This document shows, piece after piece, positions 1 to 64,000 of a DNA stretch of 64,000 bases. Source of the DNA: Eledone cirrhosa (Eukaryota). The stretch is taken from contig OZ024746.1 of assembly GCA_964016885.1 (NCBI GenBank), positions 62,496,001-62,560,000 on the forward strand, in the 5' to 3' direction. A model generated the notes under the pieces. That model saw nothing but the letters and a program-made list of their open reading frames with translations, was not told the DNA's origin and searched no databases. Positions within the stretch are counted from its first letter, which is position 1. Each line of letters starts with the position of its first letter. A program made the translations under genes and the position numbers.

Positions 1-3
1 TGT

Positions 4-244
4 TTAACCCTTTAGCATTTACATTACTCTATATATACTATTGTATTTACTATTACATTTTCATGGTAAAGGCTTCACCTCACATAATTATCTCACATAA
101 TATCAAATCTACGAGATTTTGATATTATTTAGGTTGAGAACAATACTTTAACATCACTATGAATGGCCAGTTACAGTTGGTTCGAACAGAAAGAGGTGAG
201 AGAATTCTGGCTGGATATGGCCAGTTTAAATGCTAAAGGGTTAA
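4..244. mobile_element. piggyBac-like MITE, family A (TTAA-CCCTTTAGCATTTA TIR)
   Basis: TTAACCCTTTAGCATTTA...TAAATGCTAAAGGGTTAA; ten copies seen in the window. Confidence 0.85.
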
Positions 245-1274
245 AAGGAACAGAAACTACCTTTACGACCCCAGTCATAGAGGGACAGTGCCAGCTAAGA
301 ACACACCCCATTTTCTATACCAGACCAGTAAAAATAAATATAAACCATAACATTCTGTTAATCAATGTTTGATTGATATATGTAGGTAGGAGGAAATTCC
401 AGAGAATTGGCAATCTAAGGGAAAATGACTGAATAAGTGCTTCCCTATACAGGCATGTATATCGTTGTATGAGAACATTCATTTATTCTCTTGCTGGTTT
501 CAATCAGAATATTTATACACATGTACAAACACAATTGAAGAAGGCAAACTGGTTTAAAAGATTTTGTAGAGATGAAAAGAAAATTATCTCAAGAATACAA
601 TTAGCCAAAACACAAACTAATCAAAACCAAATATATGATTTTCTACTATTCAAAAATGTATACACATATTTATTATAATGTTGTTGAAGTATGTATACAT
701 TTTTTGGAACAACCTGTATGTATTGCTAATTACTGAGTAGCTTATCCATGATAGTTATGTTTTGATGTCTTGTTGATAAGCAGGTGGAAGCAGGTAAGAG
801 CACTCTACGTCAGCCATATATATCGAACATTACAATGGCAATCAAACAGGGTTTCTATGTATGATGTAATGTTATGATTACATAATTGTATTTATGTAAT
901 CTTAACATTTATCTTAACGTTTCTCTATATATATATATGTGCTCTCTCTCTCTCTCTCTCGAGAGAGAGAGAGAGAGAGCGCGAGAGAGAGCACAAAAAG
1001 CATATTTAAAGGATCTGTTTTTCTTTTTTCTTCTTTGACATTATTGAAAAAAATAGGAGGAACGATTTTTTTTTTTAAAAAGAAGTTTTATAATGTATAT
1101 AAAATATATAAAATGTAACCAGTTTCGATGTATCAGTGAAATCCATCTTATCAAATGTTGAGTATTAGAATTAAAAAGAATTAAAAATTAAAGATTTAAA
1201 ATTAAGTGTTGAGGCAGGTTTGTTCATCTTTCTTGCTGAGAAGATCTAAAGTGGAATCTTATGTTATATAGAGA

Positions 1275-1321
<47 letters not shown>

Positions 1322-1399
1322 TATATATATTTACAAGGTAAATTATATGAGTTGATGTTAAAGCTCTAATGTAATTTTGTCAATATCCACATTGACGAA

Positions 1400-1750
1400 A
1401 AAGGGTTCAGAGATAAATCCAATTAGTATATTTCCAGTCACTGTAGATTTACTAATCACAGAGCATATATAACAAATATAGGATCTCCAAGGCATAGCAA
1501 TATGGCACAATTATTCCACCTCAATTGGCCCTGCTCACTTTAACATTACACCAAAACACATTAAAACAGAAACAAACCCCATAAAGTTCAAGAAGTCTTT
1601 GGACAAATTCCTTCAAGAAATCCCAGATATGTCTCTGTAAACAATAACTCTCTGGGCCATGGTGTTCAAATCCTGATTTGAAAGACTTCGCCAAGTGGTG
1701 CTATTGAGTTAGACATGGCCTGGGCCAATTATGGCCGAAAACTATCAAAG
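1400..1750 (+). mobile_element. CR1/L2-group LINE 3' fragment
   Basis: 1521-1640 translates as SIGPAHFNITPKHIKTETNPIKFKKSLDKFLQEIPD, resembling the CR1-group ORF2 C-terminus. Confidence 0.65.
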
Positions 1751-2061
1751 GGGTGTGTGTGTATATATACGTAACACTTGAAACCATCTATGGAGATTTG
1801 ATTCCAATATCCCTTGGACTCAAGCAAAAGAGACTACAGTTTGCTGGTCACTGTCATTGAGCCAACAAAGAAATCATATCATCTCTCCTTCTGTGCCATC
1901 CCTCTGGATGTGTCTATTCACGAAAACTGTCTTTCCCAGACACCATAGCTCGGGACTCAGGGTTGGACATAAGGAATCTGGGGACAGCAATGCAGGACTG
2001 AGCAGTGTGGAAAGGGATTGTCAAGAGAGTTTGTACTGACCACAGAGGAGTAGTGGAAGAG

Positions 2062-2094
<33 letters not shown>

Positions 2095-2533
2095 GTGCAA
2101 GATCAATGATAATTAAAAAAAACCCAGTAAATTCAACCACCGAGAACACACTACAATGACTGTTGATAGTTTAACACTTAAATTGAAGAAGAAAAACTGT
2201 GTGATTGTGTCAGTATTGGATGTTAAATGATGTGTATGATGATGTTAGTTAGGTATTACATTTTTATTTTTAGTTAAAAATGTTCCCCCTTCCCTTAGTT
2301 ACTAGAAGAAAAATAAAATAGTGATCTGTTATTCCAAAACAATTAGATTTTAGACAGAAAGGAATTAACAGAATTGGTAAAGTTTTATAAATAGATTAAA
2401 ATGAAAGTAATTGATTATATAGATTATTTAGTATGTTCCTTTGAACCTATTAGAACTTATATTTATATATTTGTTCAAATGTGTTGTTCAGCCTTATATA
2501 TATATATATGTGTGTGATATTTAATATAGAAAT

Positions 2534-2584
2534 GATTTCTACAGGACTAGAACTGTTACATTCAAAGGAAATCATCAGGAAATC
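2534..2584 (-). ncRNA. Hammerhead-like motif (second family), degenerate
   Basis: Minus strand reads gatttc-CTGATGA-tttcctttgaat-GTAA-cag-ttctagtc-ctg-TA-gaaatc, with a 6-bp stem I. Confidence 0.5.
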
Positions 2585-2590
2585 CCATAT

Positions 2591-2932
2591 ATCATCATCA
2601 TCATCATCATTTTACGTCCGCTTTTCCCTGCTTGCAAGGGTGGGACGGGAACTGATTCTGGCTTGATTTCTATAGCTGGATGCCCTTCCTAACACCAACC
2701 TCATTTACAGTGAGTGCTGGGTGCTTTTTTGCCGTGGCACCTCCACGACCACTTTGGAGTGGAATGATAGGGACCCCAGTCCCTATCATCTCATTTTTAC
2801 AGCTGAGTAAACTGGAGCAATGTGAAATAAAGTGTCTTGCTCAAGGAAACAACACATCACTCGGTCTGAGAATTGAACTCACAACCTTTCAATTGCAAGG
2901 CCAATGCTCTAACCACTAAGCCATGTGCCTCC

Positions 2933-2933
<1 letters not shown>
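2591..2933 (-). mobile_element. tRNA-derived CORE-SINE with RTE tail (copy 1)
   Basis: Minus strand shows A box TGGCTTAGTGG, B box GTTCAATTC and CORE-like CCTTGAGCAAGACACTT...CTGTAAAAATG. It also has the RTE 5'UTR-like block, a 40-nt tail identical to the LINE end, and (GAT)n. Confidence 0.9.
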
Positions 2934-3020
<87 letters not shown>

Positions 3021-3559
3021 GAGCAGAAGAGAGGGAAAGGGGAAAGAGGTAGTGAAAGGTAGTGGTGAGAGAAATGAAACAAGAGGTGGGAGGGGGGGGG
3101 GGGTTAAAAAGTAGAAGAATGGAATTAAAAAGGAAGATGAAAGACGAGATGGAAGTATGCAGTACAGGTGTGCATGAGTTGTTGCAGGTGTGTGTTTGTG
3201 ATGTCATATAAAACATTAATGGATGTGAAGCTAAAAAAAATAAAGGTAAAGAAAAAAAGGAAAAAAAAACAAAAACAAAAAACAAAAAGAAAGAACGTAA
3301 GGGAAGTCACTCTGCAGTCACTTAACCTGCTAGAAATAGAAACTAAATCTTACATAAATCACAACTGTAGGTCCCAAGAAATATTGTGCTTTTAGATATA
3401 AAATGTCTGATGTGCCATTATAAACGAAAATAAGGGTGCATCAGTGTGGTTGCCTGATTGGCTAGAAATAGAAGTCATATCGCCCTCAAATCACACTGTC
3501 TTAAAAGAATGGAAGGTCATATTAGATATTGTACTTTTCAGTAAACCATGCCAGATGTC

Positions 3560-4010
3560 ATTATCATGATGATGCTGATGATGATGATGATGATGGTAGT
3601 GGGAAGAAGTCGGTGTGGTGGTGATGGTGAGGACAGTAGTTGTGATGGTGGTGATGGTGATGGAGGTGGTGGTGGCAGTGGGTATGGTAGTAGTGGTGGT
3701 GATGGCAGTGGGTATGGTGGTGGTAGCAGTGGGTATGGTGGTGGTGGTAGTGGGGGCAGTGGGTATGGTGGTGGTGGTGGTGGTGATGGCAGTGGGTATG
3801 GTGGTGGTGGTGGTGGTGGTGGTGGTGGTGATGGCAGTGGGTATGGTGGTGGTGATATGGTGGTGGTGGTGGTGGCAGTGGGTATGGTGGTGGTGGTGAT
3901 GGCAGTGGTGATATGGTGGTGGTGGTGGTGGTGGTGGTGGCAGTGGGTATGGTGATGGTGGTTGTGGTGGAAGTGGGTATGGTGGTGGTGGTGGTGATGG
4001 TGGTGGTGAT
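3560..4010. repeat. (GGT)n-derived minisatellite with GGCAGTGGGTAT motif
   Basis: Visible tandem units. Confidence 0.9.
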
Positions 4011-4283
4011 AAAGAGGATCACATTCAAGGTTGGTTATATAATACAACTTGCTGGGTGCAACTTTTACTGACTGACTGATTTGTTTAACCTGATTTGTGT
4101 GTGTATAGAGTGTGTGTATAGAGTGTGTGTATAGTGTGTGGGATGTGTAAACAATGAACAAGAAAGAAAGAGATAGTGAGAGGGAGAGAGGGGGGAGTGT
4201 TAGGCTGCAAGGTACTGTGTGTGTGCGTGTGTGTATATATGTATATACTCACACACGTGTATATGTGTGTGTGTGTGAGTGTA

Positions 4284-4328
<45 letters not shown>

Positions 4329-4606
4329 GTGTATGTTTGTACATAGAGAGACAGAGAGAGATAGTTGTAATGCAGAGCATGGTATATATATATAGTAAAC
4401 TGAGACAGACATATATATATATATATACACACTTGTGTAACACAACTGACTAATTTAACTTGGTGTGTGCATAATGTACAACAGAAATAGGCAGTGACTG
4501 CATGTGTGTGTGGTTGCATATAAGTCTAGTATGCATGTGCATATGAACACCATCACACAGACATAAACATGCACACACAAACAGAATTGCACATGGAATA
4601 GATAGC

Positions 4607-4672
<66 letters not shown>

Positions 4673-5268
4673 TATAACAAATAAAAGCAAGAATTTTAAA
4701 ATAGCATGTGGAGGGGTGCCTCACCACTCCAATATAGTTCAACAAGATTAGTGTTAGTTGTACCTTTATGATATATAGAAAGCTTGCAAAACTAAAGGTT
4801 AGACGAACCCTCCAGTTGCCAGAAACATGACAGTCTCTCTGGTGCTGGTGCCATATAAAAAAAATGCACTTGGTAGAACACAGAACCATGTCAGTGCCCC
4901 CACTGCTGCTTCAGTACAGAAGACATGTCCAACCCATTAATTGATGATGTTAATTAATATATAAATAAAACATCTTGAAATGTATTTACTTTTTGTTAAT
5001 TAATTTATTAACTATATAATATTTAAATAAGGAGGATAAATTACATATCGAGAGATGGAAAAAGGTGGGCACATCTTCAGATGTGTGGTTCAATTCCCAC
5101 AGGTATCGCCATCCAGCTAACCCCACCTTATTCAGCTATTTTATGGTTAATATATGAATTGCACCAGCTTTTCACAACGAAAAGTAAATTTCGGAACATG
5201 CCTAATTTCTTCATAAAACTTATGTGTGCGCGCGCACACACACAATATATATATATATATATATATAT

Positions 5269-5705
5269 ATCATCATCATCATCACCGTTTTACGTCCGTT
5301 CTTCCACGCTAGCATGGGTTAGACGGCTTGTCCTGTTGTGGGCAGTGTCTGGTCGGCTGACTATGCCTTGCTCATACAGGAACTGATTTGGCTTGATTTC
5401 TACAGCTGGATGCCCTTCCTAACACCAACCTCATTTACGGTGAGTGCTGGGTGCTTTTTCGTGGCGCCTACACGTCCACTTTACAGTGTGGGCTGGGTGC
5501 TTTTTTGCCGTGGCACCTCCACGACCACCTTGCGGTGGGGGGTGTGGGGGGCATATTGTCTATATGCTTCAGCTTGTACCCTTGGGAGGTCGGGTACTCT
5601 GTATTACTGCGTGACGCCAGAAGTCACGGTCGTGTGTCATTGCCTTTGAGAGGTGTAATTGGGTACGGTCAGCTTTTATCACCTCATCCCAGGTCATCTT
5701 GGGTC

Positions 5706-5706
<1 letters not shown>
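5269..5706 (-). mobile_element. 5'-truncated RTE LINE, family 2
   Basis: Encodes PKMTWDEVIKAD...DRDFWRHAV, followed by a long 3' UTR, CCATGCTAGCGTGG stem and (GAT)n; lies in (TA)n. Confidence 0.88.
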
Positions 5707-5737
<31 letters not shown>

Positions 5738-5748
5738 TATCTTGGGTC

Positions 5749-5780
<32 letters not shown>

Positions 5781-5791
5781 TATCTTGGGTC

Positions 5792-5823
<32 letters not shown>

Positions 5824-6071
5824 TATATTATATATATATAGTGAAAGAGTGAAGAATAACATGGTCAACAGTACATTGACCATGTTATTCTTCACTCTTT
5901 CACTATTATTACTCCAAGATTAACTGGCAACGGAATTCCCGAGAACTCACAAACTCGCTACCTAAGGAAACCTCTTGTTGAGTCAAACAACGCCGTATGA
6001 TAAAACTATCCATAATACAGAGTATTCACAACCTCTAACTGGATTACCTATAACGATAATTTGTTATCCCA

Positions 6072-6116
<45 letters not shown>

Positions 6117-6206
6117 CCTTTAGCTATGTAAGTTCAACATACTAACACAAACTCAGTTTGCCTAGTCCGATACACTTTACATATAAATATATATATATAT
6201 ATATAT

Positions 6207-6754
6207 TGAGAGAGAGACTGAGCATAAGAGGAATCAAATGCTGTGTGCAGGAGAGGCGGTTGCGTTGGTATGGACATGTGATGCGTATGAAGGATGACAG
6301 CTTCATAAAAAGGTGCAGAGCACTAGAAGTTGATGAAAACCGCGGAGTGGGGAGACCCAAGAAGACCTGGGATGAGGTGATAAAAGCCGACCTTACCCAA
6401 TTACACCTCTCAAAGGCGATGACACACGACCGTGACCTCTGGCGTCATGCAGTAATACAGAAGACCCGACTCCCCACGGGTACAAACCGAAGCTGAAGCA
6501 TATAGACAATATGCCCCCACACCCTCCCACTGCAAAGTCATCGTGGAGGCGCCACGGCAAAAAAAGCACCCAGCCCACACTGTAAATGAGGTTGGTGTTA
6601 GGGAGGGCATCCAGCTGTAGAAATCAAGCCAGAATCAGTTCCCGTATAAGCAAGGCATGGTCAGCCGACAGGCTACTGCCCACAACAGGACAACCTGTCT
6701 AACCCATGCTAGCATGGAACAACGGACGTAAAACGGTGATGATGATGATGATGA
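6207..6754 (+). mobile_element. 5'-truncated RTE LINE, family 2
   Basis: Encodes [13 protein letters not shown]...GRPKKTW...DRDLWRHAV, followed by 3' UTR and (GAT)n; (TA)n on both sides. Confidence 0.9.
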
Positions 6755-7149
6755 TATATATATAATAAATTAAGGTGTTTGCTCCAACATAGCTGTATAC
6801 ATATACATGTATGTAAAGTTTGTATATCAAATAATATACAACATGTTTACAAATAAACATTTGAAAGCCTTTAACTATGAATTTAGCAGAAGCAAGGAGG
6901 AAGTCACCGACAGCTGGTTCTGTATTCCTCACTTCCTACTGGAACTCAAATAAGCTGCAAACATATAGTTTTAACACTTATGTATACGGGCTTGATTAGC
7001 CTCCATTGAATATGGAGCTGTAGGCTGGCTTGGCCTGAACAAGCAATAGAATTAAGGTGTTCACTCCAACATAGCTGTATACATATATATACATATAGTT
7101 ACATACATATATACATACATATTTATAGATTGGAAAAGGGATGCTCAGG

Positions 7150-7342
7150 AAAGCTCTGGATGATAGGATCAAGGTTGTTCTCATGAAGGAGATGACTCAA
7201 GACTGGAGTCAAGTGAAAACATGTCGTACTCCAGATGGTTTCCCATTTCACACGAACTGGGTGAAACACGAGAAAAAGGAAGACAGCTTGTCTAAGCCAT
7301 ACATGCATAGAAAATAGGTGTTAAACGATGATGATGATGATG
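7150..7342 (+). mobile_element. Degenerate RTE-type 3' end
   Basis: ...CCATACATGCATAGAAAATAGGTGTTAAAC(GAT)n tail. Confidence 0.5.
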
Positions 7343-7689
7343 ACACACACACACACACACATACACACACAAATACTACCACATTCTCAACTACAGAGCC
7401 TTTACAGTCACATAACCTGCTAGAATTAGCAGCCAAACCTCACCCAAATCACAGCCTAATATTTTTCAAATGGAATGAGGCAGTAGATAATATAGTTGTT
7501 GATATACATACAGTACACCTTATATATAAAAATGGGCAGGATATTCATAGACTTCAATGCTTTTGATCATAGGCTTGCTCTGTTTAATGCTGACCCAGGA
7601 CTACAACAACAACAACAACACATTGTATTACATTCTCAGATGACACTTTCCATGCTAAAAGATCAGCTGATATCTTACACAACTTCAAG

Positions 7690-8210
7690 TAGAGAGTGAG
7701 GAGTGGGGGGGAGAGAGAGGAGAGATGAGTAAGGGGTGTAGAGAGATAGGGGAGGGGAGTGGGGTGGGTGGGGAGATAGGGACGGGGAGTGGGGTGGGTG
7801 GGGAGATAGGGACGGGGAGTAGGGTGGGTGGGGAGATAGGGGAGTAAGGGGGTGGAGAGAGAGGGGAGAGGAGTAAGGGGTGAGAGGGGAGAGAGGAGTA
7901 AGGGGTGAGGGTGGAGAGAGAGGTGGAGATGAGCGGGGGTGGAGAAAGGAGTAAGGGGGTGAGGGTGGGGAGAGGATGAATTGGGGTGAGGGTGGAAGGT
8001 GATGGTGGAGAGAGAGATGGAGAGGAGTGGGGGTGGAGAGAGGAGTAAGGGCTGAGGGTGGAGAGAGAGGGGGTGGGGGTGGAGAGAGGGGGAGAGGATG
8101 AATTGGGGTGAGGGTGGAAAGAGAGGTGGAGAGGAGTGGGGTGGAGAGAGGAGTAAGGGGTGAGGGTGGAAGGGGGGGGGGGGGGGGGGGGGGGGGATAT
8201 AGGGGAGGTG
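7690..8210. repeat. G/A-rich polypurine minisatellite with poly-G
   Basis: GGGGTGGAGAGAGGAGTAAG-like units. Confidence 0.85.
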
Positions 8211-8529
8211 CAGAAAGACCCCAGGAGAAACATACTGTTGTCTTTGTCTTACAGACACAGCTAAATAATGCATGAACATGTTCAGGTACTTCACATAAAT
8301 TTCACGTGTGTGTCTGTGTGTGTGTGGTTTATGCAAGGCTCTGCTGCAGTGAAATAACCCCCCCCCCCCCCACACACATATACACACACACTCACACATC
8401 CACACACACACACACACATACACACACATCCACACACTTCTGCCTTATATCAGCATTCAAGTCATTTCAATTCAGTGAAATAAGCTAAGAGCAAAACAAG
8501 CACACAAGTACACACTATTCAGGTAGTCA

Positions 8530-8680
8530 ATGTGTGTGTGTCTATATATGTGTGTGTGTATGTGTGTGTGTATATATATATATGTCTCTATATGTGTATG
8601 TGTGTGTATATATATATATATATATGTCTCTATATGTGTGTGTATGTGTGTGTGTATATATATATGTCTCTATATGTGTA

Positions 8681-8711
<31 letters not shown>

Positions 8712-8870
8712 GTCTCTATATGTGTGTGTGTATGTATGTGCATATATATATGTCTGTGTATGTGTGTGTATATATATATATATATATGTCTCTATATGTG
8801 TATCTATATATATATATATATATATGTCTCTATATGTGTATCTATATATATATATATATATATATGTCTC

Positions 8871-8920
<50 letters not shown>

Positions 8921-8945
8921 TCTATATGTGTATGTATATATATAT
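8530..8945. repeat. (TA)/(TG) compound satellite with TATGTCTCTATATGTG motif
   Basis: Visible tandem units. Confidence 0.9.
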
Positions 8946-9951
8946 TCTATATGTATGTTCACATATACATACACACCGATAAGTTTTAGAAAGAAATTTC
9001 ATGTTTGTACATATTTAAATGCATTACGGGTATTACGGTGTCTATCATATCTTTTCTGTTTTTGCTTCTCTATTTTTTTTATCACATCATTCAAGTACAT
9101 TTAAATTCATTGAGATAAGCCAGGAGAAGTATCATCTTCATTAATCAAAGTTTTTCAACTCACTTTATTATATACTTCATTTGAATTTAGTATTCAGAAC
9201 ACTCCCACCGGTATTTTCTGCTCAGCCATATTGGTGAAGTATCATTTTAAATTGATCCATAGAACAAACATACAAAAAGATAGTTCTTTTTTTTCTCTCT
9301 CTCTTTTTAAAAAAAAACAACTAAAAATGAAGGCTTGCAGGCTTTAAAGGAATAGGTAAGAGGTATGATATAATTAAAAATACTCCAATTAGGAACTAAA
9401 ACACTATAATAATAATATATAAAAAAAATTAAAAAAATAGAAAATGGTTTCAAGCTCCCTGCTCCTACTTGTTTGTTGAACACAGAAATAGCAGCCGCAA
9501 ATCTACCTCAAATCAAATCCTACCAGCTTGAAGAAATGAAGGACATTAGATATTGCAGTCCAGGGTACATAATGCTTGACAAAAAGAATGAGATGGTCAT
9601 AATTGGAACATCTTTGATCAAGACACTTTATTTCACGTTGCTCCAGTTTACTCAGTTGTAGAAATGGGTGGCAGTAGTTCCAGCTGCATGTTTTGAAAGA
9701 CTGGTGTAGTGGTTCTGAGAACAATGTGGCTTTGCAGATGATCAATGCAAATTGACAATGGAAAGGCGCTCCTGCTCAAGTTAGAAGAGAACTATTGACC
9801 TTCAGGAGAAGCAGTGACTCCTGATTGTATTCAGCAACTGAAACAAATATGAAGTACACCAGATCCAATGATCCTAGGGGCGGTCCTGGTTCTTCTTATT
9901 TGCGAGTATAAACTCGGCCAGATTATATTAGATTGATCAAGAGTCGCCTGT

Positions 9952-10049
9952 TTAACCTTTACCATTTACATTACTTATTATTGAATTTTTGTGGTAAAGG
10001 CTTTTACCTCACATAATTATCTCACATATCGAAGTTACGAGATTTTGAT
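9952..10049. mobile_element. MITE family A, left half of a split copy
   Basis: Matches the first ~120 bp of 4-244 and ends at GAGATTTTGAT. Confidence 0.7.
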
Positions 10050-10895
10050 GGCGGTGTTGGTGGTAGTGGTCGTTTGTGGTGGTGTTGATGGTGGCGGTGG
10101 TGGGGTTGGTGGTAGTGGTCGTTTGTGGTGGTGTTGATGGTGGCGGTGGTGGGGTTGGTGGTAGTGGTCGTTTGTGGTGGTGTTGATGGTGGCGGTGGTG
10201 GGGTTGGTGGTAGTGGTCGTTTGTGGTGGTGTTGATGGTGGCGGTGGTGGGGTTGGTGGTAGTGGTCGTTTGTGGTGGTGTTGATGGTGGCGGTGGCGGT
10301 GTTGTTGGTAGTGGTCGTTTGTGGTGGTGTTGATGGTGGCGGTGGCGGTGTTGCTGGTAGTGGTCGTTTGTGGTGGTGTTGATGGTGGCGGTGGCGGTGT
10401 TGGTGGTAGTGGTCGTTTGTGGTGGTGTTGATGGTGGCGGTGGGGTTGGTGGTAGTGGTCGTTTGTGGTGGTGTTGATGGTGGCGGTGGTGGGGTTGGTG
10501 GTAGTGGTCGTTTGTGGTGGTGTTGATGGTGGCGGTGGGGTTGGTGGTAGTGGTCGTTTGTGGTGGTGTTGATGGTGGCGGTGGTGGGGTTGGTGGTAGT
10601 GGTCGTTTGTGGTGGTGTTGATGGTGGCGGTGGCGGTGTTGGTGGTAGTGGTCGTTTGTGGTGGTGTTGATGGTGGCGGTGGTGGGGTTGGTGGTAGTGG
10701 TCGTTTGTGGTGGTGTTGATGGTGGCGGTGGTGGGGTTGGTGGTAGTGGTCGTTTGTGGTGGTGTTGATGGTGGCGGTGGTGGGGTTGGTGGTAGTGGTC
10801 GTTTGTGGTGGTGTTGATGGTGGCGGTGGTGGGGTTGGTGGTAGTGGTCGTTTGTGGTGGTGTTGATGGTGGCGGTGGTGGGGTTGGTGGTGTTG
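10050..10895. repeat. 49-bp minisatellite, about 17 units
   Basis: GGTGGTAGTGGTCGTTTGTGGTGGTGTTGATGGTGGCGGTGGTGGGGTT. Confidence 0.95.
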
Positions 10896-11408
10896 CTGAT
10901 GATGGTGTTAGCGTTGGTGGTGGTGGTGGTGGTCGTCGTCGTCGTTGTTTTCGTGGTGACGATGTATTTGGCCCGGTGTTGTCTATGAGGGTGGTGGTCG
11001 TTTGTGGTGGCGACTTTCTATCAGTATTAGAGACTTTGTAATTGCTATGGTACTGTGCAGCTATTGTGGGGTGGGGTGTGGTACGGTGGGGTAGGGTATT
11101 GGTCTTGGTGATGATGTGTGTGTGTGGTGGTGGTGAGTAACAGTGTTAGGTGCTTGAGGTGGTTGTGGTGTTCATGGTGATACTTATGGCGGTCAGTACT
11201 GTAGTTCGTGATGACGATTGTGATTGCTTAGGTGATATAGTAACGATGTCGATGTTGATGTTGATGGTGATGACGACGGCGATGGTGGCGTCTGGTGGCG
11301 GTGGGGATGGTTTTCTTGTTTGTAGTGAGAATGCTCGTATCTGTCATGGCTGCCACTCAGAATAGAAGATGTGCGGTCACATCAAAAGTAGCGTCGTAAC
11401 TACACATC

Positions 11409-11461
<53 letters not shown>

Positions 11462-11507
11462 CAAAAGTAGCATCTTAACTACACCTCATATATACATACA
11501 CATACAC

Positions 11508-11558
<51 letters not shown>

Positions 11559-11564
11559 ACATAT

Positions 11565-11611
<47 letters not shown>

Positions 11612-11643
11612 ACATATATATATATATATATATATATGTATAC

Positions 11644-11702
<59 letters not shown>

Positions 11703-11708
11703 CATAAA

Positions 11709-11800
11709 CAGGGTGTCCCCCAAAATGTATACATACTTCAACAGCATTCTAATAAATATTGCCTGTACAAATGTGTGTATACATGTTCTGGGGCAACCTG
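11709..11800. mobile_element. Tc1/mariner-like ~90-bp MITE
   Basis: CAGGGTGTCCCC-AAAATGTATAC...GTATACATGTTCTGGGGCAACCTG. Relatives at about 650-716, 40725-40799, 45798-45900, 47871-47970 and 50719-50819, mostly in TA context. Confidence 0.7.
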
Positions 11801-11801
11801 A

Positions 11802-11924
<123 letters not shown>

Positions 11925-12249
11925 AGAGAGAGAACGAGTGGAGCACACACACATACAGAATCATGCACATTCACACGCACACACATAGATATATAGATAT
12001 TCATACACATATACACATTCACAAACTAACACACATACATAAACACACACTTACCTACTTTATCAGTTTCTCCGTTGCCATCCGCTTTCTCTCTCCTTGA
12101 CCAATAACTTCTCCCTCTATCTCTCCTCCTCCTCTTACTTCGTCACCTTTCTTGTTTTACTTTACCAATGTCGTCGTCATCATCATCATCATCACCACAA
12201 CTATAACCATTAGCTTCATCATCATCATCATTATCAACATCTTCGCATT

Positions 12250-12682
12250 ATCATCATCATCATAACCACGGCTGTAATCATCACCATCGTCACCATCATC
12301 ATCATAACCACGGCTGTAATCATCACCATCGTCACCATCATCATCATAACCACGGCTGTAATCATCACCATCGACATCAACATCATCTTAACCACGGCTG
12401 TAATCATCACCATCGTCACCATCATCATCATAACCACGGCTGTAATCATCACCATCGACATCAACATCATCTTAACCACGGCTGTAATCATCACCATCGT
12501 CACCATCATCATCATAACCACGGCTGTAATCATCACCATCGACATCAACATCATCTTAACCACGGCTGTAATCATCACCATCGACATCAACATCATCTTA
12601 ACCACGGCTGTAATCATCACCATCGTCACCATCATCATCATAACCACGGCTGTAATCATCACCATCGACATCAACATCATCT
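12250..12682. repeat. 42-bp minisatellite, about 10 units in two variants
   Basis: ACCACGGCTGTAATCATCACCATCG followed by TCACCATCATCATCATA or ACATCAACATCATCTTA. Confidence 0.95.
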
Positions 12683-12744
12683 TCTTCTCCCCCTCCAACT
12701 TCTCCATCTTGTTTTTGGCCACTGTTTTCCACACACATTTATTT

Positions 12745-12783
<39 letters not shown>

Positions 12784-12785
<2 letters not shown>

Positions 12786-12903
12786 ATTTAATTTGAGAAC
12801 AATACCTTATCTTTGGTATGAATGGCCAGTTAGGGCTGGTTTGAACAGAAAGAGATAAGAGAATTCTGGTCAGATATGGCCGGTTTAAATGCTAAAGGGC
12901 TAA
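12784..12903. mobile_element. MITE family A, right half of the split copy
   Basis: Resumes at TTATTTAATTTGAGAACAATA and ends TAAATGCTAAAGGGCTAA. Confidence 0.75.
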
Positions 12904-13569
12904 TCCTGACCGATATGATGTTAAATAGCAGCAACAAGGATGGACACATTGAACAATACAATGTGGTTCCTAATATACAAGACAGGGAGGTCATGACTAG
13001 AAAGTATTTGATCATGAGTGTATTGGGTTAGGGATAAATATCAAAATAATATCCAACCATTTTAAAAAGCATATAATGTTTGCTTCTGGCAAGGACATGT
13101 TTCTTTCTTTATTCAACCTCTGTAAATTGCTGCTAGGTTTTCTTTCCCTTTGCTATATTTAGTTATTTCCAATAAAATTGAGTAATTTAACATGGAGGCA
13201 GATAAGGTTCAAACCTCAGCCATTATACAAAAGACAACAAGTAACAGGAAAGACTATTTCATGACTTTCTCAATACTACAATCTTAATTCAAGTCACTAA
13301 AAATGTATATCTTACATGATACTATCACATAATCAATTAATTGTGTTGGCTTTAAATTTATTTTACAAGGTACAAAGACTATTTAACATAATTTTATTTT
13401 TATCTATCTATTTTTAGGTATTATTGTATCACATATCACCAGTCATGTGTCTAATGGGACAAGGCTAGTTCCTGGGAATTATATGTACAACTCATTTTGA
13501 AAAGCTGACATTATATAAAATAATTGAGCTGTATCTAATAAAAACAAAACACATTATTAAAGATTAACA

Positions 13570-13950
13570 AGGGCAGTGGATTGGCAGTATAGGTAGAGGG
13601 TCGGCCGCTATGCTTTGCAGCATAGAGTTACGGCCCTTTACGGTCTCAGTTCAAATCCTGCCGAGGTTAACTTTGCCTGTCATCCCTATGGGGTCGTTAA
13701 AATAAAGTACTAGTAATGCACTGAGATAATTGCTGGCCTTGTGCCTAAAATAGAAACAATTATTAAAGGTTGATTGGCAGTATCGGTAGAGGGTCAGACA
13801 CCATGTTTTGCAGCATAGAGTTATGGCCCTTTACGGTTTGAGTTCAAATCCAGCCGAGGTTAACTTTGCCTTTCATTGTCGATAAAATAAAGTACCAGTA
13901 ATGCACTGGGATAATTGCTGGCCTTGTGCCAAAAGTAGAAACAATTATTA
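13570..13950 (+). mobile_element. Tandem pair of tRNA-derived Deu/Nin-domain SINEs
   Basis: GTTCAAATCC B box followed by GCCGAGGTTAACTTTGCCTTTCATCC...GGGGTCGATAAAATAAAGTACC-like core, twice. Confidence 0.8.
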
Positions 13951-15651
13951 AAGGGAACAGAAAAGGAAGGGGAAAAAACCCCAGAAAATGAAAAAGAGAA
14001 AAAGAAAGGGAGAGGAGAGAGACACTATACCTCAGTCTGAACAATAAAATAAATAAGATATTCAATAGTCTATCAGGGTCATCTACAACCACAGCTCTTT
14101 ACATTCTGAGTTCAAATTTCATTGAGGTCAACATCACCCTTCATCCTTTCCAGGTCAATAAAATATTGTACTAGCATCGTTAACTTTTCAGCTATATATT
14201 TTTTAGAGATATCGCTGGATCAAGATAGTATTTTTGATGAGGATCTAAAAAAAATATCAATTTGCATGTTTTTACAATCATTTTGTATTGATGGCTTTTA
14301 TGGTGTGGTATGAGAGAGATTTGGTTGGTGTCTCTAGAAAGTAAGCAACTGTGTAGAAATTAGCTTATTGGCAAATAATTATATGATTGTGGTACTCTCT
14401 GAGCCTTGATTACAAAGCTTCATACAACAGGCAGATCTATTGTGCTCTTGTCCCTGTCTGTCTGGCTGACAAAACAGTTTTTGACAATTGTGTTGTTAAT
14501 GGTAGAAAGAATACTGATATGTTTAAATTAATGACAAATTCAAAATATTCTAATTTGCAACAACAAAGCACACTCGATCTAATATTGAGAAATCAATAGA
14601 TAAAATATTAAAACTAATCAATAAGAAACAAGACAAAATTCAAAGAAAAGACAATATTCCAATCTCATGCCCATATCAAAAATCTTTAAAATCGATTTAT
14701 TTTAACCAAACAGAAACAGCCAAAATAGGTTAAGGTAACTGATAGCCCACAATTTCATTAATGATTTTTAAAATACATTCCAAAGGAACAAAGCAAATCA
14801 GTTTATACTGTGTAAATGTTGAAAGTAAGGTTCTGTGAAGAATTGCTAATCCTCTACAAATGTCAAAGGAATCTAAGTAAGGCTCTGTGAAGGGAAATTA
14901 GTAACACTCTATACTAATGTGAAATTAATTTAAGGCTCTGTGAATGAGAACTTATAACAGGATGTATTTACAAAGAATATGGAAATATGGTCATAAGTGA
15001 TCAAAATACCCAATTCTTAATTAATGGCACTACAGTGATCATAAGAAACCCCAATACCAACATAGGGTGTATACCTGGGTAAACTGAAATAATTGTTTCT
15101 ACTTTTGGCACAAGGCCAGCAATTACCCAGTGTATTACTGGTACTTTATTTTATCGACCCTGTAAGGATGAAAGGCAAAGTTAACCTGGGCGAGATTTGA
15201 ACTCAGAATGGCAGGTAAACTGAAATAATGTAGAATATAGTGTCCTGCCCAGAAACACAGTACTTGCAGTTGATTTGAATACCTATCTATGAAGAAAAAA
15301 CTCCCAAACCAGCTCTCTTCCTGCATATCCCTTACCATCCTCCAGGGAAACGCCTTCTCCATTCTTTCCACCGGGGCCGTGGGGTGGCCAGCATGTGGGA
15401 CCCCATTTGCTCATAATACAGGGAGATGGGGAGGGTGAGAGAGATACAGGCGATGACACTGGGAGTTTGTCTCTTCTGTGTTTGGACCTGGTGTGCAGCG
15501 TCAGTTGTCTGTAAGGAGGTAGTGATACATAATTACATGTAACTAGTCTAATTTTTTCCTTGACAACAAGTTATGTTGCATATATATGAAGCTGTAATTC
15601 CTGGTGGGGTCATATGGGTACTGTCATGACAAACAAGATTTCTTGGGCACT

Positions 15652-15860
15652 TTAACCCTTTAGCATTTAAACCGGCAGTATCCGGTCAGAATTCTCTCAC
15701 CTTTTTCTGTTCAAACCGGCCATAACTGGACACTCATACTGATGTTAAGATTTTGTTCTCCAAATAAATAATATCAAAATCTCATAGATTCCATATTACG
15801 TAAGATAAAGCTTTTACCATGAAAATACTATAGTAAATATAGAGTAATGTAAATGTTAGA
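15652..15860. mobile_element. MITE family A (reverse orientation)
   Basis: TIR and internal similarity to 4-244. Confidence 0.8.
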
Positions 15861-16138
15861 GCCCATCTCCTCTCCAGGTCTGAACACATCTGATTTCTTT
15901 TAAAGAAGAAAAAGAGAGTGATAGAGAGGAAGTAAGAAAGAGAAACAGAGGAAGAATTGACTTTAGTACTAGACTGGTACTATTTTTTTTATCAACAGCG
16001 AAATAACGGTAGGTTTTGAACTCAGGAACGAATGCTGCTAAGCATTCTACCTAATACTCTAACAACTCTGCCAATTCACTGCTTTATTTTAATAAGTTAG
16101 CTAAGTGTATAAACTATTTTACCATGAAGAAAATAAGT

Positions 16139-16363
16139 TTAACCCTTTAGCATTTACATACTATATACTATATATACTATAGTATTTACTATTACATTTT
16201 CATGGTAAAGGCTTTACCACCCATAATTATCCTACATAATATCGAATCTATGAGATTTTGATAGTATTTATTTTGAGAACCATACCTTAACATCAGTATG
16301 AGTGGCTGGTTAGAACAGAAAGAGGTGAGAGAATTCTGGCCAGATAAAATGCTAAAGGGTTAA
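16139..16363. mobile_element. MITE family A
   Basis: Both TIRs with TTAA. Confidence 0.85.
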
Positions 16364-17394
16364 TGTTTTTGGCAGAACTTTTATAATCCAATAACGGACC
16401 CTGTTCTAAATAATAGCTTTATCTTCCTTACAAGAAAATAATTTTTTCACTCCGTGAACTTGTTTTTCTATTTACCCTTTTCCAATGTAGTCCATCACTG
16501 GTTTACTCAGATTCTTCTGTTTACTACACTAACAAGTGTCTAGTTTGTTTTTAAAAATAATAAATACAAAATCAGCTCAAGTTGGATATTTCTAAGATTT
16601 TAAGTAGGACAATGCTTGTGTTTAATTCTCCATCCTTTCGCTCTCTCTCTCTCTCTCTCTCTCTTACACACACACACACATTATAAGTACTGGAATACTG
16701 GAAGGAGATTAATCACGTTCCAAAAACTAATCCTTATGACAACATGTCAACAGGGATGGGATGGTCACAGAGAAAAAAATTTACTAAATAAAATTAACAA
16801 AAAAAAAAAATATCATAGACACGCACACACACAAAAGAAAATAGGAAGAAAAATAAATCACTTAACTCTTGACTAAAGGCAGTGCTAGGTATTTATGACC
16901 TCTTGCCAGAAAAGTTATTTCAAAGGCAACCCTTCCCTCCACAAGAAGAGATGCTTAGGAAAATTAAAGAATATTAAACACTTACCAAACATTTTTATAA
17001 CTAACAGCAACAATTTATATAGAAATAGTAATAATTATTTCTAATTTAGGCACAAGGTCAGCAATTTGGCGAAAGGGGAAAATTGAATGTTTGGTGCTTT
17101 ATTTTATCAACCTCGAAAGGATAAAAGGCAAAGCTGACCTAGGCAGGATTTGAACTTAGAATGCAAAGAGCTGGACTAAATACTGCTAAGTATTTGTGTG
17201 ATGCTCTAACGACACAGCCAATCTACCATAAACAAATGGAACAACAACTGACAGCAAAACTTTTGTTGAAATGTTTGGTTTTTCTCTGCCCATTCTCTGA
17301 AAATGTTATGTGTAAAGATAAAGGTACCCTCGCATTGATGAGAAATATCCTTAAAAGTGTGGTCTAATGAAGGTGACCATGACAACACTGACAA

Positions 17395-20300
17395 CATCAT
17401 CATCATCATCATCATCATCATCATTTTACGTCCGCTTTTCCCTGCTTGCAAGGGTGGGACGGGTCTTATTCAGCACAGCATCTCTCCACTCGTCACGGTC
17501 CCTCGTCATCTCCACCGTGAGCTTCAATGATCTGAGGTCTGTTCTCACCACCTCCGCCCATGTTTTTCGTGGTCTACCTCTACTACGTCTTCCTTCAACT
17601 GGCATTTCCTGGCACTTCTTCACCCATCGGTCATCCTCCATGCGCATCACATGTCCATACCACCTCAGTCTCCTCTCCCGTACACTACATTCTATCCCTC
17701 TCAGACACAGTTTCTCTCTCAACACATTTATGCTGGGTCGTTCACGCACATTTACACTGCACATCCAACGGAGCATGCTTGCCTCATTTCTCTCCAGCCG
17801 TCGCATATCTTCTGCGGTAGCTGCCCATGTCTCACTACCATGCAGCATCGCGCTCCTCACACAGGCATCATACAACCGGCCTTTCGTACGCAGGGAGAAA
17901 CCCTTCTTCGTCAACAGAGGAAGCAGCTCCCTAAACTTCTTCCAACCCGTCCTTATTCTAGATACTATGGCCTCGGAACACCCTCCTCCCATGCTAATCT
18001 GATCTCCTAGGTACCGGAAGCTATCCACCACTTCTATAGCGCCCTCTCGCATTTGAAAAATGTGTCTATCAGTGCGACTTCTACTGTCTAATTTCCCTGT
18101 ACATCTACTGCATACATATTTCTCCCTACCTGTTAGTTTGCCTGCTATCCCGCTACATCTCTTGTGTACCCAGGACCTACATTGTGTGCATTTTATAGAA
18201 TTTATGCCAGTTCCTTTTCTGCATATCGAACATGGCCATTTCCCTGACGGAATCAGGGTTTTGTCCTCTTTTCTACTCATCAACACTTTTGTCTTAGCTA
18301 GATTTACTCTCAGTCCTCTTGCTTCCAACTGCTGTTTCCATAGCCGGAATTTATTCTCTAGCTCCTCTACTGATTCTGCCATAAGAACCAGATCGTCAGC
18401 ATAGAGAAGTTCCCATGGACAGCCAGTCTTAAACTCCTCTGTTATGGCTTGGAGGACTATAATGAACAAGAGCGGGCTGAGGACCGAACCCTGATGTACT
18501 CCTACTTGTATCTGGAATTCCTCACTAAACTCCATTCCTACCCTGACTTTACTGAGAGTACCTCTGTACAAAGTTTGCACTGTCCTTACAAGCCATTCCT
18601 CAACACCCAGCTTCCTTAGGGACCACCAGATGACAGATCGGGGTACCCTATCAAAGGCCTTCTCTAGGTCAACAAAGGCCAAGTATAGTGGCTTATTCTT
18701 CTCTAAGAACCTCTCTTGCATTTGTCTCACCAAGAAGAGGGCATCTGTTGTACTCTTCCCAGGCACAAAACCAAACTGCATCTCATCTAGTTTGACCCTT
18801 TCTCTAATTAGTTGTGCTAAAATCCTTTCTGCCACTTTCATAACCTGATCTATCAGTTTTATACCCCTATAATTGCTCCTCTCCAAAGCATCCCCTTTAC
18901 CTTTGTAGCAATTTATGAGAATACTGCTGCACCAGTCTTTGGGTATGACACCACCATATATAGCCTGATTGATTATGCGTGCAACCAGTTTAGTGCCTCC
19001 GTCCCCTGATGCCTTCAGCATCTCAGCAACTATTCCCGATGGTCCGGCCGCCTTACCATTTTTCATTTCCCTAATCGCCTCTTGGACCCTATATTCGTCA
19101 ATCTCAATAGCTGGTCCCTCTGTCGGATCTACCAAGGGTAATTTCTCTCTCTCCCATTCGTTCTCCACATTCATCAGTCTCTCATAATGGCATTTCCAGG
19201 CCTCCTTTTTCTGGTCATTCGTGACACTAAGTACACCGGCATCATCCCGGACACATTTATCACCAACAACATCCTGATTTGCATTGACACACTGCCTTGC
19301 AATGTGGAACACCGCACGCCTCTGATCTTCCCGTCGCAGAACATTGGCAAACCTCCTACTCTCTGCCTCCCTGCGTGCTAAGTACACCTGACGTCTAGCT
19401 TCTCTCTTAGTGGCTGTATATTCTTCCCTACTCCCACCCTTATTCCAAGCCTTCCATGCTAGTCTTTTGTCTCTAATAGCCTTATCTACACTGCTGTTCC
19501 ACCACCAGGTCACTCTCTGTCTGGTTGGGGCTCTGCTCCAGCCACAAGTTTCATCAGTAGCCTTCAGCAAGTTGTCACGTAAGAACTTCCAGTTATTATC
19601 TATGTCATACGTCTCTAAATCGTCTTCTTTTTCGTCATATACATCTTGAAGGGCTTTCCTAAATTTGAATTTTAGTGAAAGGTCTTTTAGCTTCCAGACC
19701 TTTCTTCTCCACACCTTCCTATATGGCTCATTCCATCTCTTGCTTACTGAGATATCACTAACAACTAACCTATGCTGTGGGGTACATTCTTCCCCAGGGT
19801 ATGCCTTGGTATTAGACACTATCTGCCTGTCCCGCTGCCTAACTAGCAGGAAGTCAATCTGGCTTATGTGCTCACCAGATTTGTAGGTTATTAGGTGATT
19901 GGCAGGTTTCTGGAAGTTTGTGTTGCAAATAGTCAATGTACTTGCATCACAAAATTCAAGAAGTCTCACTCCTTCTTCATTTCTTGAACCGTAACCATGC
20001 CCACCATGTACCCCAGTGTAACCATCCTGGAGCTGTCCAACATGACCATTGAAGTCTCCTGCTAGCATAACGATGTCTCCGTCCTCTGTCATTGTGGTTG
20101 TTTGCAAAAGTTGCTCATAAAAGCAGTCTTTCTCATCTTTGCCTAGGCCTGCTTGGGGAGCATAGACCGAGATGATTGTCAGTAGTCTCCTACCTACAAC
20201 TAATCTAAGCTTAATTATTCGATTACTAACTCGAACTACCTCTATTGTCTTATTGATCCATTTCTCAGCCAGGAAAATGCCTACTCCCCCTAACCCATCA

Positions 20301-20672
20301 TCCTTACCTACCCAGAATAGCTTATAGCTAAGACGCTTGCCTACGACTAGTCTCGCAGAGGCACCTCTCCATCTCACCTCTTGCACGCAGCACACATCCA
20401 CCTGCCTTCTCTCCAGCATCTCCGCTATTTCAGCAGATCTACCTCTGAGAGTGCCAACATTAAGTGTTGCAACTCTGAGATGCGACGTCTTCATATTTTT
20501 TTCTATGCTGTTTTGTTGCTGTGCTGATAAGCTTTTTGGCATTGATACACTGGTTGGATGCCCTTCCTAACACCAGCGCCACTTTACAGCATGGACTGGG
20601 TGCTTTTATTTGTGCCACCAGCACTAGAGAGGATGTCTTACTAGACTCAAGGGCCCTCTCTACCCCTCTACC
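17395..20672 (-). mobile_element. Near or fully full-length RTE LINE with (GAT)n 3' tail
   Basis: (CAT)n on the + strand abuts the stop codon. The 5' UTR contains AAAAGCACCCAG...CTGTAAAG...GGTGTTAGGAAGGGCATCC. The 5' boundary is approximate; CAACATCA near both ends is a weak possible TSD. Confidence 0.9.
17426..20542 (-). CDS. RTE-clade non-LTR retrotransposon ORF (APE endonuclease + reverse transcriptase + C4HC3 finger), 1038 aa, uninterrupted
   Basis: APE motifs NVGTL, CVQEVR, VYAPQ, GDFNGH, IDFLL. RT motifs KAAGPSGI, NYRGIKL, QFGF, FVDLEKAFDRV, GVHQGSVLSPLLF, YADD, FRYLG. RTE-type C-terminus [11 protein letters not shown]...RGRPRKTW. Confidence 0.97.
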   Translation of the reverse strand: MPKSLSAQQQNSIEKNMKTSHLRVATLNVGTLRGRSAEIAEMLERRQVDVCCVQEVRWRGASARLVVGKRLSYKLFWVGKDDGLGGVGIFLAEKWINKTIEVVRVSNRIIKLRLVVGRRLLTIISVYAPQAGLGKDEKDCFYEQLLQTTTMTEDGDIVMLAGDFNGHVGQLQDGYTGVHGGHGYGSRNEEGVRLLEFCDASTLTICNTNFQKPANHLITYKSGEHISQIDFLLVRQRDRQIVSNTKAYPGEECTPQHRLVVSDISVSKRWNEPYRKVWRRKVWKLKDLSLKFKFRKALQDVYDEKEDDLETYDIDNNWKFLRDNLLKATDETCGWSRAPTRQRVTWWWNSSVDKAIRDKRLAWKAWNKGGSREEYTATKREARRQVYLARREAESRRFANVLRREDQRRAVFHIARQCVNANQDVVGDKCVRDDAGVLSVTNDQKKEAWKCHYERLMNVENEWEREKLPLVDPTEGPAIEIDEYRVQEAIREMKNGKAAGPSGIVAEMLKASGDGGTKLVARIINQAIYGGVIPKDWCSSILINCYKGKGDALERSNYRGIKLIDQVMKVAERILAQLIRERVKLDEMQFGFVPGKSTTDALFLVRQMQERFLEKNKPLYLAFVDLEKAFDRVPRSVIWWSLRKLGVEEWLVRTVQTLYRGTLSKVRVGMEFSEEFQIQVGVHQGSVLSPLLFIIVLQAITEEFKTGCPWELLYADDLVLMAESVEELENKFRLWKQQLEARGLRVNLAKTKVLMSRKEDKTLIPSGKWPCSICRKGTGINSIKCTQCRSWVHKRCSGIAGKLTGREKYVCSRCTGKLDSRSRTDRHIFQMREGAIEVVDSFRYLGDQISMGGGCSEAIVSRIRTGWKKFRELLPLLTKKGFSLRTKGRLYDACVRSAMLHGSETWAATAEDMRRLERNEASMLRWMCSVNVRERPSINVLREKLCLRGIECSVRERRLRWYGHVMRMEDDRWVKKCQEMPVEGRRSRGRPRKTWAEVVRTDLRSLKLTVEMTRDRDEWRDAVLNKTRPTLASREKRT

Positions 20673-21298
20673 CAACATCAATTTGAGGTTCTGCTACAAA
20701 ACCGTTGACCCTTTCATTACCATATTTATAATGAAATACATTGTATTTGATTTAATTAATGAAAGATCTGGAGGCATTTATTAAAATAATTATTTCATTA
20801 TTAAGACGATATATAATTTAACAAAAGGTTATGTCAAATTATGTTGAAGATTTTGATTTAAATAGGAACCTTTTAAAATGGGTTATTTTATTTCATGGTA
20901 CCAGAGGCAGTTTTGCTTGGGTTGTGTCTCAGTTAACTACCTGCTGTCATTAAATATAGACCAATTTATTTATTTATTTTTTTTTTTCTTGTGTCTGCCC
21001 TAAGCCAGTATGGTCACAGAAAAGCTGCTACTGTCAACAATAAGGCTATAATAGACAAGAGGTTGCTGTTGATAGAGCTATAGACAAGAAGCTACCTACT
21101 GTTGACAGTGGGCGCAACAAATCTGTGAACTGAGAATAGTTATTGGCCTGGATTTTCCAGGAATGCCCTAAAGTGCAATGGTGAGATAGCCTCTATGGAT
21201 TTATTTGACCTACAAGAAACAGTAGCCAAATCCCTCCCATCATAAAAAAAAAAAGAAACATTTAGATGTGCTAAAGAATGTTTAAACAAATGAAATGT

Positions 21299-21592
21299 TT
21301 AACCTTTTAGCATTCACATTACTATATATATACTATTATATTTTCATGGTAAATGCTTTATCTCACATAATTATCTCACATAATATCGAATCTATGAGAT
21401 TTTGAAAGTATTTATTTTGAGAACAATACCTTAACATCAGTTTGAGTGACCAGTTATAGCCAGTTTCAACAGAAAAAGGTAGAGAATTCTGGCCGGTTTT
21501 GGCCAGTTTGAGTGACCAGTTACAGCCAGTTTCAACAGAAAAAGGTAGAGAATTCTGGCCGGTTTTGGCCAGTTTGAACATTAAAAGGTTAA
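21299..21592. mobile_element. MITE family A with internal ~65-bp tandem duplication
   Basis: TIRs present; AGTTTGAGTGACCAG...GGTTTTGGCC occurs twice. Confidence 0.82.
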
Positions 21593-22197
21593 AGTAGAAT
21601 GATGGAGAGTACTTTGATCATTGGTCTGGTTAATCATAGTTGACCAAGGAATTAAATAACAAGAATAATTGAGGGAAGCACTGAGTGGTTCAGCTCCTTG
21701 GCTTGCTAGAAGTAGCAGCAAGGACATATAAGATAATGATTTCTACTTTAGGCACAATGCCAGTAATTTGGGGGGAGGGGGAGTTGATTAATAGGCAGTC
21801 ATTTGAATGTTGGATAAAATGTTTTGCAGTATTCATTCCAATTATCTGTGCTCTGAAGTCAAATCCTGCCAAGGTCAACTTTGCATTTCATCCTTCTGAG
21901 GTTGATTAAAAAAAAAAAAAAATACCAGTCTAGTACTGGGGTCGATTCTTCTTCTATATCTCTTTCTCACTTCCTCTCTGTCACTCTCTTTCCTTACTCT
22001 AGAAATTGGATGTATTCAAACCTGTAATGGTTTAAACAAAATACCCCAGAAGTGACTCTTTAAGTTAAGGACCCATACAACAAACACAAAGTTGATCAAA
22101 TCAACTCCAGTCCAAAAGGATGGAAGGCAAAGCTGACCTCGATGGGAATTGAGCTCAGAACATTAACATTAAACAGCCCCACCCAACCCCGTACAAA

Positions 22198-22676
22198 TCT
22201 AAACTATAATAAAGTGAGGAGCGCGGGACTGTGTACGGTTTATAATGTTTTATCCCATTAGTAAAATAAGTTGGATTACTTTGAATAAATAATGAATGAA
22301 TATTATATAATTTATCTACTAAATTTTGTGGCTGTTGATTAAATATATTTTGTTTATTTAAAGATTTACTTCTTTAAATTTTCTGAAATGTCAACACTTC
22401 ACGTGGCGATTGCTTAAATAAACATACTAATTTTCTGTCACTAATTTTCTCCTAATGCAGTTTATATATAATATTGTCTTTTTCTAATGTATCATGGATT
22501 ACGTTACTGATTACATAAGACAGTGTAACGTAGTCTTCGCTCAATTTCTGTGTATATTGTCAATTACGATTTTATTTGATGTATCATATCTACATGTACA
22601 TATACTTACGTATAATATCAATATGCACACTACATATGCTAGTAGAAAACCACCCTAAGGGTGGTTTTTCTGCTAG
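22198..22676 (+). mobile_element. Non-autonomous Helitron (479 bp)
   Basis: Starts A|TCTAAACTATAATAAAG, has subterminal hairpin ACCACCCTAAGGGTGGT and ends CTAG|T, with no TSD. A second copy is present in the window. Confidence 0.8.
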
Positions 22677-23093
22677 TACTTTTAATGATACTGCTAATCC
22701 ACAATATAGTCTTAGATATTGTTGTTGTTTTTTTAAGTGGTTGAGAGGGAATGGCTGGAACTAAAAGGACTTGCCTTTGGTCATAGGTCTGGTGGATCAA
22801 AGCCAGCTGTGTGAGGGAGGGAGGACCAGTAACAATATACCTAAAAACCTCAACATACCCACAACCTCCAATTACAACAGTAGCAGCTAGATAATAAGAG
22901 AGGAAGGTGTGTGTGTATGTGCTGTGAAATTTATTATGATAAACTCTTAGTAGATAAAACACTAGAGAAAATAGAAGCTTTTGATCCAATGTCAACAGAA
23001 AATATTACTTTTAACAACACTTCATGACAAAAAAAAAATATAAATAAACTTGACCTTTAACACAAAAGTAAAGTAAAGCTAGAGATAGAGGCA

Positions 23094-23313
<220 letters not shown>

Positions 23314-23961
23314 ATTAACATATGGGAGCTCATCAGTATACTTACTATGTAATACCCCCACCCCCTCTTATTATACATACAAACTCACAAGCCATTATAT
23401 TACATACATTACCTAGAGAAACTAGTATGACATACCTAGAGAAACTAGTATTTCTAAACATTAATTCATACATAGAGATAAATAAGCTAAAATATGTAGC
23501 TATAATAGGTACACAAACACAGAAGATAATTTATATATAAACATACAATGACATATAAAGAGAACCAAGCCAAGATATATAATAGCTACACATACAATGA
23601 CATACATAGAGAAAACCAAGCCAAGGTATATAATAGCTACACACACACACACATATATACATACAAAACAGACTTTGTATCATATTCCTTGTTCCACAAA
23701 CAAAAACACTTGTTTAATAATACCTATGAGAGAGAATATGATAAAAATCTTGCTATTTTCACTATGTACTAACAACAGAAACTATAATGTAATGTGAAGG
23801 ACCTTTTAGATGATGATGTTGTAGCTATTTGGCTCCAGTTCAGACCTGATTAACTCTTGTTACCATATATTAAACTCAAGGCACTGCTTATCATTTTCAA
23901 AGCATTCTGAAAATCATATAACTAACTTACTGATTATTAAAGCTGATAGTTGGAGCATTAC

Positions 23962-24137
23962 TTAACCCTTTAGTGTTCAAACCGGCCAGAATTCTCTACC
24001 TTTTTCTGTTGAAACTGGCTGTAAATATTTTCAAAATCTCATAGATTCGATATTATGTGAGATAATTATGTGAGATAAAGCATTTACTATGAAAATATAA
24101 TAATATATATAAAGTAATGTGAATGCTAAAGGGTTAA
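23962..24137. mobile_element. MITE family A nested in a family B MITE
   Basis: TIRs with TTAA; the flanks (23850-24220) resemble 32899-33150. Confidence 0.8.
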
Positions 24138-25589
24138 AGTTTCCTATGTAAAATTATGATGAAAGGTTTTTTTTTAGATAAACATAAACACTATAAAACA
24201 AATATTTTGTTATTCGTAGAAAATGTAGGGAAACTCAGGCACAGAAAAATAACTGTAAATACAGTTGGTTGCTATAAATAGCTTAGAAATTCAGGTAAAG
24301 ACTCCTTATAGATGGAAAAGAGTGGCCAGCAGTCACTCAGAAAAATTGAACTCCATATTTTTCAGATAGTGGCTGATTGCTCTAACTATTAAGCAAAACA
24401 GATGGACAACAATTGCCATCTAAATTAGAAGCTAAATCAAAGTTTGAAATCTAAATAGCATTGTAGGAAAAGTTTGAACTTTTGAAGTATTGAGAGATTT
24501 AGGAAAAATGTAGGAAAACTCTTCATAGCAATGTCTAGCCCCTTTTTTCTATATATAAGGGCTCTTTAGCCCATTTTCTAAGCTATTTAAAGCAACCAAC
24601 TGTAGTTACAGATATTTTTCTGTGTCTGAGTTTCCTACATTTTCCACAAACCTCATAACATCTCAGCACTTCGGCTCTACAATACAAATTGTTTGAACTT
24701 TCAGAGACAGTTTCAGCAGTTTGGTATCTATAGACTTAATCAAATGTACAATAAAAGTCATTCCAGCCATGGCTTTACTCTCTTTTATTGAACCAGTGCA
24801 TCTAAGAGTACACCATTACATTTTCAAATCAGTAAGATGTGATATGAGAAAGATTTAGACAATAAATTCTGTGAAAAGAAGTAAAACTTAACAATACTGA
24901 GCCCCTATCCAACCAAAAATCAAGGATACTATATTCTTTCGTTGGTATTGTAGATTTATGACAATGTATATTGGTGCTCTAGTAACTATTGTTTACCTAT
25001 CAACTTTGTACCAAATGGGTTTATACATAGGCACATAATGGTTTATATTTCAATAAATATACTGCAGGGGGTGGTGAATTGACAGAGTTGATAGAACATC
25101 AGACAGAATGTTTTGCAGTATTCGTTCTGGCTCTTTGCATTCAAATCTATCCAGTACAGAGGTGGATTCTTTCTATCCCTTTTTTTTCTTCTTCTCTCAC
25201 ACTCTCTCTGGAAGAAATCAGCTCTGTTCATACCTGATGAGGGGATGGGCAGCAATGCCCCTGATAATAGGTTAGCTCATAGAGGTTGATCAGGGGTTTT
25301 AATGAACAACAACATAACACCTTAACCAGTAAAGATAGATACTTGCAGGCTGAAACACCTAGCTATTTTGAGTCAACAAAAAAGCCTCTACATGGTCACT
25401 GAAACTTCAAATCCCATACCACCATCTAAAAAAAAAAGGGAGGCGGGCGGATTATTGGACAATATAGACCGGGGTTCTCTGATCATAGGAAAAAGTCAGG
25501 ATGGTCACAGCTGGAATATCTTTGATCATAGGCCTGCTCTATTAGGAGTCTTCTGAAGCTAAACAACAACTTGTCTACTTAATCATATG

Positions 25590-26410
25590 ACCAACCAACT
25601 AACCAATCAGCCAATCAACCTACCAACTAACCAACCAACCAACCAACCAGCCAGCCAACCAATCAACTTACCAACCAACCAACCAATCAATCAACCTACC
25701 AACTAACCAACCAGCCAATCAACCTACCAACTAACCAACCAACCAACCAACCAACCAACCAGCCAGCCAACCAACCAACCAACCAGCCAGCCAACCAATC
25801 AACTTACCAACCAACCAACCAATCAATCAACCTACCAACTAACCAACCAGCCAATCAACCTACCAACTAACCAACCAACTAACCAACCAGACAATCAACC
25901 TACAAACTAACCAACCAACCAATCAACCTACCAACTAACCCACCAGCCAATCAATCTACCAACCAACCAACTAATCAACCAGACAACCAACTAACCAACC
26001 AGCCAATCAACTACCAACTAACCAACGAGCTAATCAACCTACCAACCAACTAACCAACCAGACAATCAACCTACAAACTAACCAACCAACCAATCAACCT
26101 ACCAACTAACCAACCAACCAATCAACCTACCAACTAACCCACCAGCCAATCAACCTACCAACCAACCAATTAATCAACCAACTAACCAACCAGCCAATCA
26201 ACCTACCAACCAACCAACGTGCCAATCAACCTACCAACTAACCAGCCAACCAACTAACCAACCAGCCAATCAACCTACCAACTAACCAACCAACCAACCA
26301 GCCAATCAACCAACCAACGTGCCAATCAACCTACCAACCAGCCAATCAACCTACCAACTAACCAACCAACCAACTAACCAACCAGCCAATCAACCTACCA
26401 ACCAACCAAA
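25590..26410. repeat. (AACC)n-derived compound satellite
   Basis: AACC, CAAT, CCTA and CAGC variants. Confidence 0.95.
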
Positions 26411-27219
26411 CACACCCATTCACTCTTCAGGCTACATATCAATGTAGCAGTGTCAAAACCACAAAGCATTTCCTAACTCTCTTCTTACTGTCACTCTTAC
26501 CTTTATCTCTCCCTCTCTCTCACACACACACACACACTCTCTGACATACATGCACGCAAACAATCTCTCTCAGATACATACAGAGACACACACAAACACG
26601 CATTCACATTTTCACACTCTTTCACTCTCATACACACACACAAACACACATTCATGCATTCACATTTGCACTCTCTTTCACTCCTATACACACACACACA
26701 CACACACAATCACCCACTATTTTACACACCTTCTCCTTCTCTCTCTCAGACTGCTCCACATCAATAATGTCTGCTAAGTACAGGAATCTTGGTAATGTGT
26801 AATATTGATCAGAAGACAACATTCTGCATGTTTTATAGCATAATCAGTTGGGTTGGGGTTATTGCATGGTATGTGAGAGAAAGGGGGAGAAGAGAGAGGG
26901 GGAAGCCAATAGAGAGGGAGAAGAGAAGGATAGGGGAAAGCTAATAGAGAGGGAGAAGAGAGCCAATAGACAGGGAGACAGCAGATTGTGGAGAGAGAGA
27001 GGAGGGGTGAGGAAGCTAATAGAGGGGGGGGGGGACAAGAGTGTGGAGAGTGAGAGGGGGAGAGGGGACAGAGGAAGACATGAAGGGGTGTTGAGGTGGT
27101 GGCAAAGTAGTTGTAGAGGAGGGAAAGTGAGAGGGAAGGTAAGTTCCCAAGCAACAACAATAAATAAATAAATAAACTGCCTGGTGTAAATCACTAGTGG
27201 TGCTAACTACTGTCATCAT

Positions 27220-27430
27220 TGGTGGTGGTGTTGTTGTTGGTGGTGTTGTTGGTGGTGTTGTTGTTGGTGGTGGTGGTGATGGTGGTGATGGTAGTGGTGG
27301 TTTTGGTGTTGTTGTTGGTGGTGGTGGTAGTGGTGGTGGTGTTGGTGGTGGTGGTGCTATTGTTTTTGGTGGTGAGGTTAGTGTTGGTGTTGTTAGATGT
27401 GGTTTTGTTGTTGTTGGTGGTGGTGATGTT
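27220..27430. repeat. (GGT)/(GTT) low-complexity repeat
   Basis: Seen directly. Confidence 0.9.
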
Positions 27431-28597
27431 ATTTGACAAGAACCAACAATTAAAACAACAGCACAATGTGTGACAACCAGCAGAAGAACATTCCTGTGTT
27501 GGTGAAGAAGAGATATGCATGGTCCCATAACTCCTGTAACATAGCAGATTTCTTCCAGAGAAGGATAGAATTTGAGAAAGAGATATAGAGGAAAAATTAA
27601 CCTTGAATGGAGGAAAGGTGATGTTGACCTCAGCTTGATTTTAACTCAGGAGAGCAGAGAACCAGAACAAGTACCGCAAAGTATTCTATATCAGGCATGT
27701 CAAACTGTTCCTACACGTGTTTACATATGACAGCAGAACTTATCATTTAAAACTTGTCAGTATATCTAGATGAAATTTCAGATTCTCTAACATACACTAT
27801 GTAGTGAGAGCATCAGCTTTATTATCCATCATTTTATAACTGCTTTTCCATGTTAGCATGGGTTGGAGAAGTCATTGGCAGAACATTCTGTGATGAACCT
27901 AGCTATAAGCTATTACTCTCTCAATTGGCAGAACATTGGGGAACTCTCTGTAATGAACTTCAAACTAGATATACAAACTAATCAAAACAATTCTGTTATT
28001 TTTCTGTCCATGGGGAGATATTAACATTTGTTTACATTGCACAGCAAAGCTTATAATTTTATTATAATTTTAAATATACCTACATTAATTCTCAGTGTGT
28101 GAGTGTATTTTTGTGTATGTGCACTTGTATGTGTATGTATATATTCACACGTGTGTGCATGCATGCATGCGTGTCTGTGTGTGTGTGTATGTATATATAT
28201 ATATGCATGTGTATACTATGTTAACAGAAGTTAAAATTGAATGACACTGAGATATATATCTAAAGATAATATTCAGGTTATACAGACATAATGTAAATAG
28301 CAAGAGAGAAAACCAAAGCAGAAGCCTATGTGTGATCACTGAACCTAGCAGAAATAGGAGCCAAAACTCCTTTGATGTGTCCTTAGATGTACTGTGTTTG
28401 AAGTCACAGTTGACTCTGGGCTAAACAACAACAAAGGTCCGATAGATATCCAAAACAGATAGAATATCAGATAACCTAGTGACAGGTTCATTGATTCTCA
28501 TATTTTGTCAACTCCTGAGACTGCACTGATAAATCAATAACAATGGTGCTTAACTATCAATACAGTCAGGGTTCCAACTATCTCTACATAGCTAGCC

Positions 28598-28793
28598 TTA
28601 ACCCTTTAGCATTTAAACCGGCTGCATCTGGTCAGAATTCTCTCACCTTTTTCTGTCCAAACCAGCCATAACTGGCTGTTCATACTTATGTTAAGGTATT
28701 GTTCTCAAAATAAATAATATCAAAATCTCGTAGATTTGATATTATGTGAGGTAAAGCCTTTACCGTGAAAATATAATAGTATATATAGAGTAA
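28598..28793. mobile_element. MITE family A, truncated by an RTE fragment
   Basis: One TIR plus the body. Confidence 0.8.
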
Positions 28794-29062
28794 TCATCAT
28801 CATCATCATCATTTTACGTCCATTCTTCCACGCTATGGGTTAGATGGGTTGTCCTGTTGTGGGCAATGCCAGGTCAGGTGACTATATCTTGCTCATACAG
28901 AACTGATTCTGGCTTGATTTCTACAGCTGGATGCCCTTCCTAACATCAACCTCATTTACAGTGAGTACTGGGTGCTTTTTTTACCGTGGCACCTACACGA
29001 CCATTTTACAGTGTGGACTGGGTGCTTTTTTATTGTGGTACCTACATGACCACTTTACAGTG
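28792..29062 (-). mobile_element. RTE family-2 3' UTR fragment truncating a MITE
   Basis: (CAT)n, then TTTTACGTCC...GGATGCCCTTCCTAAC, directly after the broken end of a TTAA MITE. Confidence 0.8.
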
Positions 29063-29531
29063 GTTCTTGTTTAGCCTTAGAAGTTAACCTTGATCCAACA
29101 GGCATATGCTGAAAGGCATTCCAGCCAGGACCATCCCATCATCTTAAAGTTATGTCTAAGATCACATCATCCGATGTAACATTTCATTATTCAAATTGAT
29201 AGTGTATGCTTTGAAGGAGATTGGGTTGCTATAACCAGCAGATCAAAAAGCCATGTAGATGCTCCTTTGTTGGTTTACTCTAGAATGATGTAGTTTACAG
29301 ATGTAGGCAGCAGCAACACTATAAATTTACGAGTGTTTCACTAATGTGCAGTTCTATTTATTTTCTGGGCCAAGCAAAGGGCAGTGGAAATTCACTTGTG
29401 TACACCACTTTTAAAGAAGAGTAATTCCTGTTGTCTAAGCAACTCTGGGTGCCTGTATAAATAGTACTGGGGTCCATGACTTTGTTAACTAGATAAATAT
29501 TTCAAATGCTTATGGTCTGTGGGAAAATGCA

Positions 29532-29762
29532 TTTAACTCTTAACATCCTTTACATTGAAAAAGTATCAACCCGAACTATAACTGCATCAAATTGAAAATT
29601 GAAGACTTTACTCTAATATTACAAAATTTTACAAAGATATACCCACTAGTAAATATAAACTAAAACCATTTCAATAAACAAACTAAAAACATTTCAATAA
29701 ACAAAACTTTTTGATTTTTTAGATATTTTTGTGCTAAATCCTTACAGGATGTTAAAAGTTAA
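29532..29762. mobile_element. TTAA-type MITE, family C
   Basis: TTAACTCTTAACATCCT...AGGATGTTAAAAGTTAA; relatives at about 50270-50382 and 52522-52706. Confidence 0.65.
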
Positions 29763-30311
29763 ACTAGATCATCCTTGGTAAGGAAAACATAAGGAACCAT
29801 TGCATAATAATAAAGAATGGATCTTCAACAGAAGGTCAATAACTCATTAGGATCACAGGGTTAACCATACAAATCCCCAGATCTAACAAGGAGCTATTTG
29901 TGACATGGGTTCCAACAATGTAGCACAAAAATACTGAATTATATTTTAAAAAACACAAACAGAAATTCCAGTCTTTATTGAATAAAGAAGCTCTTAATTT
30001 TTTGTAGTTTTAATTATATTCATAAGATATTAAATATATGCACAAAGTGTGCCAAAATATATTTTATTTACTGTAAAGTGTTTCCACATTCCCTTCTCCA
30101 ATAATACCAAGTCAAAAAGGAGGAACATCCACAGAACAGCAAGGATGACACCATACAATTCATGGTACCTCAAAAACAGACAATAGTTATGGCTTTATAT
30201 ATGATTATCCTGGATTGAATCGGGGGCAACCACAGTAAGTAAGGTACTCAATATATAGCAGAGTATAAATATCTAATATAGATATGGCTTCTACAGGACT
30301 AGAACTGTTTC

Positions 30312-30358
30312 CTTCCTGATGATTTCTTCCAAATGAAACAGTTCTAGTCCTGTAGAAG
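30312..30358 (+). ncRNA. Hammerhead-like motif (second family), core intact, stem II weak
   Basis: cttc-CTGATGA-tttcttccaaat-GAAA-cag-ttctagtc-ctg-TA-gaag. Confidence 0.55.
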
Positions 30359-30524
30359 CCATTTCTATATTAAATATATATATATATATAGTAATAATAA
30401 AAATGTGAAGAGTAAAATCCAAAGAGGGCTCGATAAGTTTCAGAAGATCCTGTTAAGAAAGCAGCGATTCTTTGTTTAAACTTTAATCTGTTATTTTAAT
30501 AAATATATATATATATGTAAACAT

Positions 30525-30672
30525 GGTTGGTGTTAGGAAGAGCATCCAGCCGTAGAAAACTCGCCAGACAGTCCTGAGCAAGACAACCAATCTTGCCTCA
30601 AGTGGGACAATTCCTGTCTAGACCCATGCTAGCGTGGAAGATGGACGTTAAACGATGATGATGATGATGATG
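30525..30672 (+). mobile_element. RTE family-3 3' end fragment
   Basis: GGTTGGTGTTAGGAAGAGCATCCAGCC...CCATGCTAGCGTGG...(GAT)n; matches the reverse complement of 53435-53570. Confidence 0.8.
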
Positions 30673-30760
30673 TAAAAGGTAAACAGAACTAACAATACAA
30701 CCGGTACAGTATATGGAAGGAATATATTAGGTTAACGCTTGAAATAGCAGGAAGAGGGTG

Positions 30761-30795
30761 TTAACGTTTTGGACACTAGTCCTTCATCAGAAGAA
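30761..30795 (-). ncRNA. Minimal Penelope-type hammerhead remnant (third family)
   Basis: Minus strand reads CTGATGA-a-ggac-tagt-gtcc-AAAA-cgTTA. A related copy lies at about 48732-48765. Confidence 0.5.
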
Positions 30796-31090
30796 AGAAT
30801 GAGAAATTAGATAGATTGAAGGTGTGTGTGTGTGTGTATTGACTCACACAAACATAGTTTATTTCTTAAAGGAATATTTTTTTCAAATAGATTTTTCGAT
30901 AAATTCATTTACTACCCATACCTTTCTATATGTAATTAATGTGGTTAATGACAAAGTATTATAATATTAACATGGAAGCATTGCAAATGGTAATATTTGG
31001 AACAAATGATAGACAAAGATCACAGTTGTGTGTATGTGTGTGTGTGTGTATATATATATATGTATGTGTGTGTGTGTGTATATATATATA

Positions 31091-31205
<115 letters not shown>

Positions 31206-32204
31206 TTACACTAAATTCTTGTGGCTTTCAGTCAATAAAAGGTGCTTTCTAAAAGAAGGAAAGTAGGAAAAGCAAAAAAAAAAAGTAAATTAGGAAAGAA
31301 ATAAAAATAAATAAACATGTAAGTAAATAAATAACAAATGATATTTAAGCTATAGTAAATAAATATAATAAATAATGAAAATAAATGAATAAATAAAATG
31401 AAATAAAAATCTTATTATGCTGGGTAAAAATGAAAATAAGAAATATATAAAAAATATAAGGAAATTGAATTTTTCTAATAGAAGGAATCAAATTTCCACA
31501 AGTGTGTTCTGTTCGCTGACATCCTTTAGCACTTGGCAGCCATGTAAATCTTTTCTTTAATTCAATCTTCAAAAGCCAAAAATATTCATGGCTGCAACTT
31601 TTAGTGAAAAAAAAAAGAAAGAAATGGTGCGAGAGAGAGAGAGAGACAGAGAGAGAGGGGGTATGAGGGGAGAGAGAGGGAGAGAGAGATAGGGGTATGA
31701 GGTGAGGGAAAGAGAGGGAGTAAAAGAGAGAGAGAGAGATGGGGGGGGGGTATGAGGGAGAAAGGGAGAGAGTGAGAAGGAAGAAGGAAAGAAGGAAGGA
31801 AATAAAATGCATGGAGTCAACTGTCGTGTGGTATTAAATCTGATGAACTTGGATTTCTGTAGTGAATTATGTGTGCACATACACATGCATACATACACAT
31901 ACATGCGTGAGTTTGTAATATATGTGTGTGTGTGTGGGGGGGGGGGTGTATTTGTAGCCACATACAGGTGTATGTGTGTAACATATGTACAACTGGCTGA
32001 CACCTGAAGTTCACATGGAGTCAGAAGCCAAAATAATCAAGAGTTAAAAAAAAAAAATACAAAAAACCACAAGTAAGCATCAAAGCTGAGACAGCATGTT
32101 GACTGTCTCTTGCTCTAAATCTACTTAAAAAACAGTTAGTTTCACATTGCCAACATATATTAAATGAACTGTATCTGAATGCAGCTTAAGTAATAACAAA
32201 TATA

Positions 32205-32415
32205 ATGATTGTTTCGACTTTTAGCACAAAGCCAGCAATTTGAAGGGATGAGAGGGAAAGTCGATTAGATTGAACCCCGGTGTATTACTGGTGCTTTATT
32301 TTATTGATTTGATCCCATAAGGATAAAAAGCAAAGCCGACCTCGGCAGGATTTGAACTCAGAACTAAAAGGGCCATAACTATATTCTGCAAAGCATGTTG
32401 TCTGATGCTTTACAG
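32205..32415 (-). mobile_element. Deu/Nin-domain SINE
   Basis: Reverse complement of the same core. Further copies at about 14090-14170, 15090-15210, 15960-16060, 17030-17225, 21810-21950, 22090-22160, 27590-27690 and 58015-58195. Confidence 0.72.
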
Positions 32416-32451
32416 GTAATATAATTACTACATCCAATGTAATATCATTGT

Positions 32452-32663
32452 TTAACCCTTTAGCATTTAAACCAGCCATTCCCGGCGAGAATTCTCTCGT
32501 TTTTCTGCTCAAACTGGCCGTAACTTGCCTTTCATAACGACTTATAAGTATTGTTCTCAAAATAAATAATATCAAAATCTCATAGATTCGATATTGTGAG
32601 ATAAAGTCTTTACTGTGAAAATACAATAGTAAATATAGAGTAATGGGACTACTAAAGGGTTAA
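32452..32663. mobile_element. MITE family A
   Basis: TTAACCCTTTAG...CTAAAGGGTTAA. Confidence 0.82.
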
Positions 32664-32898
32664 AATGTAATTACAGATAGATAGGAAGACAGACATATAT
32701 AGAGATAGGAAGACACATATATATATAGAGAGAGATAGAGAGAGAGAGAGAGGGGGGGGATAGATAAATAGATAAACAGATAGAAACAGTGAGAAAGAGA
32801 TAATCAGTTTAACAGCTGCTTTATTGTTGGGGGGGGGGGGGGGAAGAGAGATCATTTAATGGGAAATAACTCATGTTAGCCAAGGTCATAAATCTAGA

Positions 32899-33152
32899 TT
32901 AACCCTTTCATTATCATATTTCTAATGAAAGGTACTACCTTCGATTTAAAAATTTTTTTTTAAATATTCAAGAATTTTGAGTGATTTAGTAATATAACTT
33001 TCCCATTATTAAGTTAGTGTTTAGAACATGACAACAATTATTACATAAAATTATAATGGAAAGCTTTTAGATAAATATAAACTCTTTAAAATAAGCAATT
33101 TTGTATTGTAGAAACAGGGCGAGTTTCAAGCAGTTTAATATCAAATAAGTGA
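32899..33152. mobile_element. Older TTAA-type MITE, family B
   Basis: Starts TTAACCCTTTCATTATCATATTTC. Relatives lie at about 20705-20935, 23850-24220, 53362-54212 (split by an RTE) and 56314-56390. Confidence 0.6.
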
Positions 33153-33844
33153 TATTGTACTGAATGCTACACACACACACACAAAGACACACACAATAAT
33201 AATAATAAAAATTCTATGTAGAATATAAAATGTGATTATTTCTTCATGTTTGGGGACTGAGCTCTTTGGGATGGCTGGATGAGAGTTGGGGGGAATATGA
33301 AACTTCTAGTCCTAAAGCCACTGGTACAGTTTCACAGCTTGATAAATTATACTTAAGTCTATCCATGTATTTGAGTTTTGCTTTTCTCGTTTATATCCAG
33401 CAGTAGAAATCATACTAAACAAAAGGTTTGGAAGACTTTTCAACTGTGTCAAAGACTAGACAGCTTCCCGAGTATTGGTGTCATGATAAAATGCACTTGG
33501 TAGAGTGCGGGAACATATGTCAGGCCTCTGACGCCCTTGAATGTCATAAACACTGGTTGAACACTGCCACTCTGTGATGACATATCTAAAACTCAATGGC
33601 AGGGAGAATGGACGTTTATATGTTCATTTTACCATGATGGAATAGCTTAGACAGGAAGGTTTGAGATATTGTTTTACAGATGTATATACCGTTCCAGATA
33701 CCAACAATTAGTCTTACAACACACATAGATACAGTATACCTATTCTAAAAACTGAGGTACATACAGCAAATATATATATATATATATATATTCATATGGA
33801 ATCATATGAATGACAAATGAAACAGTTCTAGTCAAGGAGAAGTC

Positions 33845-33884
<40 letters not shown>

Positions 33885-33899
33885 CCTGTCCTATGAGTT

Positions 33900-33981
33900 T
33901 GTTCCCTGACGAGTTCAAAACTTGAGATTTTATCCTTAATAGGATATCTCAAAACACGAACAAAAACCGAGGGTAGAGACA
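33900..33981 (+). ncRNA. Type I hammerhead ribozyme motif, copy 1 (GAAA mutated to AAAA)
   Basis: tgttcc-CTGACGA-gttc...gaac-AAAA-accgaggg-TA-gagaca. Confidence 0.65.
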
Positions 33982-34575
33982 TTATCCTGGTAAGAGTGTA
34001 TGCATCTCTTCTAACTCTAATTTTATACCTAATTGTGTATGGTTGACGGTATATTTAGTCGATTCCCACGTGCTGTTGAAATGTTGGGTAAATATTCTAT
34101 TGCGGTTGGCCGCGAAGAGGCTGCTGTCGTTTATTTATCAAATATTTCTTCATAAGAGCCTTTTAATCTTATAGCCTGGTTTAATTGATTTTTTATGTGG
34201 TTAATTATGATAATTGGGAGAGGAAATGGTGTATATATATTATCAAATGATTCTATGGACATACTCTATGATATATTGCTCTGATTATTTAATTTATTAA
34301 TTCTTCATTGAGCCACATCGTGAATGGTTGCCAAAACATATATATCTGTGACTTTGTTTAGTTTGTGTATATGTAAATCTTTATATTTAATAATCTCCCA
34401 TTAGGTTGAGATGCAATTTGGGCAATATTGGACTACGCTTTCTAGCAACCAGCCCACTCGCCGTAAGCAACCAATCACATTTTTCTAACTTGACCACTGC
34501 CACGTCACGATTCTTAGCCATTTTGAATCTGTTTCTGGCGGGGATCGCTTTGGAAAATTACCTGTCCTATGAGTT

Positions 34576-34657
34576 TGTTTCTTGACGAGTTCGAAACTCG
34601 AGATTTTATCCTTAATAGGATATCTCAAAACACGAACGAAACCCAAGGGTAGAGACA
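34576..34657 (+). ncRNA. Type I hammerhead ribozyme motif, copy 2 (CTGA mutated to TTGA)
   Basis: tgtttc-TTGACGA-gttcg...cgaac-GAAA-ccc-aa-ggg-TA-gagaca; stems I, II and III all pair. Confidence 0.7.
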
Positions 34658-34998
34658 TTATCCTGGTAAGAGTGTATGCATTTCTTCTAACTCTAATTTT
34701 ATACCTAATTGTGTATGGTTGACGGTATATTTAGTCAATTCCCACGTGCTGTTGAAATGTTGTGTAAATATTCTATTACAGTCGGCCGCGAAGAGGCTGC
34801 TGTCGTTTATTTATCAAATATTTCTTCATAGGAGCCTTTTAATCTTATAGTCTGGTCTAATTGATTTTTTATGTGGTTAATTATGATAATTGGGAGAGGA
34901 AATGGTGTATATATATTATCAAATGATTCTATGGACATACTTTATGATATATATCTCTAACGTAACGATATATTATCACTACATTATTGATTACCTGA

Positions 34999-35034
<36 letters not shown>

Positions 35035-35248
35035 AAAAGACCTCTACAGGACTAGAACTGTTTCATTTGCCATTCATATGATTACATATGAATGAAACAG
35101 TTCTAGTCCTGTAAAAGTCATTTCTTGTATATAATAAAGATGCTTGTACTCTATCAACGTATTGAGTACATTTTTATGTATGGTAACCCCCCCCCCCCAA
35201 CTCTGGAATCTAAATTACACACACACACACACATACACATATATATAC

Positions 35249-35283
<35 letters not shown>

Positions 35284-35529
35284 CCACATATAGACACATA
35301 CGTATGCGTACACACACACACACACACACACACAATCAAGGTTAATAAACCATATCGCTGTAGCCCACCTTTCATCAATTAGATTTGTGCTTAATTACTA
35401 TATTCAATGGTTATTTAAACATATGCAAGGAATCAATACCTCATGTAAACTAATTTATTGTTAAGGTTGCACATAAACATAAGAAAACTTGACATGGTAT
35501 CTGTTCCATCAGTGTCACACATACATATA

Positions 35530-35880
35530 CACACACTCATCGACATTCTCTATCTATTACACACACACATACACACACACTCATGGACATATTCTATCTC
35601 TCTTACACACACACATACACACACACTCATGGACATATTCTATCTCTCTTACACACACACACACACTCATGGACATATTCTATCTCTCTTACACACATAC
35701 ACACACACTCATGGACATATTCTATCTCTCTTACACACACACATACACACACACTCATGGACATATTCTATCTCTCTTACACACACTCATGTACATTCTC
35801 TCTCTCTCTCTTACACACACTCATGGGCTTAGCCTCTCTCTCACACACACACACACACACACAACCATATACTTTCTCTC

Positions 35881-35932
<52 letters not shown>

Positions 35933-36305
35933 TACTCTCTCTCCACACACACACACATATATATATATACACACACTCTCTCTCTCCACACACACACATG
36001 TATATATATATACACACACACACACTCTCTCTCCACACACACACACATGTATATATATATATATATATATACACACACATACTCTCTCTCCACACACACA
36101 CATGTATATGTATATATATATATATACACACACAGACACATACTCTCTCTCTCTCTCTTACACACACATATATACATACTATCTTTCCCCTTCACACACA
36201 CACATATACTCTCTCACACTCATACATATACTCTCTCACACACACACACACATTCATACAAACATATACTCTCACACACACATACAAACACACTTTCTCT
36301 CTCAC
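35530..36305. repeat. (CA)-spaced minisatellite CTCATGGACATATTCTATCTCTCTT plus compound CA/TA/CT tract
   Basis: Visible tandem units. Confidence 0.9.
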
Positions 36306-36488
36306 AGACACAAGAGTGCGTTATAAGATAAATGGAACGGAACTCCCTGATGCGGAAATAAAAAAAAAACTATTTAATGCTAAGAAAATGGAACTGAGGA
36401 TTAAAAACAAACAAAAGAAATGTAAATAAATTTTGATTTATTTACATTTAAATATATATTTTAGAGAAGGAAGAGGAGGAGGAACTTT

Positions 36489-36553
<65 letters not shown>

Positions 36554-36664
36554 CAACATTAGAGAAAACAAAGTCTGAAGAAGATAAAAAAAAAATGAAA
36601 CAAGTCAATGAAAGAAAGTAAAAAATTTAGAAAAAGTAAAAATGATTATCAGTAAAAAAAAAAT

Positions 36665-37006
36665 GAAAGAAGAAGGTAGAAGAGGTAGAAGAAGAAGAAG
36701 AAGAAGAAGAAGAAGAAGAAGAAGAAGAAGGCAAAGAAGAAGAAGAAGAAGAAGGCGAAGAAGGTGAAGAAGAAGAAGGCGAAGAAGAAGAAGGCGAAGA
36801 AGAAGAAAAAGAAGAAAAAGAAGAAAAAGAAGAAGGCGAAGAAGGCGAAGAAGAAAAAGAAGAAGGCGAAGAAGAAAAAGAAGAAGGCGAAGAAGAAAAA
36901 GAAGAAGGCGAAGAAGAAGGTGAAGAAGAAGAAGGCGAAGAAGAAGAAGAAGAAGAAGAAGAAGAAGAAGAAGAAGAAGAAGAAGAAGAAGAAGAAGAAG
37001 AAGAAA
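36665..37006. repeat. (GAA)n with GGC/AAA interruptions
   Basis: Seen directly. Confidence 0.95.
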
Positions 37007-38984
37007 AGGAAAAAGAAAGATGTGAAGAAAACAAGGGAAAACAACAATAACAACCACACAAAAAAAAGTGGACAGAAAATGAAGTTTTTTTGTTTTTTTT
37101 TTTAAATGTAAGACAGGAATGAAAAGTAAATGAGAGAAAAATGTCCATTGGAACTATGGAGTAAACTGATGTGAAGTTGAGAGACAATATTTCTAGAATG
37201 ACGTCATTGTATATACTGGTAGTGTCTGAATGAGAGGGGGGGGGTGAGGAGGGAGGGAGGTGGAGATATTTGGCCCTTGGACAAATCTATCAAAAACATG
37301 GACTTGACAACACCATGGCAACTATTGGCAGCAGATTTTTGGGGGGAGTTTTTGTTTTTGTTTCTTTTTTTCTTCTTTGGTTTTCTTCTGACTCACAGAG
37401 GGAATTACCAAAGAGACAATGTTGAGAAGTTGCATGTAATATACAGTACATCAATTCTACTTAATGGTGGTGGTGGTGGTAGTTGTGTGGTCTTGTGGTG
37501 GTGGTGGTGTGGTGGCAGTAGTATGGTAGAAGTGGTGATGGTGTAGTCTTGTGGTGGTGACAGTGGTGTGGTGGTGGTGTGGTCTTGTGGTGGAGACAGT
37601 GATGTGGTATGGTAAAAGTGGTGGTGGTGTGGTCTTGTAGTGGTGACAGTGATGCTTTGATGGTGGTGGTGGTGTGGTGTGGTCTTGTGGTGGTAGTTGT
37701 CTGGTCTTGTGGTGGTAGTAGTGTGGTCTTGTGGTGTATTAGCAGTGATGTGTTAGTAATGGTGGTGATATATTTTGGAAATATTGAAATAAAAAATAAA
37801 TATTTTCCTCATTGACAACAGCATATGTGTGTGTCATATACACACAAAAAACACCAATGGAGAAAGTTTGGAATGCCATACAAATCTCCACTGTACTTCA
37901 TAATCAATTGAATTTAGAGGATGCAGGTTTATTTGGCTTGTCCCTTTTTGGAAAACTTCAGCATTTCCAGGCCTTTATTCAAAGCACTATGCCCTATGAC
38001 AGTAGATAAAAATATAAAACTATAGCTTACACACATACTAAAATCATTTAACTTTCGTTTTCCCTACTACCAAGGGTTGGACATGTTATCATAGACCACC
38101 AGTCAGTACTTAAGTGGAGCTTCTGGCCTCCAAGTGGGCCAAGTGTCCACACTCTACCAAGTATATTTTATCATATCCCAAACATTAGGGAAATTGTCAT
38201 ATCCTTGGCATAGCAGAAGAGCTTTCCTAAACCTTTGTTTAGAACGTTTTCTGCAGTTGGATGCTCTACCTATCACCAACTACTTTACAGATTATACTAG
38301 GTGTTTGTTTGTCATGTAGATCACAAACACTAGGGAGGTTCACTTGTCTACGGTTGGATGCCCTTCTTATCCCCAACCACTTTATGTGGGTACACATTCA
38401 TTCACACACCACCTTTATCACATAGCAAGCCGCACCATATAGACAACAACGATGCTATCACCTACAGTTAGACATGGTAATTATTTTTTTCTCTCAACAG
38501 AACCAAATACAATGCTATGCCAAGTGGCACTTATATCTTATTGTCATTAATATTTATATAGAAAGAAATCTGCAGAAGAATATCTATTCATTCCACAGAT
38601 CTTTGGTCAAAGGTCGCTGAAAATATGATCAATAATTCATTATTCTGAACAAGAAACTGCTGTAAGGTTAGAAAAAATTGTTGCACTTAAATAAAAGCTT
38701 TTTGTACTTTTATTATTTTGGGTTGTTTTTAAAAAAGAAAGATATACAAAATCTCAAACTTACCTGTGGACATATATATATAATTAGATAATTAGAATTA
38801 CTTGAAAACTACTACCAAGTTAAAGAATGAATGAATTAGAAGATAATCCAGATATTTTTAAAAGAAGCACTATATTAAAAGAAGTAGGGCAACATTGTAT
38901 GTACAGGGGTTGACATATGTTGCGTAAGTGGGTAAATAGTCATATTAACATGTTCCAGTTCTTTAATCAATGGAATGACCTACT

Positions 38985-39268
38985 TATTAACATGTAAGTG
39001 GCTGAGTATTCCACAAGCACATGTGTCATAATATGATTATAATTCTAAGGGAGATTCAACATCACACAGTATGACAAAGCTAGCTCTTTGAATTACAGGT
39101 ACAGTCCATCCAACAGGCTTCCATACAGTTTCTGTCTACCAAATTTCACTCGGGAGCCTTGGGTCGGTCCAAGTCTATGGTAAGAGACTCTTGGTTAAGA
39201 TACTATACAGTGGGATCAAACCTAGGACATCATAATGTGGAGAGAATTTCTTAACTATTCAGCCATGA
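38985..39268 (-). mobile_element. Degenerate tRNA-derived SINE of another family
   Basis: Minus strand CATGGCTGAATAGTTAAG...GGTTTGATCCCACTG...TTGGTAGACAGAAACTGTATGGAAGCC. Confidence 0.6.
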
Positions 39269-40186
39269 TAATGTGAATGCAGCAATGTTACATTTTATAT
39301 AGAGAGATTATATACATACATGTGGATATATGTGCATATGCATGCCCTTTTTCTCCTTTGCGTGATCCATTCACATGAAAGGCAGCAACCATGATTCTTT
39401 TTAAGGCCTCCAAGATTAGTAAAAAGAAGGAAGTTAGTTATTCTCAGACAAGAGACCTAAACCAAATGTTTGCATTAGTATATATTCTACTTAAGACATT
39501 CAATAATGAAACAGAGGTGTTCAACCAGCTAATGGATTATGTATACTATGAATGTTTGTAAATCCTTGTATTTGTTTGTTTATGCATATATACATGTGTG
39601 TATATGCATGTATGTATATATGTATGTATATATGTATGTGTGCGTGCGTGTGTGTGTTTTTATAACATCAGTTGGAATAATGAAATATTTCACTAGGTAG
39701 AATGGAAGAATAAACCAGACAGAGAATAACACAATGCAAGCAAAATGTGTAAATAACTTTGACAAACTAATTACTATGTAATACGCTAAAAGTACATTTT
39801 AATTGAGACTGTATAAGCTCAACAGGAAAAGAAGTGAAGTGAGAGAGAGGGAGAGAGAGAGAGGGAGGGAGAGGGAGAGAGAGAGAGACAGACCCCTGAT
39901 CAAGCAGACCTATGATCAAAGAGATTCTAGCCATAGTTGTCCCTCACCACCCCCAATAATTAGGTATACAAGATTATATAATCCTCCAATGTATGTGTTT
40001 AAAAGACTGTATGTAGAGTGTAATTACTTCAAGGGAGATGTGACTGCTACTTCTAACAGGTCAAGCAACCTCGTAGAGGCATCTTCCTTGCTCTGTGTAG
40101 GAAGAGGACAGAAATAAAATGACACAGAAATATGAAAGAAACAGTAGACAAACAAGAGACATTTTCAGAATGAGCAAGATTTTATA

Positions 40187-40243
<57 letters not shown>

Positions 40244-40248
<5 letters not shown>

Positions 40249-40440
40249 TGTTTAACCCCCGACGGCAGAGCTCAAGCCATTTCGACAGCTATTTCTGGAC
40301 TGAAATAGCCGTCAAAACAGCTTGAGCTCTACCATCGGGGTTAAACATTTTCCTATTACCCACTCTACTACCCTAAGTATTGACTACTCTGGTGCGTTAC
40401 GGTCCAACTGGTTCCTTACCACACTTCCTTCGTTATATAT
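40244..40440 (+). mobile_element. Palindrome-headed ~190-bp element in (TA)n, probably Penelope-like
   Basis: A ~105-bp hairpin with TGGACT loop, then a unique tail shared with 59578-59755. Confidence 0.55.
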
Positions 40441-40565
40441 ATATATTAGTCTTCAAATTTATTATTATTACTATATATATATATATATATATATATAAAT
40501 ATTACTCTTTTACCTGTTTCAGCCATCGCCCTTGATGTATGTATGCGTGTATGTATGTATGTATG

Positions 40566-40633
<68 letters not shown>

Positions 40634-40925
40634 TATGTGTGTGTGTGTGTGTATATATATGTATGTATATGTATGTATGTCTGTGTGTATATATATATAT
40701 ATATATGCATATATACAACACATACAGGATGTCTACAAAAAATGTATACAAATATTTATTAGAATTCTGTTGAGGTGTGTATACGTTTTTTGGGGACAGG
40801 CATTGCTTGTCCAGGAACTGTTACAGGTTCGTGTGGCTGGCGGGAGCCTAAAAGTGCACCAAACTCTATAATTTGACAAGCGATTGCAATACTCTTAGCA
40901 GAGTTTGCAGCCATCATGTGTATAT

Positions 40926-41271
40926 ATCATCATCATCATCATCATCATTTTACGTCCCCTTTTCCCTGCTTGCAAGGGTGGGACGGGAACTGATTCTGGC
41001 TTGATTTCTACAGCTGGATGCCCTTCCTAACACCAACCTCATTTACAGTGAGTGCTGGGTGCTTTTTTGCCGTGGCACCTCCACGACCACTTTGTAGTGG
41101 AATGATAGGGAACCCAGTCCCTATCATCTCATTTCTACAGCTGAGTGAGTAAACTGGAGCAATGTGAAATAAAGTGTCTTGCTCAAGGAAACAACACATC
41201 ACCCGGTCTGAGAATTGAACTCACAACCTTTCGATTGCAAGGCCAATGCTCTAACCACTAAGCCATGTGCC
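40926..41271 (-). mobile_element. tRNA/CORE-SINE with RTE tail (copy 2)
   Basis: Near-identical to 2591-2933 and flanked by (TA)n. Confidence 0.9.
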
Positions 41272-41283
41272 TATATATATATA

Positions 41284-41958
<675 letters not shown>

Positions 41959-42711
41959 ATCATACATACATATTCAAATATACATATGTATGTGTGTATA
42001 TATATTTTAGTGTGTGTGTGTGTGTGTGTATGTGTGTGTGTATGTGTGTGTGTATTGTTATAATCAAAAATATAGCTAGAAAAATTAGTTTTAAAGCATT
42101 TTTAATACCTTACACGTGTTTCTAGAGTAGTGTGAATATATGTATTATACATAGAATTACTGATAGGATGTTATGTGTAATTCGTATATTTCTGAAACAG
42201 TTTGGCAATTAAATACTATCATGTATAATTCTCTACATACCATTGAGTTATATACCTTTGCTATATATAGTTATATAATTATCCACTTGCTGTTGAAATG
42301 GCATGAGCTCAACTGTTGGGCACTAACTATTTACAATACATGCACTCTACTTTCCCAAGTTTCAAGTACTTAGCTGAATATGGTGTTACTAGTCTAAACT
42401 GGTAACTCCAAATTTATCTATCTATATTTATATATGCAGCAAAAAATGTTCGTGGGAAGGAAGGAGAAAAGGCAGTCAATCTAGTACATAGATGAACTGA
42501 AGTCTACATGCTCAGTTGACTTGCTAGAAACAACAGTTATATCCCCTTCATATATATACCCAGATACATTCGTTATGACTAGAAAAATATAATGAAATTT
42601 TCACCTAGAGTTAAATGACCACAACAACAATACATGGAAGAGAGACAGACAGACAGACAGTGAAATTCAGAGAGACAAGTTACTAACAATTTGACTTTAA
42701 CAACCACAGTA

Positions 42712-42767
<56 letters not shown>

Positions 42768-42989
42768 ACGCATAAACACACAGTTATTAAATTACTCATA
42801 GCACCTTCCATAATTATCAAAACCGCCAACCAATCCCCACTCGGATGTTTAAGGTTAACATCCACCACCATCACCAGTACCATTATACCATTTCATTTTG
42901 CCATAAAATTTACCACTACCACCACCACCACCCGTAGTCACCATGACCTCTACCATAATCCTTTCTACAATATCACAAGGACAGTAATG

Positions 42990-43162
42990 GCAAAGACCGA
43001 TACAGGTTGGTACCAGTGACGTCGCAACTCATTTCTACAGCTGAATGAACTGGAGCGACGTGAAATAAAGTGTCTTGCTCAAGAAGACAACGCAAATCCT
43101 GGTCCAAGAATTGAACTCACAACCTTCACGATTGTAAGCCCGACGCTCTAACCACTAAGCCA
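42990..43162 (-). mobile_element. tRNA/CORE-SINE, different 3' part
   Basis: Same tRNA head and CORE block, followed by GTTGCGACGTCACTGGTACC instead of the RTE block. Confidence 0.8.
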
Positions 43163-43388
43163 TTATTCTCAATTAAATGTTAACCATCTTTCATGCCATC
43201 ACTACACTGATAACCAAACACCTATTGTTGTGCAATACATTATTCCATTATAACACTCCTTGTCTCATAATTCCAACACTAGAATTCTATAAACTACAAT
43301 CACATATAAAATTAGATCAAATTAATCATGTCCTACTAGTATCACCATGGTAATAACACCTTAGCACTCTCCATTTTTAAAAAAAAGG

Positions 43389-43715
43389 TGTCACAACACA
43401 CTCCTTTTTTTATAGTGTCACAACTCTGCCCTTCTCTTAAAATGTCACAACCCTCTCCCCGCTTTTAAAGTGACACAAGACACTCATTTTTAAAATGTCA
43501 CAAATCACCCCCTTTTTTAGTGTCACCACTCACCCCTAATTTAAAATGTCTCAACACCCTTTTTTTTTTATAAGGGTCACAACACCGGGTTTTTTGCAAT
43601 GTGTCATGACTCTCCTGTTCATAAAGTGCCGCACCCCCCCCCCCTCACGACTCACCCTCGTTTTTTAAAGTGTCACAATACCCGCCCTTTTTTCTAAATG
43701 TCACAACTCTCTCCC
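43389..43715. repeat. Degenerate 25-28-bp tandem array with conserved TGTCACAA
   Basis: About 13 units of TGTCACAA, then a C-rich stretch, a T run and AAA/AAG. Confidence 0.8.
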
Positions 43716-44051
43716 GATCTATATGAATAAGATAACACCTAAGACCACAATCAACCCCAATTAAGTCAAGAAAAGTAGAAAGCTGGCTTAGACTATATGG
43801 GAGAAGATGATCCCCAGAACACAACCCAGAAAGTGGATTTATTTCTTAATTAGTTCATTATGAGATATTATTCAGTAAACCATATATAGTCACTTGAGCT
43901 TAATTAGTAATGATCTTTCCACAGTAGATTTAATATAACAGTAAAGGATATTAACATAATTGACTAATGGTAACTAACCATCCGTAACAACCATATAATA
44001 CATAGCAAGCATTATTAATGTTACAAGCTATCCATAATATCATCAGCATCA

Positions 44052-44420
44052 TCATCATTTTTCATGTCTCCTTTCCATGTTGGCATGGGTTAGACAGGTT
44101 ATTACGGTCCAAGTTAGTGTTTATTCAGTGTTAGTAACCTCCTAGATTAATTGGGGGACCACATCTTAACCTTACAAACTATCTATACTATCATCATTTG
44201 TATGTCCTCTTTCCATGTTGGCATGGGTTAGACAGGTTATTACGGTCCAAGTCAGTGTTTATTCAGTGTTAGTAACCTCCTAGATTAATTGGGGGACCAC
44301 ATCTTGCTCATGTGTTCCAATGTTTTCTATGGTCCCTATGACTGGATGCTGTTCCCAACACCAACCAGCTAATAGTATATTGAAAACATTTTAGCATGGC
44401 GCATGCACTAAAGTGGTTGT
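44052..44420 (-). mobile_element. Degenerate RTE-tailed element with ~115-bp tandem duplication of its 3' end
   Basis: 44052-44167 is repeated at about 44191-44305; GGATGCTGTTCCCAACACCAACC follows. Confidence 0.6.
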
Positions 44421-44941
44421 CATGTCCTTGATAAAAATAAGCATCTCTCTCTATCCTATGTTGTCTCTAATAAACCACCAGCCACATTACAGAGTGTACT
44501 GGGTGCGTCTTTTAATGAGGTACTAAAATTAATTTGGGGTTTTTTTTTTTAAACAGTGGAGCAAGATTTCAGAGAAATTTGAGTGCTATGTCTAGCAGAT
44601 CAAATGACCACATTGTAGTTCTATCATTGCCTGGATAGTATGCATGCATATTTATGTATATGTGTGTGAGGGAAGGAAGATATCCTCAAACCATAGACCT
44701 GGTTCAAATGCTTGCAATAGAGCGGATCCCCCCCCCTCTCCCCGCTGAAGGCACACAAGGACCAGGTGGTAGTGCTAAACAGGAGAGGGGGGCATGTCTA
44801 CCACACAACAGCTGGTTAGTCTGTATTAAAAAGGGACAACATATATTTCAACAGAGATATCTTCATAATCATTAATGTAAAACCCACCACAACCACCACC
44901 ACCAACAGCAGCACTGCAATGGCATACATTGGGGCATAGCT

Positions 44942-44992
<51 letters not shown>

Positions 44993-45028
44993 GGAGAGAG
45001 AGAGTGTGTGTGTGTGTGTGTGTGCGTG

Positions 45029-45067
<39 letters not shown>

Positions 45068-45279
45068 GTGTAAAGGAGAGAGAGAGAGCGCGTGTGTGTG
45101 TGTGTGAGTATGTGTAAAGGAGAGAGAGACAGAGAGACAGAGAGAGAATGAAAGAGGGAAGAGAGAGGAAAGAGATCCAGGCGCTGCACAAATTCCTCAT
45201 GTCATTCACCTAATGTAGGTAATTAAGAGTTAAGAGACTGGCATAAAAGGTGAGTGAGTGGGAGTTAAAGGGTGTGTGT

Positions 45280-45348
<69 letters not shown>

Positions 45349-45943
45349 CGGTGGGGGTACTTTGTGTACTTTCCATAAGCTTCATTGTAAAGTGACCGAT
45401 GCTAATAAATAAATTTAAAAAAAAAACAACAAATTATAGACACACACACACACACCTAGTGGGTAACATAAACAAGACAAAAATAAACTATATATATTTA
45501 TATAGGAAAATAGTCAGGACCCCAACGGCTGAGCTCCGGCCGTTTCGACAGCTAGATCCGAACTAAGCTACCAGTGTGTGGTGTGTGTGTGTGTGTGTGT
45601 GTGTGTGTATTTATTAAAATAACAGATTAAAGTTTAAGCAAAGAATCGCTGCTTGAATCTGTTATTTTAATAAATATTTGCTCTACGGTTCTTATATATT
45701 TGATATATATTTATCCTTATCGAGCCCTCTTTGGATTTTAGTCTTCAAATTTATTATTATTACTATATATATATATATATTATATATATATAATATACAG
45801 TGTCCCCCCCCCAAAATGTATACACACTTCAACAGCATTCTAATAAATATTGCCAATACAGGTAATCAATGTATACATTGGGGGGGGGGGGGACACATCC
45901 AGTCTGTGTGTGTGTGTGTGTTGTGTGTGTACAGGGTGCCCCG

Positions 45944-45988
<45 letters not shown>

Positions 45989-46181
45989 CATACACATAAA
46001 CAAAAGCAGCTCATATACATGTAATAGCAAAACAAATGGAAGACAGACTGGCGCGCACACAAACACACACACACACACACACAAAATACACCATATGAAA
46101 AGTACAGAGAACGAAACTCCTGCCTCGTGAGTAGCTGTGAGAGCTTTACAGTTATAATACGTGTGTGTGTCTGTGTGTGTG

Positions 46182-46221
<40 letters not shown>

Positions 46222-46521
46222 ATATTGAAGGTTGCTGCCACAGCAGCCTAAACACTATCACACGAACCCATCACACTATGACCTAGTAAACAGACTTAGT
46301 GAAAGAGGTTACCATGGCAACAACACAATCAAGTACCACCAAATGAAGTGGCAGTGCTAGTGGTGGTGCAGTGACTGTGTAAAATGACTACTTGGTATTT
46401 TAAAGTGGGTAGGGTGGTGAGAGAAAGGAGGACAAGCGGGGAATTATGAACAAACAACAAACCCGAGAGTGATTTTACTTGAGTGAGAAAGATTTGACTA
46501 TTACGACAAACACACACACAT

Positions 46522-47720
46522 ATAGATAGATAGATATCTTTCTTTATTTGCCACAGGGGCGCATAAAAATGGGACATTACAAGACGTGACGGCGGGGGTT
46601 TTACATAAAATCTTTAACAATCATAAATAACAATAAACTATATAAAAATAAAACAATTGAAATCTAAATTGATCAGAGCCCCACCGAAGCCAGGTTTTAT
46701 ACCCTACCCTCTCTATGATGTATCGTATGAGGTGGAGGTTGTCGTGTATGGACCTGGTCGGGATTGCACACGTTTGCGCTTCCCCTACCAGGTTCTCGAC
46801 GACAAACGCCAGCCTCGTTGCTAACACCTCGGCCAAAATATTTAACTCTGCGTTGAGTAGAGTTATGGGCCTGAAATTGCTTATCTCATCCTCCTTGTTC
46901 ACATCTTTTCTGATCAGCGTTACTACGCCTCTGCCTACAGAACTGGGAATCCTCACGTTCTGCTGCCAGTTGCAGTAGAACGCTTCGAGGACGCCAGAGA
47001 ACAAGTCTGGCATGCCTATGTAAAATTCATAGGTTAGACCATCTAAACCGGGTGATTTGCGTTTCCCGCAGCGGCCTAGGGCATCTTCTATTTCGCCTGC
47101 TGTGATCGGTCTTTCGCAGCACTCTGCATCCGTGCTCGAACAGTTGTGCAAAGTGCTGCTGGAAGGCAGTGCACATCTGCTTGGATTCAAGTAGAATGCG
47201 TCCATCTTTGTCTTGCAAAGACCGAATCGTGGATTTGTTGCCACTTTTCGCCTCTGCCACTCGAGCCCAGCTAACAGCTTTGGCTCCCTCGTTTCTTCTG
47301 ACAATACAAGCTCCGTGTTTCACGTTGAAGAACTGGTCTAGTGCCGTTCTCACCGCTAGCACGTCAGCTGTACTGCCATTCCTAAGTGCTTCTTCTACTT
47401 TAGCTACCAGTTCCTTTTCAGTTTTGTTTTTTTCTAAAGCTACTTCCTTGCTAAATGCCATCGATTTTATTCTAATTTCTCTCTTGAGAGAGCTCCACCA
47501 CCTGTTGTTGACGATGGCTCCCGTCAACTGGCTCTTAACTAAGGTGCTAATCCGTTTACTATAGGTCTTACGCGCCGAGAGCGACATGTTTAGTTTCCAG
47601 TATCCGGGTCCCTGTCTATGTGTTCTAGATGGATAGATAGATTTCTTTATTAGCCACAAGGGCGCAACAAGAAAAGGGGACAATACAAAGACATGCCGGG
47701 TTCTAGATGGATAGATAGAT
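46522..47720 (-). mobile_element. Tx1/L1-clade LINE remnant (ORF2 fragment, frameshifted, internally deleted) plus a second 3' end copy
   Basis: GPGYWKLN, KSPGLDGLTYEFY, NFRPITLLNAE, QTCAIPTRSIHDNL, GGALINLD. Each 3' end has AATAAA followed by (TATC)n. Confidence 0.88.
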
Positions 47721-47838
47721 AGATAGGTAGGTAGGTAGGTGTGTGTGTGGTACACTAACATGTAATACATACATATATGTTTCACATACAACACACGAAC
47801 ATCTGCAAGTAATAAGCATAATCACATATACGTATGCA

Positions 47839-47872
<34 letters not shown>

Positions 47873-48221
47873 AGGTGACCCAAAAAATGTTTACAAAGTT
47901 TGATTACCTGTACAGGCAATATTTATTAGAATGCTATTGAAATGTGTATACATTTTTTGGTATACCCCGTGTGCGTGTGTGTATATATATACACACATAT
48001 ATATATATATACATATATATATTACACGCACACAAATATTTAAGCTACCCACAAACATACTAGATTCCCATACATATAGAACTTACACATAAGCACATAC
48101 ACATGTATATATAAGCTATATACACACACACATATACACTACTCAAAAACATACTAAATTCATATATACGATTTATCCATAAACACACATTCATATATTA
48201 TATACGCGCACGCACGCACGC

Positions 48222-48266
<45 letters not shown>

Positions 48267-48329
48267 CTTCACACACACGCGTACAAATACATATAATGGT
48301 TAACACACAGAAGCCAATGATAAATTCCC

Positions 48330-48525
48330 CAGACAGTCGTTTGACTCACTAAAAATAGCAGCCAAATATTCCTCAAATTACGCCCTACAAGCTATAATAT
48401 TGAAAGGTCATATTAGAGGGGTAGCCCTATATAATCTTAAAAGAAGGGTCACAGTTAGAAGACCTTACATCATAAGTCTACTCAGACAGGTTCGACTTGG
48501 GGCTAAACAATAACACCAACAACAT
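48330..48525 (+). repeat. Old dispersed repeat family (GCTAGAAATAGCAGCCAAATC...GGCTAAACAACAAC), class uncertain
   Basis: Related segments at about 3320-3550, 7400-7620, 9470-9620, 25330-25570, 28340-28433, 29065-29270, 39895-40090, 55340-55600 and 55990-56250. The (AAC)n end suggests a retroposon. Confidence 0.55.
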
Positions 48526-48997
48526 ACAGCTTTTATGTGTAAAAATGTGTAAAGAATTATTAAATAGTGTACAATTAAGAGATAAAAATAATGTATAGCT
48601 GTTTATACATTCACACACACATATGTATGTCTCTCCCCCTCTCTCTCTCTCTGTTAACAGAAATAACAAAGCAAACAATACAGTACAATGAAGAAATATA
48701 TTAGTTTAAGGTTTGATATGATAGGAAAAGAGTCTTTACGTTTTGGACACTAGTCCTTCAGAAGAAGAGAGGAAGAAGAAATAAAAGATGAAATAGAAAG
48801 ATAGAGTGAGAAGAGGAAGAAGCACAAAAAAAATGTTTTTGAGAAAAAGCACGTGTATTCAGACGGGCATTTTAAAGAAATGTCAAATATTCCCTGCTTC
48901 CAGCAATTTTTGTTGCACATTTACATACACAATCTGTTGTCCACTCAGTTCTAGTTGTAAATTTTCGCCAGTAAGACACCAGTAGATTTTTCCTGTC

Positions 48998-49255
48998 TTG
49001 CCCAGTCGGATTAAACCCAGATGGTCAACTTGGCAATATGGTTGAAACATTTGCCCAAGGTCCTGCCCAGTTGGGTTGATCCAAGAAAGTCAACTTGGCA
49101 ATATGGTAGAAGACACTTGCCCAAAGTTCTGCCCAGTCGGATTAAACCCAGATGGTCAACTTGGCACAATGGTAGAAGACACTTGCCCAAGATCCTGCCC
49201 AGTTGGATTAAACCCCAAACCATGTAAATGTTAAAACAAGCTTATTAACCACATT
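48998..49255 (-). repeat. SINE head amplified as a ~65-bp tandem repeat (3-4 units)
   Basis: Repeated TGCCCAGTCGGATTAAACCCAGATGGTCAACTTGGC...AGAAGACACTTGCCCAAG. Confidence 0.65.
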
Positions 49256-50845
49256 GATATAACTGTGTCGAAATAAATATTAAGATTCATGTGGCACTAA
49301 CACACTGGTCAATAATATATACATATTTATACAGTGATATGATATGTAGCAACACTCATGCCTTTCCCAAGCAATTTATAATAAAATCATCCCCCAACAA
49401 TTAAACAATGGGGTATGAATTCTTTATCCAGTCTTGTTTTATTTTGAGGTAAAATCTTTTAACTCTCGAATATTATTATCATTATGGCCAACACAAAACC
49501 TTATCAGTTTCCTTAAATTCTGGATATTATCCATAACCTTATTATTGTTTTTCTTACATTACTTTTGAAAGAAAGCAGATTTTTCTCCGAAATTTGGCGA
49601 CCTTTCCTAAAATTTATCTTAAATGCTCACATAACTGGTTTTGAAAATTATTTTCCTATTGCCATGGAGACAGCAGGAGTTGGACAGAGGTTATAAAATG
49701 ATATTTCTTTGATGTTTCTAGTTACAAAATTTGATTATACAGACTTTGTAACCAAAATAATATCACCAAACATTACCAATCTAATGTATGCTTTGAGTTG
49801 CATGGCAACAATTTTTTATCCATTTTGAAAAATATTTGACATTTCATTGTTGTTATTTCATTATTAGCATACATGGCAAAGGGAAATAAATGACAGCACC
49901 TATATCCCTGCAAAGTTTCATGATCATAGCCTTAGTGGTTCTGGAAAAATGTTGAACACTATAAAACTACTAAATGTAAACACATCTGTATTCAACTGAT
50001 GATGTTATAAAAAAAAAAAAAAAATGATGTCAGCAACAGTTTTATAATACAGAAATGTTTGTCTATCAATGATCTATACTTGAGCCAAGTTTCACTGTTA
50101 TAACATTAGTGGTTCTGAAATAAAGCCCCTAATAGACCCAAGTTTTATAAGGTTAATCTTCTGTCTACAGTCTTAACCACATGAAATAATATTATCAAGA
50201 TATTTTTGAAAGTACAAAGCAGCCCAATAACTACTTTATATTAAAAATTAAAGTGTTTTCTCTAATACCATAATTTTTACAACAATCCATCTGTCCACTA
50301 ATAAAGATGCTATAAAAATTTGAATTAACAAAGCCATTTTGAAATATTTTCTACTAAATCATTGCAGGATATTAAGAGTTAATTAGTTTAACTGCAGGCA
50401 GGAGTTAAAGGAAATAAAACCTTATCGTACTCTAGAATCCTCTCCCATGGGGAGATTTCATCCCATCTGCTTAAGCGAAATTGGGCAACAATATTATAAA
50501 ACGTTGTTGTCATTGTCATTGTTATGTTAACTTCATCAGCTAGAGAAGTCTTCTCTATCATTTTGTAACCCTTCTCTCTTAATGAGAGGTTTAACCTCTT
50601 GGGATCAGGTTTCACCATTTCTTCCCTAAATCTCCCTCTTCCAAATGATCCCTCCACATGGACAGCCTGACATCTAGTTATTCAACTATTGTCCTCCAAA
50701 CATTTAATGTGTAAAATACAGGGTGTCCCAAAACAATGGACACACACTTAAAGAGCATCTTAATGAATATTGCCTGTACAGGTAATCACAGTGTGTGTAC
50801 ATGTATTTGGAACACCCTGTGTGTTTGTGTGCGTGTGTGTATTTG

Positions 50846-50985
50846 TGAAGGCGTGTGGCTGACTGGTTAGAGAATTGGATTCACAATCTTGAGGTTGTGA
50901 GTTCGATTCCTGGACCAGGCGATGTGTTATGTCCTTGAGCAAGACACTTTATTTCATGTTGCTCCTTCTACCTGGAGTTGCGATA
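50846..50985 (+). mobile_element. tRNA/CORE-SINE 5' part
   Basis: GGCGTGTGGCTGACTGGTTAG...GAGTTCGATTCC...CCTTGAGCAAGACACTTTATTTC. Confidence 0.75.
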
Positions 50986-51849
50986 GATAGATAGTATTAG
51001 CAACTGGAAAGACCGACAAAAACATTGTTTCGTCAGTCCAATTTGACGAAATTCAATCGATCCTTTATACACACACACACAAACATACACACACAAATAC
51101 ACAAACAAATGTACACACACACAGACACAAACATACAAATATATACACCTAGGCTATATATGAATGAATTGTATATAAAAACAATGCAGCAATGCCATTA
51201 AGTGAACATTACTATACAATACAGAGCTGTGTCATTAATGTTTATACTTCTAGCTATGGAGAGAGAGAGGGAGAGAGAGAGAGTGTGCTCCTGAGAGAGA
51301 AGGGAGCATGAGAGAGAGAGAGAAGGGAGCATGTGAGATAGCATGCATGTGAGAGAGAGGGAGTGTGTGTGCATGTGAGAGAGAGTGTGTGCATGTGAAA
51401 GAGAGTGTGTGCATGTGAAAGAGAGTGTGTGCATGTGAGAGAGAGTGTGCATGTGAGAGAGAGAGAGGTATGTGTGTGAGAGAGAGAGAGGTATGTGTGT
51501 GAGAGAGGTATATGTGTGTGTGTAAGAGGTATATGTGTGTGTAGCAATTAATATGCAAAGCTACATAACTGAATGGATAATTAATGACATGAAAAGAATA
51601 AACAAGACTGCCTTGTACAAAAGGCAATGTTACACATAAATAATGTGTACACATTCTGTGTACACACAAATGATGTGTATGCACCCGTGACATACTCTGT
51701 AGACCTGGCAAAATTATGTGTTTTTACTAAACAGTTCAGCTCAGTATTTCCATTACACATGTACAACCACATGTACACCCACAGGTACACCCACATGTAC
51801 ACCCACATATACACCCACATATTGATTAAATGTTCTAAGTTGTCTAGAC

Positions 51850-52068
51850 CAGGCATGTCAAATTGAGGGTCCCCCGAGGGCCACATAGGTCACATATGTG
51901 TTGTCTGAGGGCCACACATGACAACTAATTGCACACATTACAACTAACATTTTTTATTTTATATTACAAAGATAAAACATGCTTGCATTGTAAAAACCTT
52001 TGTGCAGGCTGCAGGTGTGCTTGTAAAGGGCCACATGCAGCCCGCGGGGCGCATGTTTGACATGCCTG
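51850..52068. mobile_element. hAT (Charlie-like) MITE
   Basis: TIR CAGGCATGTCAAA / TTTGACATGCCTG with GGGCC subterminal motifs. Flanks GTCTAGAC and GTCTAATG are a decayed 8-bp TSD of NTCTAGAN type. Confidence 0.8.
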
Positions 52069-52989
52069 GTCTAATGAACCTCACACCAACAACCAGCCAT
52101 GTAATCTTACCGCTAATCCCTACCAAAACAACACTGTTTTACCTTACTACACTCACATTACATCTAACTCTGTACCCAACACCCAGTGACTTTTTTTTTA
52201 TTATAACTTTATTATAACTTTGTCTAATAATTCTGCTAATCCACCGGCTCTAACATAACTACATAATAAAACAAGAACATGAAGACAGATAAAAGAACAA
52301 AACACAAACCAACCTGTTAAATACTTTGTTTATTTGATTCTAAAATCTAAGCCATGCACACAAATATACACATCCAAATGTGTATGCACATCTCTATGTG
52401 TACATACACTCACATACATACATGCTTGATCGTACACTATCACTTTTTCTTTGGTAATTTATTTGTTTGTAGGATATATAATTGCTTATTTCACTAATTG
52501 TTGGTCTCTCATTGAATTCTGTTGACTCTTAGCATCCTGCATCATGTGAGATTGCATTAGCAAATCATTCTTAAAGTACAAAACAGTTCTATGACACTCT
52601 TTTATTTTGCAAAATCTTACAACAATCTGTCCACTGGTAAAAATACTATAAACATTTGAATTAACAAATTTTTTCTGCTAAATTATGTCATGATGTTAAG
52701 AGTTAAGATTCCACAAAACCATTACAGAACTGACTAAGGCCTAAATGCCACAAAATTTAGCTATGCACCCCACTCCAGAAATGAATTTATAGATAATATT
52801 TAAAGAAAACTTGACTGAAAAAGTCAATTTTATTCATCTAGATTATTAGCACCTCCATTTCTGCAGTTTAAATCCACTCTAAGTATTTTGTGTTTCTAGG
52901 CCAGAAGAGCACTTAAACTTTACTCACTCAGGCTTGCTGTTACTGAATATATAAAGCAGATGATCTGGGAATATTTCTATAGACTAATA

Positions 52990-53305
52990 AAAGGGTAAAG
53001 AACCCCTTCAGTCACATATGACCATAGGTTTTTGCATCTAGAAAGTTCCCTTCCAAAGCACAAGCCTAATTAAGGTGGTTTTGTGGAAGATCAGAAGTCA
53101 CCCAAGCATACCAGTCTCACCTCTCAACACCACAAATGTCGGTGAAGAGAATGTCAAAGGCCGATACATCTTGGCACCAGTGGTGTCGCAACCCATTTCT
53201 GCAGCTGAGTGAACTGGAGCAATGTGAAATAAAGTGCTTTGCTCAAGAACAGAACACACTGCCTGGTTCAGGAATCAAACTCACAACTATCTAACACCAC
53301 TAAGA
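52990..53305 (-). mobile_element. CORE-SINE with TTTACCCTTT-type tail
   Basis: CORE block at 53195-53250, a body matching 42990-43030, and a tail ending GGGGTTCTTTACCCTTT on the minus strand. Confidence 0.7.
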
Positions 53306-53434
53306 AACACACGGATTCAATGCTTATAAACACCAAATGGAAAGGATGTGATATTTCAATTGTTGAACTCTTTTGATACCAAACCACCTGAAACTACTCC
53401 TGCTTCGGTGATACAAAATTGTAAACTATAATGT

Positions 53435-54013
53435 CATCATCATCATCATCATCATTGTTTAACATCCATCTTCCATGCTAGCATGGGTTTGGACGGGAAT
53501 TTTGCCACTTGAGGCAAGATTGGTTGTCTGGCAGGTTTTCTACAGCTGGATGCCCTTCCTAACACCAACCACATTTACAGTGTGGACTGGGAGGTTTTTA
53601 CCGTGTTACCTACACGGCCACATTACAGCGTGGACTGTGTGTTTTTTTGTTGACACCTACATGACCTCATTTGTTTCGGACTGGATGTTGTTGTACCAAC
53701 ATAACTTTACATTGGAAGGGGTGGTGTGGATGGAGTGGGGGTAGTGGGACGGGGGCGTATTTTTGTTAGAGGTGCCTACTGACTGTAGGTTTCGCTTTGT
53801 ACTTAGGCAAGGCGGGTCTTCTGTATTACTGTGTAGCGCCAAAGATCTCGGTCCAGTGACATTGTCTTGGAGAGGTGTAAGTGTGTGAGGGTAGAATTTA
53901 GTCGTCCCAGGTTTTTCTAGGTCTGCCTACTCTTTTTATCGCCCTGCACTTTTTTATACAGCTGTCGTCTTTCATGCGCATCACGTGACCGTACCAACGT
54001 AGTCTTCTCTCGT
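53435..54013 (-). mobile_element. 5'-truncated RTE LINE (family 3) with 8-bp TSD
   Basis: Degenerate [15 protein letters not shown] coding, the GGAAGGGCATCC block and a (GAT)n tail. TATAATGT occurs at 53427-53434 and 54016-54023. Confidence 0.82.
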
Positions 54014-54489
54014 TTTATAATGTGTTTATATGTATCTCAAAATCTATCATAACTTTATCTAAGAACCTTTACTAAGTTATGTTCCAAACACCAGTTTAAT
54101 AGTAAGAGTTATTTTACTAAATCACTCTGAATTCTTGATTATCTTCAAAATGATTTGAAAATCATAGGCAGTGTAGTGTCTTTCATTAGAAATATGGTAA
54201 GAAAAGAGTTAATGCCATGAGATGAAATAAAGAGGAGCGAAAGGAAAATGAAAGTGATAGATGGAAAGAAAAAGAAAGAGATCAGGGAGATATGAAAGAG
54301 AAGTAAAGAAATAGTAATAAGCAGGAATAGGAGAGTAAACTGATTGAAAAGGTGAGTTAATCAGCTAGAGAATCTGATAAAGTATTGAATAATACCTGTA
54401 TATAGATAGTGAGGTGTATGGTGTGAGAGAGATATAACAGAATACTGCAGAGCAGTGAAGCATGTCTCTAACAATGTATTTGTAAATTA

Positions 54490-54955
54490 AATGATGGTAG
54501 AGTATATAGAGGGGTAGTGGTGATGGTAGTGATGATCATAGGGGTATATAGAAAGTTGATGGTGGTAATGATGACAGGAAGGTATATAAGGGGGGGGGGT
54601 GATGGCAGAGTATATAGAGGGGTGGTGGTGGTGATGGTAGTGATGATCATAGGGGTATATAGAAAGGTGATGGTGGTAATGATGACGGGAGGGTATATGG
54701 GGGGGGTAGTGATGGTAGAGTATATAGAGGGGTAGTGATGATGGGAGGGTATATAGGGGGGGGGGTAGTGATGGTAGAGTATATAGAGGGGTAGTGGTGG
54801 TAGTGATGATCATAGGGGTATATAGAAAGGTGATGGTGGTAATGATGATAGGAGGGTATATGGGGGAGGGGGTAGTGATGGTAGAGTATATAGAAGGGTG
54901 GTGGTGGTGATGGTGGTAATGGTAGGGTGTATAGAAGGGTGGTGGTGATGGTAAT
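54490..54955. repeat. GATGGTAGAGTATATAGAGGGG-type minisatellite
   Basis: Visible higher-order units. Confidence 0.88.
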
Positions 54956-55135
54956 AACAGTGATGATGAAAACGGTGCAGATAGTGAGCTGAGACTAATA
55001 ATAATGATGAGATAGTGAACAGCTAATATGATAATGAATAAGATGATGATTGGGGTGACAATGATAAGAATTACCAAGTCTCATTGTAATTAGTGGTGTT
55101 GGTAATCACAGTAGTAGCTAGCTATTTAGTCATAG

Positions 55136-55333
55136 TTAACCCTTTGGCATTTACATTACTCTATATATACTATTATATCTTCACGGTAAACACGTTATCT
55201 CACATAATATTGAATCTATGATATTTTGATATTATTTATTTTGAGAACAATACCTTAACATCAGTATGAGCGACCATTTACATCCGGTTTGAAGAGAGAG
55301 AGGTGAGGGAATTCTTAAATGCTGAAGGGTTAA
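55136..55333. mobile_element. MITE family A
   Basis: TTAACCCTTTGGCATTTA...TAAATGCTGAAGGGTTAA. Confidence 0.82.
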
Positions 55334-57168
55334 ACCTAATTTTGCAAACCTATGATCAAAGATATTCCAGCTGTGACTAACATACCTTTCCTATGTGCAG
55401 GGAACGCACAACCACATAATCTTAACATATCCATTTATAAGATGCCTAACCCTAACCCTTCACACCTAGGTAGGTTTAGCTGGCTCTCTACGAGTTTGCA
55501 TCTCATAAGTGGTTTTAAAAAGATGGTAGAGATATGAGGGAGATTTGGCTGCTATTTCTAGCTGATAGAATGACCTAATAGAGGCTCCTTTGTTGGTTTA
55601 TCCTGTTAGTGGTGTTAGATAGTGGTGATAGCAATGACATCAGCTGAGTGGTTGAGGAGAGTGGCTACGGTGGTGCTGGGGAAGGTGAAAGAGGAATAAG
55701 GCTAGGGTGTGGTTGTATCATGTGCAGAGATTGTAAGGATGCTTGCAGCAGTCGGTGCTTGCAGGGATGCATTGGCAGCACTGATAAAAGGGTCGATTGT
55801 AAATGGTGGTGGTGGTGGTGAGGAAAATAGTTGGAGCAGCAGTAACAGTGGTGTTGTGTCAAGTGGTGTGATGCTGTTGTTGTTTACATCAGGTGAAATC
55901 TGACTGAGTAGATCTATGTCAAAAGACGTTCCAGTCACGAATATTCCATTTATTTGTTTGTAATGTATAGTGTATAGTGTATCCACATTTTCCAATGTAT
56001 CCTTCCTTTTTTAAAAGATGGTATTGACTGCTATTTCTAACAGATTTGAGATACCCCATATAGGCTCCTTTGTTGACTTATGCTTTTGTTTAGTCCCAGG
56101 TCAGCTCTAATGGAGCAGAATTATAATGAAAGGCATTCCAATCATGACCATCCTCTGTTTTGTATATCAGAAACTACATTGTCTAGTATATTCATTTTTA
56201 CGCAGTTGGCTGCTACTTCTAGCATGCCAAGCATCCCCATAGAGTTCCCCCTCACTGGCCTGAAGCTGAGATAGATGTGGTGTGGTTTAAGTCTGGTTAC
56301 ATGGTTAAGAAGGTTAACTCTCCCAATACCATATTTCTCATGAAAAACATAGCAGATGATTTTCTTATAATTTTGAAAATAAAAATTTGGTTATCATCAT
56401 CATCATCATCATCACTTTACATCTCTATTTTCCAAGCGTGCATTGGTTAGACACGCTAGATGGCTGCCTTACATTTATATGTTCAATTCTGGCATGGTTT
56501 CTATGACTGGATGCCCTTCCTAATGCCAACGATTTCATGGTGTGTATGGGCTGCATTTATCGTGGCACCATACATGTATGTTTATGCAAACACATATATA
56601 TATATACACACACACACACTAAAATATCATTAGATTTGAACTCACAGCCTATGAGCCGATATTTCTATAACTTAGCCTTAAGGCAGGTTTTGCTTCAACA
56701 AGCACAATTGGTTAAGGCACAATTGATTGAATCTATGGAGACTAAATTTTCATATTTTATGATTATAAAGTTTGAATGGCTCATGTGGTTGACACCTTTC
56801 TCTTTAAATGTATTCTTTAAAGAAAATATGTTTTGTTTATTCTTGTTTCTTTTTGGTTTCTTTCTACAGCTGAAAGGAAGTAATAGATGTTATTGCTAGT
56901 TATGAGGTAGAACATACACACACTCAAAGAGTGTCTTCAATAACACACACATAAACACATGCACACACACAAACACATGCATGCATACATACACACGTAA
57001 GAATAATTTCTAACAGAAAGGGAGAAGTTACAGTTGATTAACTTGAACCCAGGATTTGGCTAAGTTAGTATTTTAACAACCTTAGAACATATGTACTATG
57101 AGATGTAGCCAGGTGTGCTGTAGAAAATATAATATTTAGAAAATGTGAGAATCCTAAATATAAAGTCT

Positions 57169-57433
57169 TTAACCCTTTAAGTCTTTAAACCGGTCATATC
57201 TGGCCAGTATTCCCTCACCTCTTTCTGTTCAAACTGGCCATATCCGGCCAGTATTCTCTCACCTCTTTCTGTTCAAACTGGCCACAACCGGCTAGTCATA
57301 CTGATGTTAAGGTATTATTCTCAAAATAAATAATATCAAAATCTCATATTATGTGAGATAATTATGTGAGGTAAAGACATTACCATGAAAATACAATAGT
57401 ACATATAGAGTAATGTAAATGCTAATGGGTTAA
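57169..57433. mobile_element. MITE family A with internal ~44-bp duplication
   Basis: TIRs present; GGCCAGTATTC...CAAACTGGCCA occurs twice. Confidence 0.8.
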
Positions 57434-57489
57434 TATAAGACAAAATATAACAGTAACCGTATCACCAAAATTAAAATTATTTATATCCA

Positions 57490-57831
57490 TATGTACACTC
57501 TGAAGTGGTTGGTGATAGGCAAGGCAACCTATATGTAGAAACCTGCCAAGTAAAGGATCAGGAAGACTCTTCAGCCATGCCAAGACAAGACAACATACCT
57601 AGAACTTGTGTCACAATAAAATTTACTCAGTAGAGTGTGGGATCACATGGAAGTGAAATGTGGGCCTCTGACCTCTTGGAACAATTGACAGACTAGAAAT
57701 ATATGTAAGCAAGATGTAGACACCCTGCCCATCTGAGAGGTCAATAGCTTTGCTTTAGTACTGACTAGTCTGCAATCATCTGTCCATCCCTTGATAGCAG
57801 AGAAAGCAAAGTTTAAATGATGATGATGATG
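57490..57831 (+). mobile_element. Old, internally deleted RTE derivative
   Basis: A degenerate 5'UTR block, an HGSEMWA coding remnant (compare HGSETWA in the intact ORF), a degenerate tail and (GAT)n. Confidence 0.6.
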
Positions 57832-58258
57832 TAAAAATATATAGACACCTATTTTTTGCACAAAGTACATCTAAATATTTTTGTTTAGGAACCACTATCT
57901 GAGAAGGATGGAATGCAAAGGGGACTTCAACAAAATATTATCTGTTGTTTTGTCCTTGTATTGTCCCCAGTGTCTTGGGCCCCTGTGACTAATACAAGAA
58001 ATCGTTATTACTACTATTGCTTTGCAGTATTTAGTTATGACCCTTTATATTCTGAGTTCAAATCCCGCCAAGGTTAAATTTGCCTTTCATCCTTACGGGG
58101 TCGATAAAATAAAGTACCAGAAGTGCACTGGGGCTGATTTAAACAACTTTCACAGCTCTCCAAATTGCTGGCCTTGTGCCTATAGTAGAAATCATTACTA
58201 CTACTACTACTACTACTAATGGACCAGTGCCATCAATAATGATGGCAATAGCATGGAA

Positions 58259-59008
58259 TCTAAACTATAATAAAGGGAGGAGTGTGGGACAGCTTCCAGA
58301 ATCATCATCATCATCATTTTATGTCCGCTTTTCCCTGCTTGCAAGGGTGGGACGGGAATTGATTCTGGCTTGATTTCTACAGCTGGATGCCCTCCCTAAC
58401 ACCAACCTCATTTACAGTGAGTGCTGGGTGCTTTTTCCCGTGGCGCCTACACGTCTACTTTACAGTGTGGGCTGGGTGCTTTTTTGCCGTGGCACCTCCA
58501 CAACCACTTTGCAGTGGAATGATAGGGACCCCCAGTCCTATAATCTTATTTCTACAGCTGAGTAAACTGGAGCAATGTGAAATAAAGTATCTTGCTCAAG
58601 GAAACAACACATCACCCGGTCTGAGAATTGAACTCACAACCTATCGATTGCAAGGCCAATGCTTTAACCACTAAGCCATGTGCCTCCAGAATATATTTTT
58701 TTATCACGTTTGTAAAATAAGTTGGATTACTTTGAATAAATAATGAATGAATATTACATAATTTATCTACTAAATTTCGTTATTCTTGATTAAATATATA
58801 TAATTTTGTCGCTTATTTTAAGATTCACTTCTTTAAAATATTCAAATGTCAACACTTCCGGTTAGCGATCGCTTAACTAAATAAGTCATATATTTCCGTC
58901 AATGGATTACATGCCTGATTACATAAGACAGTGTAACGCAGTCTTCATTCAATTTCTGTGTATATTGTCAATTACAATTTTATTTGATGTATCATATCTA
59001 CATGTATA
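58259..59008 (+). mobile_element. Second Helitron copy, SINE-interrupted, lacking the 3' hairpin
   Basis: Same A|TCTAAACTATAATAAAG start; body 58712-59008 matches 22261-22600. Confidence 0.75.
58301..58688 (-). mobile_element. tRNA/CORE-SINE with RTE tail (copy 3), inserted in a Helitron copy
   Basis: Same family, with one extra internal ~40-bp repeat unit. TCCAGAAT occurs as a direct repeat at 58295-58302 and 58685-58692. Confidence 0.9.
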
Positions 59009-59389
59009 TTTTAGTGTCCAGGATTGGTGTGCAATATATACCAGGATTACTGACTTTATGAGCTATCATACAAACTGGGAAATTTGCATATTGATAAATT
59101 AATGGTTTGCATAAGAGAAACCCTATAGCTTATGTTGATTACTGACACATAGAAGTGATGAAAGAAAAGAATAGGATTTTAATAATTTATTTCTAGGATA
59201 TAATAGCATAAATGTTTATCATTATGTACAAATGACACATAATAAAATGTATGAATAATTTTGGGGCAATAACTATTTACAGGGACAAATGTAAGGTTGG
59301 AAATTTGTGATTGGAAAGAGATCTTGTAGCAACATGAGTGATTTAGGAATTGAATTGTGTATGTGTATGTTTTTTAAAGAGTTACAGAT

Positions 59390-59456
<67 letters not shown>

Positions 59457-59577
59457 AACACACATGGTGTATTATTAAGGTGGATGACAACATGACTGAG
59501 ATAGGAAATGCATTGTATGTATATGTGTGTATAAATTTTAAAGTGTTACAGACGGTGATGTGTGTGTGAGTATATAT

Positions 59578-59755
59578 CGACGGCCGAGCTCAACCCGTTT
59601 CGACGGCTAATTCTGGACTGAATTAGCAGTCGAAACGGCTTGAGCTCAGCCGTCGGGGTCTTACTGGTTCCTATTACCCACTCTACTACCCTAAGTATTG
59701 AGTACTTTGGTGTGTTATGGTCCACCTGGTTCCTTACCACATTTCCTTCGTTATA
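59578..59755 (+). mobile_element. Palindrome-headed element, second copy
   Basis: Same hairpin and tail as 40244-40440; a fragment also lies at 45517-45572. Confidence 0.55.
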
Positions 59756-59793
<38 letters not shown>

Positions 59794-59824
59794 CATATAT
59801 ATGCATACACACACACACACACAC

Positions 59825-60360
59825 ATGGCAGATGGTTTGGCAGTTTCGGCAGAGCATCAGAAACCATGCTTTGCAACATAGTTACGGCCCTGGGTTCAAA
59901 TCCCGCCGAGGTTAACTTTGCTTTCATCCTTACGGGGTCAATAAAATAAAGCACCAGTAATGCACTGGGGTAATTGCTGACCTTGTGCCAAAAGTAGAAA
60001 CATTATTATATTGGCAGTATTGGTAGAGCACCGAACAACATGCTATGCAGCATAGAGTTACGTCCCTTTACGGTCTGAGTTCAAATCTTGCCGAGGTTAA
60101 CTTTTGCCTTTCATCTTTACGGGGTCGATAAAATAAAGTACCAGTAATGCATTGGGGTAATTGTTGGCCTTGTGCCTAAAGTAGAAATATTGTTATTATG
60201 GTTAATTGGATTAGGGTAGCATGTTGGTAAAATCAGTAGAGCATTAAACATAACAGCTCTATAGTAATTAATTTCATTGAGCAATGATGATTAAAAGAGT
60301 TCAAATTCTGCTGGGGTTTGATTTTGCCTTTTAACCCTCCGGGGCCCATAAAATAAATAC
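59825..60360 (+). mobile_element. Cluster of three Deu/Nin-domain SINEs
   Basis: Same core at about 59890, 60080 and, degenerate, 60300. Confidence 0.8.
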
Positions 60361-60849
60361 TTTATCTCTCTCTCTTTTTCTCTCTCTTTATCTCTCTCAT
60401 GTGTGTGTGTGTGTGTGTGTGTGTACGTACAAAAGGAAAATAGAGAAGGATAATCTTTATGCCTAAATAAGTAACCATTACTACTATCATCATCATCATC
60501 ATCATCAACAGCATATTATTATTATTATTATTATTGTTGCTATTGTTTCATATTATTCTAAATATTTTTTTTATTCACTCTTTCAATCATTTTTTTTTTT
60601 TTTTTTAAATTCAATAAAAGACCAGGAAATTAATGGCTTTTGAAAATTAAAAAGTAAAAAAAAAATAAAGAAGAAAAAATAACAAAATATGAGGTAATAA
60701 AGTGAGGAACATGCCTTTTGTTAGGAGAGAGTGATAGAGGGGGGAGGGGAGGGGGAGAGAAAGAGAGGGCAATGGAAAGAGAGCACATTAGCTGCAGACC
60801 AATAGTTTTCGAGGATGGTGGTATCTGAAGAGAGTGGTAAGAAGTTTGA

Positions 60850-61545
60850 TGGCAGTGATTGTAGTGGTGATTGTTGTTGTGGTGGTGATGGTGGTGGTGA
60901 TTGTGGTGGTGGTGGTGGTGGTGGTGGTGGTGATTGTTGTTGTGGTGGTGGTGGTGGTGGTGGTGGTGGTGGTGATTGTGGAGGTGGTGCTGGTGGTTGT
61001 AGTGGTTGTGGTGGTGATGTTGGTGGTGGTGGTGATTGTGGAGGTGGTGCTGGTGGTTGTAGTGGTGATGTTGGTGGTGGTGTTGGTGGTTGTGGTGGTG
61101 GTGATTGTGGTGGTGGTGGTGGTGGTTGTGGAGGTGGTGCTGGTGGTTGTAGTGATGTTGGTGGTGGTGTTGGTGGTAGTTGTGGTGGTGGTTGTGGAGG
61201 TGATGCTGGTGGTTGTGTTGGTGGTTGTGAAGGTGGTGTTGGCGGTTGTATTGTTGGTGTTGGTGATTGTTGTGGAGGTGGTGTTGGTGGTTGTGATTGT
61301 GGAGCTGGTGCTGCTGGTTGTAGTGGTTGTGGTGGTGGTGGTGTTGGTGGTTGTGCTGGTGGTGGTGGTGGTGGTGATTGTGGAGGTGGTGTTGGTGGTG
61401 ATTGTGGAGGTGGTGCTGCTGGTTGTAGTGGTGCTGGTTGTGGTGGTGGTGATTGTGGTGGTGGTGTTGGTGGTGATTGTGAAGGTGGTGTTGGTGGTGG
61501 TGGTGGTGGTGGTGGTGATTGTGTTGTTGTTGGTGATTATGGTGG
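60850..61545. repeat. (GGT)n-derived low-complexity repeat
   Basis: Seen directly. Confidence 0.92.
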
Positions 61546-62059
61546 CTTTAAGAGGAAACATACAAGGATGTTAAATTTGTCACCATTGCTGTGGTGGTAT
61601 TGCCGTTGGTAATGATGATGATGATGATACTGGCAATAAGAGGTGGGGGTGAAATGTTTGAGGCAATAAATGATGATGATGATGATTATTAAGGGGAGTG
61701 AGAGTGGGTGTGAGTGAGGGGTGATTATGGCAAGGCTTCACAATTTTGAATGTATTTAGATGTTGTATTCCATTATCATTTGCTATTGAATCTTGTTCTT
61801 GTTGCTGATGTTTATGTTGGGGGTTGATAAATGGTGGCGGTCGTGGGGAGGGGGTATTATGGTGGTGGCACTCTAGTGGTAAATGTTAGTGGTATTATAT
61901 AGCTATGTGGTGGTATTATAGTGGCAAGTGGTGGTGGTAGAGTGGAAATGATGGTGGTGACAGTTGTATTATAGTGTTTGTGGTGGTGGTGTTACAATGG
62001 TAAATTGTGGTGATGTTATAGTGGCAAGTGGTGGTGGTGGTAGTGTAGTGGTGGTAGTA

Positions 62060-62655
62060 TTTTAGTGGTGGGTGGTGGTGTTGGTGTTGGTGTTACAGTG
62101 GCTAGTGGTGGTGGTGGTGTGTTACAGTGGCTGGTGGTGGTGTTGGTGTTACAGTGGTTGGTGGTGGTGGTGTGTTACAGTGGCTGGTGGTGTGTTACAG
62201 TGGCTGGTGGTGGTGTTGGTGTTGGTGTTACAGTGGCTAGTGGTGGTTGGTGGTGGTGTGTTACAGTGGCTGGTGGTGGTGTTGGTGTTACAGTGGCTAG
62301 TGGTGTTGGTGTTACAGTGGTTAGTGGTGGTGGTGTTAGTGGCTGGTGGTGGTGGTGGTGGTGGTGTTGGTGTTACAGTGGTTAGTGGTGGTGGTGTTGG
62401 TGTTACAGTGGCTAGTGGTGGTGGTGTTACAGTGGTTAGTGGTGGTGTTGGTGTTACAGTGGTTAGTGGTGGTGGTGTTGGTGTTACAGTGGCTAGTGGT
62501 GGTGGTGGTGGTGTTACAGTGGCTAGTGGTGGTGGTGGTGTGTTACAGTGGTTAGTGGTGGTGGTGTTGGTGTTAGTGGCTAGTGGTGGTGGTGGTGTGT
62601 TACAGTGGCTGGTGGTGGTGCTGGTGTTACAGTGGCCGGTGGTGGTGTTACAGAG
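62060..62655. repeat. GTGTTACAGTGGCTAGTGGT minisatellite
   Basis: Visible tandem units. Confidence 0.92.
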
Positions 62656-63163
62656 GTGATGGTGGTGGCAACATGTAATTGATGGGTATATCATCATCAT
62701 CAACATCATCTATGAAATACATATTTCCTTGTTGTTGATAGGATGATATACACATCTTCTGGTGAGGATATAGACCCAAAAAATCAATTAAAGATGTTTA
62801 CCATTTTTTTTTTTTCAATTTACAGAGAAATTTGTATTTTCTGGCAGTTTGCATGACTATATATTAGATAAGTTTATACATGCTGGTGCAGTCTCGGTTA
62901 CACACTCTGTATTTATACAGATATAACTTTATCATGCACTTTGGCTGCTTTTGCACTTCTTACCACATATATATGTGTGCGTGTGTGTGTGTGCGCGCGC
63001 TCACATTTTAATTTACCTTTCCAATTATTATGTATTTTCTACACTTTTCGTAGTGGTTCTCTGCCCCTCGTAATTCAAAACATACTCTTTTGTATGTTCT
63101 TCTCTATATATTATATTAATTACAGGGGATTAACGCGAGTCTTTAACTCAGTTTTTTTTCATT

Positions 63164-63204
<41 letters not shown>

Positions 63205-63207
<3 letters not shown>

Positions 63208-63670
63208 GAGGGCTTGCCAAACAAAGAACATGACAGCCTCTCTCTAGTGTTTGGTGATCTATATAATAAACACACCCAGTACACGCTGTAAAGTGGTTGG
63301 TGATAGGAAGGGCATCCAGCCATAGAAAACTTCTTAGACAAAGAGTTGGGAGGACCCTTCAGCCATAACAGTTTCTTTTGTGCTGGTGATCTACACAATA
63401 AATGACCCCAGTATATGTTCTAAAGTGATTCATGATAGAAAGGTATCCAGCCATAGAGAACTTGCTAAACAAAGGGTTGAGAGGAGCCTTAGTTGTGTCA
63501 TAGACAAGACGACCTCTCTTGTGCACTCGATAGAATGTGTGACTGTACATAAGTGAGCCAAAAATCCCTGGCCTGTCTGAGAGATCAGTAAATCTGCTTC
63601 TGTAGACTTGGTCAATATAGACCCATCTAACTCTTGCTAGCTGGGAAATCAGATGTTAAAACAACGATGT
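63205..63670 (+). mobile_element. Non-autonomous RTE-related element with two tandem 5'UTR-like blocks
   Basis: CTCTCTAGTG...CACCCAG...GGAAGGGCATCCAGCC occurs twice, followed by a degenerate tail. Confidence 0.6.
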
Positions 63671-63778
63671 TTTAAATACGCATACATATGTGTGTGTGTG
63701 TGTGTCTGTGTAAAACATCATTGTTTATATATCATCATCACCGTTTTACGCCCATTCTTCCACGCTAGCATGGGTTAG

Positions 63779-63827
<49 letters not shown>

Positions 63828-64000
63828 TTGCGTGTATATGCCTGTGTACATGTATGTATAAGTAGTAGTTGTTTGAAAAGTGAAACACTTCAAGTCTATT
63901 GCCGGAGGCTGACCTGGAGACTCTTTAAACACTTTCTCAACTGTTAAAATTATAATATGATTTCCAAAATAAACAGAAGATTTCAAGATCAACAACCTCT

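Follow-up and report, generated by a model that had tools for sequence, protein, structure and literature searches.

The window analysed here is a 64,000-nt stretch of the Eledone cirrhosa genome (assembly GCA_964016885.1, contig OZ024746.1, positions 62,496,001 to 62,560,000, forward strand), and it contains two direct repeats (33881–34276 and 34557–34952) that align without gaps over 396 nt at an offset of 676 nt, with 17 substitutions, and are thus 95.7% identical around a short core. The two spaced copies reported in a preliminary description made from the letters alone are therefore real, but the LTR-like pairing implied there gives way to a partial tandem of a 676-nt unit, whose positions we number q1–676. 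The features of the locus are:

33848–33882, no strand: left (TA)n target
33881–34952, + strand: whole insertion, a 5'-truncated partial tandem of 1.6 units of the 676-nt non-coding unit
33881–34556, + strand: single complete unit, q1–676
33895–33981, + strand: type I hammerhead copy 1, predicted dead, predicted cut after 33975
34277–34389, + strand: optional tail of ~110 nt to 'site B' (about 34386–34389), with a predicted hairpin at 34336–34374
34471–34524, + strand: promoter-like motifs CCAATCA (start 34471), CACGTCAC (34501) and GCCATTTT (34517), of putative function
34571–34657, + strand: type I hammerhead copy 2, predicted weak or dead, predicted cut after 34651
34571–34575 (copy 1: 33895–33899), + strand: GAGTT, 5' strand of a predicted pseudoknot, covarying with the stem II internal loop
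34595–34599 (copy 1: 33919–33923), + strand: AACTC, predicted pseudoknot partner in the stem II internal loop
34947–34952 (internal copy 34271–34276), + strand: ATATAT, q391–396, fixed 3' end 'site A', the putative main start of reverse transcription
35004–35032, no strand: right (TA)n target, with 51 bases (34953–35003) between element and run

The unit is low in GC (36%), and no frame of at least 30 aa lies wholly inside the spacer on the + strand, in keeping with its earlier characterization as free of long ORFs; the longest frames overlapping the element (104 and 81 aa) are both on the − strand. The three promoter-like motifs were recovered where they had been reported. The element lacks TG...CA ends, and its (TA)n target hides any target-site duplication.

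Several neighboring features were recorded alongside. The 51 bases that separate site A from the (TA)n run on the right are possibly the tail of another insertion of the Penelope-like element (PLE) type. A second, unrelated type I hammerhead family has an intact core at ~30315–30360 (+), with an inverted arm alongside (window 30280–30366); its 3' halves flank the element on both sides (33805–33850 and 35040–35125), and it recurs beside (TA)n in many of the loci we fetched. The window also holds a 1,046-codon open frame (17429–20566, − strand), whose N-terminus we take to resemble an RTE-type LINE endonuclease.

Genomic copies and insertion scars

Searching the 3.0-Gb genome with the 676-nt unit returned 5,325 first-look candidates, 40 of which were scored, figures that are lower bounds and not copy numbers; subfamily queries returned 878 to 2,358 candidates apiece. 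The copies are located on many chromosomes and form a multi-copy family, so that the objection raised beforehand, of a sequence present only once, fails. There are at least five subfamilies, 68–99% alike, and 30 loci fetched through a palindromic-stem-III pattern are mostly 68–86% identical to the window unit with an unchanged layout, unit length and both ends being retained at this divergence; the fifth subfamily, at ~70% identity, has a 689-nt unit. Head-to-tail full units of 674–693 nt occur in five subfamilies, and arrays of 2–3 units exist (loci L025 and L012). Two subfamilies contain many copies that are 98–99% alike across 161 nt, and activity was therefore fairly recent.

Three contig sets (type unspecified, one sample) contain many variant copies and no splice-like or RNA-end joint. 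Several subfamilies retain a splice-donor-like G/GTRWG immediately downstream of stem I (33987–33995); we rejected an intron reading (GT at 33990, AG near 34405), for which the spliced-junction pattern gave 0 matches and the AG is lost in the L051 subfamily. Six listed copies of one subfamily, with identical matched motifs, lie within 335 kb (G000 C1:217347104–217680708) and are probably a segmental duplication. Weak matches to q458–509 at two loci (L098 and L103) turned out to be simple repeats.

Copies have a variable 5' end and a 3' end that is fixed and nearly always touches (TA)n. Position 33881, which the preliminary description took as the start of the repeat, is an arbitrary 5' truncation point, given the variable 5' ends among copies. 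The fixed 3' ends fall at two places, site A (q396) and site B (about q506–509), separated by 101–126 nt depending on the subfamily. We surveyed ends at 119 loci picked solely by similarity next to site A, dropping 12 (the window, query loci, overlaps, and two met earlier) to leave 107; 70 of these are non-inverted insertions, ending at A in 60 cases, at B in 6, and elsewhere in 4, and two of the 70 carry short site-B remnants at their 5' junction. Insertions with an inverted 5' arm also number 70 across all sets, and 58 could be scored, the other 12 being obscured by later insertions or locus edges. In every scorable case (58/58; 19 plus 39 more) the tail to site B is present on exactly one arm, although an internal microsatellite blurs the tail end in 4–5 of the 58; L154, a tail-to-tail pair of separate insertions, was excluded.

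Judged from the window alone, with its near-identical direct repeats around a short core, the locus could be an LTR-type retrozyme or TRIM (396-nt LTRs, 280-nt core) with Gypsy as its driver, or alternatively a tandem duplication confined to the locus, a pair of readings we regard as hardly credible. Local duplication does not sit with copies on many chromosomes. Plant LTR retrozymes do share the 600–1000-nt size class and, at the window locus, the two hammerheads in direct repeats, but as described in PMC7229834 and the 2026 preprint cited below they differ by a type III ribozyme, true LTRs, PBS/PPT, a 4-bp TSD, and a Gypsy driver, and do not fit here: our ribozyme is type I, TG...CA ends are missing, inverted arms and tandems are present, and the LTR reading is refuted by the scattered 5' ends.

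The scars instead match those of PLEs, for which a 30–40-bp tail on one inverted arm has been described as a signature (PMC3846280, PMC8557442) and explained in vitro by two internal reverse-transcription start sites, with both target strands extended (PMC11167929). Every component of the PLE insertion signature is present in the family, namely 5' truncation, partial tandem, inverted arm, one-arm tail, and microsatellite target. The likeness to EN+ Neptune-type PLEs as they are portrayed in these papers and in PMC4209133 covers (TA)n targeting, 5' truncation, partial tandems, and the inverted 5' arm, and also the optional one-arm tail and a palindromic helix III; unlike those elements, the family has no ORF, and its tail is 101–126 nt rather than 30–40. 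We found no comparable count of one-arm tails in the PLE literature. The one-arm tail suggests separate priming sites for the two target strands, A for one of them and B for its partner. We conclude that this is very probably a non-autonomous family mobilized by PLEs.

Hammerhead fold and predicted pseudoknot

Each unit carries, in order, stem I, CUGACGA, a stem II of ~49 nt, GAAA, stem III, and a GUA triplet. The type I core, stems, triplet, and both predicted cuts lie at the positions first proposed, and so do the two different core lesions, G to A at 33962 in copy 1 (G12A) and C to T at 34582 in copy 2 (C3U). That list was incomplete for copy 1, where four more lesions had been missed (33904 in stem I, 33917 in stem II, 33923 in the internal loop, and 33966 in stem III). 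Given the established requirements of the hammerhead core, both ribozymes in the window are probably weak or dead. Stem III, initially given as acc/ggt, is present in the fuller form A-CCC-NN-GGG-U in the window subfamily and as A-CCAUGG-U in others, and the usual fold of stem II starts from a 5-bp base, opens into an internal loop of ~6x6, and closes with an apical hairpin whose sequence varies.

The complete core given by the consensus of the two damaged copies is found intact across genomic copies, both as pattern matches and in extracted motifs. An exact pattern combining core, stem II base, and stem III has 78 matches in the genome, and a sister pattern with the shorter palindromic stem III has 548, against 0 for the reversed control of the first and 0 for the control of the second; the hammerhead is therefore not a chance arrangement. 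Among 104 extracted motifs, each core position is kept in 99–103 and core plus stem III are fully intact in 65, with conservation biased upward by the roughly one third of motifs that come from pattern-selected loci. In 30 aligned motifs, 92% of the cells pair, against 32–52% in slid controls, and both-sided changes occur at 6 of 18 base pairs, values that are inflated by shared descent and by stem letters fixed in the search patterns. Stems I and II covary, in answer to the covariation check proposed with the preliminary description, while stem III is nearly invariant and hence uninformative. The predicted hammerhead fold is thus backed by covariation. When isolated motifs are folded without constraints, the hammerhead is not always the result, and the whole-unit circular fold (−170 kcal/mol) compares with −144 ± 7 for 30 mononucleotide shuffles, a control too weak for the value to count in favor of the fold.

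The suggested test with Rfam hammerhead models came out negative: there is no match across 32000–37000, nor at any of five intact-core loci (5/5), probably because of the long stem II. Rfam-based counts consequently miss hundreds of intact motifs in genomes of this kind. Among cephalopods in print, 235 hammerheads from Rfam are listed, with no analysis, for the giant squid (PMC6962438), and the main text of the Octopus vulgaris repeat annotation contains none of the words hammerhead, ribozyme, or retrozyme (PMC13282606). At least four more type I families with a long stem II were seen near PLE loci (L105; L107; L109/L110; L051/L093/L103/L106), with palindromic stem III sequences that include TATATA, TGCGCA, and CCACTGG.

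Directly 5' of stem I lies GAGYN, the complement of NRCTC on the 5' side of the internal loop in stem II. Of the 104 motifs, 3 lack an anchor; in the remaining 101, position 4 of this pairing is T-A in 55, C-G in 24, T-G in 20, and unpaired in 2, and position 5 is T-A in 60, A-T in 5, G-C in 3, and T-T in 33; the pairing is also retained in the fifth subfamily despite a different stem II base sequence. From these few independent changes we predict a pseudoknot that would serve as the contact between stem I and stem II. Pseudoknots have been reported in about 40% of hammerheads, of all three types (PMC3088659), and the examples described there by Perreault et al. in 2011 likewise join stem I and stem II regions by Watson–Crick pairs in a predicted tertiary contact; here, unlike those, the internal loop of a long stem II pairs with the strand 5' of stem I, within a mobile animal repeat. 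We did not find this internal-loop form in the text passages reached by our searches of the hammerhead literature.

Resident Penelope-like elements and the retrozyme class

A genome search for the GIY-YIG domain returned 10,596 candidates, and 50 stretches around such matches contain several PLE families with reverse transcriptase (RT) motifs, GIY-YIG, and a CX4CX2C linker that would fit the Neptune type as described in PMC8557442. One element, L041, has the arrangement pLTR-ORF-pLTR with RT and GIY-YIG in a 938-codon open frame (L041:2509–5322, −); another, L043, has a stop-to-stop open frame of 1,096 aa (1275–4562, +). All named relatives of the L041 protein are either from bivalves or from entries carrying a bivalve-symbiont label. 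Both pLTRs of L041 contain a hammerhead of the U3-A8 variant, which is already in print (PMC4209133). The full-sized hammerhead of our family, with its C3-G8 core, contrasts with the short U3-A8 form in resident L041 and L047 types. In the pLTRs of the L047-type PLEs (L039, L053, L059, L099, and others), the U3-A8 hammerhead has GCAA in place of GAAA wherever the motif was found, an unusual core variant.

The resident PLEs terminate at an internal TATAT within (TA)n, several of them with a tail of ~35–45 nt, and L043 obeys the same one-arm tail rule as our family; in one PLE family, the tail folds as an AU/GU hairpin weakly resembling the hairpin before site B. No sequence shared between the unit and the resident PLEs was found by BLAST and nhmmer in the 50 stretches, drawn from the 10,596 GIY-YIG candidates genome-wide, these searches returning only family copies in neighboring (TA)n. 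The preliminary description had also asked whether copies adjoin a related PLE ORF, and none lies beside any copy examined. Candidate partners at L002, L015, L039/L091, L051, L133, and L190 were rejected as separate insertions in a shared (TA)n or as unjoined to the unit.

These results bear on whether the copies could be truncated pseudo-LTR debris of an as yet unfound autonomous PLE rather than a self-propagating family. The published features of pLTRs include a hammerhead, promoter motifs, a tail, and (TA)n targeting (PMC4209133, PMC8557442), and our check of PLEs covered only ~50 stretches around 150 listed GIY-YIG matches. At the loci examined, however, what follows in copies longer than 396 nt is the same 280 nt of non-coding sequence, and after it a further unit, never an ORF; no long ORF lies within or joined to the units examined, no PLE ORF runs into a unit among the family loci examined, and the head-to-tail full units in five subfamilies also speak against debris, which we consider very improbable.

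As far as DNA can tell, the family has the makeup of an animal non-LTR retrozyme: a non-coding unit arranged head to tail, one type I hammerhead in each, many copies, and no true LTRs. It resembles the animal non-LTR retrozymes described by Cervera and de la Pena in 2020 (PMC7229834) and by Li, Clavereau and Pollet in 2026 (bioRxiv 10.64898/2026.07.22.740005) in being non-coding and low in GC, with one type I hammerhead per unit, and in coexisting with PLEs. It differs from them in the size of the unit (676 nt, against 170–400 nt for invertebrate retrozymes and 51–972 in a vertebrate survey), in consisting mostly of dispersed, 5'-truncated 0.3–2-mers rather than arrays, in its stem II of ~49 nt with an internal loop, and in that the 50 stretches yielded no resident PLE with a pLTR homologous to the unit. 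The retrozyme class and its link to PLEs are already in print, the preprint arguing that animal retrozymes are non-autonomous PLE derivatives; together with the insertion scars, this makes one thing of the two labels first offered for the locus, retrozyme and non-autonomous PLE. What was observed in the preliminary description is hence confirmed, and its interpretation is supported, copy number, core, and covariation having each failed to refute it at the DNA level.

Template RNA and proposed cycle

From a linear monomer released by cuts at both hammerheads, reverse transcription that starts at site A could yield no more than ~300 nt. Of the 107 surveyed insertions, however, 71 cross the predicted cut seamlessly, which means that circles or uncleaved multimers often served as the template. 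Insertions reach past the promoter region in 45 of the 107 and are longer than one unit in 24. The 5' ends are not evenly spread, 12 of 107 lying 0–10 nt after the predicted cut where 1.8 are expected (Poisson 5e-7; scan null P = 0.005), with 8 against 1.2 expected among non-inverted copies. This pile-up suggests cleaved linear RNA, although, since it sits mostly at +4 to +10, at TA-like spots, and not at 0, other possible causes are RT stalling where stem I is folded and TA microhomology. A further 8 ends lie near GCCATTTT, the putative start site, against 2.2 expected (p = 0.002, for an interval chosen post hoc), which suggests that primary, uncleaved linear transcripts serve as templates too.

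Such ends favor, to a degree, a PLE passenger whose template is always linear, consisting of uncleaved multimers and some cleaved pieces, with a hammerhead that trims ends or acts late and forms no circle. Unprocessed RNA was the dominant substrate of an anole PLE in vitro, where cleavage was dispensable for insertion (PMC11167929), and the 2–3-unit arrays at L025 and L012 are possible sources of multimers. Against this, each linear round should shorten the element, yet many insertions pass the promoter region or exceed a unit, 5' ends are scattered, and the unit has persisted through subfamilies that are 68–99% alike. Divergence between repeats inside a locus is about that to the nearest other locus, which fits repeats that were identical at insertion but is no guide to whether they came from a circle or from a homogeneous array. 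We judge an exclusively linear template unlikely and favor a mixed pool that includes circles, because a linear-only cycle should lose the upstream promoter every round. Circular RNAs have been demonstrated for coral, mussel, and axolotl retrozymes (PMC7229834), and rolling-circle copying has been proposed to regenerate sources of more than one unit (PMC4209133). Against this reading stand the dispensable cleavage of the anole PLE and the report that 8 of 9 Xenopus retrozymes showed no cleavage in vitro (bioRxiv 10.64898/2026.07.22.740005).

Taking the mixed pool with circles as our working reading, we lean towards the window element being a decayed, 5'-truncated copy of a 676-nt retrozyme, inserted into (TA)n by the RT-endonuclease of PLEs resident in this genome from a template that was in part circular RNA made by the predicted hammerheads. 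In such a cycle, a source copy of more than one unit would be transcribed from the motifs at 34471–34524; successive hammerheads would cut at GUA, and the released monomer of ~676 nt would be ligated into a circle. A PLE enzyme, to judge by the scars, would then nick both (TA)n strands, priming one of them at site A and its partner at site B, which lies ~110 nt farther downstream in the RNA. The products of this step would be the scars seen in the DNA, with fixed 3' ends, variable 5' ends, seamless passage of the cut site, and a tail on a single inverted arm, and those longer than one unit may restore source copies.

Only tentatively do we go further and propose that a two-headed PLE enzyme always primes both (TA)n strands, one at A and the other at B, so that the tail would mark an obligatory asymmetric second priming, and that a 676-nt circle is the template, its capacity for cleavage maintained by a hammerhead that escapes Rfam and has a hitherto undescribed pseudoknot involving the internal loop. 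If true, the family would provide a small, protein-free reporter RNA for the PLE mechanism, its scars would record the PLE reaction in vivo, and its ribozyme would be a new structural variant of type I hammerheads.

Most worth following are the pseudoknotted ribozyme with its long stem II, the one-arm rule of the long tail, and the pile-up of 5' ends. The one-arm rule bears on the open question of the origin of PLE tails, the pile-up on whether hammerhead cleavage matters in vivo, and the insertion counts on whether templates are circles. The young subfamilies and the open PLE frames, among which L041 with both of its pLTRs is a candidate for biochemistry, make the questions of tail, cleavage, and template testable in vitro, and the family adds evidence, read directly from DNA, on the machinery that mobilizes an animal retrozyme.
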